DNA of 64,000 nt, taken from Takakia lepidozioides. Its lineage: Eukaryota; Plantae; Bryophyta. How positions within the stretch are numbered: the first letter of the stretch is position 1; the number at the start of each line of letters is the position of its first letter. Where the stretch lies: NCBI GenBank assembly GCA_030704615.1, contig CM060731.1, positions 42,656,001-42,720,000 on the forward strand, in the 5' to 3' direction. Below are positions 1 to 64,000 of the stretch, one piece after another. Both the position numbers and the translations under genes were made by a program. Below the pieces are notes generated by a model that saw only the letters and a list, made by a program, of their open reading frames with translations, was not told the DNA's origin and did not search any database.

Positions 1-75
1 CATATGGGATGCTTGACTCCACCTCTTGAGATGGTTCCTGATGGGGATTGGTTATGTCCGCATTGCATTGGATAG
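1..75 (+). CDS. C-terminal half of a PHD finger at the end of an LTR-retrotransposon ORF (5' part outside window)
   Basis: Frame 1 translates HMGCLTPPLEMVPDGDWLCPHCIG*, matching the PHD consensus H-x2-C-L-x-P-P-L-x3-P-x-G-x-W-x-C-x2-C; lies 250 nt upstream of a PPT and LTR. Confidence 0.8.
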   Translation, partial: HMGCLTPPLEMVPDGDWLCPHCIG

Positions 76-324
76 TGGGAGTGGATACAACCATGGAAGA
101 CTAACAAGAAATGCAAGGCCAAGCTACTAGGAGACCTTGAACACACGAGATCCTAGCTCAAGTTCACAGATTGCAAGACGGCGACTAACGATGGGGCTAC
201 TCTTGTACCCGGCCTCTTGGTCTATAGAATTTGAGTAGAATATGGACAGTGATAGATGACTTAGTACGGCTGTGGCTATTACATCTTGTAGTTATCTGGA
301 GTTAGAGGGACCTATCCACCAGCT

Positions 325-875
325 AGGGGGGCGATTGTGGCAGACTACTTTATTGTGCATATATGTGTGGTGTGGTTTGGACAACGATGTAGTTGTGTAG
401 CGATACGTATGCGCACGACAACTGTCAAGTTAAAGAAACACAGTGTGAAACTAACTAGAATAAATCTAGTTATTTGTATTTAACACTTGGATTTAGTTCA
501 AGTGTTAAGTCAGGTGTCAAGTGTAGTTTGACACCTGAACCGTCTTATCTTCACGAGAGCGTCAGTCGTGCGGCTCATCTCTCTCGAGTTGAGCCTGCAC
601 GACTGAGCTCCTTCACTGCTTAGAATCTTAGTGTGCTTATGAAGGGAGCATAGGTTGTTGTGGGGTGGAGTCCTCATAGCTTGGGGTGCCCCTGGCTTGA
701 CTACTATTTTAAAGAGTGATGAGTGATGAGTGATGAGGTTGGATTTCATGTTCTTGTGTCAACAATGTGTTTTTAGTTTCTTATCATTGTGGCAGAATAC
801 TTTATTGTGTATATATGTGTGGTGTGGTTTGGACAACGATGTAGTTGTGTAGCGATACGTATGCGCACGACAACA
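325..875 (+). mobile_element. PPT and 3' LTR of an LTR retrotransposon (element A) inserted into the protease gene of element B
   Basis: Purine tract AGGGGGGCGAT (325-335) directly followed by TGTGG (336); ends CAACA (875). The next base begins the minus-strand LLDSGASA protease motif of another element. Confidence 0.75.
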
Positions 876-2073
876 CGCTGAAGCGCCTGAGTCCAAAAGT
901 GCTTCTACGGAGATATCTCGATTTTGCATCCTGATCTTTACTGGAACTGTGAAACAAGATACAGGGTCTGGAGGTAGAAAAAGACTTTTTTTGGGTGAGG
1001 AATTTGGGGTGTCCAGCCGCATGGTCCTTACTATGACTGGACATCTTCGTTTTCCGACCTCCTCGTATCGAACACTTGAGTGGTGCCCCGAGCTTTGAAT
1101 CTTATCTTGTTGGGGAAGTTTAATGCCATGTGATCATTTTCTCCGCAATAAAGACATAATCCATTCGAGCGCCGTCTTTGTTTTTCATATGACGTCAATG
1201 GCTTGAATCGGATAGCATCAATCTGCATAAGATCGTTACCGGATGTCTGATGGAGTGTTGTATTTGGTGCCGTAGTAGCAGCGGCATGGTGCGGCGTTGA
1301 CCATCCAGATCGCTTCTCTTGACGTCTTTCGAACAAACGATTATCGCATGCAATGACTCGGGTGATGAATTCGCTCAGTGTACTCACGTTTGGCATTGTC
1401 AGCAATAAATCTTTAACATTATCTTTTAGGTCACATCGAAACTGACTAATGAGGCTATTTTCATTCCAGTCAAGGTCGCACGCAAGTTGTCGAAATTTGG
1501 CAGCATAAACGGAAGCTGGACGTGCTCCTTGTCGAAGATTTCGCATCTTTATCTCTGCAACTCTCTCTCTATCATTCTCTCCAAACATTGCAGTGAACTC
1601 GGACATGAACGCTTCAAAATTGTATAGTAAATGCGAATTTTTCTCTAATAGCGGTACAAACCAAGATAGGGCAGTGCCTAATAGAAGGGTGCCCATGAAT
1701 CCCACTTGAATACCTTCATCAGAGTAGCATTGTGGATGTAGTCGTAGGAACAATCGTATTTGTTGAACAAAACCGCGAAATCTTGATCTCGTCCCATTAA
1801 ATTTCTCGAGCATGCTGACCTTTGGTTCCCTTGTAATTTGTTGAAGATTTGGAGGAACCATTGCAGTAGGATTTGTTGTAGTAGAGACTCGTAGGTTGAA
1901 GATCCATTGTTCGACTCCTTCAACTCTGAAATTTGTTGTTGCAAATTGTTGAGTGCATTGCCAAGGTCTTGAGACTGATCAGCTTGTAGTTGGGCAGTAG
2001 AGACACAAAGTTCTTGCATCTGGAGCTGAAGACTCTGTAATGTGGCGACCATTTCCTCAAATGTGCCTTCCAT
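876..2073 (-). pseudogene. gag and start of pol (aspartic protease) of a Ty3/gypsy chromovirus-like (Tcn1/sushi-type) element B
   Basis: Coiled-coil N-terminus (1678-2073), frameshifted Retrotrans_gag EPKVSMLEKFNGTRSRFRGF...ALSWF...LRQG, degenerate zinc knuckle CLYCGENDH, protease ALLDSGAS truncated by element A. Confidence 0.9.
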
Positions 2074-2111
2074 CTTAACTAACTAAAAAACAAACTTTAG
2101 TCTCGCCAAAC

Positions 2112-2743
2112 TGTCAAGGACGAGAACATGACTGAACACAAACAAGAGATAAGACTAGAGGTACAAGGCTAGATAAGAAGTCAAGGTCGGCGTGGCCGAA
2201 TGCACGATGAGTAAATAGGAATCAAGACGATCTTTATAACAATGAACAAGAGTACAAGATATTGGAACACGACTTGAATACTGGAATGCTTGAAACTGGA
2301 CTGAAGTATTAGATACTGGAAACTGGGCTAGGGTACTGGGAACTGGACTGAAGTACTGGGAACTGGAAACAAGAGTAGCTTGAACTGGTGTTGGCGAGGC
2401 TGAAGAGTGTCCAGTCTCGCCTCCTATATATATTGACTACTAAGAAGCTTCCCTAAGAAGCTTCCCCTATGGAGGTTGTTTGCTGGAGAAGTTTCCAAGA
2501 TTAAACAAAGGTTTCTTGATGGAGAAGCTTCCTTAAACAAATGAGGTATCTTGATGGAGAAGTTTCCTCCAAATGAAGCTTTCTGAGCAGTTTCCCAAGT
2601 TACTCTTGGTAATTTGGTAAACTCTTGATAACTTGGTAAGTAATGATAAATCATGGTAAGTCATGGTAACTTCCGGTATCATGGTAACTTGATAACTTCT
2701 GGTATTTACTCCTGGTAAGTTCCTCTAGACTATGTCCGTGACA
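2112..2743 (-). mobile_element. 5' LTR (632 bp) of element B
   Basis: Minus-strand termini TGTCACGGAC...GTCCTTGACA (9/10 inverted repeat), TATATATA at 2425-2432, internal ACTGG/GGTAA short repeats, PBS-position sequence at 2099-2109 just upstream of gag. Confidence 0.88.
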
Positions 2744-3517
2744 CTCAGGACAACCACTCTATGGCATCTGTGGCGGGCAAGATGCAGCTGGTCACTGGAA
2801 GACTCAAACACTACTGCTACTATTGTTCTCACTATGATCTTCTTTGACCTCACCATTGCAGCTAAGCTTGCTTGGAAAATGGTAAATGCAGAAACCGCCA
2901 GAGCCCCTGAACGTCATCTCGGTCTCCTCGATCGCTTCAGATCAACCTGGGGTAGAGGGGGGCTCATTTGCAGATGCTCTGGGGCAGACTCCTGCGAGTG
3001 GGCGAAGCAGATCCCTGTTCAATGGCAACACCAGCGGACCCTCCTCTTCTGCTTCCCTAGAATTTGATAAGACGGACATCAATTGGAAACACGTTAAGAC
3101 CTCCACGAAGACTAGGCTATCTTACCTCAGATAGACTCGTTTCTTCACCTCCTCTATCCTCTGTTTCCAAGCGTTGGTCTCTTGATCCAGTATGATTATG
3201 TCGGAGTTGTTTAAGCCTCCAGGCTCTTAGTCTACTGCCATTTAATGGCTCGGTCTTGTTTATCTTAAACCTTGGATTAATTCCTGGTTGGATTTTTTCT
3301 TTAAGGAAATCGTTCCTGCTTTCAGGATTAGTCCTATAGCTTAGCTCTGCTAATCGTTATTGTTCATCGGAATATCTGTCACGGTCCGCCGTGTGTAGGC
3401 CTTATGGCGGCCTTAGGCCAGCTGGGGTTTTAATTTTTTTCCCCATAATAATTCAAATAAAACAAAATCCATTCCAAAAAAAAGAAAAAAAGAAAAAAAG
3501 AAAAAAAAGAAAAGAAA
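2744..3517 (+). mobile_element. 3' end of an L1-type LINE (ORF2 C-terminus, 3' UTR, A-rich tail), interrupted by element B
   Basis: TTLWHLWRARC motif typical of the region after L1 zf-RVT, stop at 3067, AATAAA and A-rich tail 3455-3517. Confidence 0.7.
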
Positions 3518-4389
3518 GTGGTCTGGCATCCTTCTATCTTTGTCGGATGCTGTTGCAGGTCAGATTACTCTTCTGTTGGCTGGACTTGAGACCGTGGATC
3601 TTTGCTTTAATTTCAGTTCGATTAACTTATTGGATAGAATCCCACCCCTTTGACTTCCTATGTAAAACTATGTAGAAGAGTTATTCAGATCTATTTAACC
3701 TCATGGGTTTGTTAGAGTGTGAGCAGTGCCGCCTGCTCTTTCTGCTACTAGAACCTGTGTTTGTGCAGCAATCACAAAACCACCATCAACGGGGCTCGCA
3801 AAAATGAAAAATGAAAGATGCTCGCAAGCCGGTTGACGACAGACAACCGTGTGGAGCTGAAGAAGAGTAAGCAGTACAACAGGCAGCTATTTGACAAGGT
3901 TGTGGCAGCATCCTCACTACTTCCATTCCCCCCAGCCTGTGTGGGTCCTTTGGAGGATCAACCACGTAATCTAGTTCGCCTCTCTAACACACTGCGCGCA
4001 CAAGGTGTTCCACTCCAGCAACAATTGTACGAGGAAGTCTTGAGAGAAAGAACTTCACGTTGGGCCGAGGAATGCTGCATCAGATGAGCTTGCTGCTCCA
4101 GGTGGCTGCTTGGGTCGAAAATATTTTCGTCTTCAATGCTAGTAATGAGTGCAGGGTACCTAGTGACTCACGAAAGAGGGTCTACTTGCATCAATTCATC
4201 GGGGTTTATGTCATATGTTTCACATAGCCTACAGGATGTGGAAATGTGATTTGATGCCGCTTGTGATTTGCTGTTGTAAGTTCAATGTAACAAAAGGAAG
4301 TTGCTTCACAGTCTTCAATGGTCAATCAGCCAATCAACTGCAAGGTATGGTGAGATTTCATAAACTGATCCCTCTTCATAAGACAATGC

Positions 4390-4660
4390 ATCATCAGGCC
4401 TTCCTTTTCTCAACATGTTCATACATACTACAACTAAAGACCTCGAAGACTGTTGAGAGAGGTTCTGGGGCAGGACAAAGAGGGCATGAAGCACCACATA
4501 CACCATGGGACACGAGGTTTGGATCACCACCAGGGATGCCCACAGAAGTGTAGACTATTGACTGCCGCCACTTGTTCAAGACGTTTTAGTCCAATTAGTT
4601 TCAGTCCAAAGACGTCCAGGAGAGGCCCGCACCTTCAACTCTGACAATTTCATGGCCAAT
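4390..4660 (-). mobile_element. highly degraded L1 zf-RVT-like relic
   Basis: GIPGG..LVSHGVCGASCPLCPAPE resembles zf-RVT; surrounding frames are broken. Confidence 0.35.
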
Positions 4661-5270
4661 TTGCAAGCAGATGAACCAAAGTTCACTGCAGATCGATCAT
4701 CCATGTTGTCCTAGGCACAAACACCAAAACTGCTTATATTGAGCTTCAGTGTGAGGCCCTCCCCAAAACACCGAGGAACATGGGGACGGCTCGAATGAGC
4801 TGGCCCTGGCAAATAATGGGCATTGACAGTTGCAACCAATATATGATATACCATTTTGAACATCTTTGGTCCAAACGAGCATTACTTGACCAACAGGGAG
4901 GGGCCAACACTTCATCGATTCTACACAAAACCAATCATAGCTTACTTGCATTCTTGTGCTTTAATGTGAGGTTCAAAGCTCCCTGGATCTTCAGTGAATT
5001 TTCCCTAAACAACAAATTTACCGTAGAGTATCCTCAACCAATGAGCTGACTGTAACCAGCCACTCCAAAAGCAGATCATGCTCCTGAATACCTGGACCCA
5101 AATCTCTGTAGTTTCTGTCTGTTGCAGCTCCAGGTAGGGTAGGATGAGGTGAACAGCATGAGGTGTCATTGACACTTAACCATGTTAGGTGTGTTGTATA
5201 CCTAAAGTGCATGCGGTTGGGCTAGCAGTTTGATATTGAAGAGTTGATATTTGATAGCAACATATCAGTT

Positions 5271-7240
5271 CTAGCGCACTGTTGAGCCCACTTTTGCCGC
5301 ACGTTCTGCCACCTCCATATTCCCATGAGTTCTGCAGGCACCAAGCAAGGCTTTCGACACCACAGCATCTGGTTGTACTGGCATTTTGTTAATCAAGTCC
5401 TCAGCTTCACGCAATTGCCCCGCACGGCCAAGAAGGTCCACCACGCAGCCAAAGTCCTCCACTGTAGGAGTGAGGCCATGATCTCGACTCAGGGAATCAA
5501 AGTAGTATTTGCCTTCATCCACTAGGCCCCCATGGCTACATGCTTGGAGAACACATACAAAGGTGATACCATTTGGCTTCAAGCCTTCCTTTTTCATTCC
5601 TTCAAATAGTTGCAGGGCCTACACACGACAACCATGCTGGGCATATCCTGCGATCATCGCACTCCATGACACTACATTTCATTCAGCCATGTTGTCAAAC
5701 ACTCCTTTTGCATCCTCAATCCTCCCGCATTTGGCATACATGTCCACAAGAGCATTGTTCAGAAAAATACTTGGTACAATCCCAGCTTTCATGATGTCAA
5801 CATGGACCTCTTTGCCCTTCTCCAGGGCTGCAAGGCTTGCACATGCATTGCAGACACAGACGAACGTGACCTGATCTGGAGCCACCCCTTCCCCCATCAT
5901 TTTCGCATACGTCTCCAAAGCCTCCATTCCGCACCCATGCTGGCCATTCCCTGTGATCATCACATTCCATGACACCACATTTCGTTCAGCCATATTGTGA
6001 AACGCTCCCTTTGCATCCCTTATGCTCCCGCATTTGGCATACATATCCACAAGGGTGTTATTCAACAACATCCGGTATTGTTCCAGCTTCCATCATGTCA
6101 GTATGAATCTCTCTGCCCTTCTCCAGGGCTGCCATGCTTGCACACACATTGCAGAGACGAACGTGACCTGGTCAGGCTTCCAACCTTCGCACATCATTTG
6201 CTCATAGGCCTCCAAAGCCTCCATCCCCCACCCATACTGCCATCATTGCATTCCAGGACACCAACACTCCATTCAGGCATATTCTCAAACACAACCTTTG
6301 CATCCTCAATGCTCCTGCACTTGGCATACATATCCACAAGGGTTGTATTCAGAATGACATCTGGTGTGATTCCAACTTTCATGATGTCAGCATGGATCTC
6401 TTTGCCCCTTTCCAGGGCTGCCAAGCTGGCCCACGCCTTGAGAACACAAATGAACGTAATGTGGTTGGGTGTGACCCCTTCCAGCACCATTTGCTCATCC
6501 GTCTCCAAAGCCTCAGTCCCGCACCCATGCTGTGCATATCCTGCGATCATCGCACTCCATGACACCACATTTTGTTCAGTCATACTGTCAAACACTCCCT
6601 TTCCATCCTTGATGCTCCCACATTTGGCATACATGTCCAAGAGGGTAGTGTCCAACATTATATTTGGCACAATACCAGCTTTTGTGATGTCAGCATGGAC
6701 CTGTTTGCCCATTTCCAGGGCTGCAAGGCTGGCACAGGCCTTCAGAACACAAACAAAGGTGACCTGATTCAAAGGGTCACCCCTTCCCATATCATCCGCT
6801 CATAGGTCTCCAAGGCATCCCTACCACATCCGTGCTTGGTGTATCCTGCCATCACTATATTCCACGTGATCACACCTCGTCCAGGCATTTTATCAAACAC
6901 TCCGTGATGCTCCCACATTTGACATACATGTTGACGAGGGTGTTGTGTAGAAACATGTTGGGCTTGAATCCACTTTGGAAAAAAGGGAATGCACCTGCTT
7001 TCCAGCTGCCAGGCCTTTCATTTTGATGCATTTATGCTGCCTCACATAGCATCCTCACATATCCACAAGTGCCAGAAGAGATCTTGTGTCTTGGTCCTTG
7101 TTTGTGACCGGTTGTCATGGTGGAGGTGCCTGAGTGTACTACTTGTGCTGCTGCTGCTGCTTCCAGTTGACCATCTACAAATGCAGGTGTCTTGTAGTTA
7201 TCAATCCTTAATGGCTCATTGGGATTCTTATGCTTGAAAT
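5271..7240 (-). pseudogene. PLS-class PPR pseudogene
   Basis: Repeated P/L/S motifs (LVDMYAKCG, VVSWSAMIAGYAQHG, VTFVCVLKAC), P2-L2-S2-E1 at 5271-5640, split by several frameshifts and deletions; YVLLSNI-like E2 remnant just past the stop. Confidence 0.9.
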
Positions 7241-7423
7241 CCAGCCCTCTTGGATGGATCTGAACCCACACCATGCCTGCCTCCCCTCCTTCAGCCTAAA
7301 ATTATCTAGCTAACAACCTAACCCTACCGACCACACAGTAGTCCCTATGCTGAAATGCTGACATGAGTTGGGAGATTTTTTTTGCAATGCATCTTGTTGT
7401 CTGCATCTACCATAACATAACAG

Positions 7424-8221
7424 CTGTTCACCTTTCTGCCTCCATTGTCCCACCATTGACTGGGGTTTGAAAAATATTCTTTCCAAAGCTTTTCCTCATC
7501 TCTGTTTTTGATTTTCGGATATTTACCTGCAACCCATTCCTGTCACATGCCAAAATAGTTGTAACCACCAGAGATCCACCTGATGAGCTAAATTATAGAA
7601 CTCATTACCATAAGTAGGGACACATATGAGGGAAAGTACAAAACTAGCCTAAATGTATTGAAAAAGAAGGCGCCCTCACCACATTGTGCTTGACCTCGTG
7701 TCAGGGAAGCAGCTAGCTTTTCTTTCACCCAAGGAGGATTCCACCAATCCCCAATCCAAAGGACCTCTTGTGCACTGGTAAACACCAGGAGAAACCCTTG
7801 GGCAATGCATCTTTACTGCGTGCTTAGCAAGAACACTATGATACTGACAGGAAGAGCCACTTTTGCAGAACAGGCAAACGCCTTAAAATCATATATGAAG
7901 AAAGGGCACCTTGCCAAGGCAGTCGTCCCGGCATTGTGAAGAATCTCAAGTGAACTCTTGGCAGTGCTATTCCATGCTCCATGATTGACCTTCACGCAGA
8001 AACTCAACAGCATGAAAACTGCGAGAGGTTCTGAAAAGGCGGATTGCTAGTGGAGCTTTCAACAACATTCATGCAAGTCACTCTGTTCACCATTCTGCCT
8101 CCATTGTCCCACCATTGCCTGGGGTTTGAAAAATATTCTTTCCAAAGCTTTCCATCATTTCTGTTTTTGATTTTCGGATATTTACCTTCAACCCATCCGT
8201 GTCACATGCCAAAATAGTTGT
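7424..8221. repeat. ~139-bp direct duplication (7424-7562 and 8083-8221) within an unidentified degraded coding-like region
   Basis: CTGTTCACC.TTCTGCCTCCATTGTCCCACCATTG...GTCACATGCCAAAATAGTTGT present twice with high similarity. Confidence 0.8.
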
Positions 8222-9968
8222 CAGGATCAGTGAATACCACTTATACAAAGGCACATCATTTACTTTGTGTGCTGATTTTGGGGTTACCTTTCTGGACGAA
8301 TTTAAATACTTCCACTTCAATTCAATCTGTTATACCTCTCAAGTTGAAATGGAAGGCATTTCTGATGGATCATGTGTCTCTTTGTTGGTGGATGCCGTTA
8401 GAGACTATGCTTGATAACCAGTCCACTGGGAGAGGGGCACACATTCTCTGGTCTGTATCTGATTTTTCTAGTCAGGCCTTCATGAGTGACAGGCACTTTC
8501 CAGGAAATCTCGGTACATGTTCACCAACGGCTCACAAATGAGCGAGACCCTCTCGGGTCTTGCGTCTCACACATCTATGTAGTTGAGCGGGGCAGCGGCT
8601 TCAGTACTCTGCATTTCAAAATACAGATCAAAGGCGAATTCGTCGACAACCTGCCACCTCTCACAAAACTCATCAAATCCACCAGCTAGGTCGTCTACAT
8701 CTATTGGCCCTGATTCAGCTCCTCAACCTGAGCTGCCTTCACATCAATTTTGCCATTGGCACCTTCCCCCATGTGATCAAAGAGCCTGCAAACAGGGCAG
8801 CTGCATCACCGACATCTTTCTTACAGTCAAAACAGTCAGCCCGCTTTGTCACCACTGCGTCACACCCCAACCCAACCAAGCCCATGTCTTTCGAGTTTCC
8901 GTGCCCTGGATTTTGGCACTGCTCCTTGTCTTCCACATATTGTTCATAAAAAATGCTACCTGGCACCTGCAGACCATTGCGGCCAGTGGCATTTACAAAT
9001 TTCAAATATTTGTCACATTCTGCAGATCATGGCCCTCGATTCCACCACTCTCTTTTGCAAATGTACAACATCCCAGCAAATTTCGTCTGAAGCCTAACAA
9101 GTAACAGCAAGCCAGAATGGAATTTCCAACGTTTCTTCAGCACCACCAGCTGAAGGGCCGCCGGCAGGCCCATGGACGCAAGTAAATCCTCTCTTACTTC
9201 CTCACTCGGTCATAAATCTGCTCACGTCCATCGATGTGTTGCCCACCAGCAATCGGCTCCCCACCGATTAGCTTGAGCGGGAACAGTCGGTGTTGCAGGA
9301 ACAACCATTTGAGGAGCAGAATTTATCGATGCTAGGGCAATCAATTGGTCAGTGAGCTGCTGTCCTTCTCTGAAGAATGACCAGTCTTGTGAAGCCCTTC
9401 AATCCCACAACCAGCTCTACGACATCGACGTGGAAACAACATAGGTGACAACGGGAGAGAGAACGCAAGATCACACCCATGCACACCTGCATGCACGCGT
9501 TCGAGCGTGCTCTCTCTCTGGTTGTCACCCTGGTCACTTAAGAAGGAGATCATGATACCTGGCGCTGATCCTCTCCACCGGGGTAAAGTATTAAACAACA
9601 TCAATGGCAATGCTTGGGCTGGTGGCTGTTGGCAACTAAAGGGCCACTTTTGGAGGCAGAATCCTCAACTGGTGACCCTAGCGGTCAGTATACTTACGTA
9701 CAGCTCTTAAACTGCAGAGAGTCTTCGACTTCATGGCTTGTGATATAAACCTTACGGGGAAAGGATGCACCGAAGTGAGGCAACGAAAGTGCACAGTGGG
9801 GAGGAGGAGAGCAGCAGTGACGATGGTGTGATAATGTGCAATTTCCGGGATGGTGTCAGTCAGGGTGACACTTGTGGGCTTTGTTAGTAACTCATGAGAA
9901 GCACTTCACAGAAGAAGTATACTGAATCACTGTCTATAGGTTTTACAGAGAACGACATAACATGTGCA

Positions 9969-10042
9969 GCTTCTATAGCTCAGTTGGCTAGAGCACCCGT
10001 TTAGTAAGCGGGAGGTCGTGAGTTCAACTCTCACTGGAAGCA
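9969..10042 (+). tRNA. trnT-AGU: tRNA-Thr (anticodon AGT)
   Basis: GCTTCTA/TGGAAGC acceptor stem, D arm TAGCTCAGTTGGCTAGAGC, anticodon arm CCCGT-TTAGTAA-GCGGG, T loop GTTCAAC, discriminator A. Confidence 0.95.
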
Positions 10043-10483
10043 TTTCCATCTGGTTCACTGTAATTCCCTTTCGACTATTTTGAAAGCCGTGCCTATATCC
10101 TATCATCGGCCCACCACACTGTAAATATAAGTCTTAGAAACTTTGGGTTATTTGGAAGGATAGAGTTTGTATACTAGATAGCAGGATCTCTAGAAAAGAC
10201 AAGCTCATCCCTGTTGGTAAAAAAAAAAAAAAAAAAAAAGACAAGAATGCGAGTAGCAGAATGAAATTGTAGATGGAAAAGGACTGAATGTTGAGCGAGC
10301 ACCCTAGTATGCCAAGCCAGAAACAATATATTTTAAGACTGAGCCAAGCTGCGCTTTCACAAGTCGGATTGTGCGACAGGAATGTCCATCAACCGATGGA
10401 CAATATTTTGGTAATGAAGAGCTCCATTCCGAACTTGTATCTGTTTGCTTCCCCAAGAGAAAATGGAGAAACTTGAATTTTGC

Positions 10484-12210
10484 TTAAAGGAACGAGAAAA
10501 GGCTTTTGCAGCCCATATATTCATGTTGTCCAACAGGCGAGGGACTGACTGTGCTGGGACTTTCACATTCCAGTTTTTCTCCTTGCAACCTGCAACGGCC
10601 CAAATGATTAAGGCCAAGCACATAACTTAGTAGCTGCACCTCAATATCATGCTGAAAAAAGCTCATCATGAAGCCAATGGGTACGCACCGTCCGAAAAGG
10701 CTTTTGCGGCCCATGAATTCATGTCGTCCAGCAGGAGAGGGACTGACTGTGCTGGGACTTTCACATTCCAGTTTTTCTTCTTGCAACCTGCACTGGCCCA
10801 AATGAGTTAGGCCAAGCCAAGCACATGACTTAGTAGCTGCACCTCAATATCATGTTCCAACAATAAAAGAACGTAAAAAAAAGCTCATCATGAAGCCAAT
10901 GGGTACGCACCGTCCGAAAAGGCTTTTGCGGCCCATGAATTCATGCCGTCCAGCAGGAGAGGGACTGACTGTGCTGGGACTTTCACATTCCAATTTTTCT
11001 TCTTGCAACCTGCACTGGCCCAAATGAGTTAGGCCAAGCCAAGCACATGACTTAGTAGCTGCACCTCAATATCATGTTCCAACAATAAAAGAACGTAAAA
11101 AAAAGCTCATCATGAAGCCAATGGGTACGCACCGTCCGAAAAGGCTTTTGCGGCCCATGAATTCATGCCGTCCAGCAGGAGAGGGACTGACTGTGCTGGG
11201 ACTTTCACATTCCAATTTTTCTTCTTGCAACCTGCACTGGACCAAATGAGTTAGGCCAAGCCAAGCACATGACTTAGTAGCTGCACCTCAATATCACGCT
11301 CCAACAATAAAAGAAAGTAAAAAAAAGCTCATCATGAAGCCAATGGGTACGCACCGTCCGAAAAGGCTTTTGCGGCCCATGAATTCATGTCGTTCAGCAG
11401 GAGAGGGACTGACTGTGCTGGGACTTTCACATTCCAATTTTTCTTCTTGCAACCTGCACTCGCCCAAATGGGTTAGGCCAAGCCAAGCACATAACTTAGT
11501 AGCTGCACCTCAATATCATGCTCCAACAATAAAATAAAGTAAAAAAAAGCTCATCATGAAGCCAATGAGTACGCACCGTCCGAAAAGGCTTTTGCAGCCC
11601 ATAAATTCATGTCGTCCAGCAGGAGAGGGACTGACTGTGCTGGGACTTTCACATTCCAATTTTTCTTCTTGCAACCTGCACTGGCCCAAATGAATTAGGC
11701 CAAGCCAAGCACATGACTTAGTAGCTGCACCTGCACCTCAATATCATGCTCAACCAAAAAACAAGAAAAAAAGCTCAACATGAAGCCAATGAGTACGCAC
11801 CGACCAAAAAGGTTTTTGCAGCCCATAAATTCATGTTGTCCAACAGGAGAGGGACTGACTGTGTTGGGACTTCCCCATTCCAGTTTTTCTCCTTGCAACC
11901 TGCACCGGCCCAAATGAATTACGCTCCTGTTGGACGACATGAATTTATGGGCTGCAAAAGCCTTTTCGGTCGGTGCGTACTCATTGGCTTCCTGATGAGC
12001 TTTTCTTTTTTCTTTTCTTTTATTGTTGGAGCATGATATTGAGGTGCAGCTACCAAGTTGACTGTGTTGGGACTTCCCCATTCCTGTTTTTCTCCTTGCA
12101 ACCTGCACTGGCCCAAATGAATTATGCCAAGCACATAACTTGGTAGCTGCACCTCAATATCATGCTCATAAGAAAAAAACTCGTCATGAAGTCAATGAGT
12201 ACGCACCGAC
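10484..12210 (-). repeat. tandem array of ~222-bp intron+exon units downstream of the MER3 coding region (6 intact 99-nt exons, 1 inversion-disrupted copy, 1 terminal exon)
   Basis: Each minus-strand unit is a GTGCGT donor ... TGCAG acceptor plus a 99-nt exon. Exons at 11801-11899, 11577-11675, 11355-11453, 11133-11231, 10911-11009 and 10689-10787; terminal exon 10484-10589 ends MGCKSLFSFL*. Confidence 0.9.
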
Positions 12211-12231
12211 AGGGACTCTCATTTTCAGGAT

Positions 12232-15200
12232 TTAGAGTTTAAAGGTTCTGGTGCAGCAACACCTTGATGTGGTGGCCAGGGTGTCTCCAGGGGACTTCTT
12301 CAAGTCGTTTTGCAGAGAGGCATGAGTTGGATATGTCAAAAGCACTGCCAGAGATGTACGTCGGTGCTTCTTGAGGCATGGCATTGGTTGTTCTTCAGGC
12401 GCACTATCTTCATGGTGTGCAATTCTGGCATCTCTGCCCTGCAGCAGATGCCCAGGGGGAGGGCGGTTTGTGCACTTCAATGACTCCCACTGCGCCACTG
12501 GCTCCTCTGATGAATCAGGAAGACCCTTGCCAGCTCCAGACCGTGGACTGTCATAGACAAACATCTTGCAGAAGAGATCAACTGCAACTGCACCCATGCA
12601 GGAGTATTTTTCAAAATGCAATTACACAAGTCCAGTTTGACAACCTCTGCCTGCCCAGAAAGTACTTATTTTTATCGTAATGATAAACACAATGGACACA
12701 CCTGAACAATATACGGTAGTGCATCCTAATAAAACACACAGAAGGCGGCTTGAAAGTTGGGGGACAGACATACCATATTCATCAGAGATAAGAGCAGCAT
12801 TTATATCACAATGTTGTTCATTCGAAACTCGGGTGGCACAGATAGTGATGGTGTAAGGGCTGCACAGTTGGTTCAACTGCATTGTCAACACTAGCTCATG
12901 GGAAAACACGTTGGGTATTCTTAGATGTACAGTTCTATACTTGTCCTACTTTTGCCTACAAGCTGGCTAGTGTATTTCATGTTGTCAATGAGGTAGAATG
13001 AGCTCACCTGGAGAATTGATCCAACCTGTCAAGGACAGAGCACGGCAGAAGAAGCTTAGCACTTTGATCAAGGGCAGGTCATGACACAAAATCACAATTT
13101 CTGCTGGACCTTAATCCTAAAGCACAGTACCTGATTCTTTCATGATACAAAAGCCTGTTATCAGTCTCACTTCCCACCACCTGAACATGCCAACACAAAA
13201 CCAGGAGATACAGAGAACAGAATATAGAAGACTACGCCAGAAGCTGTGTGGGTTACATCAGTCATCAGACAGGTTCAGAAAACATCAAGAAAAGCCCTGG
13301 GACCACCTTTAAAAATACCTTCCCTCTGGCCTTCTAATTCCAGAAGATAGAGAGATCACAGTGTAAAAGATTACTCCAGATTTCTAGAAAGCCATGTGAA
13401 AATAAGCAGCTATGTCAGGCACCAGACAGGCTCAGGAAACATCTTCATGAACAAAAGAAAGGAAACAAGCCCCTTCATCATTGAAAGCACTTTCCCTCTA
13501 GCTTCCTCCTTTGTAGACATGTATTATGCATAGGTATACAAACACTACCAATGCATAAGGAGTACACACCAGGTCTGCCACATGCTTGCTGGATGGCTTT
13601 GACTGTGAATGTCGAGTGAGTGTGAGCCTTAAGTCATTCTTTCCATGAGACATCAGAAACAGCTTCATTTCAACTTTTGGTGGTAGCACATCCAAACCAT
13701 CTTTCACTTGATTTCCATATGGGTATTTGCGCCCCAAAATGGATTCCAGGCGCCGAGGATCAGCTACTGCTAATTTCTTGAAGGAGTCCACACCTGCCTT
13801 GAGCAAAGCCTGCACTGTGCATAGTTATAAGTTACTTGGAGTCCCAAGAACCAAAACCGTCTCTCTTAAATTGGAACGCAACTCTCCAAGAACACCCAGC
13901 TCCACTATGCTTTCAACGATAAGGCACCACGTACTAATTTCTACTTTTCTTTCTCCCACAACCTACGGATAGAGACTGGCAGATGGGAAAACCTGCAACG
14001 GGAGGACCGCCTATGTCCAGCTTGCATAGGGCGCAGCAAGGAAATTGAAACTGAAGAACACTTCTTCTTCTACTGCCCTCTATACTACGAGATCCGTGGG
14101 AGATTCCACTGTTTATTCAGTGGAACCCAAACTCTCACTGATGTCTTCCACTATGAGGATCAAAAATGCTTGGCAGCCTACCTACACGAGGCCTTCACCC
14201 TTAGACAATCGCTAGAACATTAATTGTGGTTTCTGGATTTGTTCCTCTCTCATGTTTTCTTACATTTTGTCCCATAAGCTCTATGAGCTTTCCGCGGACG
14301 TTATAAGCACCATTTCATTTCATTCATTTCATTTCTCCCATGCCTCTCTGTACCCCCTGTGGATGTTTTCTTCGTCTTCTGATGAAAAAGCATCACTGAA
14401 ATTAAAGCACCTTTGCAGTGACTGGGCCAATGCCAGGGAGCTGTTTTAGTTGGTAGCAAGTGCCCTCCCAGAGCCGCTGCTTGAGGCATTTAGACAACGT
14501 GAGAGCACACTGTGCCTCTCTGTATCTTTTCATGAATATGAAATACTCACTCACACAGCGACAAATCCGATTCCCACTTGTACAAATACCATTCACATCC
14601 TGTTGCAAGCAAATCAGTGGAGTATTACTGCAAGGTTGCAAGCATCATTGCATAATTGAGGTGGTGAGTGAAGTAAGTTGCAGTCTACCCTAATTCTATC
14701 AAAGGATGGGATATTATCAAATGGGCGTCTCAGGAACAGACTAAGAGTCCCCAAGATTGGGCTCACAGGTCTTGATAGCATCAGCAAGAGAAAGGAAAGG
14801 ATTGGGGATGGGTGGCTTATCTTGGGTTTGACTGCATACCTGGTTCATTGTAAAGTCCAGGGAGGACGGCTCTCCAGACAGTGCATCATTGACCAACACA
14901 AATATCTTCTCATGGTCTGTCTGAATCCGCTTCTTAATTTTTCCATTTGGCGCATTTACATGAAACCTGACTCTGCCACTGGTGTCATTGTTGATATCAT
15001 TCAGTCTCTTCTTCTCATCCCGGCGTAGCTTGATCCCTGTCCACATACAAGACCATCATTTCTAGAAGCATATCAGGCGATACCCCTGGATTCTCTGAAA
15101 AGTGAGGAAGGATTATCCATACATGATAGTTCATTTGCCGTTGACAAGACATGAAGAAGGTCCTCCAGTTTGCTCTTCTCAGGAACATTCGTTATTGATT

Positions 15201-18200
15201 TCATTGTCTCGAATCGCATGTAGTACTTAGCCATTAATCGTCCTGGTTCTACACATACAATCCACTTCAGTGAGCAAACAGAACAGGTTCTCATTCAAGC
15301 CAAACAGGAGAAACTGTTACAAAGACCATTCCAACTCCACTCAATCAGAGAAAGCCACCACCACTGGCACCCAAGCTGTAATGACCTGGCCACTTCACTT
15401 CATAAAGAAATTTGCATGATGCATATCAATGTGTATCTCTGAGTAAATTCTAGCGACCGGCTCCATTTACAGTACTGTTGTATCTCAGAGTTCTACAGTT
15501 TGTATAAGGAATGCATTTCTGAGTATGTGAACAATCAGAAAAGGTTGCCTTCTAAGATGCTCAAGGAGGAGTACCATAGAGGATGCTATAGTGGTGTCTA
15601 AATTTGTCAACACTCGAAAATTCACACGCTGAAACACCGAGGAAATTCTGATCCTTACCCAGTGGCTTTAGAGTGAAGCCAAATTCATCTGACTGAATCA
15701 TTCCATATCTGGCTAGTTCATTCACGTTCTGCAAACAAATGTCTGGAAGAGAGAAGATGTCACTGTATATCCAACAAGGATAGAAAGTGTTTAAAAACCC
15801 CTTTGGGAAGATAGCATCACACTTCAATGAATAGTTGGACAGGTCTGACCTTTTAACTTATTTTCCAGTTGCTCTTCTGAAACCCCGGTTCGGATTTTGT
15901 AATGTTGTGGGTTCTGCATCAAACACCAGTAAGTTGTAGACATTGCAATCAGCTACATGTGAAAACAAATATGAAAATGGTACAGAAGACCAGTACTGGC
16001 CATGGGTAAGGAAAAATGACCTTCTTAATGCGCACGTACAAGAATGAACACTTGAGCCAGTCTATGGCTAGACCAACATCTGAGATTGTCATGAGCACAA
16101 TCTCTGCATTCAAATGCTCCACAATTGATGGAAGGAGCCTGGCATGCCGTTCCAGGGAAAAGCAACTGTCAGAACCCCTCTTAGACCAACACTCGTCAAA
16201 CCACTTGAAGAACCCAACCTTGACTCAACACTACAATAGCCACTTACTCTGATTCAACTGGTTCTGAGCCAGAAAGTAGATTCTGGTACAAATGGACCTG
16301 TGAAAAAGCAGGAACAACCCAGCTCTATGTATTAGAAAGGATCTTCAACAGCTTCTTTCACTTTGCAATCCACATGCCAACAGGTGACACACGACCTGCA
16401 TGACAAATGAGCTCAACTGACCTTCCAAACCCTCACAACAACCCTCATGAAAGCAGATTGCTATTGCTAGCATTTATACTTTATACCATCGACCCAAAGT
16501 CCAACTCAATATCTGAAACTGAGTTCCAATAAATTATTTCCTTTCTTCACCATCAATGAGAAAGAGCATGGGAAAGGATACACTGGAGTGGCAATCATGT
16601 GTCTATGTGCTACCCAACTGAACCTACAGACAAAGCATGGTAATGACACAAGGGAAAACACTCACTGTTTTCCTGTGTGTCATGATGACAACTATCCCAC
16701 TGTCATCAAACTGTGGTCTACCTGCACGTCCACTCATCTGGCAAGAAAGGCACATTGTCACAATGGTGACATTGCTGCTGCGTCACAAGTGTTAGAAAGA
16801 TGTTCATCTGGGTTGGTGGTACTAAACACACTTCTGCCTTAATATGCAATTTGGGCTACTTCTCAAAACTCTAACACTGCTCACAGGATGAACCACCTCA
16901 AAGGAATCATAATCACCTGAGAAAAATTGTCACAGTGAGGACAAGAATGTAACACATCAACACTCAGTGATGAGTCAATAGTTGAAGAAAAATGTTCAAT
17001 AGGCATGTTACCTGTAGTATTGTCGAGCGATCATATTCCATGTAGCCGCCTTTCTCCTTGTTACTGGCGTAGCAGTGAAAGTGCATTTTGTTCATCATTG
17101 ATCACCCATAACGAAATAACTCCAGCACATTCACTATGATAGCAGTTGGAGATAAGACATACAATGACGACCCTTGCCCGTGCAAATATTACTATACCAG
17201 GTAGAGGACACTTCTGCTGCTGGTAGCTCTGCCTCTGCATCCAATCTCCTGGACAAAGAAAACCTATTATGAGGAAGAACTGCTCAGATATGCAAACACA
17301 AGAGTAGTGCACGGACTTACTAGTACTGCGTTGACTTGATGATAACCGAACGAGCTGGCAAATTTACGCCATGTGCAAGTGTGTTGGTTGTGCATAGCAC
17401 TCGGAGATCACCCTTCAGAAATAATCCTTCCACTAGATTGCGATCACTCAAGCCAAGCCCACCATTGTGGAACCCCACTGCAAAATACAGGTGGATTAAT
17501 CATATCCATGTCATAAGCAGCCTGGCTAGTAACACTCTGAATGCACCTCCTTGTAAATAGCTCTGGCTTGGGAGCTTCAATGCCAACCATTCATGTCCCT
17601 GCAAGGACCAGCTCTGCATATGCATGAAGCAGATTCACTACAATTCTAGGGTTATATACAGCGCTGCAAAACAAATCCAGAAATTCTATGTAACTGAGGT
17701 ACAAGTTTGGATGAAAGCAGTAAGTCTACTGGGTATGACTATTACCTCCACATTTGATGCATCTCTGCATGTGTGCATCATTTGTCAGTAGAGCAGCCTC
17801 TTGCAATAACTGATAGTGCTCCTGACTTCTAATGAATGGGTTTTGAGTGCCAAGTTTCAACACAGTCTCGGCTAGGGTGACAGCAGCATCCTGTGCTCCT
17901 TTCCTGGTAGAGCAGAAGACCAGCGATGGCTTTCCTTCCCCATGTTGGATAAGGATATCTGAGTACAGGTACAAAGAGCGCTTTTTCAGTTGGTTCCCCC
18001 TTGTACATTCCACAAGCAGCCTTTAACCAAGCAGAATCAATGTTAAAACTTATTATTGAAAGATTGAAATGTATTGCGTCTTACCAAAAAGGAAGTTCTG
18101 GAGTCTCTGGTCAATGAACCATATTTCAAGACAAACATTGTTGAGTCAGAACCTTGAGGAATGAGTGAGGAGAATTAATAGTACTAACTGTGTCCTTTTA

Positions 18201-20905
18201 GGCATGGTTGATTTGCAAATTATTGCCTCTATTACAGTCAACTTCATGCACCTTACAGCCACATGCAACTCTATATCCCATGGTCAATTCTCTCAGTCTC
18301 CCTCAAGGGAGATGGGAACCAATCACTTCCTTGACAACAAAGCACAACCACCATATTGCAAGCATGGCAAGCAGATTACGTGGTTCCATGATTCAAACTT
18401 ACTTAGCTCGTACCTAGAGAGTGAATGCAGATTAGTCACTCCATTTTTAGGACACAAAGTATGGCCCAAAGGCAAAGGGTGGAAAGGGAAGAGAAGAAAA
18501 GCTCCTCTGAAAGCTGATTGTGAAGAGTGCCTACCCTTTCAAACAAAAAATCGTTCTTAGCTGGGGCATAACCTGCATTCAAATGAATAAACTTGGAATC
18601 CAGATGCTGATTTATGTCTGACGAAGGGTTTGACCTTCATCACAAGAGCTGTAAGCTTAAGAAAGCCCGCATATAAGTGAAGAGTGACAGAAGGGAGGCA
18701 GGGGTTCGCCATACTACAGCTGATACCAGGGGATCCCAACTTTGCAATCGCACCTCACAGTCACAAGGTTGCATGACATTCTGCAATACTGTCCAACAAA
18801 TGTCCCAACTCCCTTTTTAAGGCACTGTTACCAAGCATTATCCCAAGCACACTTGTGAGGTAGAACAAGAACCGGAAGAGGAGTACCATAAACTTTGGTG
18901 TTCAGTTTCACAGGCCGCATTTCTTCTCCAAATCTGATGCACAAAAATTCGGAACAAAAGTAAGGATGGCAGATGCAACAGATCATGGAGCCTTTTCAGC
19001 AACAGGCATCAAACACAAAGGTTGGGATAGGTCAACCTTTTTATCCCTTTCTTGGAGACTCGCAGCCATTCCGCTGCAAAGAAAAAAGATAACAACTCCT
19101 TTTGCAATATCAGTTGCAAATACCAAACACTATCAAGATTAAGAATGAATTAACTGGTTACTCAGTGAACTCCATGACATCATTATATATTTATCTTCCA
19201 AAGAAGCAAGCATCTTTCAGTTTCCAATGACCTCTTTTCTGCTGATCTTCATCACATTTATTCAAAAGGAGTCATGCTTGTCACATGGTACAAAATATGT
19301 TCTCACAAAGGACCTATGCATCACATGTGGATCGGCATGAAGTACATATCTAAATCAGGAGGGTGACTCTGGTATTATGTTCAGCTCCAATACTCCAGTA
19401 TTGAACCTCAAGATCTTCTATTCGAAAAAGGTACGATGCTCTCAAAGTGAACCGTTGTCTAACTAGCTAGCTAGCTCGACTAACTCTTGGATACACAAAG
19501 GTTTTGCTCTAAAGAAAAAGAAAGTGAATTACCAACGTCCTCAATGTTGGGAATGGTGGCGGACACAGCAATAAGACGGATGCCAGCAAGAGGGCAGCTA
19601 TGCATCTCAGGATAACGTGCCAACATCTTCATTCTGCTAACGACTGCCTCTAAAGCTGCACCACGGGAATCACTGAGGAGGTGGACCTCATCAATCAAGA
19701 GAAGAGATATGTCGCCAAAAAAACTTAATCCTCCATGATTTCGGTGACGACGGGTGATGGAATCAAATTTCTGCACACATTCTTTCTAGCGTTAAAATCT
19801 ACCAGGCCACCAGGACCTGGCTAACGAATTTGAGAACAGAAGAGGAACAGGTAGGCACAAGGCATTGAGATACCTCCGGGGTAGTCAAAATAATATCTGT
19901 TTCTTGCATTTCCTGAACATTTGATACATCAGTGTCTCCAGTTAATTCCTGGCACTTCAATCCCAATGAGCTGAATCTCTGACTCCAGTCTCTTAGTTTC
20001 TCCTGGACAAGGGCCTTCATTGGTGCAATGTACACCTGCAACCATGAAGGAAAAGACCAAGTCGGCTCTGTGGAATCATGCTTGTCCACGTTACCAGCAG
20101 GATAATTTCAATAACAGTCTTCCCCCTTAGCCAACATGGTCATCATCGTTGAGAAAAGTTAAAACAAAAGCAGTTCGTCACACCTCCGGGATTACAGAGA
20201 GCATATACTTACAGTCTTCAGAGCACCAGGCACATGGTTGAAATTGCTCTCAGTCAAGGAGCTGGTGAGAAGCTGCAAAATGCACAGCTCGAAGAGCACA
20301 GTTTTCCCACTCCCTGTAGGCGCAGAAATAACCATATTCTCATGTGAAAGGTAAGCCTCTGCAAAGCTCTCACTTTGGACAGCGTTGAAGTATCTGTATG
20401 AAAACAGACCACGCTGCAGCATTTTGAGCTATAATTTACCACAGGCAGGAGAAAATGCATCAACAGCAGAAAGTCACCTCCAAATTTAGGTGTTGAACTG
20501 CATGGTTACTTCAATTATCGTACATACTTTAAAGTTTCGCTGGAAACTGCCTCCTGAGTATTCTTCGGAGAACTAACATACCTCCACATAATCTCAGCTC
20601 CTCCAGCTATAATTCAATTGGAGCGAGAGGTACTCTGTCTCAGAATGACACGACTAAACATCATTATTCTACCCGAACTTACTTTCCAACGATACTGAAT
20701 TCAGTTCCTGCACAGTATCAGCTGCTCTTCGCATTCGCAGATTCTCCAAATAATCATGCCTTTCGTCTTCTTGGCATTAACTGTAACGAATGTGATCCTC
20801 TATTAACAATCTATAACGAACTGACCTGAAGGGAAAGACCGAGCGAAATGGTGGAGGCAAGCATGATACGGGCTTCAGAAAATCCGAATCCTGATACGGA
20901 TCCAT
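12232..20905 (-). CDS. MER3: MER3/HFM1 (ROCK-N-ROLLERS) DExH-box meiotic crossover helicase, 24 exons, ~958 aa as assembled
   Basis: Exons with consistent GT-AG phases: 20905-20826, 20393-20213 (APTGSGKT), 20035-19874, 19770-19533 (DEVH, SAT), 19073-19037, 18933-18887, 18572-18535, 18106-18085, 17958-17746, 17477-17321 ([12 protein letters not shown]), 17063-17012, 16737-16666 (MSGRAGR), 16297-16248, 16138-16021, 15913-15850, 15742-15659, 15248-15123, 15036-14840, 14599-14411, 13809-13570 (Sec63 region), 13180-13131, 13025-13008, 12859-12774, 12587-12232. Confidence 0.93.
13830..14222 (+). mobile_element. 3' fragment of an RTEX/RTE-like LINE in a MER3 intron
   Basis: Translates [21 protein letters not shown]...[17 protein letters not shown], a LINE ORF2 C-terminal CCHC finger. 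Confidence 0.75.
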
Positions 20906-21370
20906 CCTCCACGAAATAGAACAGCAACAGGACAAAGATTGTGCAAGCAAACGCTGCTCACATGCTTCTACAGCATTCTCGTGATCTGCATTCTCGTCGT
21001 CTGCTCTTCGTTGTCTTCAGCTCGTATTCAAAAATGGAGATGCCGACGTGGTAGGGTCATCCATGGGCGTCATTTCTCATCCATCCATCCATCCATCCAT
21101 CCATCGGCCCAATGGACGTGGTAGTGTCATCCGTGGAGGTCATTTATCATTCATCCATCCATCGGCCCAATGGACGTGGCGGGCGGTGAAGATGCGGGCC
21201 ACCGACCGCTTATGGTCTTCGTGTTGGAGAGGAGGCAGAGATTGCGAAGGGAGTGAAGGGATTCCGAAAGCTGATCAAGTCTGTTATGTCCAGTACTGTG
21301 CTGGTCTGTGCGAAGAAGGAACGAAGGATTTTGTAGAGTTTCTCTGGGAAGGGTGTCATTTCTGGCAACC
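20906..21370. promoter_or_regulatory. bidirectional promoter shared by MER3 and the zf-DNL gene
   Basis: ATGs diverge 465 bp apart; ~60-bp tandem duplication with three ACGTGG (G-box/ABRE), two GGCCCAAT (site II plus CCAAT) and (ATCC)n. Confidence 0.65.
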
Positions 21371-23585
21371 ATGGCTGCTAGCTTGTTGTTACCAGTAGGT
21401 GCATGTGCCAGCAGCTCTCTTGTCTCTGCTGGTAGTGCTGCGAGATCTCATACCCACTGCTCTCCATCTCATGTAGCTTTGCTCCCTGTGTGTCAGTATC
21501 AGTCGAGCTATGTGAAATTGAAAGAGAGGGCAGGACCTTTCTTTCTGCATGATAGACACTGGGCTTTGCCGGCTATCAGTGCTGCGTCCAGAACATCTGA
21601 CGCCTATGAGGATCATTCTTCTTCTGGTATGTCACACTTTCCTGACTGTACACGGGGGATCCTTCCCAATTTGGTATTCTCTCTGACCACACCTTTTGTG
21701 TTACATTCGTTTGTATTGTGTCCAAATTAGCTGTTTTGAAAATTGCGTTAGGCCAGTCAATGTAGCGCGGGTTCCTCATTTATGATCAGTTGATTTAGAA
21801 CAGTGAGAGGCTGCTGTGACCCTTGCTGAACAAGGAGGGGACTTGTAAAAGTTATTGTGTGGGGCATGTCAAGGGGTATGACCTGATAGGAACTGGCAGA
21901 GCCGTTTTGTGAAACTGGTTAGTTGCGTTGAGTCCTCTGAGAATTGGCAACTTCGCAATAGAAAGTTTCTTAATGACAGTTTTTGATTTGTAGAACATGG
22001 GAATTTCCAAAAGTTGATGTGCGGACCATGGCAGGGACGGAATGGAAATCTGAGGAGCTGGGAAATGGTGTTTCTTCTCAGATATGGGAGGACCAAGGAA
22101 CCTCTGGCGTAGGTGGCCTCGTTCTGTCACAGGCCCGCAGCCCTCTGCAGCCTTTGTCTCAGGTCTGTTACCTGGCTATCTATCTGGACATTCTGTTCTA
22201 GATCACCGCCACAGGTGAGCGTAGTGTATTCCCCTAGCAGGCAGAAAGGTTTCGTATGCACCCTGTCATGTGGAAATGGAATTGAAGATTTGTCTAGGCA
22301 CTGACTCCAATGTGCCGGAGATAAGCTTCACCACCTCAAAGAGTATCTTTGGACCTAGTCGGACCAGGGATTGCCTTGCTAGGGAAGAACAGCGTTTTGA
22401 TGTGGTTAAAGGATTTGCAATTTGGCCAGTAGCAACTAGACATTGTTCACTGATGGAAGGATTGAGGATGATGGTTCATGAACTCAGGATGCGGCAATGG
22501 GATTGGTATTGCGGGCAGTAGGAGTAGGGACTGGGTGGACTACAGGGTCTGGCTTGGAGGGCCCTTCAGGTTCCTGTGAAAGTGCTGGTGGGGAAGGGCC
22601 CACAGAGATGCCCAAGCCCATTTTGAGCAACTCACCACGACGTCGCATGCGCGTGGCCTTCACTTGTAATGTCTGTGGGCACCGAACTACACGTGCAGTA
22701 AACCCCCATGCCTACACCGATGGCACTGTCTTTGTGCAGGTCTGTAGTGCTTTGTGATTTCTTCTTGAATGTATTCTGCTTGCACAAATGGGCCAGATTG
22801 CAATTCATTGAAGAATCTTTAAAATCCGTGGAAGGAAAGTTCTTTCAGGTACTAGATAATATACATTTGCATGCAGGATGGACTTAATGACAAAAGAGAA
22901 ATTGGATATGAATTTACCTGCACAGCTCCACTAACTAGGTCCTTCATAAAATTGAAATGCACTTGCATATCCTGCCAACCGCCAAAGCGGCAGATGGGAG
23001 TCCTCTCTGAAATTTCGGTTTCACTCCCTCATTGAAGGTGACAAGGCTGGACTCACTCTGTAAATAAACAGGTCTGTTTGGAATTGTTTTTCTTGTTACC
23101 TGCCCAAGAAGTGGCCAACTGTAAGGCGTTCTTATCTGTTCCTAATGGTAAAGCACTTCACTGTTTCTTCAACTTTGGTTTCATCACCCATAGTAATAAG
23201 CTGCACACCTCAAAACTATGATCTGCTGCTTGCTGTACGTGTAGGACTTCCCATTTTCCTGGAGCGGTTGGGAAGAAGTCCGGCCCAGGGACTTGAGTGG
23301 AATAAGTATTGGTTAAAATGGGAGGAGTTCTGAATGTTGTGGCTACACAAGTCATCTTCTATAAGTAGTTCAGGGCCCCTATGCTTCTGTAGTCTCTGAG
23401 AGATTGTGTCGTGTTTGTGGACAATATTGCAGTGTGGAGGATGTGATGTGTTCCACAAACTGGTGGACAATCTGAACTTGTTCCATGAGCTGAAAGGGCG
23501 GATATATGAAGGTTGTGATGGTCTCGACTTTGGGAACCACAAGCCTTACGATTTTCTGAGGATCGATGACTTGCCACTCCTGTAG
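21371..23585 (+). CDS. plastid zinc-ribbon zf-DNL protein (Zim17/HEP2/ZR1-like Hsp70 escort)
   Basis: Transit-peptide-like exon from 21371; exon 22488-22739 GWTTGSGLEGP...SPRRRMRVAFTCNVCGHRTTRAVNPHAYTDGTVFVQ; exon 23433-23585 CGGCDVFHKLVDNLNLFHE. A middle exon near 21990-22162 is unresolved. Confidence 0.85.
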
Positions 23586-24106
23586 TGTATCAAAGTTCTG
23601 TCCAGTTTCATTGACGGCAATTGCTCTTCTTCGCCAGCTATCTCTCACATGGTCGGTTTAGGAAGGAAAAGCAGTTACTTAATTTGGAGATGTATGTATT
23701 GTACATAATTCTCATGTGTGCCAATTTGCAACATTTGTGACTCTGATCCTTTGCTCCCCTCTGTGGGATTAGAAAAATTGGTGGGTCTGTTTCAGCCCCG
23801 TATTGAGTATTGAGGGTTCATTTTACCAAGTAGCAGAGTTTGGGAGATTCACCTTTGTGGAAGCATATGGTCTTATTTTCAGCTCAGTTTTTCTTGGTGA
23901 CTCTTCAGTGTGCATGGAGAATTGAGGTTGCAGTTTGTAATGGCTTCATTCTTAGCTGGTACCTTCCCCATGTATGTTAAGCTCATGTGAGGTTATTTCA
24001 GCAAATGTCATTTCACAACAACTGCATGCCTTGGGGTACACATACAGGAATTGTGTGTTAATTATGTACCTTTGGTTTGAAGCTAGAGAACAAAGAAGCA
24101 CGACTG

Positions 24107-24539
24107 TTTTGCAATATCAAAGTGGCATTCTATGATTGTCTTTTGCAGGAGATCCTTTACCTTCAAGAAGGTAGAAATGCTTGCTGACTAAGTTATGAGA
24201 AGAACACAAACACCGTTACTGACTGCTTATGCCCATGGTTCTCGAGACAAAAGGGTTGGTACAGATAAAGGTGATTATACTTCAACCCAGAAAGAGTTGC
24301 GTGGTGACAAGGGCTGGAGAACAAAGAATCACAATCATTTTGCAATACTGAAGTGTCATTCTATGATCGTCTTCCGCAGGGGATCCTTCATCTTCGGAGG
24401 TAGAGATGATTGCTGACTCAGTTAAGAGAAGAACACCAACACCGTTACTGACTGTTAAGACCCATGTTTCTCGAGACAAAAGGGTCGGTACAGAGAATGG
24501 TGGTGATTATGCTTCAACCCAGAAAGAGTTGCATGGTGA
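24107..24539. repeat. ~230-bp tandem duplication upstream of the PPR gene
   Basis: TTGCAATA...CATTCTATGAT...GAGAAGAACAC...CCCAGAAAGAGTTGC.TGGTGAC at 24107-24308 and 24339-24539. Confidence 0.75.
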
Positions 24540-24715
24540 CTGAGCTTTAGTGGGCAGGCATGACATTCAAACCGTGGGAGTACTTTCGAGTACATAGTCA
24601 AATTTTCTTCTTCGCACAGACTACTTAGCACAGTACTTGACATAATAGATGTGATTAGCTTTCGGGATCCCTTGACTCCCTTTGTGATCTCTGCCTGCTC
24701 TTGAAGATGAAGACC

Positions 24716-26589
24716 ATGGCGCTTGCAAGGGGTGGTCAATACTTCGGTAGCATTGGCGAAAGGTATAATTCAAATTCTTCTCATGCAAAAATGCTTCTTC
24801 GGAAGTAACTAGAGCTTTCAGGTGCATCTGGTCTTGATAGTCGGCAGCTAAAAGTATTGAGTCATGCAGGGTAGAAGAATTGCAACACGCTGCGGGGCAT
24901 CACACTGGCAGTAGGAGGAGCACTTCGTCCATCGTCATTGCTTTTGGAAGAGGGACAAGAGAAGGAATAAACAAGAGCTCTTCTTGCACTCATTGGGATG
25001 TGAGGGCACTATGTAAGAAGGGACGACTGAAAGAGGCGCTGCACATGTTGAGCCAACATGACATTCAGGCCGACTCCGATACTTATATCTGTGTCTTGCG
25101 GGAGTGCATCAACGTGAAAGGCCTAGCAGAGGGAAAGCAGGTGCATGCCCACATTGTGCAAAGTAGATTGAAGCCAAACTACTCTCTACTCAACACCCTT
25201 GTCAACATGTATGCCAAATGCGGGAGCTTGGGGGATGCACGCCAAGTGTTTGACAAAATGCCTGAACGAGATGTGTTTACTTGGACCGCAATGATAGCAG
25301 GATATGCCAATCATGGGTGTGGTATGGAGGCTTTCAGGATCTATCAGCAAATGCAACGGGAAGGGGTAAAACCAAACAATGTCACGTTCATTTGCATTCT
25401 CAAGGCGTGTGCCAGCCTAGGAGCTGTAGAAAAGGGCAGACAAGTCCATGCTGACCTCATCAAAGCTGGAATTGCGATGGATATCATTCTGGAGACTGCC
25501 CTTACTGACATGTACGCCAAATGTGGAAGCCTAAGGGATGCACGGCAAGTGTTTGATGATATGGCTCACCGAAATGTGGTCTCATGGAATGCAATAATCA
25601 CAGGGTATGCTCAACACGGGTGTGGTAGAGAGGCGTTGGAGGTGTATGAACAAATGAAAGGGGAGGGGGTGATCTCTGACAAGGTCACCTTCATGTGCGT
25701 TCTCCATGCGTGCTCCAGCCTAGGAAACCTGGAAAAGGGGAAAGTGGTCCATGCTGACATCATGAAATCTGGATTACCGTCACACATAAAGTTGGAGAAT
25801 GCCCTTGTCAATATGTATGCCAAATGCGGGAGCATGAATGATGCACGTCAAGTGTTTGACAATATGGCTCAAAAAAATGTGGTCTCATGGTCCACTATGA
25901 TTGCAGGATGTGCTCGGCATGGCTGTGGTAGGGAGGCTTTGGAGGCGTATGAGCAAATGATAGAGGGAGGGGTGACCCCAGACAAGGTCACATTCATTTC
26001 TCTTCTCAATGCGTGTGCCAGCCTGGCAGCCCTGGAAAAAGGCAAAGAGGTGCATGCTGACATCATCACGGCTGGAATTGAGCAAGATATCATTCTGGAG
26101 ACTGCCCTCGTTGACATGTATGCTAAAAGTGGCAACATGAACAATGCATGTCAAGTGTTTGACAATATGGTTCACCGAGATGTGGTTTCATGGAGCTCGA
26201 TGATTGCAGGATATGCTCAGCATGGGTGTGGTGGGGAGGCCCTGCAACTGTTTGAACGAATGCAGCAGGAAGGGTTGAAGCCAGACGGTTTCACCTTCAT
26301 GTCTCTTCTCTCTGCATGTAGCAATGTGGGCTTAGTGGATGAAGGTTGCCACTACTTTGATTCCATGAGTCGAGATCATGGCTTCACTCCTAAAGTGGAA
26401 CATTTTGGCTGCATTGTCGACCTTCTTGGCCGTGCAGGGCGGTTGGATGAGGCAGAGGACATCATTTACAAAATGCCACTTGAACCAGGTGCTGCGGTGT
26501 GGAGGGCCCTGCTTGGTGCCTGCAGGATGCATGGCAATTTGGAGGTAGCAGAACGTGCGGCAAAATGTCTTCTCAAGTGGGATCCATAG
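24716..26589 (+). CDS. PLS-class PPR protein (14 motifs + E1, no E2/DYW), probable organellar RNA-binding/editing factor
   Basis: Uninterrupted ORF 24870-26589 with L-S-(P-L-S)3-P2-L2-S2-E1. The ORF-track start is TTG; a phase-compatible first exon 24716-24762 (MALARGGQYFGSIGER, GTATAA donor) spliced to the TGCAG acceptor at 24869 supplies an ATG (first exon inferred). Confidence 0.85.
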
Positions 26590-26774
26590 CGTGTCACAGT
26601 GCGTGTAGCTTATCAAGCTGGCGGGTCATGCTACTCCGCTTTTTGTTGTGTCTCTCTGCATCATGTATTATGCTCAGATGACTCTGGTGTTGTCGGAAGT
26701 GGGATTTATGCCATCACCTTCTCTTGCTTATGTCTCCTAGCTTGCAGAGCGTTGACTCTGTTGCAGATAAGTCA

Positions 26775-27155
26775 AGCGGACAGACAATGCACAATGTCTG
26801 TAGCAGCCCTGGTACATTGTCCGGGATATTCTCACCAGAGAGTGACTCTCCTCAGGAACATCAAGAACATAGTCCCTGCACCTCTGTTCACCAACTTTGA
26901 AGATCTTCAGGCTGACTAAAGCCATGGCTCTGTTGCGGTCTAATTGCTGGGCAGATCACACACATCAGGTTGATGCATGTGTAAGGGGCTTTCTAGAGGA
27001 TATCTGGAAAGCCCGAACTAATGGTCTATACCATGGCAAGCCCCACCACCGGAGTGAGCCCCTCACAGAGGAAAGTGTCTTTTCCATTTAGTTCTGCTCC
27101 AACTGGGTGCGGGGTCTATGGCCACATGCTCCGGCAGACAACGTGTTATGAGTAC
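26775..27155 (+). mobile_element. 5'-truncated copy of the LINE family at 55154-59993
   Basis: HCPGYSHQR...WADHTHQVDACVRGFLEDIWKART and terminal TTATGAGTACA match the full-length element. Confidence 0.85.
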
Positions 27156-27333
27156 ATTCTCTACCTATGGTTATGAGGGCAGTGCACTTGCTTGCCTACC
27201 AGGTAGGTGTTTTGGGTGTCCACAACTCTGAGCCAGCGTGACTGGAATACTCCTATTCATTTGCTACGATAGTGGTGGCAGTGTTGGTGATGTGGCTGGC
27301 CATTCACCAAAAGGTGGGAGTGTGAAATGGCAG

Positions 27334-28204
27334 GCAAGGGTGGGGGAGTCATTCAAGGGACTACCAGTGAGGTGGTGTTGGTAGTGATGCTGGAAGCCCG
27401 CAAGCGTGCTTGGAAAGAAGTGAGCAGCACCTATGCCATATCTGAGGCTGAAGCGCAGGGTAAGCTTGTCATCTACACTTTGGATCAAGGCCATTCATCT
27501 GTCCTGAAGGCCTGCAGGTAGACATCTCGCACAAGAATCAATGAATCCTCCCCAGGCTCTTAGTACCCCTCCCTGCTTCCTGTCCTGTATATAATCCTTC
27601 TTTCTGGTTGGAACTTAGTTGCCTGTTGTCTAACTTTTAGTTGTGATCGTGTACAGGTAGCTGACATCAACATGAACAATTTTTGACTGCTACGAACAGA
27701 TGCCTCTACAAACTATGCCTTGTCACCAGCAGTGTGTGCAAAAGCTATAGTGGCTGATGTTGCAGCTGGCCCTGTGCCATGCTTTCTCACTGCACCGGTA
27801 CCAAACATCTAAACGTCTTCTGAATTCAACTTGGTATGTGGGTCTGGATTGTCCTTCTTTTCAGTAGAGGACAGGGATTCTGGCTGCTTGTCTTTTAGGA
27901 GTATCCACTTATGACAGGACCGATATGTTTTCTTTCTGGTCCCTTTGTGAGTATTGACCTGCTAGTGATCTTAGCACCACGAAGTGCATTTCGCTGTGGA
28001 TGGCCCCTATTGCTGCACAACAATAAACCGCTATAGCAGAAGATGTGTGAGGCAAGTGTATCTATTGTAGAGTTACAAATTTCTAGCTTTCATAGTTTGA
28101 TGCTTGGATCATTTGTTTGACTAGCTTGTGTGCCTGATGGGGCTGGTGTATTTGCAGGTTGGAACCACGCCGACCCCTTATCAGAACTGGTGGACATTGC
28201 TGAG
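27334..28204 (+). pseudogene. internal 3-exon fragment of an aromatic L-amino acid (tyrosine) decarboxylase gene
   Basis: Exons 27334-27517 (GGGVIQGTTSEVVLVVM...KLVIYTLDQGHSSVLKAC), 27657-27797 (TDASTNYALSP...AGPVPCFL, in-frame TGA) and 28158-28204 (VGTT..DPL) are group II PLP-decarboxylase motifs. Confidence 0.8.
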
Positions 28205-30314
28205 GTATGTCATGTTTCTTTTCAATGAACTATTTATTCACTAAGTTGCTGCAGTTCAAACTGCTATGGAATCACCATCCATTGAGCCATGCCATAAGCT
28301 GAGATACTCCAAAACACTTCCCTTCTTTCCATCTTATATTCGATACCACCGTGTTGCAGTTAAATGCTGTGTCAAAGCCTTGAGGGAGCTCGTCAAGTCA
28401 CTTGACATGAGAGAGAATGCAGGACAGGGAGGAATGGACTTTTTGGACTTTCTGGAAATGAAAAATATATGGAACCACCTTCTTTTAACAATCACAACCC
28501 AGTGCAGGATTTGCGATTCGAACCCGAGACCACGCAACTTTCATTAAACATACCCAACTTACTGGATTATCTCTTCTCATGTGAGTCTAGTGTGTTCCAA
28601 TTAATGAGAGGAGCCTTTTTTAAAGGAAGGGGGAGCAGATTTTACCCCGCCCGGAAAGTTAGTAGGATTTGAACCCAGAATCACCTGGGTGGCACTCTCG
28701 TATGAGCTGGGTTAACAGTACAGAGGTTTGAATGGATGAGACTGGATCGTAAGTGCTTTTGGTGGATGGAATGGATATATCGAAAAGTAGTGGATGGATG
28801 AAGTATGTTCAATCAAGGACATGTAAAGTCGTTACTAAGCCGCCACCCGCGCCGCTCCTTCTTCCCTAGGGTTAGGGTTTACTATAAGTCTGTGTGTCCG
28901 CCATTCTTTGGTCTATTTGTGTTTCCTCTCTTCCTACCTCTTCTGGCTTTGTAGCTGCTTCCCCTGTCTCAACTTGTTGTCTTATACTATGTTATGCCTT
29001 GTCGTTCCCTTCTGGTTGTCTGTTTACAATGGTGTGCATCTGAAGGGTTCTGTGTTTTTGTTATTTCCAGTCAGTTTGATTCTCGCGTAACCTGAGGACG
29101 GCAGGGATGATGATACGATTAGATGTGGGAGATGGTGTATGCCGTCGCTGACCTTAAAACGATTGAGGCATAATCCATTCTACTCTGACCTGCCTCGCTC
29201 TTGGCTGCCGAACTGGTTGCAAATCAAGCATAGACTGTTTGCAACAAGTAGAATCCGCTTTAGGGTTGCATGTTTCGCTTGGTTTTGTGAGGGGAGATCT
29301 TAAGGTCAGATGATGAAGACAATACTGCAACAAAATGAGGGCATGCCCTTTGATTACTGATATTTAAGTCTCTGATGACTTTCCAACTGACCTGTCCGGC
29401 TGCTTGTCTTTTGCTTGAACCTTCTACAGCGTGCGATGATTTGAAAAATATTCCTCGTTCTGAATGCTGAGGCATGAAAGACTATTCCTACACCCATAGA
29501 ATATGAGCACGTTTTGGACGCCCTGCCTGTTGCGGGTGTTACTGCCATGGATCTTGTTATGTCAAAGGGGTTGCCAGTGTCATCAGCAACAAGACATGGT
29601 GCTGGGTGAATATGATGAATGCATTGGTCCGTGTTTCTGAGTAGCTGAAAGGCCACATGAAGTGAACACACTGCATTTTGCCTTCTGATTCATTCACCAC
29701 CATGGTTGGTGCTGCTTGTTAACACGGAAGGTTCTCTGGTCTTGTTTTATGTCGAATCGAAGCAGTAGTAGCTCTGATGTCTAATCCTGGAATGGAAAAC
29801 TTGTCTTTCCGGGAATGCTGGGGCCTAAAAGTTTGACTCTTCAGCTGAAACTGGTGCTCCAGAGATGAATTCGGTACCCTACATAGAAGGATCCTCATCA
29901 CTTTATCAGTGGCATGTATTCTCCTGCTTCTGATCATTCGAGGATGTGACATAGCACGTGGCCTGCTTCAACCACTCTACATTGTACAAGGCTCTATGAA
30001 CTATCTAACTTCTGACAGGAAGCTTGCACTCGCTAATTTCTGGGCATTCCTGATAACAAGGCTGGTGGCGCACATTGGCTCCTGTGTCCTCTTTCTTGGC
30101 CTTTGTCGATCAGCACTTTCTGGTTCAGAAGGATATCAAAAGGCACTTGGAACTTCTTCAATATCTCTGCAAGTACAAACTCGTCCAGCACCAGTTTGTG
30201 CATGCATGGATATGATTTTACTGATTGTTGAAAGTTGGCTGTCAGCTTTAGTATTCCAAATTTCCAAGTCATAGCCTTCTGACATCAGAGAGTTTCAAGT
30301 CTTTACATAGAGTT

Positions 30315-31330
30315 GCAGCCTGGCTAGTAACACTCTGAATGCCTCTCCTTGGACATGGCACTGGCTTGGGAGCTTCATGATGCCAGCCATGATGTCCCTG
30401 CAAGGACCAGCTCTACATGTGACTGAAGCAGATTCACTAAAAATCTACGGGTATATGCAGTGCTGGAAAACAAATCCAGAAATTCTATTGAGGTAAGTTT
30501 TCAGAAAGCAGTAAGTATACTACTGGGTATGACTATTTGATGCATCTATGCATGTGCGCTTCAATTGGTCAGTAGAGCAGCCTCTTGCAGTAACTGGTAG
30601 CGCTCCTGACTTTTGATGAACGGGTTTTGAGTACCAAGTTTCAGTACATTCTTGGCTAGGGTGACAGCAGCATCCTGGTAGAGCAGAAGACCAGACCAGA
30701 GATGGCTTTCCTTCCCCACTTGGATAAGGATATCTGAGTACGGGTACAAGCAGCCTTTAACGACGCAGCATTAATCTTAAAACTTATTGTCCGAAGACTG
30801 CAATATACCGAAAAAGGAGCCTCTGGTCAATGAACCATTGAACCATATTTCAAGACAAACATTGTTGAGTCAGAACGTCAGAACCTGAAGGCATGAGTGA
30901 GGATAGTTAATGGTACTAGGGCATGGTCGATTTGCGAATTTTTGCCTCTATTACAGTCAACTTTATGCACCTTACAGCCCAATGCAACTCTATATCTCAT
31001 GGTCAATTCTATCAGAGTCTACCTCAAGTTGGGAGATGGGAAGTAATCACTTCCTTGACAACAAAGCACAACCACCAGATTGCAAGCACGGCAAGCAGAT
31101 TATTCAAACTTACGTAGCTTGTACCTACAGAGCGAAAGCAGTCTAGTGACTCCATTTACAGGAAACAACGTGTGGCCCAAAGGCAAAGGGTGGAAAGGGA
31201 AGAGAGGAAACGCTCATCTGAAAGCTGATTGTGAAGAAAGCTGATTGTGAAAAGTACCTCCCCGTGCAAACAAAAAATTGTCCTTTGCTGGGGCATAATC
31301 TGCAATAATTCAAATGAGTAAACTTGATAG
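30315..31330 (-). pseudogene. intron-containing duplicate of MER3 exons 7-9 (source ~17518-18595)
   Basis: DILIQVGK...[38 protein letters not shown] plus conserved intron sequence, with indels. Confidence 0.9.
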
Positions 31331-31466
31331 TCAAAACCAGAGAACCAGAATAACATGCTCATTTTTGGATCGGTGGATTGAACCACAACAACTTTTGAGG
31401 TGGTATGTGCCCATTGGCCTACAACTTGTTTGTTGAGATGCTACAACCTTGAGTGGTGGGGGCTCT

Positions 31467-32615
31467 TGGAGTGGCCCCGCCCCTCGGCACTAAGTCCCAA
31501 GCCATTTCAGGATGGGCCGGGCTCCCGTGCTCATGCCCAGGCTGGCTTGTTCGTGGCTCCATGCCACGTCGGCTCCTCCTGATCGCTGCCCTGCCTTCTA
31601 GCTTGCTCCCTGCCACGTCGCAAAGTAGCTAGATTAGATCTAGATAGCAAACGAGACACCGTAATCACAACTTTGGGCTTAAGCATAGCCCGCGAGGAAA
31701 AATGATAAGTAGTTTCTGCCATCCGAGCTGCCATCTAGACTGGGTTGTTGGGTGAAGCAAGTCTGCTTGCAAGCAGGGTGCAGGCAGTTGGAACCACTCG
31801 TAGTTGCAACCCATCAAAGTTCAAGCTGTACATGGCCTTGGGAGTTAGCCCTCGGGATCAAGCTTGTCAAATAAGGTAATCGACGAGTCCGCTGCAGGTA
31901 TCAATGAGATGAAAACACTGGTCAACAGAGGATGCAGAAGGGACGGGACGGTTGGACCTCGGCTGGTATGATCGTGTCGATCTAATTCCTGGAGAGTGCA
32001 TGTCGAATTCGGGGCCCATTACCCTTTCTCGTCCAAGTCCAGACTCCAGACATCTTGAACATGAGGTCAATGGACTAACAGAGACGTCCAGATTCATAGT
32101 GCACAGTTTCTGAAGTGGGAGCTGCTGATAGCTTCACGTCCATCCTGCACGTCTGACTTATCACACTCCCTAACTCGGAAAAGTAGTAAAACTCTCTAAA
32201 GCTGGTCTTCCTCCAGATCTTGGTGACATATCGTTCCGACTAACCGGTCGAAGAAATGACTTCATGCTCTTGAAAATGAGTCCTTCAGAATAAAATGCTT
32301 ATAGATCCACCGGATAACGGGTTCTTCTTCAAGCCAGTGCGTTGGCTTCCATCATTGCCTCCTTATGGGAAACTGGGACCCAGACAACAGTAACCTCCTG
32401 CACTAGTAACTTGCTCCAATATGATCGCCCTGGTGTTGGGGCGTCGACATCAAGCGGAGCCCGCGGGCCAGCAAGAGCGCATGGGAGCGCGTCGGAGGAG
32501 CTGACCTGGCAGCGGGGCCAGCCAGCAGCCCAGACCGGGCATGAGGACGGGAGCTCGGCCCGCGTCACTATCCTGAAATGGCTTGGGACTTAGTGCCGAG
32601 GGTGGGCCCTCCTCT
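31467..32615. mobile_element. non-autonomous TIR element (~110-bp GC-rich TIRs) with a non-transposase interior
   Basis: CCCTCGGCACTAAGTCCCAAGCCATTTCAGGAT...GCTCCCGT.CTCATGCCC at the left and its reverse complement at ~32490-32610. Confidence 0.75.
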
Positions 32616-33183
32616 ACTTCTAGAGCTTTCCAAAAGCAGGATGAGGCGGTGACCTCTTTCTAGAAGGCTCCACCGCCTCCTTAAGAGAGTATATAAGGTA
32701 AAAACACCCAAAAGTGTGCATTTAAGCAGTATGACTCATACAAATGGTGCAGCAAGGAGAGAGTTATATTGTTGAATTAGCAATATGACAAACAGGGCCT
32801 CATATGAATTCCATAATTTGTGATGGAAGTGGTCAATTGATATGAATTATCAAAAGTGGCGGTACATAACCTTAAAGAGGGTAAGGGGTACACATTTTAC
32901 AAGGTTTCTTCCCTTTGGTGGGCTCCACAAGCAGGGCCCTTAGAAAATTAAAATTTGGAACCTGAACCATCCTCAAATAAATAGAAGTGCTACATAGTAC
33001 GAAACTAGTGTTTGGAGACATTTTGAAAAAACCAAATGCGAAGCAGGAGGAGAAGAACTAGTATGTGTGGAGAGGCTGCTCTCACGGTCTCTACGCAACT
33101 ACAAGGTAAGTATCGAATTTTATTTTTTCTAAAAATATTGTATATACATATATTTATTAAAATTAAAACCTGGACCCTTAGAC

Positions 33184-33578
33184 CAGTGTTGGTCTGGTAT
33201 CAGGTTTAGGACATACCAGACTGGTCTATATAATGGTGGATGTATTTTTCCCCAGATATTGGTATGGGTATGAGTATCATGACCACAATACCAGCTGGTA
33301 TGAGATCAATTTTGGTATCATTCCAAAGCCATCTTGACTTACAAGTTTATCACATGATATCAAGTGAAAAAAAATACAATAAACATAAAGTAAATATAAA
33401 TAAGTACATGTATGTACACATAAATTAGTATAGTACACATACCAGAAGAAAGATGGCAGGGGGGTACTGGTATTGTGGCTGGTATGAGAAAACAAATACC
33501 AGCCTGGTCTGGTCCCTGGTACCAGAGTTGATACTGGCGTTGATACTCGGGTCTGATACCCATACCAGACCAACACTG
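33184..33578. mobile_element. hAT-type MITE
   Basis: TIR CAGTGTTGGTCTGGTAT / ATACCAGACCAACACTG; internal GGTAT/ATACC subterminal repeats; near-8-bp TSD CCTTAGAC/CTTAGTAC. Confidence 0.8.
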
Positions 33579-34454
33579 CTTAGTACCCCCTACACTGGCC
33601 TGTGAGTATAACGGGTTCTGGACCTAGCAGGCGGGGTTGGTTTCGGTGGCTCCCCGTCCATTTTAGAAATGAACCCGGGTCAGAGTCCCGGTTTATGGTG
33701 ATGACACGAGTGCAGATAACCAGGACCCTAACCCGCCGGGTGTTTTAAAAAAAAAAAAACCCCTCTCGGGTACTGAGATCCAAACCCGGAACTGCACAAC
33801 ACTGTCAAGACCACCTCGAGGCTTTCAAAGGATTAAATTTTCGCTGATCTTCATCCCTTCAGGACTTAGCTTCCCTTCTACTATGCTTCAATCTTTTTGC
33901 TGTCTTGTCGTCTCCTTGGTTTCATTATTTCAGGGGTGCTTCTCACATGCCTGGCTCTTGTTCCCTCCTGGGAGGGGTATGGGCAGTTCATTCACTGACT
34001 AAGGTATGTGTTGGCCCGGGAGTTTTAATTCTTTTCCCCCATAATATTTCCAAATAAACTCTCTGTCCCATGTTATTTAAATTTTTAAAACAATATATGT
34101 GCAATAATAGGGTCCCAGACTCATCCAATGATTTGAAGACACATGTGGGAGCCTTAAACGTTACGCTTGGGCCGCCGAGGTTGGCCCAAGGGGCCTCTTT
34201 TTTTTTAATTTATTTCTAAAAATATCCCTTATCTCGTCTAACCCTAAGATTGCAGTCAATTGTTGATGCAGGAGCCTTTTTATTTTGCATAAAGCACCGT
34301 TCAGATTTTTCCTTTGTTATTTGACGCCCCTCTCGATGCAAAAAATAGGCTCCAGCATCGGACGCATCTTACGAATCATGTAAGATCCTCCCAGGTTGGT
34401 CGCATCTTACGCTTTGTAATCCTGCCAGGAAAAATCTGGACAGTGCTTCACAAA

Positions 34455-34550
34455 AGGGAAGGCCCCAGCCCGAGGGCATTTCCGCGGTTTTAACGCCCTC
34501 GGCAGCCAACCCTCAAATCGCAGGAATGCCCTCGGGCTGGGGCCTTCCCT
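34455..34550. repeat. perfect 26-bp inverted repeat (mini-MITE or hairpin)
   Basis: AGGGAAGGCCCCAGCCCGAGGGCATT at 34455-34480 and its exact reverse complement at 34525-34550. Confidence 0.8.
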
Positions 34551-34818
34551 ATCACATCTTTTCAATACCGACACTTAGGCGGCGCGTCAATATGCAACTT
34601 TTGAGGCGCCGCCACATTAAAGCCCACAAATTGAGTGTTATTCAAGCAAGTCCAACTTATAGCCTAACAAAACAGCACCCCACAAGAAAAGCCCACAAAT
34701 GAATGTTATTCAAGCAAGCAAATTTTTATTTTTTTTCCTCCTAAATGAATGCTATTCAAGCAAGTCAGGTATCTTCTTGACAGCCACCAAACAAGAAAAA
34801 GTCCACAAATGAATGTTA

Positions 34819-35896
34819 GAGTCGGCCCTCCATATGTGTTTATATTTGGGAGTAAGAAAAACTGTTACACTTAAAAGGATTGTAACACTTTAATAGATAC
34901 AAATTTAGGATCAATCAAAAGTAACATTTATAAAGTTCACTCTTACATGGGGAGCCCTAAAAAAGTTCACGTTAATAGAACTACGAGAAAGGAAAAATCG
35001 CCATCACGGCTGATGATCTACAGGCTGTGAAGGTTGGAAGAAAGATTGTATGAGGGTCTGATGTGAATGTGACATTCTAATATCTCTACACCATTTGCAA
35101 ATTTCTCTAACTTGTCAACCAAGTGCATAACATCTGTCGACCTCTCCTGCAAGAAATGATGCAATGTTTCAAGCGCAACCTGTGCATCTTTAAAACCTAT
35201 TGGGGTTACACTTTGATCGGAAACTATGCAGCTCATTTATTATTAAGCTCCTAAATTATTAAGCTCCTTTATATATGTCCACGTGAGTTGATCATAGACT
35301 TAACTTGAGTGGATAAGAGCACTTTAATACGTACACATCAATATATGAATCGAGACGTTTGTTTTGTTTTGTTTTGTTTTGTTTTGTTTTGTTTGTTTTG
35401 TTTTGTAGATTTGAGATGTCCCAAACCGCGAGGCCCCAGTCCTTGTGCTTGGTACCGTTGGAAAGCCCTCGACAAGGAGGGGTGCACAGGCTTGGTCTCA
35501 TGATTTTTGGACATGCGGTGTGGGAGATGTGGAATTTCAAGTACTTTGGGTCGCTGGAAATTCGGGAAAAATAGTTGGAGCCTCAACATGAGAGAGATAA
35601 AGGGAAAGGTCTCCGGTTCAAATCTGGTTGTAGGCTGTGTGGAAAAAAGATGCATTTGGACAATGACATTGGACCCTTGGGCCAACAGCAGAGGCTACCC
35701 CTCGACATAGGAGACACACTTGCATACATAGGAGATTGCACTTGGGCTTAGATGACACTTGACACTTGGGAGTAATCAGTGTTTAATAGTTAAACACTTA
35801 ACGCTTGCTTAGTTCACGCAAGTAGGGAGTAAGAATTATGCTAACACATATAATTTTTTAACGCTTATGGAAGTCACAGATATGGAGGGCCGACTG
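34819..35896 (-). mobile_element. deleted pogo/Tigger-like Tc1/mariner element
   Basis: TIRs (C/G)AGTCGGCCCTCCATAT flanked by TA on both sides; transposase C-terminal remnant ALETLHHFL and frameshifted QTLIQSFFQ (PIP-box-like). Confidence 0.75.
35338..35825 (+). mobile_element. non-autonomous Helitron-like repeat nested in the pogo element
   Basis: Begins TCAATATATGAATC followed by (GTTTT)n and GGAAAGCCCTCGACAAGGAGGGGTGCAC, resembling repeats recalled from moss genomes; the 3' CTRR end is not clear. Confidence 0.45.
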
Positions 35897-36338
35897 TATT
35901 TCAGCAAGTCCAAGCTATCTTCTTGATAACTTATCAAAGCCGCACTGCATAAGAAAGCAAGTCAAGTTATTTTCCTGATACTTATCAAATACTAGCCACC
36001 ACACAAGAAAAACCCCATAATTGAATTATTGAATGTTACTGAAGCCAGTCAAGCCACCCAAAAATGAAAGGGAATATACGCACAATGATCATACCATAAA
36101 ACAAATCCTCGGATTCTCCGTCATGGTTTACGGTTCAGGCCTTCGGGCCTATAAAGGTTTTATTTATTTTTCCCTTCAATAATTTAAATAAAGCTAAGTT
36201 AATGCTTCCTCCCCTTTCCTCAAAAATAAATAAAAAATAGATTGATAATAAAAAATAAATAAATAAAACCTATTTCAAATATAGGGGGAATGTTTTTGGC
36301 TTGTATGTTTTAGGCGAGTATTGGTGGTGCAGCTGAAA

Positions 36339-36708
36339 GGGTAGAACACCCTATGACCGTTCATCTAAAGATGGCGGAAGATCTAACGGTGAATTTTTGT
36401 CGTTTTTACCCCGGATAAATTGATAAGATGCCCCACATCTGGGGCATCCCAACACATTTGGAAGTGCATGATTTCATGAAATCCACACAAAGTTATGGGG
36501 TTTCAAAGTTGAACCAATCCGAATGCTTGTGTGAAGTTTGAGCCCTATGACCACTCATATTTCTTGGGGGTTCTATCAAACAACTGTTTGCCAAGTGGCA
36601 AAAATGAGCAAGTCTTGGGCCCAGCCATGGTCGCTCATGCAGGCCTGACCCAAGCAATTATGAGGTGAACGGTCATAGGAACTATAACGGTCATAGGGTG
36701 TTTTACCC
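36339..36708. mobile_element. MITE
   Basis: TIR GGGTAGAACACCCTATGACCGTT / AACGGTCATAGGGTGTTTTACCC with internal copies of CTATGACC. Confidence 0.8.
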
Positions 36709-37201
36709 TAGATCCTATCTTGACCTCACCAGCTAGTTGGGTCACCACTCCGCTTCCCTCCCACGACTCTCAGTTCCGGGTCATGTCTTCACATCGATTT
36801 CTTGCATGGAAGTGCGGAGCCCACCAGCTTGGACCACTCCGTGGTGGGGCCACTTGCTACTACTGCATTCCAATCCGCTCTCCCAGCTTACTTAATGGAC
36901 GCTCACATCTGCATATATATGTAAACCTTTCAAATGTTGTTTCAGCCAGTGTATCTACTGAACTTGCTCCCTGTGGTATTGGCTCTCATTCCATCCAGTC
37001 CTCCTCCATTCCAAGATTGGAAGTTCTAAGCTGCATAGGAGCTGCATATCATGACTAGTTAGGGGTTCAGTGAGGTAGGCATCAGAAAGTTCGCAGTAGC
37101 TGTGGTTAGCTAGCTGATCAGAACATTTATTGAGCTGGTAGTAATTGGCGTCCCCCGAGGCGCCAGTAAGATTTCTTGAAGGAAGACAGACGGACCACAC
37201 T

Positions 37202-37492
37202 ATGAAGAAACATGGAAGCTACAAGCAGGCACTTCCCACCATAAAAGAAGCAGAAGAGATACTGAGCTGGGCGCACAAGCCACAGCTAAAGATCAATTTG
37301 AGAGGTTCAAAATCTGTAAAGGAGGATAACAGCTGCCGCAAAACTTGTAGGATCCCTACATTCAAGAATGACGAGCTGCTGACGAGGAACTCGCGACTGA
37401 GATTTCTGGAAAGACTGAGAGACGTATACCAAGGAATGATGATGTGTATGGCTGTCAAAGCCGATATAGTACCTGTTGGTATCCTAGGATAA
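37202..37492 (+). CDS. small (96 aa) uncharacterised plant protein
   Basis: MKKHGSYKQALPTIKE...RFLERLRDVYQGMMMCMA...; conserved in a second copy at 63599-63891; TATA-like sequence at ~36914. Confidence 0.55.
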   Translation: MKKHGSYKQALPTIKEAEEILSWAHKPQLKINLRGSKSVKEDNSCRKTCRIPTFKNDELLTRNSRLRFLERLRDVYQGMMMCMAVKADIVPVGILG

Positions 37493-38369
37493 TCCACCTG
37501 GAAGTATCATAGGCTCCCCCTGTTTCAACTATTGAGAAATCGAAATGATGTATGTAAAATGTTGGGAAGCCCACATATAAGCTTCTAATTCGATGGTACA
37601 ACTATGCTGAGAAAGATCATCATGAGAACCTAGCTTAACCTAAGACTTAGGCTGCAACCTCGGCTGCATCCTCTGTACCATATGTATAATAGACAGTGCA
37701 ACTACTGACTAGAGTTCTTCTGGCACTTAGCTAGAACTAAGATTACGTTTCCAGGTACTGCCACAGGGCACGCTTCAATTCCTCAGTCCATCTGTGCCTG
37801 CTGGGATGTGTTGGAGTGTTGTTCACTTCAGTTGTACAGCTAATGACTAACTAGCAAGTGGTGGTTTGATTCACTGGACACCTGTGCTACATGTAAATAT
37901 ATACATGATGACACACAGAAGATTAGGTGTCAAATGTAATATATACATGATAACACATAAAAGAATAAGGTTTCTGCAAGCATAAAATAGTGATCATCTA
38001 TTCTACCCTGTCTTTCAGGCCATTCAAAATATTGTGGATTCTCTTCCCAGTGTGTTATATGGTGGCAACATCAAGCTGCCTGTCTCTAAATATAAGGTGT
38101 AGTTTTACTTGCTAGCAAGTTTGCTGCTATGTATATTCGTGTGCAACACTGAAGAAATTTATCCTAAAAGAGGACCCACAGTTTCTGCTGCTATGCAACA
38201 TACCATGGGACAGCAACCGTTCAATGGTCCAGGCGTCCTAAATTTCATTTGTGGGTAGCATGACAAATCCAACTATTCTGCAAGACCGCTGTCATTCACT
38301 TGTGAAAGCCTCAGAAATACAGATTCCAATGATGGCAGGCTGTGGTGGAATTAATGGCCACTATTTTAA

Positions 38370-38900
38370 TATGCCGTGAATTCATGTTTTCAAGTCTCTA
38401 GACAATGTCTTGACTTGCACATTGACATCCACATTTGTGAACAGTGAGGGTATTCTCCAGAAAGCTCTGGTGCATTGCCACCAACGTGGATGATGTCACT
38501 GTGGATTTCTCACTGCCCTTTTCCAGGGTTGCCAGGACACCACACGCCTTGACACCACAAATGTTGGATGTCACCCCTTCCCCTCAGTTATCATTTGCTC
38601 GTACATCACCACTGAGTCACGATGGCACCCACGCTCGGCGTATCCTGCCTTCTTTAAGTTAGGTTCCATGTAATTACATCTTCAAACTTACAGACATCCT
38701 GCTGTCCTTCTGCTGGACTTATTGTTATCAATATAGTCTCTTGCAGAAGAACCGTCTCCTGAAATCCCTCCTCCTCCTGACATCGATCCCCACAAGTGCC
38801 AGAAGAGTTCTTGTCCTCTCTTCCTCTTTCAACAGTGGTGGTCGTGACTCGTTGTGGAGGTGCCCGAGTCAACAAACCTTGTGATGCTGCAATTGTGCAA
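38370..38900 (-). pseudogene. degraded PLS-PPR relic (N-terminal part)
   Basis: N-terminal segment similar to 7030-7240 (SGTST...NSSGTCG) followed by GVTSNICGVKACGVLATLEKGSEKST and LVDVNV L/S-motif remnants. Confidence 0.6.
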
Positions 38901-40161
38901 CTGCCAGATTGAGAACGAATATAGAGGCAGAATTAATTTGTACCAAGCACGAGGCAGTTGAACTGGAACGTAGTGTCTGCAGTAACTTGATCTGTGTTGG
39001 ATAGGCCACACACCATTACAAGTTGGGGAGCAAAACCAACAGACAGATTCTGTGCACTGCATCAACTCTGGAAAAAGAGGTTTCACAAGTGGTGCATTTT
39101 CATTTCCGTGCCCAATACCTCCTCGCACCTTGTGTACGTGGATGCGATCAGGAAATTGTCGCACACAAGGACCCATCCACTGTCTTAAAAGCATTACAGA
39201 CCAGAAGTGTGAATTGAGGCAGTTTCCATTCATGGTAGTTAGCTCCGACAATAACTTCATCCATCTCCATGTTACACCCTAGCATGGATTCAAATGCCGA
39301 ATCCAGAAACTGCCTGGTGTATAGCATGGACCAGTGCCTAGCTTAGATTACAAATTAGTCAATGTGGTAAAATTTGGGTTGGATAAGCTTCAAACATGCT
39401 CACTTCAGAAGTGTCTTGAGTCTTGATCTTCCTACATACACCTCTGTAAGATTGAACCACTCAGACCAATCATAAGTACTCCAAGTTTTAGCAGGCAGCA
39501 ACCCGACATCCAAAAATCTATGAGATAAAAGAAGACTGCGAACGTTTGGATGCATAGCGCCATGCATGATCCGTCTCTAAATTTTTCTTCTCTTTGCGCA
39601 GAGACGCAAGCAAGTCCTCCATCAAAGCTGCCCACAACCCAATTCATTTGTCACATTAGCGAATCATTCTCACAGAGTCCACAAGAAATGAGAGGCTGAT
39701 ATTACAACATGTATATGAGTTTTCCACTGGACCACCTGTAGCTTTTTCCAACAACCCAAGTTCAAGTGATTGAATTAAAAACAGCTGTTACAAGGCCAAG
39801 TGTTTTGGAGGGTTCACCGGCGAAAATTTCTGGCTAACGACAGAACTCTCGCACCCTCAGAAAGTGAAGCTGAAGAATTTCTACGCCTGTCATCTGATGC
39901 GGCTTTTTGTAATTCCAGGGCCATTAGGGTTATCGCCTATAGAATTATCATCAGTGTCCAAAGGCAACAATCGCAACTTCCCCAGCTGTTAAAATGCGAT
40001 GCTCTTACCTTACACCAAGCACAGCCCAAACAGATAGATCCATTCCGCCTAAGATATCTATTGGGGATTGCGCAATCCCAGAACCATTTCAGTAGAACCC
40101 AAATCCAAGTTTGAGAAAAGAAAGAGACACAATCCACACACGCACACGCACATACAGATAC

Positions 40162-40300
40162 CTTGCTCAGTCTCGGCCTTGCAGTCAAGAGTGAAGGTGA
40201 GGTCTTCCGCCATGAGATCCAGCAGCGCAGCATCATCGCCGGCTGCCACAGCGCCCGATATGGCGGCCCCCACCCGTGCTGGTGATGCCCCGCCCTGCAT
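40162..40300 (-). CDS. first exon of an unidentified gene or pseudogene
   Basis: MQGGASPARVGAAISGAVAAGDDAALLDLMAEDLTFTLDCKAETEQ followed by a GTAT donor and a GT-rich intron; downstream exons not resolved. Confidence 0.35.
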
Positions 40301-43014
40301 CACAACCCTCTTCCCCCTCCTCTTCTCCTTCTTCTTCACACCTATTGATACTCACAGTCCTCGACCTTCGCTACCTGGGATTTTCAATACCTTCATAGAT
40401 GTCACGCAAGGTAATTCCAATAACCCACAGGTGATATTTCGATGATGATTCAAGGGCTACGACAGTTATTATGATGGGCCACAAGTTCAGTAGATTTGTT
40501 ATCCTGTCGAAACAGCCAATCCTGGTGGACAGATCTTTCTTTGAAGGATGTAGGAGTTCAGAGATATATGACGTGCGATTGTCTAAGGGAAGAGTTTTCA
40601 CTCATGCAGGACTCTACCTGGTTATCAGCACCGGAATAGTCTAAGGTCAGACACACAAAAGCAGTGTACCCCGCAGGCCACAGGCCCACAGTGAGCTGCT
40701 ATCTTTCGCTTGTTTGATGCTTTTCACAGTATGTTTGCCGTTTGCTTATGATCTCCTTCTCCAAGCGACTTTCCAATTTTTAACATCTGTTCTTCAGGCC
40801 AGCAAATCGAGTTACATACCTCACATTCCTCATGATTAAGACGCTTATACCACCTGCAAGTGAATGGTCATCTTGTTATGTGCACATTTCATTTACTACA
40901 TTAACTTCAATTTTCTTTGGCCTCTCATTTTAAGATAATAGGGTCTTCAATGGGCACGTGCGATGTGGCCGGTGGGCCCCGTGCACGGACGCCTGGCTCC
41001 CCAGCACCCGCCCGCCGCTGCGCTCGGTCGCTGCAGCCGCGCCCGCGCCCCCGTCCACCGCGCGGCCAGTCCCCCGCCCATGAGTCCACTGCCCTCCAGT
41101 CTGCCAGTCCGCTGCTGGCCAGTCTGCTGCCCAGCCGTCTGCCCGCCAGTCCGCTGCCCAGCAGTCTGCCAGTCCGCCAGTCTGCCTGCCAGTCCCCTGC
41201 CATCCAGTCCGCTGACGGCGCAGGATCGCCACCGTCCATTCCCATAACCCATCCGAGCCCTCCATTTTTAGGGCTGCGAAAATGGCAATGATCTTCCCAC
41301 CAAATCCCAGCCGCTCTCTTTTGACGGTTGTTTGTTGTCCGATGTTGCGGTAGGCGTTTCCATGCACGCGACTGTTCCTCTTTTGCGCGCAATGTTCATG
41401 ATGATGATGAAGCGTGTGCTTGAACATGAGAGGACTGTCTCGGCACTACAGCCACCATCGTGCATATGCTTCCATTATTTTTGCCTTCTTGTTGTGCTTT
41501 CGGGAACCTTCGTTTTATGGTTTGGTTCTTTGTCATAAATATGGAAAATGCGGACATCTGTCGTCGATAACGTCCTCTGCTTGTGATCCGTCATGATACG
41601 TTTAGCCCCTTCGTATTGCTTCCTTCATGAGAGCCTTCACAAGTTTAGTTCGTTAAAGGAACCCATGGGTAACATGGGCGCGAAAATGGCGGAAGCGTAT
41701 GCACATGGGGGCGTGTATTGCAGATTTCGTATTGGACGATGGGACTGTTTATGTGACCAAGTATAGCGGCTTGCATCCGTCGTGCATAAGTTGTGGAAAA
41801 GGGTGGAGAATCTGAAGAAACCCAGCTTTGTGATGGATCCACATGGTATTATATAAAGGATGGCAGCACAAAAAAGCAATTCGAGTCGTCACGGAACACC
41901 ATCCAGTCGTAAGGTCCTCAAACATCCACATGCACCTGCTGAATGCAGATATCTGAGCCACGACGGGAGTAGGTGCAGAATCGGTACATTGTCGCATTTG
42001 CCAGGAGACGGACCAGGCTGAGACAATTGCATCTGCAAATGCGCGTGGATGTTTGAGGTCCGTTGTGTCGCGAGTCTGTTCACAGTGGGTCCGCTGGCCC
42101 GTCAGTGTTCCGGATATTCCCCTTATCGCGTGCATAACAGTCAGTTTGGAGGCGGTCTACTGGAAGTCCGTCTGTTGGGATATCAGTCTGTCACACTTGT
42201 GAATTTGTCAGTCTGTTGTGTCGGAAGTCTGTTGCACTAAGTCTGTTTGACTTCTTATTTTCCCTCCGATCAGTCTTTTGGCTTGTTCTTCCTCCAGTCT
42301 GGCAAAACATCCGTCTGCTGGAGAGTTCTCCTCTATGGATATCAATCTGTTGGACTGTGCATGCATCAGTCTGTTGTGCCGCGAGTCTGTTGTGCCGCGA
42401 GTCTGTTCGCAATGGGTGTGTTCGACTTTCCTGTTCTCCCCTTACTCTCTTTTGTCTTCATTCCGCTGGCAGGGAAGTGCCTCCAATATGAAGCCGCTTC
42501 GCCTCAGCAAAGCGAATAGTCCGCTGGGAAATGAGTCTACTGCACTTGCGAGGACCGTGGATGAATTTAGTACGATGCGTTCGTTCGGTGGACGTATTCA
42601 ATGCGATGACGGCAGATAGTTGGCGCCTGTGAAATTGCACCACGTTGGCAATGCCATGCCCGCTTTCCCCCTTCTACTTCTACTTTCTTCTCATGTTCCC
42701 TATGCGATCAACTCCATTCTCTTTGCGCCTGTTTCTTCGCACTGTTTTGCACTGTTTTGTTTTCCTCTTTGCGTTTCCATCACCGTAACGAAAGACGGCC
42801 GTTCTTCCCCAGGTGTGGAGAGTCGCGGTGAGCCGCGAAGCGTCGCAAACACGCTCGCCTTTGTAACAACTCGAAGTTCATCGGCTCGGTGAGGTTCTCA
42901 CTTGCTGCGGTGTTTCCATTCCATTCTGTGTCATCTTCTTGCTTAGGATGAGTCTTTTCATAGGACTTCTATCTGTCGTTCATTGTCCTTGCACCTTCGT
43001 TTCATTCTGCAGCG

Positions 43015-46000
43015 ATGGAGGATGCTTGTGAAAAGGGTGGAGCGGACTGGGTGGATTTTGTGCACCAAACCAGACTGAAGAAAGAGCGAAGGTACTGGTA
43101 CTCACTAGACGAGTTTGATCATAAAATAGTGGAAGCATTTGTAGACCTCCGCGTCCAGAAGCCCAAAAACTCGAATTGGCAGAATGACAAGCTCTTCTGT
43201 CCCTTCTGTGAAGAGGTTATCAAGAACAAAATCCAACTAAATCGGCATTGTGTTGACACAGGTTGCAAGGAGACTGTTGCAATGATTCCACGGGATTTCA
43301 AGCTTTGGCTGATACTGAAAGAAATGTCGATTGTCAAAGAGGCCACAATGTACTTGCGCGGATCAGTGCTTGACCCCCGCACTTTGGAATTAGACGAAGT
43401 GCGCGCACGGTATGGCGTCCATTCTGGTAGCCCGTCAATGGAGGATTTGCAAGTATAGGGAACGCCGGACGCCGCCAAAAAACGTAAACTTATTGATAGG
43501 GCCCAAAAAAAGGAGAGGCAAAAAAAAGAGAAGGCTGCAAGGTCTGCTCGCGAGGCAAGGGCAAAATCCACGCAACAGACTGAACCCCGTCCTGGGCGGC
43601 AGACCCACACCATCAGTACTGATACTGAAAGTGAATCTGCTCAGGGCCTGGAAGGGGTGACAAGTCCGGTGGACATTGACTTGCCTGACCAGACTCGGCA
43701 GCAGACTCACACAAATATTGCGACCCATGCCATCGGTTTAGGGTCAAAACCAAAAACTCAACAGAGCACTGAAGGGCCAGTCTGTCCTGGCACATTACGC
43801 CTCGTTGACTTTGGGCTTTTCCCACCAGAGTGCCCACCAATTGGGGATCCAGACTTCTTCCGTTATTTCTACAGAGTTGCCCAGTCAGGTCTGCTACGCA
43901 TATTCATCCGACAGGCGGAACAGAACTCGTTGAACAGCTTTGAAGATGAAGATGACGATGATGAAGTAGAAGAGGTAATGGTTAGTCTGACCACCTAGTC
44001 TGTTCTCTGTGCTGTTTGATCCATCATCGGGGTCATGTTGCCTATTCAGTCTGGTTAGTCTGCTGCGTTCTCTCCTCAGTCCGCTGGCTCACTCCGCTCG
44101 TCAGTTAGTCTGTTTTATATCGCTGCATTACTTACTGAGTCCGTTTGTCAGTCCGCTGGTCCAGTCCACTGGTACAGTCTACTAGTTGCCTCCACCCTAC
44201 GTACGCACGTTACAGTCTGCTGGTCTGTGAGTCCAGTCCGCTGCATGAGGTGAATATAGAGTCCACGTCCATGTTCATGACGTCCAAGTTCTCTGCCGTG
44301 TACCAGGATGAACGTGTTTCTATTCGTAGGGCCATTCAGGCTTGGCGGATACCTAGCAATGATGCTCCTTTACAAGCGACTGCAGTGCGTGCGGAAGTGG
44401 ATTGCGTGCGAGAGTACATATTATTGAAGTATCCTGGGTCATCTGCTGCTATAGCGGCATTACATATTCAAGACGCGTCGGGGGGGAATGCGTATGAGAC
44501 AGCCGAGTCTGCCATCCAGCAGACTCCCATTCAGCAGACCGTCATCCAGCAGACTCCCGTTCAGCAGCCTGTCATCCAGCAGACTCCTCTCCAGGAGCCC
44601 ATCATGCAGCCCATGCCAATGGGAAGTCTTGTCATCCAATAGACTGCGGACCAGCAGACTGCCTTTCTCTCACATAGCACGGCGTTTTTTGCAGTTTGGC
44701 GATCGCCATCACCGGTAATTCGACCCGGAGCTGAAGACCTCACACTTCCCCGGCTTAGGATGAGAGAAATTAATCCCCATTTGGATTGGCATAATGAGCT
44801 CCACCGGATTGTTGCAGACCGCCGGTGGTCATTTGTACCCTTTCATTATTCCATGGAGTTTTCTATTGAGGAAGCCAACCATATTCTGGAAGCCGCCTCT
44901 GCTGTTGCCATTGAAGCCACAAGCGACCAAAATGCGTCGCCTCTACTTGTGCAGCTGATTCTCATGGATGACCCACGGCCTGAAGACCTCAGACATATGC
45001 CTATGGCACATCCAACCTTTGGGGTGCAAAGAAAGCACTTGTTCGGATTGACTGAGGAGGATTGAGCGCATGGCAGCTTCCTTCCTACAACACAGATGGA
45101 TGCAATTTGGCAATTTCCGCTCATACAACAAGTTGATGAAGGATCTACATAGTTTGAGGATGGACTTACTCCATAGAACAGACCATTCACAGAAGTTTGT
45201 GGTGGATGACGCATTGCACTGGTTTGCATTGGTGATGGAGCGAGCAGTATTCGACATTGTTTTGCAGAATCCCAATGTCTTCAAAGTCCTGTGGTGTGGG
45301 ATCCCAACTGAAGACCGCATCGGCGCCATTGCTCATCTCGATGGAGCATGCCTGTGCCGGCAAATCAAAGACATTGGCCTCGTCGAAAATCTCTTGGAAG
45401 GTAAAATGTTATGGGCAACTTTCGTGTTTCAGCTCAATTTCTTTTGCCAACTTTTTTAGAAGTTAACATTTGCATAAACATGTGTTGCAGGGCGAGTTGA
45501 TCTGGGAGACAAGCAAGTGCAGGCTGCTTTCGACTCTTTTGCCAGAGGTGCAAGGGACCTTGTCCTGGCTTTACAAAGAGTTCGGGATACTGTCCAGCAG
45601 ACTGGCCACAAGAATGTCCAACAACATATTCCCCACGACACATGTGGGCAGACTGCCCAAGTGCTGGAGACCGAGCATATGCACCAGACCGTCCCGGGTA
45701 ATAGGCCGGATCACTCCCAGCAGACTGCCCCGCATACACATACTCAGTATGTGCAAACAGTACTGAGCAGGTAGCAAACTTTGTAGACTTTGCAGCAGAC
45801 CGGAGAACAGACCAGCCAACATACTGCCCCTTAACCGACTGTGCAGCAGACCAGCGAACATGGCCACTAGACTGCCCCTCAGCAGACTGTACAACAGACC
45901 GTGTAGCAGACCGACGAATCCAACCAGCAGATTGCCCCTCAGCAGACTGTGCAGCAGACCGACAAATCCAGCCAGCAGATTGCCCCTCAGCAGACCGTGC

Positions 46001-48127
46001 AGCAGACCGACGAATCCAGCCAGCAGATTGCCCCTCAGCAGACTGTGCATCACACTGGCGAACCCACTCAGCAGATGGCCGAGCAGACTATCCAGGAGAC
46101 TAACAGCCAGTCTGTTCCCTGGATTGTGCAACAGACTCGGATGCATTGGCCTCACCGGGACCCTATGGACGAATTTCTGCTGAGTTCCCAACAACACGTT
46201 TTTGGATTTGTCAGTATGAGTGTTTTGACCGAGTCCACTTTTCCCTCAGGCACATTCACTGACGACGTGGCCTGCCTTCTATGACCTTCCAGCTTAGTTC
46301 CGTTTTCGTGCGCTCAGTGGCGAAAGCCATAGATGAGTCCTACTGGATTACATGGAGTCTGCTCCCTCACCCCTTGGGCAGGTTGTGCCATTTCTTCTTT
46401 CAGCACTGTTGTTTATGTTTTAGCACATTGTGAAATTGGGCTAATTCGCCGTTTTGCTCGGTATCCTCACAGGATGTTCGTCCCTCCGTCGGCAGACTGT
46501 CTACTTCTGAGGACATGACATCTTCCGCCCATGCTGCAAACGTGGGATCGACAACCAAGAAAGGTGTGGGGGTGAGCACGCCCCCCGATACGCGGGTCAG
46601 TTCTACGCATGCGACCCATGAAGCTGCAAAGACAGGTCCAGCAAGTGTAAACAAACCTGCTGACCAGCCTCTGTTGCGAAGTAGGGTGACAGCGCTGCGT
46701 TTGTCTGCTCTATCCAGCCCGCCTACAGCTGTCCGTGCTTCCCAGGGGAGAGGCAAAGCCAAGAAGCGACTGTCGTGGACCATGCTGAGGAGGTCGAGGA
46801 GGGTCCGAGTACCAAGAGACCGGCGAAGAAAAAGTCTGGCGTCTTTATGAACAAGAACCGCAAGCTGGCCTTGGACATGGACAAAGATGTGGGTCGTTTC
46901 CTAGAGCAGCACAGGTGAGTACTGTGCTCAGTCTCATCATCTGTCTTTGTCGTTAAGTGCTTTGCGCTCTGTTGTGGTCAGTCTGCTGCTGGTTTCATCA
47001 TTGTCTGTTGTGGTTAGTCTTGTCAGTCTGATGAACTGTTCAGCCTGTAGAGTATTTGGTACCATGTTGACGTCAGTCTATTCAGTACATGAGGCTTCCC
47101 GAAGGATGGTCTGCTCTATGCAGGATGGGTGCTCGGTTTGGCAAAGTACATGTTCTACACGTGAAGGCGGGTAATTCCATGCTGATGTTTTTTGAAGGGG
47201 ACCCACGGTTTGAATGCGGACTGTCGCCGGATGACATAAAGACGCTCCAGAAGGTTGAGTCGGAGTGCACAGATAGACTCCTAGTGCACAGATAGACTCC
47301 TGGAGCTGTGGTGTCGATTCTATGAGAAGTCGGTTGAGGCTGCGTTCACCAACACTATTGTTATTCTTCCAACGTCGACGTGGACGGTGTTGAAGTCATT
47401 GGGGGTGGGGCAACGTGAAAGCCATCTGGAGGTCTTGAAAGGTTGCCTCAGCACTGAACGACTGGGCAAGGACTTGAAAGAGTGCGATTTCATTATGGTG
47501 CCAATTGGGGACGAGTAAGAACTCTTCCGAGTCTGCTGAGACTGTCTCCTGAGTCATAGTTTGGTTTCGCAGTGTCGTCTTGACTCTGAGCGATTAAGTT
47601 GACCTCTGTATTTGTGCAGTGGACTGGGTTTGAAGATTGAGTCTGCTGAGTGCTGAGTCTGCTGAGTCTGCTGAGTGGTCGGTCTGCTGAGTGTCAGTTT
47701 GCTGAGTCTGCCCATCATGATTGTGCAATGACGCCATGTTGTTTGATACCATTGCAGGGGGCACTGGAGTGTTTGTATCATCGACCTCCGCAAGGGCTGT
47801 TACACTCACATGAACTCTATCAGGGACTCGCATAAATGTCCCTTTGTTCTAGGGTGGATTCGGAAGCTTCATGCTGAGTGCTTAGGGTACTCGATGGACT
47901 CACCAGAGTGGCATGAGATTGTCCAAGCATTTCAGTTCCACGCGCCTGATGTGCCCCAGCAACCATTCAGCTGGGAGTGTGGCTTTTACGTCATGTCATT
48001 CATTCAAGTGTTTTATGAGTGGGTAAAAGTCAGAGCAAATGTCTCCAAGACTGCAAAGCCAGAGAGAGGAACACCTTTCACGAAGGACTGGTTTACTTTC
48101 AAGTTTGCACTTGGGCAGCGAATGTAG
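43015..48127 (+). pseudogene. MULE accessory gene(s): N-terminal C2H2-like finger, Gln-rich QQT repeats, C-terminal Ulp1/C48 SUMO protease
   Basis: LFCPFCEEVIKNKIQLNRHC; QQTP/QQTV repeats (44516-44660, 45590-46140); FIMVPI, HWSVCII (His 47762), HMNS, VPQQPFSWECGFYVM (Cys 47978); GT-AG introns; several nonsense and frameshift lesions. Confidence 0.8.
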
Positions 48128-48849
48128 TGTGCCCAGTATATCGTGCGGGGGTTGGACAATGTAGAGAAACTGCTCTCATGAGTATGATGTACTTGTCCTG
48201 TGAAGTCTATGTACCAAAATAAAAAATGCGAGTCTTTTCGCTTACTATTCCAGTGGTGATGAGCACTTTTGTGTACTGTGGGTGCTGGCATGTTTTGTAA
48301 TGTTGTCACTAAACTCAATGGACACAATGGTGTCAATTTTTCCATGCACTGTGCACCCGAGTCTGCTGAGCTTGAATGTGCGAGCAGTACGCTGCCGAGG
48401 CTAGGACTGGTGGGTCTGGTACCTAGTCTGGTAGGCACCATGTCCATGAGTCCGCTGGGACGCTGGATTGGCATAAGTCGTTAGGGAGGTAGTCCACTGG
48501 AGCCTATCCATTTTGAGTCTACTGTTGTGGATGAGTTTGCTTGAGACTTAGTCTGTCCAGCAGTCTGCTGGAAGAGTTGCAGGGATGAGGTGGAAGTGTG
48601 GTGAGCAGACTGGCTTACTGGCGCTCGCAGTCTGTTGAATGTGACTATGTTGGGAGACTGTGCGTGAGTCCGTTGGGAGACTATGCTTGGAAGACTGTGT
48701 GGGAGTCAGTTGGGAGACTGTGCATTAGTCCATTGCGGACTTGTATTTCAGAAAAGGACAATACTACCAGAGGAATTGCAGACTTATATTGTCTTCTTCG
48801 TGACACCTACACGACGTGAAACCTTGTCTCTTTTCGAGGCATTGCAGAC

Positions 48850-51800
48850 TTATATTGTCTTCTTCGTGACATCTACACGACCTGAAACCTTGCGAATTTT
48901 CGAGTATATATGTGCTGTAGGTGCAGGTGTAGACACCCTCTTGCTGGTTCTCCGCAAAACCCTAGGCCGGGTTTTCCAGGCCTCCACGAAATCTCGTCTC
49001 ATTTTCAGAGACATGTTGTTGTTGTCGTTCAGAGGACGGAAAGCCTTCGCTGCTGTAGGGTGCAACATTCCAGCCGCACTTTTCACCAGGATATCAACGA
49101 GCTGCCCTGTGCACATACGAAGAGCAAATCGGGCATGTGCCTTCAGGTATTTGTCATCATCTACAATGCGAAGTATGTCCGCGAATTCTTGTTCCATTGA
49201 GGCTGAGACCTCCAGAGGTGCCTCGTCATAGGGGAAGTCGTCCGGAGGATGTCTTTCCATGAACTGATTGGATTCGTCGTTGCCGCCGGCACCATTGCCC
49301 AAGAGCAAGTTAGGTAATCCTCTATGAATGGTTCCCAGCGCCGTGCCACAAGCGCGCACAAGGAGGCCATCCTGCAGGTCAGGGTGAAGCATCTTCAGGA
49401 CACGGACCTGATGCTTGCATAAGTTTCCCTTCATTGCCCATGGGCACGTGCAACAACCCCAATCGCAATCAGGATTGTAAACAATGTATGTTGTGCCGGG
49501 GTGGTTGCTGCTGAGAACGTAGGTTGGTTCACCAGGACCCAAGGGAAGAGTAACACTCTCAGCAGGAATGTCTCGTGCCGCAAGTATAGAACTGAATATG
49601 TACTTTTCGTGTTTGTCATTTCTTATAAACCCGTGGGTCTTCAAATGGATTGCGTACCAGTAGTGTGTTAGTACATGGCCAGTGAGTTCCCATATAAGCC
49701 AGTCCACTCTACGACCACTCATCTTGCCTTTCCCCATGACAAGTCTTGCCTTCAGATTTCCATGGTATGCCTCAATGCTTGCGTTTGTGTCTTGGCTCGC
49801 ATGAGGGACATGGCGGGTTGCTGTACACCACATTGCTATTTTGGGCTTCCAGTGCTGTTCGATATAGTCAAGAAATTCATGTCCTTTCGGGTATTTTGAC
49901 CTCATACGACGGATTCTCCTTGCAACCCACCGAAGCGCTCTTTTCTCGTTGCGTGGTCCCCCTTTACAGTACATGAGGTCTCCCATATCCTTACAGCGGT
50001 CACTGGATCCTTCGTTTTCTTGCATGATTGTTTCACCCATGCCTTGCGGACATGCCAAAGGCAGAGGAAAATGAGTAATAAAAAAACAATTATGCACAAC
50101 ACACATGGTACACATTAGAGTCTTGGGATCGGACTGCAATGGTGGACTGCCGGAGTGGACCGTAACAGCGACCTGTATCAGCGGGCAGAGCCACTGGACT
50201 CGCCCAGTGGACAGTACAATGCCATGACGTTGATGTGCTGGAATAACCCCATTGGACTACCCAGTGGACTTCCCCATTGGACTTCCCCTAGCTAGGACTG
50301 GGGCAGCGGACTGCATCAGCGGACTGCCGAGTGGACTTGGCAGCGGACTTGCCAGGGGACTGATGAGCGGACTTGACAGCGGACTACCAGTGGATTTGCC
50401 CAGCGAACTGCCATCGGGTTTCACCACATGAGTCTGCCAGTGGCCTGTAGCAATGGACTGCTGCAGTGGACCTCGACAATGGACCGGTGTTGTGGACCAA
50501 CAGACTTACCGAATAGCGTTGATTTCTGCTTCAGCATCGTCCACAATGAAGGCATTGGGTCGCCAGCTCGGCAAATCTGCGAAGAGTGAATCGCGCAAGG
50601 CTCTCATCCACGGAACCAGGTCTCTTGTCCGATTCCTCGCGGATAGGTTATAGGCAACTGATATACCGTTCAACCACTCGTCGAAGACCATCAACGTGTA
50701 CAATGGGAACTGTTGGAATGCACAATGTAAGATGGTCAGAGCATGCAAATTCCGCTCAGTTCTGCACGAGAAGACTTCATAAGAGAGATGAGGTCTGCAG
50801 CGATTCACAATGGGTCTGCCCCTCGGTCTTCCGCAACGTACACATGAAAACATACAGAAAGGGTCAGTACACCAAATTTTATGTGAATGTTGCATGGTAC
50901 TATGCTATCATGCTCATACAAGTCCATGGAATCGTTTAAATAATACCTTGTCATGATTTGTCCCAAAGGTTGCATTACATGCAACGATACGGTCATGTCC
51001 TAGTTCCAGCATTTGTCGTTTCTGCCACGAAGTCTGTATGTCAATAGTGAAAGTCAAATCTCCATCAAAATGCTCGAATGTTGGCTCTAATTTCTCCTCT
51101 TGATAGAAAAAAACGGACGCAAGATTCTGGTCTCTCCACATGCGCACACTCTCCGCATCATCGGCGTGCTTTTTGAAGGTTTGCCACGCACGTTTCTCGG
51201 CAAGGTTGCGAACATCTTGCTCCAACAAGAAATCATCGCGGGTCCATGCATCGCCCAAGCCGGTGTTGTTCATCACGTGCTCTTTATGCTCCATCATGAT
51301 TTGGGCGACCGACAGGCCTCGGCACAAACACTCGACGACCTAGGCTTTCAATTCCTCGCTAATGTGTGGTGCATAGGCGTGGCGGGTGTTCCTGAACTCT
51401 GCGGACTTCCCATGCAAGGGTTTCCCTTGCGCATCTGTATGCTCCATGTTGTTGTAGTACGTGAGGACACAGATGTCAGGGGCGAGATAACATTGCTGGA
51501 CCTTGAAACAACATTGGCAACCACGCTTGTAAGACTCTCCATACTCCGACTTCTTTCTCTTTGGGCCTTTATGAGGGCAAGATGTTCCAGCACCCACAAG
51601 AGGTCCTCCACGCTTCTGTTTTGGATCCTCCACTATTGCCTTGTTGGTGCGCTTGTCATCAGGACCGTAACAGCATTGATACCTGGACAGAAAATTCTAA
51701 AATCGATATCCAACGACTTGATGAAGCATAAAATCAGAGAACTCGTGAAACGAAAAATGACAACAGACATGCAATGAAATGTCAAAAGGACTGAGGATGG

Positions 51801-52130
51801 TGCACACATAATACTGGACAGAAATGTGTTGACTCTGGGTGCTTTTCGCGAGCCGGGTTCCACTGTAGAATGGACATTCACCCAAACCTGAGTTGGGTAG
51901 TCCTCCAAACTCTCCTCTCCCGGTACGAAGTCACCAACTCTATCCCAAGGTATGCAGGCCTTTTCAACATTCACTCGCACACCCATAAACCCATATTGCA
52001 TCTCACTCTTCCAATGGAGATCCTTCATGTTGAAGGGTCCCGGTTTTGCTGTTTGCAAACATTGTCGAAGAGGCCGTATAAGCAGGCTTTCCGTGATCAG
52101 TATATCATCGGGTTTTGCTTCCACGTCCAT
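48850..52130 (-). pseudogene. MULE transposase with N-terminal CxC..H finger, DDE domain and SWIM zinc finger
   Basis: Exons ~52130-51807, 51684-50947, 50710-50511 and ~50070-48850; motifs KRGCQCCF, ACNATFGTN (catalytic D changed to N), FIVDDAEAE, LCLWHVRKAW, TNASIEAYHGNLK, CTCPWAMKGNLCKH; premature TAG at 51340 and a frameshift near 49985. Confidence 0.9.
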
Positions 52131-52599
52131 GCCATATACAGTACAAAGGACACGCTTCTGAACATGCAAGAAACGCGCCGCAGTACAAGACACGATCGAC
52201 AATGTACCAAGAGAACAGTGCGCACGTTCGCGGCTGCTGGCAAGTGGCAGACGGCAGGGATGCAGGTTTGAATTGCAGCCCTAAAAATGGAGGGCTCGGA
52301 TGGGTTATGGGAATGGACGGTGGCGATCCTGCGCCGTCAGCGGATTGGATGGCAGGGGACTGGCGGGCAGAGTGGCGGACTGGCAGACTGCTGGGCAGCA
52401 GATTGGCCAAAAGTAGACTGGTAGACTGGAGGGCAGCGGACTCATGGGCGGGGACTGGCCGCGCGGCGGACGGGCAGCAGCGCCCGTGGCTGGGCGGGGG
52501 GGTGCTGGGGAGCCGGGCGTCCGTGCGCGGGGCCCACCGGCCACATCGCACGTGCCCATTGAAGACCCTATTATCTTAAAATGAGAGGCTTTTCAATAT

Positions 52600-54200
52600 A
52601 GGTATGTTTCATACTCGGCGTCGTGTAAGTGAGAGAAAGAGGTATTAAAGTGGATGCGTGGGTGTAGGGGAAGAAAAGCAGATGGGACCTTCACCGGGGG
52701 GGGGGGGAGATGGAAGGAAATGCAAAGGAAAGGCAAGAGTGATAAGAATCCGGGTACTTCGTGATGTAAAAGGAGCTTATTCTATCATACTTGTTTGGGC
52801 TCCCAAAGAGATAGTCAACCACGCTCTGGCCCTTGTACGTGTGGCAAGTGAACTGGCTGGAGAATTTGAAATTGGTTGTTCCATTGTAAATGGCAAGCCC
52901 CTGAGTTTCACAAAACTTGAGTAGATGGTGACCGTAGCTTGTGATTTCACAAGAGGAATCTGCACTTTGCCTCTCCAATTCTGTATGCGAGCGTTGGATG
53001 TGTAGAGGATCTGTGTGGTCGAAGGTGGGGGCCTGTAGTGATCCTGTACGGGCGTTGAAATTTCCAACCAAGAAAATGTCCGTGTGTAGGGTATGAAGAC
53101 GGGCCATATCGTCTTCCAATGTAACATATGGTGAATCTGTTCGAATATGTAGGGAAGGCAACGTATTGGAATCCCAAAGGGTATGAGACAGACTCCTGAA
53201 CCCATTGTGTGGCATTGGGAACACTAGAGCAGCTCGGGAGCAACTCGTGATGTGTCATCCCCCCTGGCACGTCGCAGAAAAAGAGTGTTCGACTCAAACT
53301 CGGCGAAGGGTCTATGGCCACAAGCCTATGGCAAACAACATCTTATGAGTAGCATACACTACGTTTGTGAGGGTGCACTCCAATAGTGGGACTTACCTTG
53401 ACATAAACAATTTATTCGGTCTTTCTAGATTAACTCTAGAAAGCCCTTCACACAAGCATCATTCTGAGACCAGTGCGAGGATGAGCACCGACTGATAGGT
53501 ATAGCCAGGAATAGAGGATAGGTCTTTTCCTTCGTATGCATGTGTTTATAAGAGAAAAAAAACATCTCAATGCGCGGGGAAGATGTCAAGAAGACCTTGG
53601 GGGTGGCTCCAAACGAGCCATTGCAATTCCATGAGCCGATAGTCAGATGTGTGCATGGAATTGGCTCATGGTATCCGGGTCTCTAGTGAGTCCTAGGTGG
53701 GGGACGACCGTTCCGATGTATGATGACACTACTGTCTCTGCATATGGCCCATTTGCCTTGTGCTATGGCCTCATGCACTTGAATTATTAATTCATGGCCT
53801 TGTATTGTGAAGGCCTAAGGTTGTCACTGGGGTACACATTGTTGTCTCTATTGGGGCCACTGCCTGAGTACTCTGTCCCAAGACGTCTTATCTGTGAATC
53901 TGATGAAAAGTTTTTTTCAGTCCGAGGCTCCTTCTTACCAAGCACTCCCGCAGCCCCATGTGGCAGTGCAAGGTCTTGTTGTATAAGCTTGGTGGCTGCC
54001 TCGAGGGGATCCCTGTCACTAGGGTGCCTAGTTGTCCAGTATAGGCATGCACCATAACCATAGTTGTGTAATAGAGCAGAGATGTGAGAGAGGGAGAAGT
54101 TGGAGGTGGATGGACACAGCTGGAGGAATAGGCTATGAAAGTCTGAAGACCAGACATTCCAATGGGTAATGTCAGAAGGAAGGAGAGACCAGCGTGGACT
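52600..54200 (-). mobile_element. 5' part of a degraded LINE (ORF1 remnant and AP endonuclease)
   Basis: LTIGSWNCNGS (~53650), FLVGNFNARTG, SVVDYLFGS, DSYH; ends at the MULE right TIR; carries a rearranged 3' piece of the other LINE family at ~53285-53465. Confidence 0.75.
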
Positions 54201-54539
54201 GAGCAAAATCTGTCTGCTGTACATCAGACATGAGAACATTGGAGATTGAACAGTATGTATGTAGCCTTACTAGGGAGTGTGCACTTACCCTTGACTTGTT
54301 TGGAATTGGGACAGGCATGTGTTCTTTGGATGGGCTGCAGCACAATGTGGAGACACGACATTCACTAGTTCTATGTCTGATGGTCTGCCCTATTGGCATC
54401 TTCTCTCACTTGGTCACCAAGGTCTGTGTTTGCATTTGCTTTCTTCCCTGGGGTTTTGTTGTCTGTGTGGTTGTGCATGTGAGTGAGGGAGAGAGAAAGA
54501 GCGCTTTAGGTGCAAAATGATGATTTTTTCTAAGGGCAT

Positions 54540-54780
54540 TAGGAAGGTTTAGGGTGGGCTCCCACTGCCTGCCAATAGAGACAACCTGCAGACTGATGAG
54601 TGCCTGTGCCCCACTTGTGCTACAGAGACAGGAGGGGAGTTGAAAATGAAGAACATTTCTTCTTTTATTGTCCTTTCTACTACGAGATCCGAGGGAGATA
54701 GCCAATCTCTCACAGAGATCTTCCATTACGAGGATCAGAAATGCTTCTCTACACGAGGTGTTGACCTTAGACAAGCCATT
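54540..54780 (+). mobile_element. degraded RTEX-like LINE 3' fragment (same family as 13830-14222)
   Basis: CCAATAGAGAC...TGCCCCACTTG...GAAAATGAAGAACATTTC...TACTACGAGATCCG matches the MER3 intron copy. Confidence 0.6.
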
Positions 54781-55153
54781 AATCAGTAGTTGTTTTTCGG
54801 CTGCTTGTTGAGGGCCCCACTCTTTACCTTGCTCTTGTCCTAAAAGCTCTTTTGGCTTGCCGCCGATGTTATAAAGTATCATGTATTTCATTTCTCATGT
54901 ACTCCACGATGGTAGAGGACCAGGGCCTTATCTGCCGCAAAACAAGTCAACAGCTAGCAAGTGGATCCAAGCAGAGGCGACTGTCATCATACTACTGAAC
55001 ATACGCGATATTCCAGGCAGCTGCCACAGGACAAGCCCAATTCACAGAAGTCACACCTTACCTCAAGTTTTCTTGGACAAAATGTCATTTTCCATTAGTT
55101 GATAAAAATGGCAAGCATTTGACAGGCTACTCTTGGTTTCATTCTGACCCATA

Positions 55154-58100
55154 GTCTCCCTGTCCTCTAGGAAGCCTATTGACATTGGGTGGACTTGAAA
55201 CGGGAGTACATTAATGTCTCTGTGACTAAATGCCGGCCTTGTGACCTCGTGTCCTTGTTTGTTTCGACCTGAAGCGCTTTGCTTCAGGTAAGGTAGTGCA
55301 TTGGATTTAGTTGGAAAGCTTGGGGCCTTTCCCTCTTTAGAATATGCCTACACGGGCCATTCCCTGCAACTCCCTGGAGTGTGATCTCTGAATGGTAACA
55401 AGCGGACTCCTACCACTTGGGGGCAGCCCCTCTGCCCAAATTGGGCAGTCGTATGCTCTGTCTAGCATACTCGGCACTTGGGCTCGGGTTGGTTCCTGTG
55501 CTTAAACTTATGGCCTGCGAAAACAATCAAAAATTTAGCTCCTATCAACATCAACACTCCTCAGGGTGATCCCTGGGAATTGGTTACTTATGCCAAATCT
55601 AGGGCTTCATGTGTAGTTTTTGGGGTGAATCCCAGGATGGACGATGTGTCCTTTAAAACTACATGCTCTAGCTTAGGCTTGGATTTCATGGCTAATGGTA
55701 CCATCTCGAGACTTGATAACAGGGGTACGTTGAAGGTTGCAATGACCAAAAGTGCTTCTAATAGAGTCCCGCATCAATTCAATCTCAAAGAAGTTCGTCC
55801 CTTGACTGGCTGGAGAGCGGTCTTAGACATTGGTGATTCAATGGGGCGCTCTAGGAAGACAACCAAGGGCCAACTTGAGAGTTTCTAATCGGTTTGATGC
55901 TCTGGATGAGGTTGAATCCAAACAGCCAGAAGGACAAGATGCCCCCAAGTGTACGGAACCTGAACGTCCTGAATCTGAAGGATTTGGTACTCTGAATGGT
56001 TTACCAATCATCAAGGTTTACACAAGGCGAACAAATTCTATACACGGGGTAATTGTCCCCAAGCCGTCAGATGGACAATCTGTCCCTAAGTGTGCAGAGC
56101 CTGAACATCGTGTAACTGAAGGATTTGGTACTCTAAATGGTTTACCAATCCTCAAAGTCTACACAAGACAAGCAAAATCTATACACGAGGTAATTGTCCC
56201 CAAGCAGTCTGACGGACAATCTGCCCCTATGTGTGCGGAGCCTGTGCGTCGTGTAACTGAAAGATTTGGTACCCTGAATGGTTTACCAATTCTCAAAGTT
56301 TACACAAGACGAGCAAAATCTACACATGGGGTAACTGTCCCCCCTTTGCAGAACGGTTGGCCGTCCAGGAGCAATCACAAGCTACCTAGACGACAAACAA
56401 TTCACACGCAAAGGGCTGGCTTGCGGCTGGCCACTTTCAACTTCTCAGGGTTGACCAACCGGGACAAGTTCTTCGGACTAATGATATTCATATCTGTGCT
56501 GGGCAAGAAACATGGGAAACGTCGGATAAACTGGTTGGAGATGTCATTGGTTATAAATGGGCAGGTAAGATGTGTACTCTCAAGGCAGCCTCTGCCAAAC
56601 GCGGTCAAAAAGGGGTCGGATTCTTTGTCCGTGATTTCTTGTTTGACAATTGTGAAATTATCAACAAGGGTTTGAGGTACGAGCATAGTATCTGGCTAAA
56701 ACTGAATTTGAAGGGCGGCATGAGTACAAAGGACCTCTTTGTTGGTTGTGTTTACATGCCCACAGAGGGGACCCTTAGTGCTGACGCAGACAAGGCCTTC
56801 AAAGATGTAAAGCTGGACTGTGCTTTGTTCCTTGCCAAAGGTCAGGTGGTACTATTGGGGGACTTCAATGCCCGGGTGGGCAAAGGGATCCATCAGGATG
56901 ATATCATTGGACCTTTTGGTGAGGACGAGCTGAATTCTAATGGCAGACGGTTAATTAACTGTCTAGAAGAGCTTCAGCTTTTGACCTTGAATAACAGGAC
57001 AAGAGGTGACCAAGTGCAGTGGACTCGTGAGAAACCCCAAACTGGGGAACGTTCCATTGTGGACTATATCATAATGGACAAAATTTTGTTCCCCCAGTGT
57101 GCCAATGTGTTGATCGACAGAACTGATATTGGTACCTCTGACCACTTCCTGGTTTGGACTGAGATCAAAAGGTGTTTTCCCACCACCAAGAGATCTGTGA
57201 AACGTTCGATTCGGAAGTGGCGCATAGAAAAATTCCACAATGAGGAGGTCAAGGCTGAGTACGTCCAGGCCTTGCAAGAGGCTCTCCCTCATTTTGTCCA
57301 ATCGCTCCAAGAACTTCAGTCACGCTCTGTTAACGCAAGAAATGAAGTCGAAAGAGCAGTGGACTCTTGGGAGAGTTTCGTTTCCTCCGTGGCTGACAAG
57401 ATCATTGGGAGGAAACTAATTGTCTGCGGTAGAGCAGTTAATTGGTGGACTAATGAGATTAAACTCAAGATAGCTGAGAGACGAGCCCTCTATAAAGAGT
57501 GCTGCAATTTGGAAACCAACAGAGAATTGTGGGCGAGCTACTACCAGCTCCGTAAAGATATCAATCAGCTTGTTAGGTCTCAGAAGAAATTATACTGGGA
57601 CAAGTTATACAGCGAAATAAACTCAAACCACCATGGTGGTAATGACAAGAAATTCTGGTTGGCCCTTCAACGTTTGTACAAACCGAAAAACGGTCAGCAA
57701 GTACAAGCGCTGAAGACTACTAAAGGTGCAGTGGTGACTTCATCGGTTGACATTGTCAAAACCTTTGAAACTCACTACAGTATCCTTGGCAGAACTTCTA
57801 GGTCTAACAGTGAGGGGTCTTCTGCTGAATGGAGGGACAGTTGGAAAAACTGTTCCTATGATTCAAAACAGCCCTGATGAACTGGAGTATATTTCAATGG
57901 CTTATAATGCTCCCATTAGTTCTTCTGAGATTGTGGAAGCAATTGAACATTTAAATGGATATAAAGCTGGTGGACCTGATGGTATTGTCAACGAGCTTAT
58001 CAAGCACGGTGGCGATCCCATGATAGAGGCCCTAGTTCTCCTCTTTAACCTTATCTGGAAGACTGAAATGATCCCCTTTCGCTGGCGACAGTTGGTCATT

Positions 58101-59993
58101 GTCAATCTATACAAGAAGGGTGACAGAGAAGAACCGGGGAACTACCGTGGCATCACGCTCCTCAATGCTGTTGGCAAGACATTCTGCAGAGTTATAAGTA
58201 CTCGTCTCGAGGTTGATCTGGAGTCTAGAGGTTGTTTCCACGATGGCCAAGCTGGCTTTCGGCGAAACAGGGGCTGTGTGGATCATATCTTCACTCTAAG
58301 CTAGATTATCCAGGGAAGGAAAAAACAAGGGAAACCCACTTATGTCTTTTTCCTGGATGTCAAAAAGGCTTATGACACAGTGTGGAGAGATGGCCTATGG
58401 TTCCGCCTCTGGTCTTGTGGGATCAAGATGTGGAGAGTTGTCCACAACTTGTATGCTCACACCAAAAGCTGTGTCACTGTTAACGGACAGAAGTCCAACT
58501 TCTTTGACATAGACCAAGGTGTAGCTCAAGGATGTACTCTCTCCCCTCTGCTCTTCAATGTTTTCATCAATCAACTCCTCGAGGATGTGGAAAGTGAGGG
58601 ATTTGGGTTAAGGGTGGGTGATACCACCATACCAGCCCTTATGTTTGCAGATGACTTCGCAGGCATAGGGGAGACTCCAACCAATCTCCAGGAGTTGATT
58701 GATTGCGCGAAGAGATACTTTGATCTTTGGGGGCTAGAGGCTAATGTCAGCAAATGTGCAGTGGTAGCATTCAACGACAGAGGAGAGGGAGGAAGTGATC
58801 TTAAGTGGCAGTGGGGTAGCCAAGAGATCCCGGTCCTCCCTTCCTACACTTACCTGGGCGTTGAGTTCTCCTCCAATTGTAATTGGGATGCACATATCCG
58901 GAAAGTTGTTCAAACTGGCAAGGGCAAAGCTCTGGGGCTCACTAAACTTTTCCACTGCAGAGGGGTCAACTCTGAGGTTAAGAAAACCATGCTTTGTCGC
59001 GTTATTAGACCTGCCTTGGAGTACGGTTCTGCTATATGGGTTGATAACTCCAACCAGGCTAAGTCTCTAGAATCCATTCAAGTGGGGGTGCTTAAGGAGT
59101 GTATGTCAGCATGCTCCAAAACAGCCACTGTGGCTGTTCGGGGTGAGTTTGGCATTCTGTCCTTAAGCTCCCGACGAGATGAATTCAAGGTCAGATGGTG
59201 GGGTCAGCTGCAACATATGCCCAACACCAGATATCCTAAATTAATCGACTCTATAACTTGGAAACAGGACCGCCCTGTCAAACAGGCTAAGTCCTGGCAG
59301 AAGAGAGTAGAAGAGATCCTCAATGACCTGGACCTGGATCCGCAAGTCTTGACCCTGCTGGATAAATCTGACTTAGAGGCTGTAGTGTCCTCAGCCATGT
59401 CTGTTGCCATGAGATTGTCTGATGAAAATGAAGTTAGGCAGAAAACTTCCCTGAACTTGTTTCCAGTCTGTGACATGGGGGAGGACATCTTGGATGACCT
59501 CAAGGGTCTACCCACTCTCGGCACTAGACTGAAATTTAAACTCAGGGCAGGAAGCCTACCTTTGAACAGCAAACAGAAGCAGAGAGGAAAGGGAGAGTGC
59601 AATTGCCCGTTGTGTGGGCAATCTGAAGACAGTATTCATTTTCTGATACACTGTCCGGGGTTCTCTCACCAAAGAGACGCTCTCTTCAAATCTATTAAGG
59701 GAATTGTGCCTGTACCCCTGTTTACCAGCTTTGAAAGTCTCGAGGCTGAGCCAAAAGCCCAGGCCCTCCTGAGGCCTAGTTTTTGGGCAAATCACACACA
59801 GCAGATTGATGCTTGTGTGAAGGGATTTCTAGAGGATATCTGGAAAACCCGGATTAATTCTTTATATGGAGGTAAGTCTTACTACCAACGTCAGCCCCTG
59901 ACAGAGGTAGGTTCTGTCCCTTTTGTTCCCGCTCAAACTGGGTGCGGGGTCAATGGCCAGAAGGCTATGGCAAACAACGTCTTATGAGTACAA
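55154..59993 (+). mobile_element. full-length RTE/RTEX-like LINE (4.84 kb) with 11-bp TSD, in an ABA4 intron
   Basis: TSD TCTGACCCATA at 55143-55153 and 59994-60004. ORF1-like region (SNRFDAL) runs into the endonuclease (RLATFN, GDFNARVG, IVDYI, SDH), RT (NYRGITLL, QAGFR, FLDVKKAYD, GVAQGCTLSPLLF, MFADD, YLG) and a CCHC finger; about 3 frameshifts plus a TAG at 58302. Confidence 0.93.
55930..56345 (+). repeat. three 141-bp (47-aa) coding tandem repeats in the LINE ORF1 region
   Basis: C.EPE...EGFGTLNGLPI(I/L)KVYTR(R/Q)..S.HGV.VP three times in frame. Confidence 0.9.
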
Positions 59994-61294
59994 TCTGACC
60001 CATAAAGCATTGATTATCAACTTCACAAAGCTTTCATCTCTCCTCTCTCACAGCGCTTCTCTTCCCAGCCCACCAAAACACCCCCCTGCCCTCCCATGGT
60101 AGTACAGAGGCACATACTTACCTCCGGAAGCCAATATTTGCTTGCAAACATGAAGCGCAAAGTTTCAGAGGTCCAAGAGAGATTCAGGAGATAGAAATAC
60201 AGCGATCCCAGCACCACATATGGAACATTGCTCTTGGACAGCTTCTTGGTCTGCAAAAACATATGTCCACATGTAATGGCACCGTGAAATGACTGAGAGA
60301 CCCCACTACTCAGTGACAAAGGAGTAACTAATCATGACACAGTTTTAAAAAAGACAAAAAAATTCCACAATGGATGATGGGGTGTGACCAGATGAGTCAA
60401 ACTCTAATGCTGATTGAAATTGGTGAAGTACAACTGATTTCTTCATTGATCAATAAGGTTGTATCAGTCAAGATATCAAATTCTAGTTTTAGCAGAAGCT
60501 GCTGGATGTACATCATATCAGAGGTTTACTGAAGCCTTGAGGAGACAGCTCTTGCTTGCCGTGTCTTCATTCCACGCTTTAGATAAGATATCATTCCACA
60601 TTCATGCTGCTTCAATTTTCGTAGTTCTTTTGTTGAGTGTTCAGTTCTGCAGTTGCACATCTTTGCTGGATGAAGATAAGGCTCAAGGCCAAGCTAAGGC
60701 ACATTTAAGTGTAGGCAGTTGTGGAGCTTTTCTATGACTGCCATAGGCCTCTTAAAGAAACTTCTACTACACATTTAGTCCCACTGACGTCCCTCTGTAA
60801 TCTTTAAAAGACCAGCCCACATTGCTCATTAAAGAAGTGGATGAATTCCTAAGTAGGTGACTTTTATGTATGTTGGTGATAAATGAGAGATATCAGGCCA
60901 GATTGGGTTTGCATTCCCAGACATATAAGCCTGAGGGAAGGACCTACTGTCTCAGTCTTCCTGCAACTTGTGAAACTGGATAGTATTTCTGCTAATAGCA
61001 ACATGATGCCCTGATTATAATTCACTTGCTTACTAATCACTAACAGATGAAGTACTCTCACACTCTACACTTTTTCTAGTGAAGTGTAATTAGCGTAAGC
61101 AACTGTCTGTTATCATGAAGAATTTCACTTGAAGATGCCTTAGCTTTGGTCTCCTCCACTGACTTTAAGATGAAGGGACAGAGGATTAGTCAATGTTGTG
61201 GATTCAGCTTAATCGATGGCAAATTAAACCCCTACAAAAATGAGCGATCCATACTTTCAGCTGCTTAACTTTACCTTGACTTCTGTATTAATAT

Positions 61295-61620
61295 CCAGAG
61301 AGACGCCCTCTTCAAATCCATCAAGGGAATTGTGCCTGAACCTCTGTTTACCAACTTTGAAAGTCTCGAGGCTGAGCCAAAAGCCCAGGTCCTTTTGGGG
61401 CATAGTTATTGGGCAAATCACACACAGCAGATTGATGCTTGTGTGAAGGGATTTCTAGAGGATATCTGGAAAACTCGGATTAATTGTCTTTTCCAAGGTA
61501 AGTCATACTACCCGTGTAAGCCTGTGACAAATGTAGTTTCTGTCCCTTTGTGTTTTGCTCAAACTGTGCGCGGGGTCAATGGCCACAATGGTCAATGGCA
61601 AACATCGTCTAATGAGTACA
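61295..61620 (+). mobile_element. 5'-truncated copy of the 55154-59993 LINE family
   Basis: VPEPLFTNFESLEAEPKAQ...IDACVKGFLEDIWKTR; ends ATGAGTACA. Confidence 0.88.
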
Positions 61621-61660
61621 TCTATCAATCTCGCAGGTGTCTATGAGACTGTGTTATGGC

Positions 61661-61946
61661 CAGTGTTTTTATTTCTGGCGAAATTTCGTACTTTTTCGAC
61701 CTCAAAAATCAAAATCGAATATTCTGTCGTAAATTCCCTGTTTTCTCATGGATGAAATCGCCAAAATTCTCAAAACAAATATAAATCTGGGATGAATTCG
61801 CCTAATATGGATGATATACATGGATGAAAGTACAGAGGAGGATGACTCTGTCCAAATTTCAATGGATGAGCAGAAAATATGGCTATTTCCTGCAAAACTC
61901 AGTAGCGAGTCCTGTTCTTTTCAAAATTTGAAAAATAAAAACACTG
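61661..61946. mobile_element. hAT-type MITE
   Basis: TIR CAGTGTTTTTATT / AATAAAAACACTG, 8-bp TSD GTTATGGC/GTTATGGA, GGCGA/TCGCC subterminal motifs. Confidence 0.82.
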
Positions 61947-63419
61947 GTTATGGACTAGGTAACCGGCGAGAGGCCAGGGGTTACCGCATGTAGCTGAGGC
62001 GCGGTAGCGCCGAAGCTGCAGGCGGTAACCCGTTGGCCTCGAGCCGGTTACCGGACATAACAGGTTTTTCGAAACATCGAGAGTGACAATTCATCCATGC
62101 GCAGCCCGGTTATCGAATTTTTACATCCATGCACAGCCAAGGTTATCAAATCTTGTGAGGATTGCAGGTTACCGCCTGTAACCAGCGTCCAGTGAGCCAG
62201 TCGTTTGAAGACACGTACTCGACATGCTTCGAAAAACCGGTTATGGCTGAAAGGAGTCTCCAAGCTCTTTTTCACGGTAGCTTACTATAAGCATTGAGCC
62301 ATATCTACAGCTGATGTATTATAAAGGCTGATGATTGATTGGTTTCGTACTGACCTGTCAGATTTAGTCTTGAAATTGACGAGCTGACACTCGTCCCGTG
62401 ACAGCAACTGTGTGGCTATTTATACTCTTCCAATGAAGCCCGGGTGAAAACGAGGGATGGGAAGGTGGGACATACCCACTCCCAGCGAGGAGCCAGTATC
62501 ATGGTAGTGTAGAACGGAACAACAAACGCCGTGGAAAAAGTGAAGAGCGCCCCTGCTATATGCACGCCCCCAGGCCCTGGCACCGGTGCTGTTGCCCACC
62601 TCCCCATGCAAGAAGAAGTTGGGAATTCTCCAGATTAGAAATAAAGCTACACCAAGACCGGATATGTGTGTCCATGGAAGAGAGGTTTAACTCAAAAGCA
62701 ATTTATACGGCCTACATAAGATATCTATCAAGATTTTGAGGTGAAGTTGGGTATTGGAAAAATGCGCCCCTCGAAACAACAAAGAATCGACTCACTTGAA
62801 GCAACTGCCATGACACCACGACGCTGGTGCATTGAGGAGCACTCTTTGATGCGCCTCCATAGCTGCGGGGCCCAGTTTCCCAATCCATCAAGCCCTCTTC
62901 TCTCTGCTGAAAGCCAACTGTAGCCCACATTTTGCCAAGTGCCGGCACAATTTGCATATGTTGTATATGTGACCAATGGGCTGCAGAATTTTGCTTGGTA
63001 GGGGGGAAAATTTCCTTTTGTTGAGAGATTGATTGTCGAGAGCCTCGCATTTTGGTGGCCCTGACAAAAGTGCACAGGTGAAGTTCAAAAGACAGACCCA
63101 ATCTGCACTCTTGCTTAACCTTCTCCAAAACACAGACCCCCATCCCCCGGATCTTCTAAACACACACATTCCCGTAGAGAAAGAGAATAGGGAGAGAACC
63201 TGGTGTGTAGCAGGCACGAAGGTGGACAAGAGAGACAGCCCGCCATGGCCTTCACATTGTCTTTCTCTCTCAGCCCTGTGGCGGAGTTGATCACCAGGAC
63301 TATTCAAAGAAAAGGTTAGGGGTCGACTCCATTCTTTTAGTTTTCTTAAAGGTTAAAGTTGAGCCACAAATGCCTGTTACCATGAGGCGGTAACTCTGCG
63401 CCGCCACTTTGGCCTGCAT

Positions 63420-64000
63420 CAAGATTGGAAGTTCTAAGCTGCATATCATGACTAGTTAGGGGTTCACTGATGTAGGCATCAGAGAAGTCGCAGTAGCTGT
63501 TGTTAGCTAGCTGATCAAAATATATATAGAGCTGGTACTAATTGACGTCCACCCAGGCGCCAGTAAGATTTCTGAAAGGAAGACACACGGACCACACTAT
63601 GAAGAAACATGGAAGCTACAAGCAGACACTTCCCACCATAAAAGAAGCAGAAGAGATACTGAGCTGGGCGCACAAGCACAGCTAGAGATCAATTTGAGAG
63701 GTTCAATACTTTTGAAGGAGGATAAAAGCTGCCGCAGTTGTAGAATGCCTATAGTCAAGAATGAGGAGCTGCTGACGGTGAGGAACTCGCGACTGATGAG
63801 ATTTCTGGAAAGACTGAGAGACGAATACCAAGGAATGATGATGTGTATGGCTGTCAAAGCCGATGTAGTACCTGTTGGTATCCTAGGGTAATCCACCTGG
63901 AAGTATCATAGGCTCCCCTAATTCGATCGTACAACTATGCTGAGAAAGATTATCATGAGAACCTAGCTTAACCTTAAAACTTAGGCTGCATCTCGGCTGC
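63420..64000 (+). pseudogene. duplicate of the 37010-37670 segment with a frameshifted copy of the 96-aa ORF (63599-63891)
   Basis: Colinear similarity from CAAGATTGGAAGTTCTAAGCTGCATA to AACCTAGCTTAACC; 1-nt deletion near 63676 shifts the frame. Confidence 0.8.

Follow-up and report, generated by a model that had tools for sequence, protein, structure and literature searches.

A young tandem array at the 3' end of the Takakia MER3 gene is spliced as in-phase cassette exons that may extend the protein

In this study, we have analysed a stretch of 64,000 nucleotides from Takakia lepidozioides (contig CM060731.1; hereafter the window), in which the 3' end of the MER3 gene carries a tandem array of an intron-plus-exon segment. 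The array is real, it is transcribed together with MER3 and it is spliced at the predicted sites. On balance, we favour the explanation that a young tandem amplification of a MER3 intron-exon segment has produced in-frame cassette exons, which could be translated from a donor at position 12262. MER3, or RCK (AT3G27730 in Arabidopsis; HFM1 in mammals), is a ZMM crossover helicase. It is one of the core ZMM proteins, is normally single-copy and structurally conservative, and sets the number of class I crossovers.

The gene was identified from exons that were searched singly, with the reading frames carried across by phase arithmetic. In Pfam searches, the DEAD domain (PF00270) scored 29.4 and 33.2 bits on two minus-strand exon ORFs (cutoff 26), and the Sec63 domain (PF02889) scored 22.9 bits on a single exon (cutoff 25). 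Using the Sec63-region exon as query, we retrieved 73 MER3-like proteins (best E = 7.5e-23). When MER3-like proteins were aligned to the window by tblastn, P0011, P0021 and P0016 were collinear with positions 20890-13130 with no visible disruption, P0011 being aligned collinearly over its residues 2-807. When the array ORF, the exon-24 ORF or the Sec63 exon was the query of a word search, which covered proteins of 0.55-1.75x the query length, no similar protein was returned, and a metagenome scan with the array ORF gave 140 pattern matches of which 0 were confirmed. The features shared with plant MER3/RCK are the DExH helicase core, a putative Sec63 domain (below the Pfam cutoff), the exon-by-exon collinearity and a ...FxGxxSxFSFL end. 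We also noted an 18-nt micro-exon at 13008-13025 (minus strand; ...LDQFS...), which matches RLEQFSSPY of P0021 and is required for the MER3 frame between the exons at 13180-13131 and 12859-12774.

The entire structure occupies 12210-10484 on the minus strand, at the MER3 3' end. Tandem Repeats Finder (TRF) reported one array, at 10655-11921 (period 222, 5.7 copies, 95% matches, score 2193), and the 64-kb window holds no further copy of the 222-bp repeat. By pattern scan of the minus strand, GTGCGT donors start at 12206, 11800, 11576, 11354, 11132, 10910 and 10688, and TGCAG acceptors end at 12103, 11900, 11676, 11454, 11232, 11010, 10788 and 10590; together they delimit six segments of 99 nt each, plus a terminal segment at 10589-10484. 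The TRF array, the splice-site scan and the alignment all agree with the initial annotation, which had described it as a splice cassette, intron plus exon, amplified at the 3' end of MER3. In one frame, every 99-nt segment encodes a 33-aa peptide with three S-P sites, and the peptide that had been quoted is correct. The six 99-nt phase-2/2 exons are likewise present as described, whereas the argument drawn from their freedom from stops does not hold: two of the three reading frames are open in every copy, and since the second frame is also open in all of them, this property is weak evidence for coding.

Reading along the minus strand, the first 56 nt of what is probably the ancestral last intron (12207-12262) lie directly behind the penultimate exon, and the DNA run X1 is identical to the window over this piece. 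Unit 0 (12104-12206), which would be the remainder of that intron, begins with the cryptic GTGCGT and ends with a TGCAG acceptor (pattern scan, alignment A1). It is followed by a truncated, 44-nt first copy of the last exon (12060-12103, minus strand; translation, alignment), broken by an inverted partial unit on the plus strand (11924-12059; inverted repeats I1-I15) that comprises the second half of the exon, the donor and the first half of the intron. These last two elements were missing from the initial annotation. The six cassette exons are all on the minus strand and were delimited by the pattern scan. U1 (11801-11899), placed also by alignment, is an older, diverged copy of 99 nt with ~22 nt of intron sequence upstream, and its donor and 3' half lie within a hairpin. 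The next four, also of 99 nt, are U2 (11577-11675, phase 2/2), U3 (11355-11453), U4 (11133-11231) and U5 (10911-11009), U4 and U5 being identical in the copy comparison. U6 (10689-10787, 99 nt; also by alignment) precedes a shortened 99-nt intron (10688-10590). The terminal coding exon (10484-10589, minus strand), identified by translation and homology, ends ...MGCKSLFSFL with the stop TAA at 10486-10484; its translation ends ...EYMGCKSLFSFL. Copies U2-U6 are near-identical, and the outer copies (U0, U1 and the terminal one) are the most diverged. Behind the stop, the 3'UTR (10228-10483, minus strand) is transcribed at least to a T-run at 10250-10228, as an RNA contig covers 10251-10568 and 23 further letters at depth 7.6. 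Every contig breaks at this run of ~23 T.

In the pre-mRNA, the inverted unit could base-pair with U1, and the 336 nt at 11740-12075 fold to -180 kcal/mol (z = -18), with near-perfect arms of ~135 nt. In the folding model, the hairpin would bury the U1 donor and half of U1, which fits the absence of RNA over U0 and U1. It may also bring the exon-24 donors near the U2 acceptor. Other conceivable effects are that it could mask the U1 donor or serve as a Dicer substrate, from which small RNAs against the MER3 tail exons could arise.

For the expression evidence, contigs of sequencing runs were aligned to the window; the best-supported joints are listed for each run, and isoform proportions are not derivable from such contigs. 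X1 is a DNA run, X5 is cDNA-like RNA from another accession, which differs from the window by ~1% SNPs, and X6 is an independent plant metagenome. In X5, introns 12588-12773 and 13809-14409 are removed, and X1 is contiguous over 12138-13975. Two X5 joints fall in the array: '11673->11575 goes back 99', at U2, joins a repeat exon to a repeat exon, and 10587->11353 links the end of a repeat exon with the terminal exon, its ends being CT..AC (on the minus strand GT..AG, cut +2). In the DNA run X1, these cassette joints are absent. The proposed splice sites are thus used in RNA, as the exon-exon joints attest. X5 depth is 7.6 over the terminal exon and 3'UTR and 4.7-15 over the MER3 exons, and its values in the bins holding U3 (11279-11475) and U5 suggest U3- and U4/U5-specific words. 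X5 has no coverage of 12204-11774, that is, of unit 0, the inverted segment with the truncated exon copy, and U1. Several introns are retained in X5, namely 11773-11676 (upstream of U2; contig 11647-11773), ~12937-12860 and ~13569-13495, the latter two being parts that flank the 18-nt micro-exon. Some of the MER3 RNA in X5 is therefore immature, and its joints need not mirror those of meiotic mRNA.

Array words occur in X6 as well. Since the array is found there too, and since X5 carries its own ~1% SNPs, the array is not an assembly artefact. We considered a 'variant' contig of X1 and X6 at 11505-11609 (6 changes + AAA) as an extra unit and rejected it, as it is the inverted copy, misplaced because 11994-12028 was masked. 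An estimate of array copy number from read depth was ruled out, repeat words being collapsed in contigs.

The terminal exon can be compared with other MER3 sequences. Among the longer library representatives, at least 10 end in FSFL, with ...S(F/Y)LG(F/C)xSVFSFL or a close variant (alignment A2), and P0021 and P0055 have the FSFL motif just before the protein ends. The Arabidopsis MER3 sequence ends ...SFLGFKSIFSFL (PMC9957857). Three bryophyte-like loci, taken from an ENA assembly contig (L002), a Logan contig (L005) and a JGI metagenome contig (L009), have a single last exon each, of 31-33 codons, that ends ...PSPAGQQ(E/Q)FMGYKSLFSFL + stop and shows many synonymous differences from that of the window. 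The FSFL-type ending that had been given for plant MER3 is therefore confirmed in orthologues, from the library representatives and Arabidopsis to the three bryophyte-like loci. Because the ending of the terminal exon is the conserved plant MER3 C-terminus, the SP-rich frame is, judged by homology, the old, ancestral coding frame. TRF detected no tandem array in L002 or L005, and reading through L009 showed none either; from this comparison, the array is to be seen as a lineage-specific amplification. In a review of the subject, we found no description of the function of the ...SVFSFL motif. Also of note is the tail that separates the Sec63 region from the last exon: here it is one exon of 108 codons (12587-12263), and in other bryophyte loci (e.g. 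L002, 11190-13862) it is made of several exons and several hundred codons, for which reason the MER3 tail appears much shortened in the Takakia lineage.

Comparison among the copies gives no signal of purifying selection, the changes being few, the copies young and concerted evolution a confounding factor. The variable exon columns (n = 14) are distributed over codon positions 1/2/3 of the SP frame as 2/8/4, and among U2-U5 the variable columns are about equal in exon (4/99) and intron (9/123). As for the S-P sites, they read SPST, SPSP and SPAG, with K/R at +3 in 0/3; they are minimal S-P sites only and the repeat contains no full CDK consensus, (S/T)-P-x-(K/R). As regards the full consensus, the suggestion of a possibly CDK-phosphorylated tail is not supported. 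The relatives L002, L005 and L009 keep one S-P site, PSPAG.

How the cassettes could be read depends on the end of the penultimate coding exon ('exon 24', 325 nt, 12263-12587, minus strand). An X5 contig joins 12774 to 12587, and the reading over this joint, ...LISDEY-V-AVDLF..., matches ...LISEEYVGVDV... of P0021 (DEYVAVDL vs EEYVGVDV). The match with P0021 across the RNA joint fixes the exon-24 frame, which is open over 107 codons up to AAG/GT at 12263/12262 (GT at 12262-12261), where two bases are left over (phase 2), and AG from 12263 with the G of any array exon makes an Arg codon. If it is continued past this point, the same frame stops at the TAA at 12234-12232, 25 nt before the 12206 donor, as had been noted. 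The last intron in L002, L005 and L009 is also of phase 2, with a split Arg codon (AG/A). Since this phase-2 split-Arg intron is common to the three loci, 12263/12262 is probably the authentic exon-24 donor. The initial annotation had named this AG/GTGTTG donor, as a weak one, and given its phase correctly; of the two in-frame routes that it offered, this is the one that comparison with the relatives favours. Homology of the penultimate exon end to the relatives is weak (z = 1.8 vs shuffles, p = 0.06): with the last 26 residues anchored at the end, the frame to 12263 has 6/26 identities vs L002 and 5/26 vs L005, and the frame ending at 12206 has 0/26 vs either.

The GTGCGT at 12206, by the same comparison, is probably a cryptic GT that lies 56 nt into the old intron, and not the ancestral exon-24 donor. 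The donors of the array probably descend from it. It differs from the array donors used in RNA at -3 only and matches the U1 donor exactly. Read in this manner, the sequence suggests that nothing is broken in exon 24, the ancestral last intron taking in the TAA (12234-12232) as well as the GTGCGT (12206). The initial annotation had instead proposed an ancestral frame lacking a 5-bp duplication (12375-12384) and the TAA. The duplication, ATGCC ATGCC, does exist in the window and, without indels, in X5 RNA of the second accession, but the frame stays open through 12375-12384 to 12262 and the 12206 frame has 0/26 identities, so that such an ancestral frame is unnecessary and the duplication need not be a lesion. 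We also rejected a single frameshift near 12230-12234 (TFKL then PENES, similar to PTFNLFPENE of P0027 and P0021), as the resemblance is short and the motif lies elsewhere in those proteins.

Based on these results, a possible history can be outlined. In a young event, a segment of ~200-222 bp, made of the 3' 103 nt of the MER3 last intron and the first ~95 nt of the last coding exon, would have been copied seven times in direct and once, partially, in inverted orientation. Here the duplication unit proposed in the initial annotation, the last intron with most of the last exon, is retained for its exon part and amended for its start, which at ~12210 lies inside the ancestral intron and not at its beginning. 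Each internal copy would inherit the branch site and the TGCAG acceptor of the old intron, and would gain a donor from a formerly silent intronic GTGCGT, 4-5 nt past the duplication junction. Starting from 12263/12262 in phase 2, the frame would remain open however many cassettes are included, as far as the conserved ...KSLFSFL stop, each cassette lengthening the disordered MER3 tail by 33 aa that include most of the conserved C-terminal motif. As an alternative outcome, use of the cryptic GT at 12206 would add 56 nt behind exon 24 with an in-frame TAA, 25 nt before the first junction and at least 124 nt before the next. This would give a truncated isoform, prone to nonsense-mediated decay (NMD), that competes with the productive one.

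The evidence on donor choice in X5 bears on this second outcome. X5 covers the exon-24 end with a single piece, 12268-12205 (depth 6), which continues past the 12262 donor and then the TAA (12234-12232), and breaks off exactly at the expected end of a splice from the 12206 donor (GT shared with the exon start). Judging by this piece, which passes both and stops at 12205, there is probably an unproductive isoform in which several junctions come after a premature stop. Among the X5 joints listed, none leaves from 12263 (donor 12262). One could accordingly propose that the cassettes are spliced and never translated: the 12206 donor would be used, MER3 would end at the TAA at 12234-12232 without its C-terminal motif, the cassettes would be 3'UTR exons whose junctions, more than 55 nt past the stop, mark the RNA for NMD, and the array would either be a structural variant, neutral or slightly deleterious, or hold expression down. 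The course of the X5 piece past the in-frame donor and stop to the cryptic donor is what such a proposal predicts, and the near identity of the 12206 donor to the used array donors (at all but -3) and to that of U1, as well as the lack of coding constraint among the copies, are in keeping with it. The terminal exon, however, retains an intact motif and stop at the orthologous place, the remainder of the MER3 gene is intact, the in-phase and orthologous-looking 12262 donor is preserved, and the X5 RNA is partly immature. We regard the untranslated array as possible but rather unlikely.

The explanation that we favour, translation of the cassettes from the 12262 donor, may be carried further, in a form that we put forward only tentatively and consider unlikely as a whole. 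The protein would then carry up to six extra copies of the C-terminal peptide (...EFMGRKSLF...) as a multivalent, S-P-rich, partner-binding tail, the length of which would depend on how many cassettes are included and on unequal crossing-over among accessions; the competing donors at 12262 and 12206 and the intronic hairpin (-180 kcal/mol) would together switch the helicase on or off, through NMD, outside meiosis.

It could also be that cassette inclusion is splicing noise, meiotic mRNA joining 12263 to the 10590 acceptor to give the ancestral protein, with the array as nothing other than a last intron expanded to 1.7 kb. The single last exon of the relatives would agree with this, as would the missing selection signal among the copies and the missing RNA coverage of U0 and U1. 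We find it doubtful, more so than the untranslated array, as the cassette-cassette and cassette-terminal joints of X5 have depths at or above the MER3 exon depth, the bin depths suggest U3- and U4/U5-specific words, and, with introns of 99-125 nt, pairing with the nearest acceptor would be expected to include cassettes. Finally, tandem repeats misassemble easily and the two open frames are at chance-level odds, but it is highly improbable that the array was misassembled, or that it is a satellite or transposon without relation to MER3 that mimics exons, given the array contigs in X1 DNA, in X5 RNA with its ~1% SNPs and in X6, the homology of the exon part to the last MER3 exon in other bryophytes, and a window with no second copy.

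Tandem exon duplication that gives rise to alternative or cassette exons has been reviewed (PMC9013439) and is documented in human genes (PMC8373072, PMC9741552). The MER3 cassette exons are homologous to each other, have their own acceptor and donor each, are 99 nt long and of phase 2/2, and are in the exon-24 frame from 12263/12262. As in the known cases, an exon has been tandemly copied with flanking intron, its splice sites are kept, its length is divisible by three and RNA secondary structure is possibly involved, the inverted copy forming a hairpin in the MER3 array. Unlike the members of a mutually exclusive exon cluster, the MER3 copies are joined together in RNA (the '11673->11575 goes back 99' joint). 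The MER3 array also departs from the known tandem exon duplications in that a last coding exon was duplicated, cut off ahead of its stop codon, in that the donor of the array would be a recruited intronic GT and not a copied true donor, and in that the copies, 95-100% identical, are very young and three relatives lack them. When compared with the MER3 sequences considered here, the Takakia gene differs in its much shorter tail from Sec63 to the motif and in a C-terminal exon that, among these sequences, is amplified in it alone. A further parallel is NMD-coupled unproductive splicing, in which use of an alternative donor (56 nt downstream in this gene) includes an in-frame stop, with up to seven exon junctions after it; in contrast to the known examples, the competing donor would be a by-product of the very sequence that was amplified, and the NMD sensitivity is putative. 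The MER3 array is, in sum, a new instance of a known process and not a new kind of system. What is unusual is that the exon concerned is the terminal coding one, in a meiotic helicase that is otherwise conservative, that an intronic GT appears to have been recruited as donor, and that there is RNA support.

Importantly, conservation of the ...SVFSFL motif extends from mosses to Arabidopsis. A natural allele in which this motif may be present in up to seven copies, or be lost when a competing donor is used, could offer a handle on its role. The array would also show, cleanly and at a very early stage, how in-frame cassette exons can arise when a tandemly duplicated intron-exon fragment takes up a silent intronic GT as donor. 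Should the cassettes not be translated, it would be an ordinary structural variant in a 3' region.

Two further observations concern the surroundings of the array. Inside a MER3 intron, the stretch at 13840-14430 has word depths of thousands to hundreds of thousands in 4/4 runs, with many variants and joints, and is a very high-copy repeat, either a transposon fragment or a satellite. On the promoter side of MER3, and diverging from it, lies an intronless ORF of 569 aa (24880-26589, plus strand) for a pentatricopeptide repeat protein (PPR_2, 8.7e-80), which by eye is of the PLS type.
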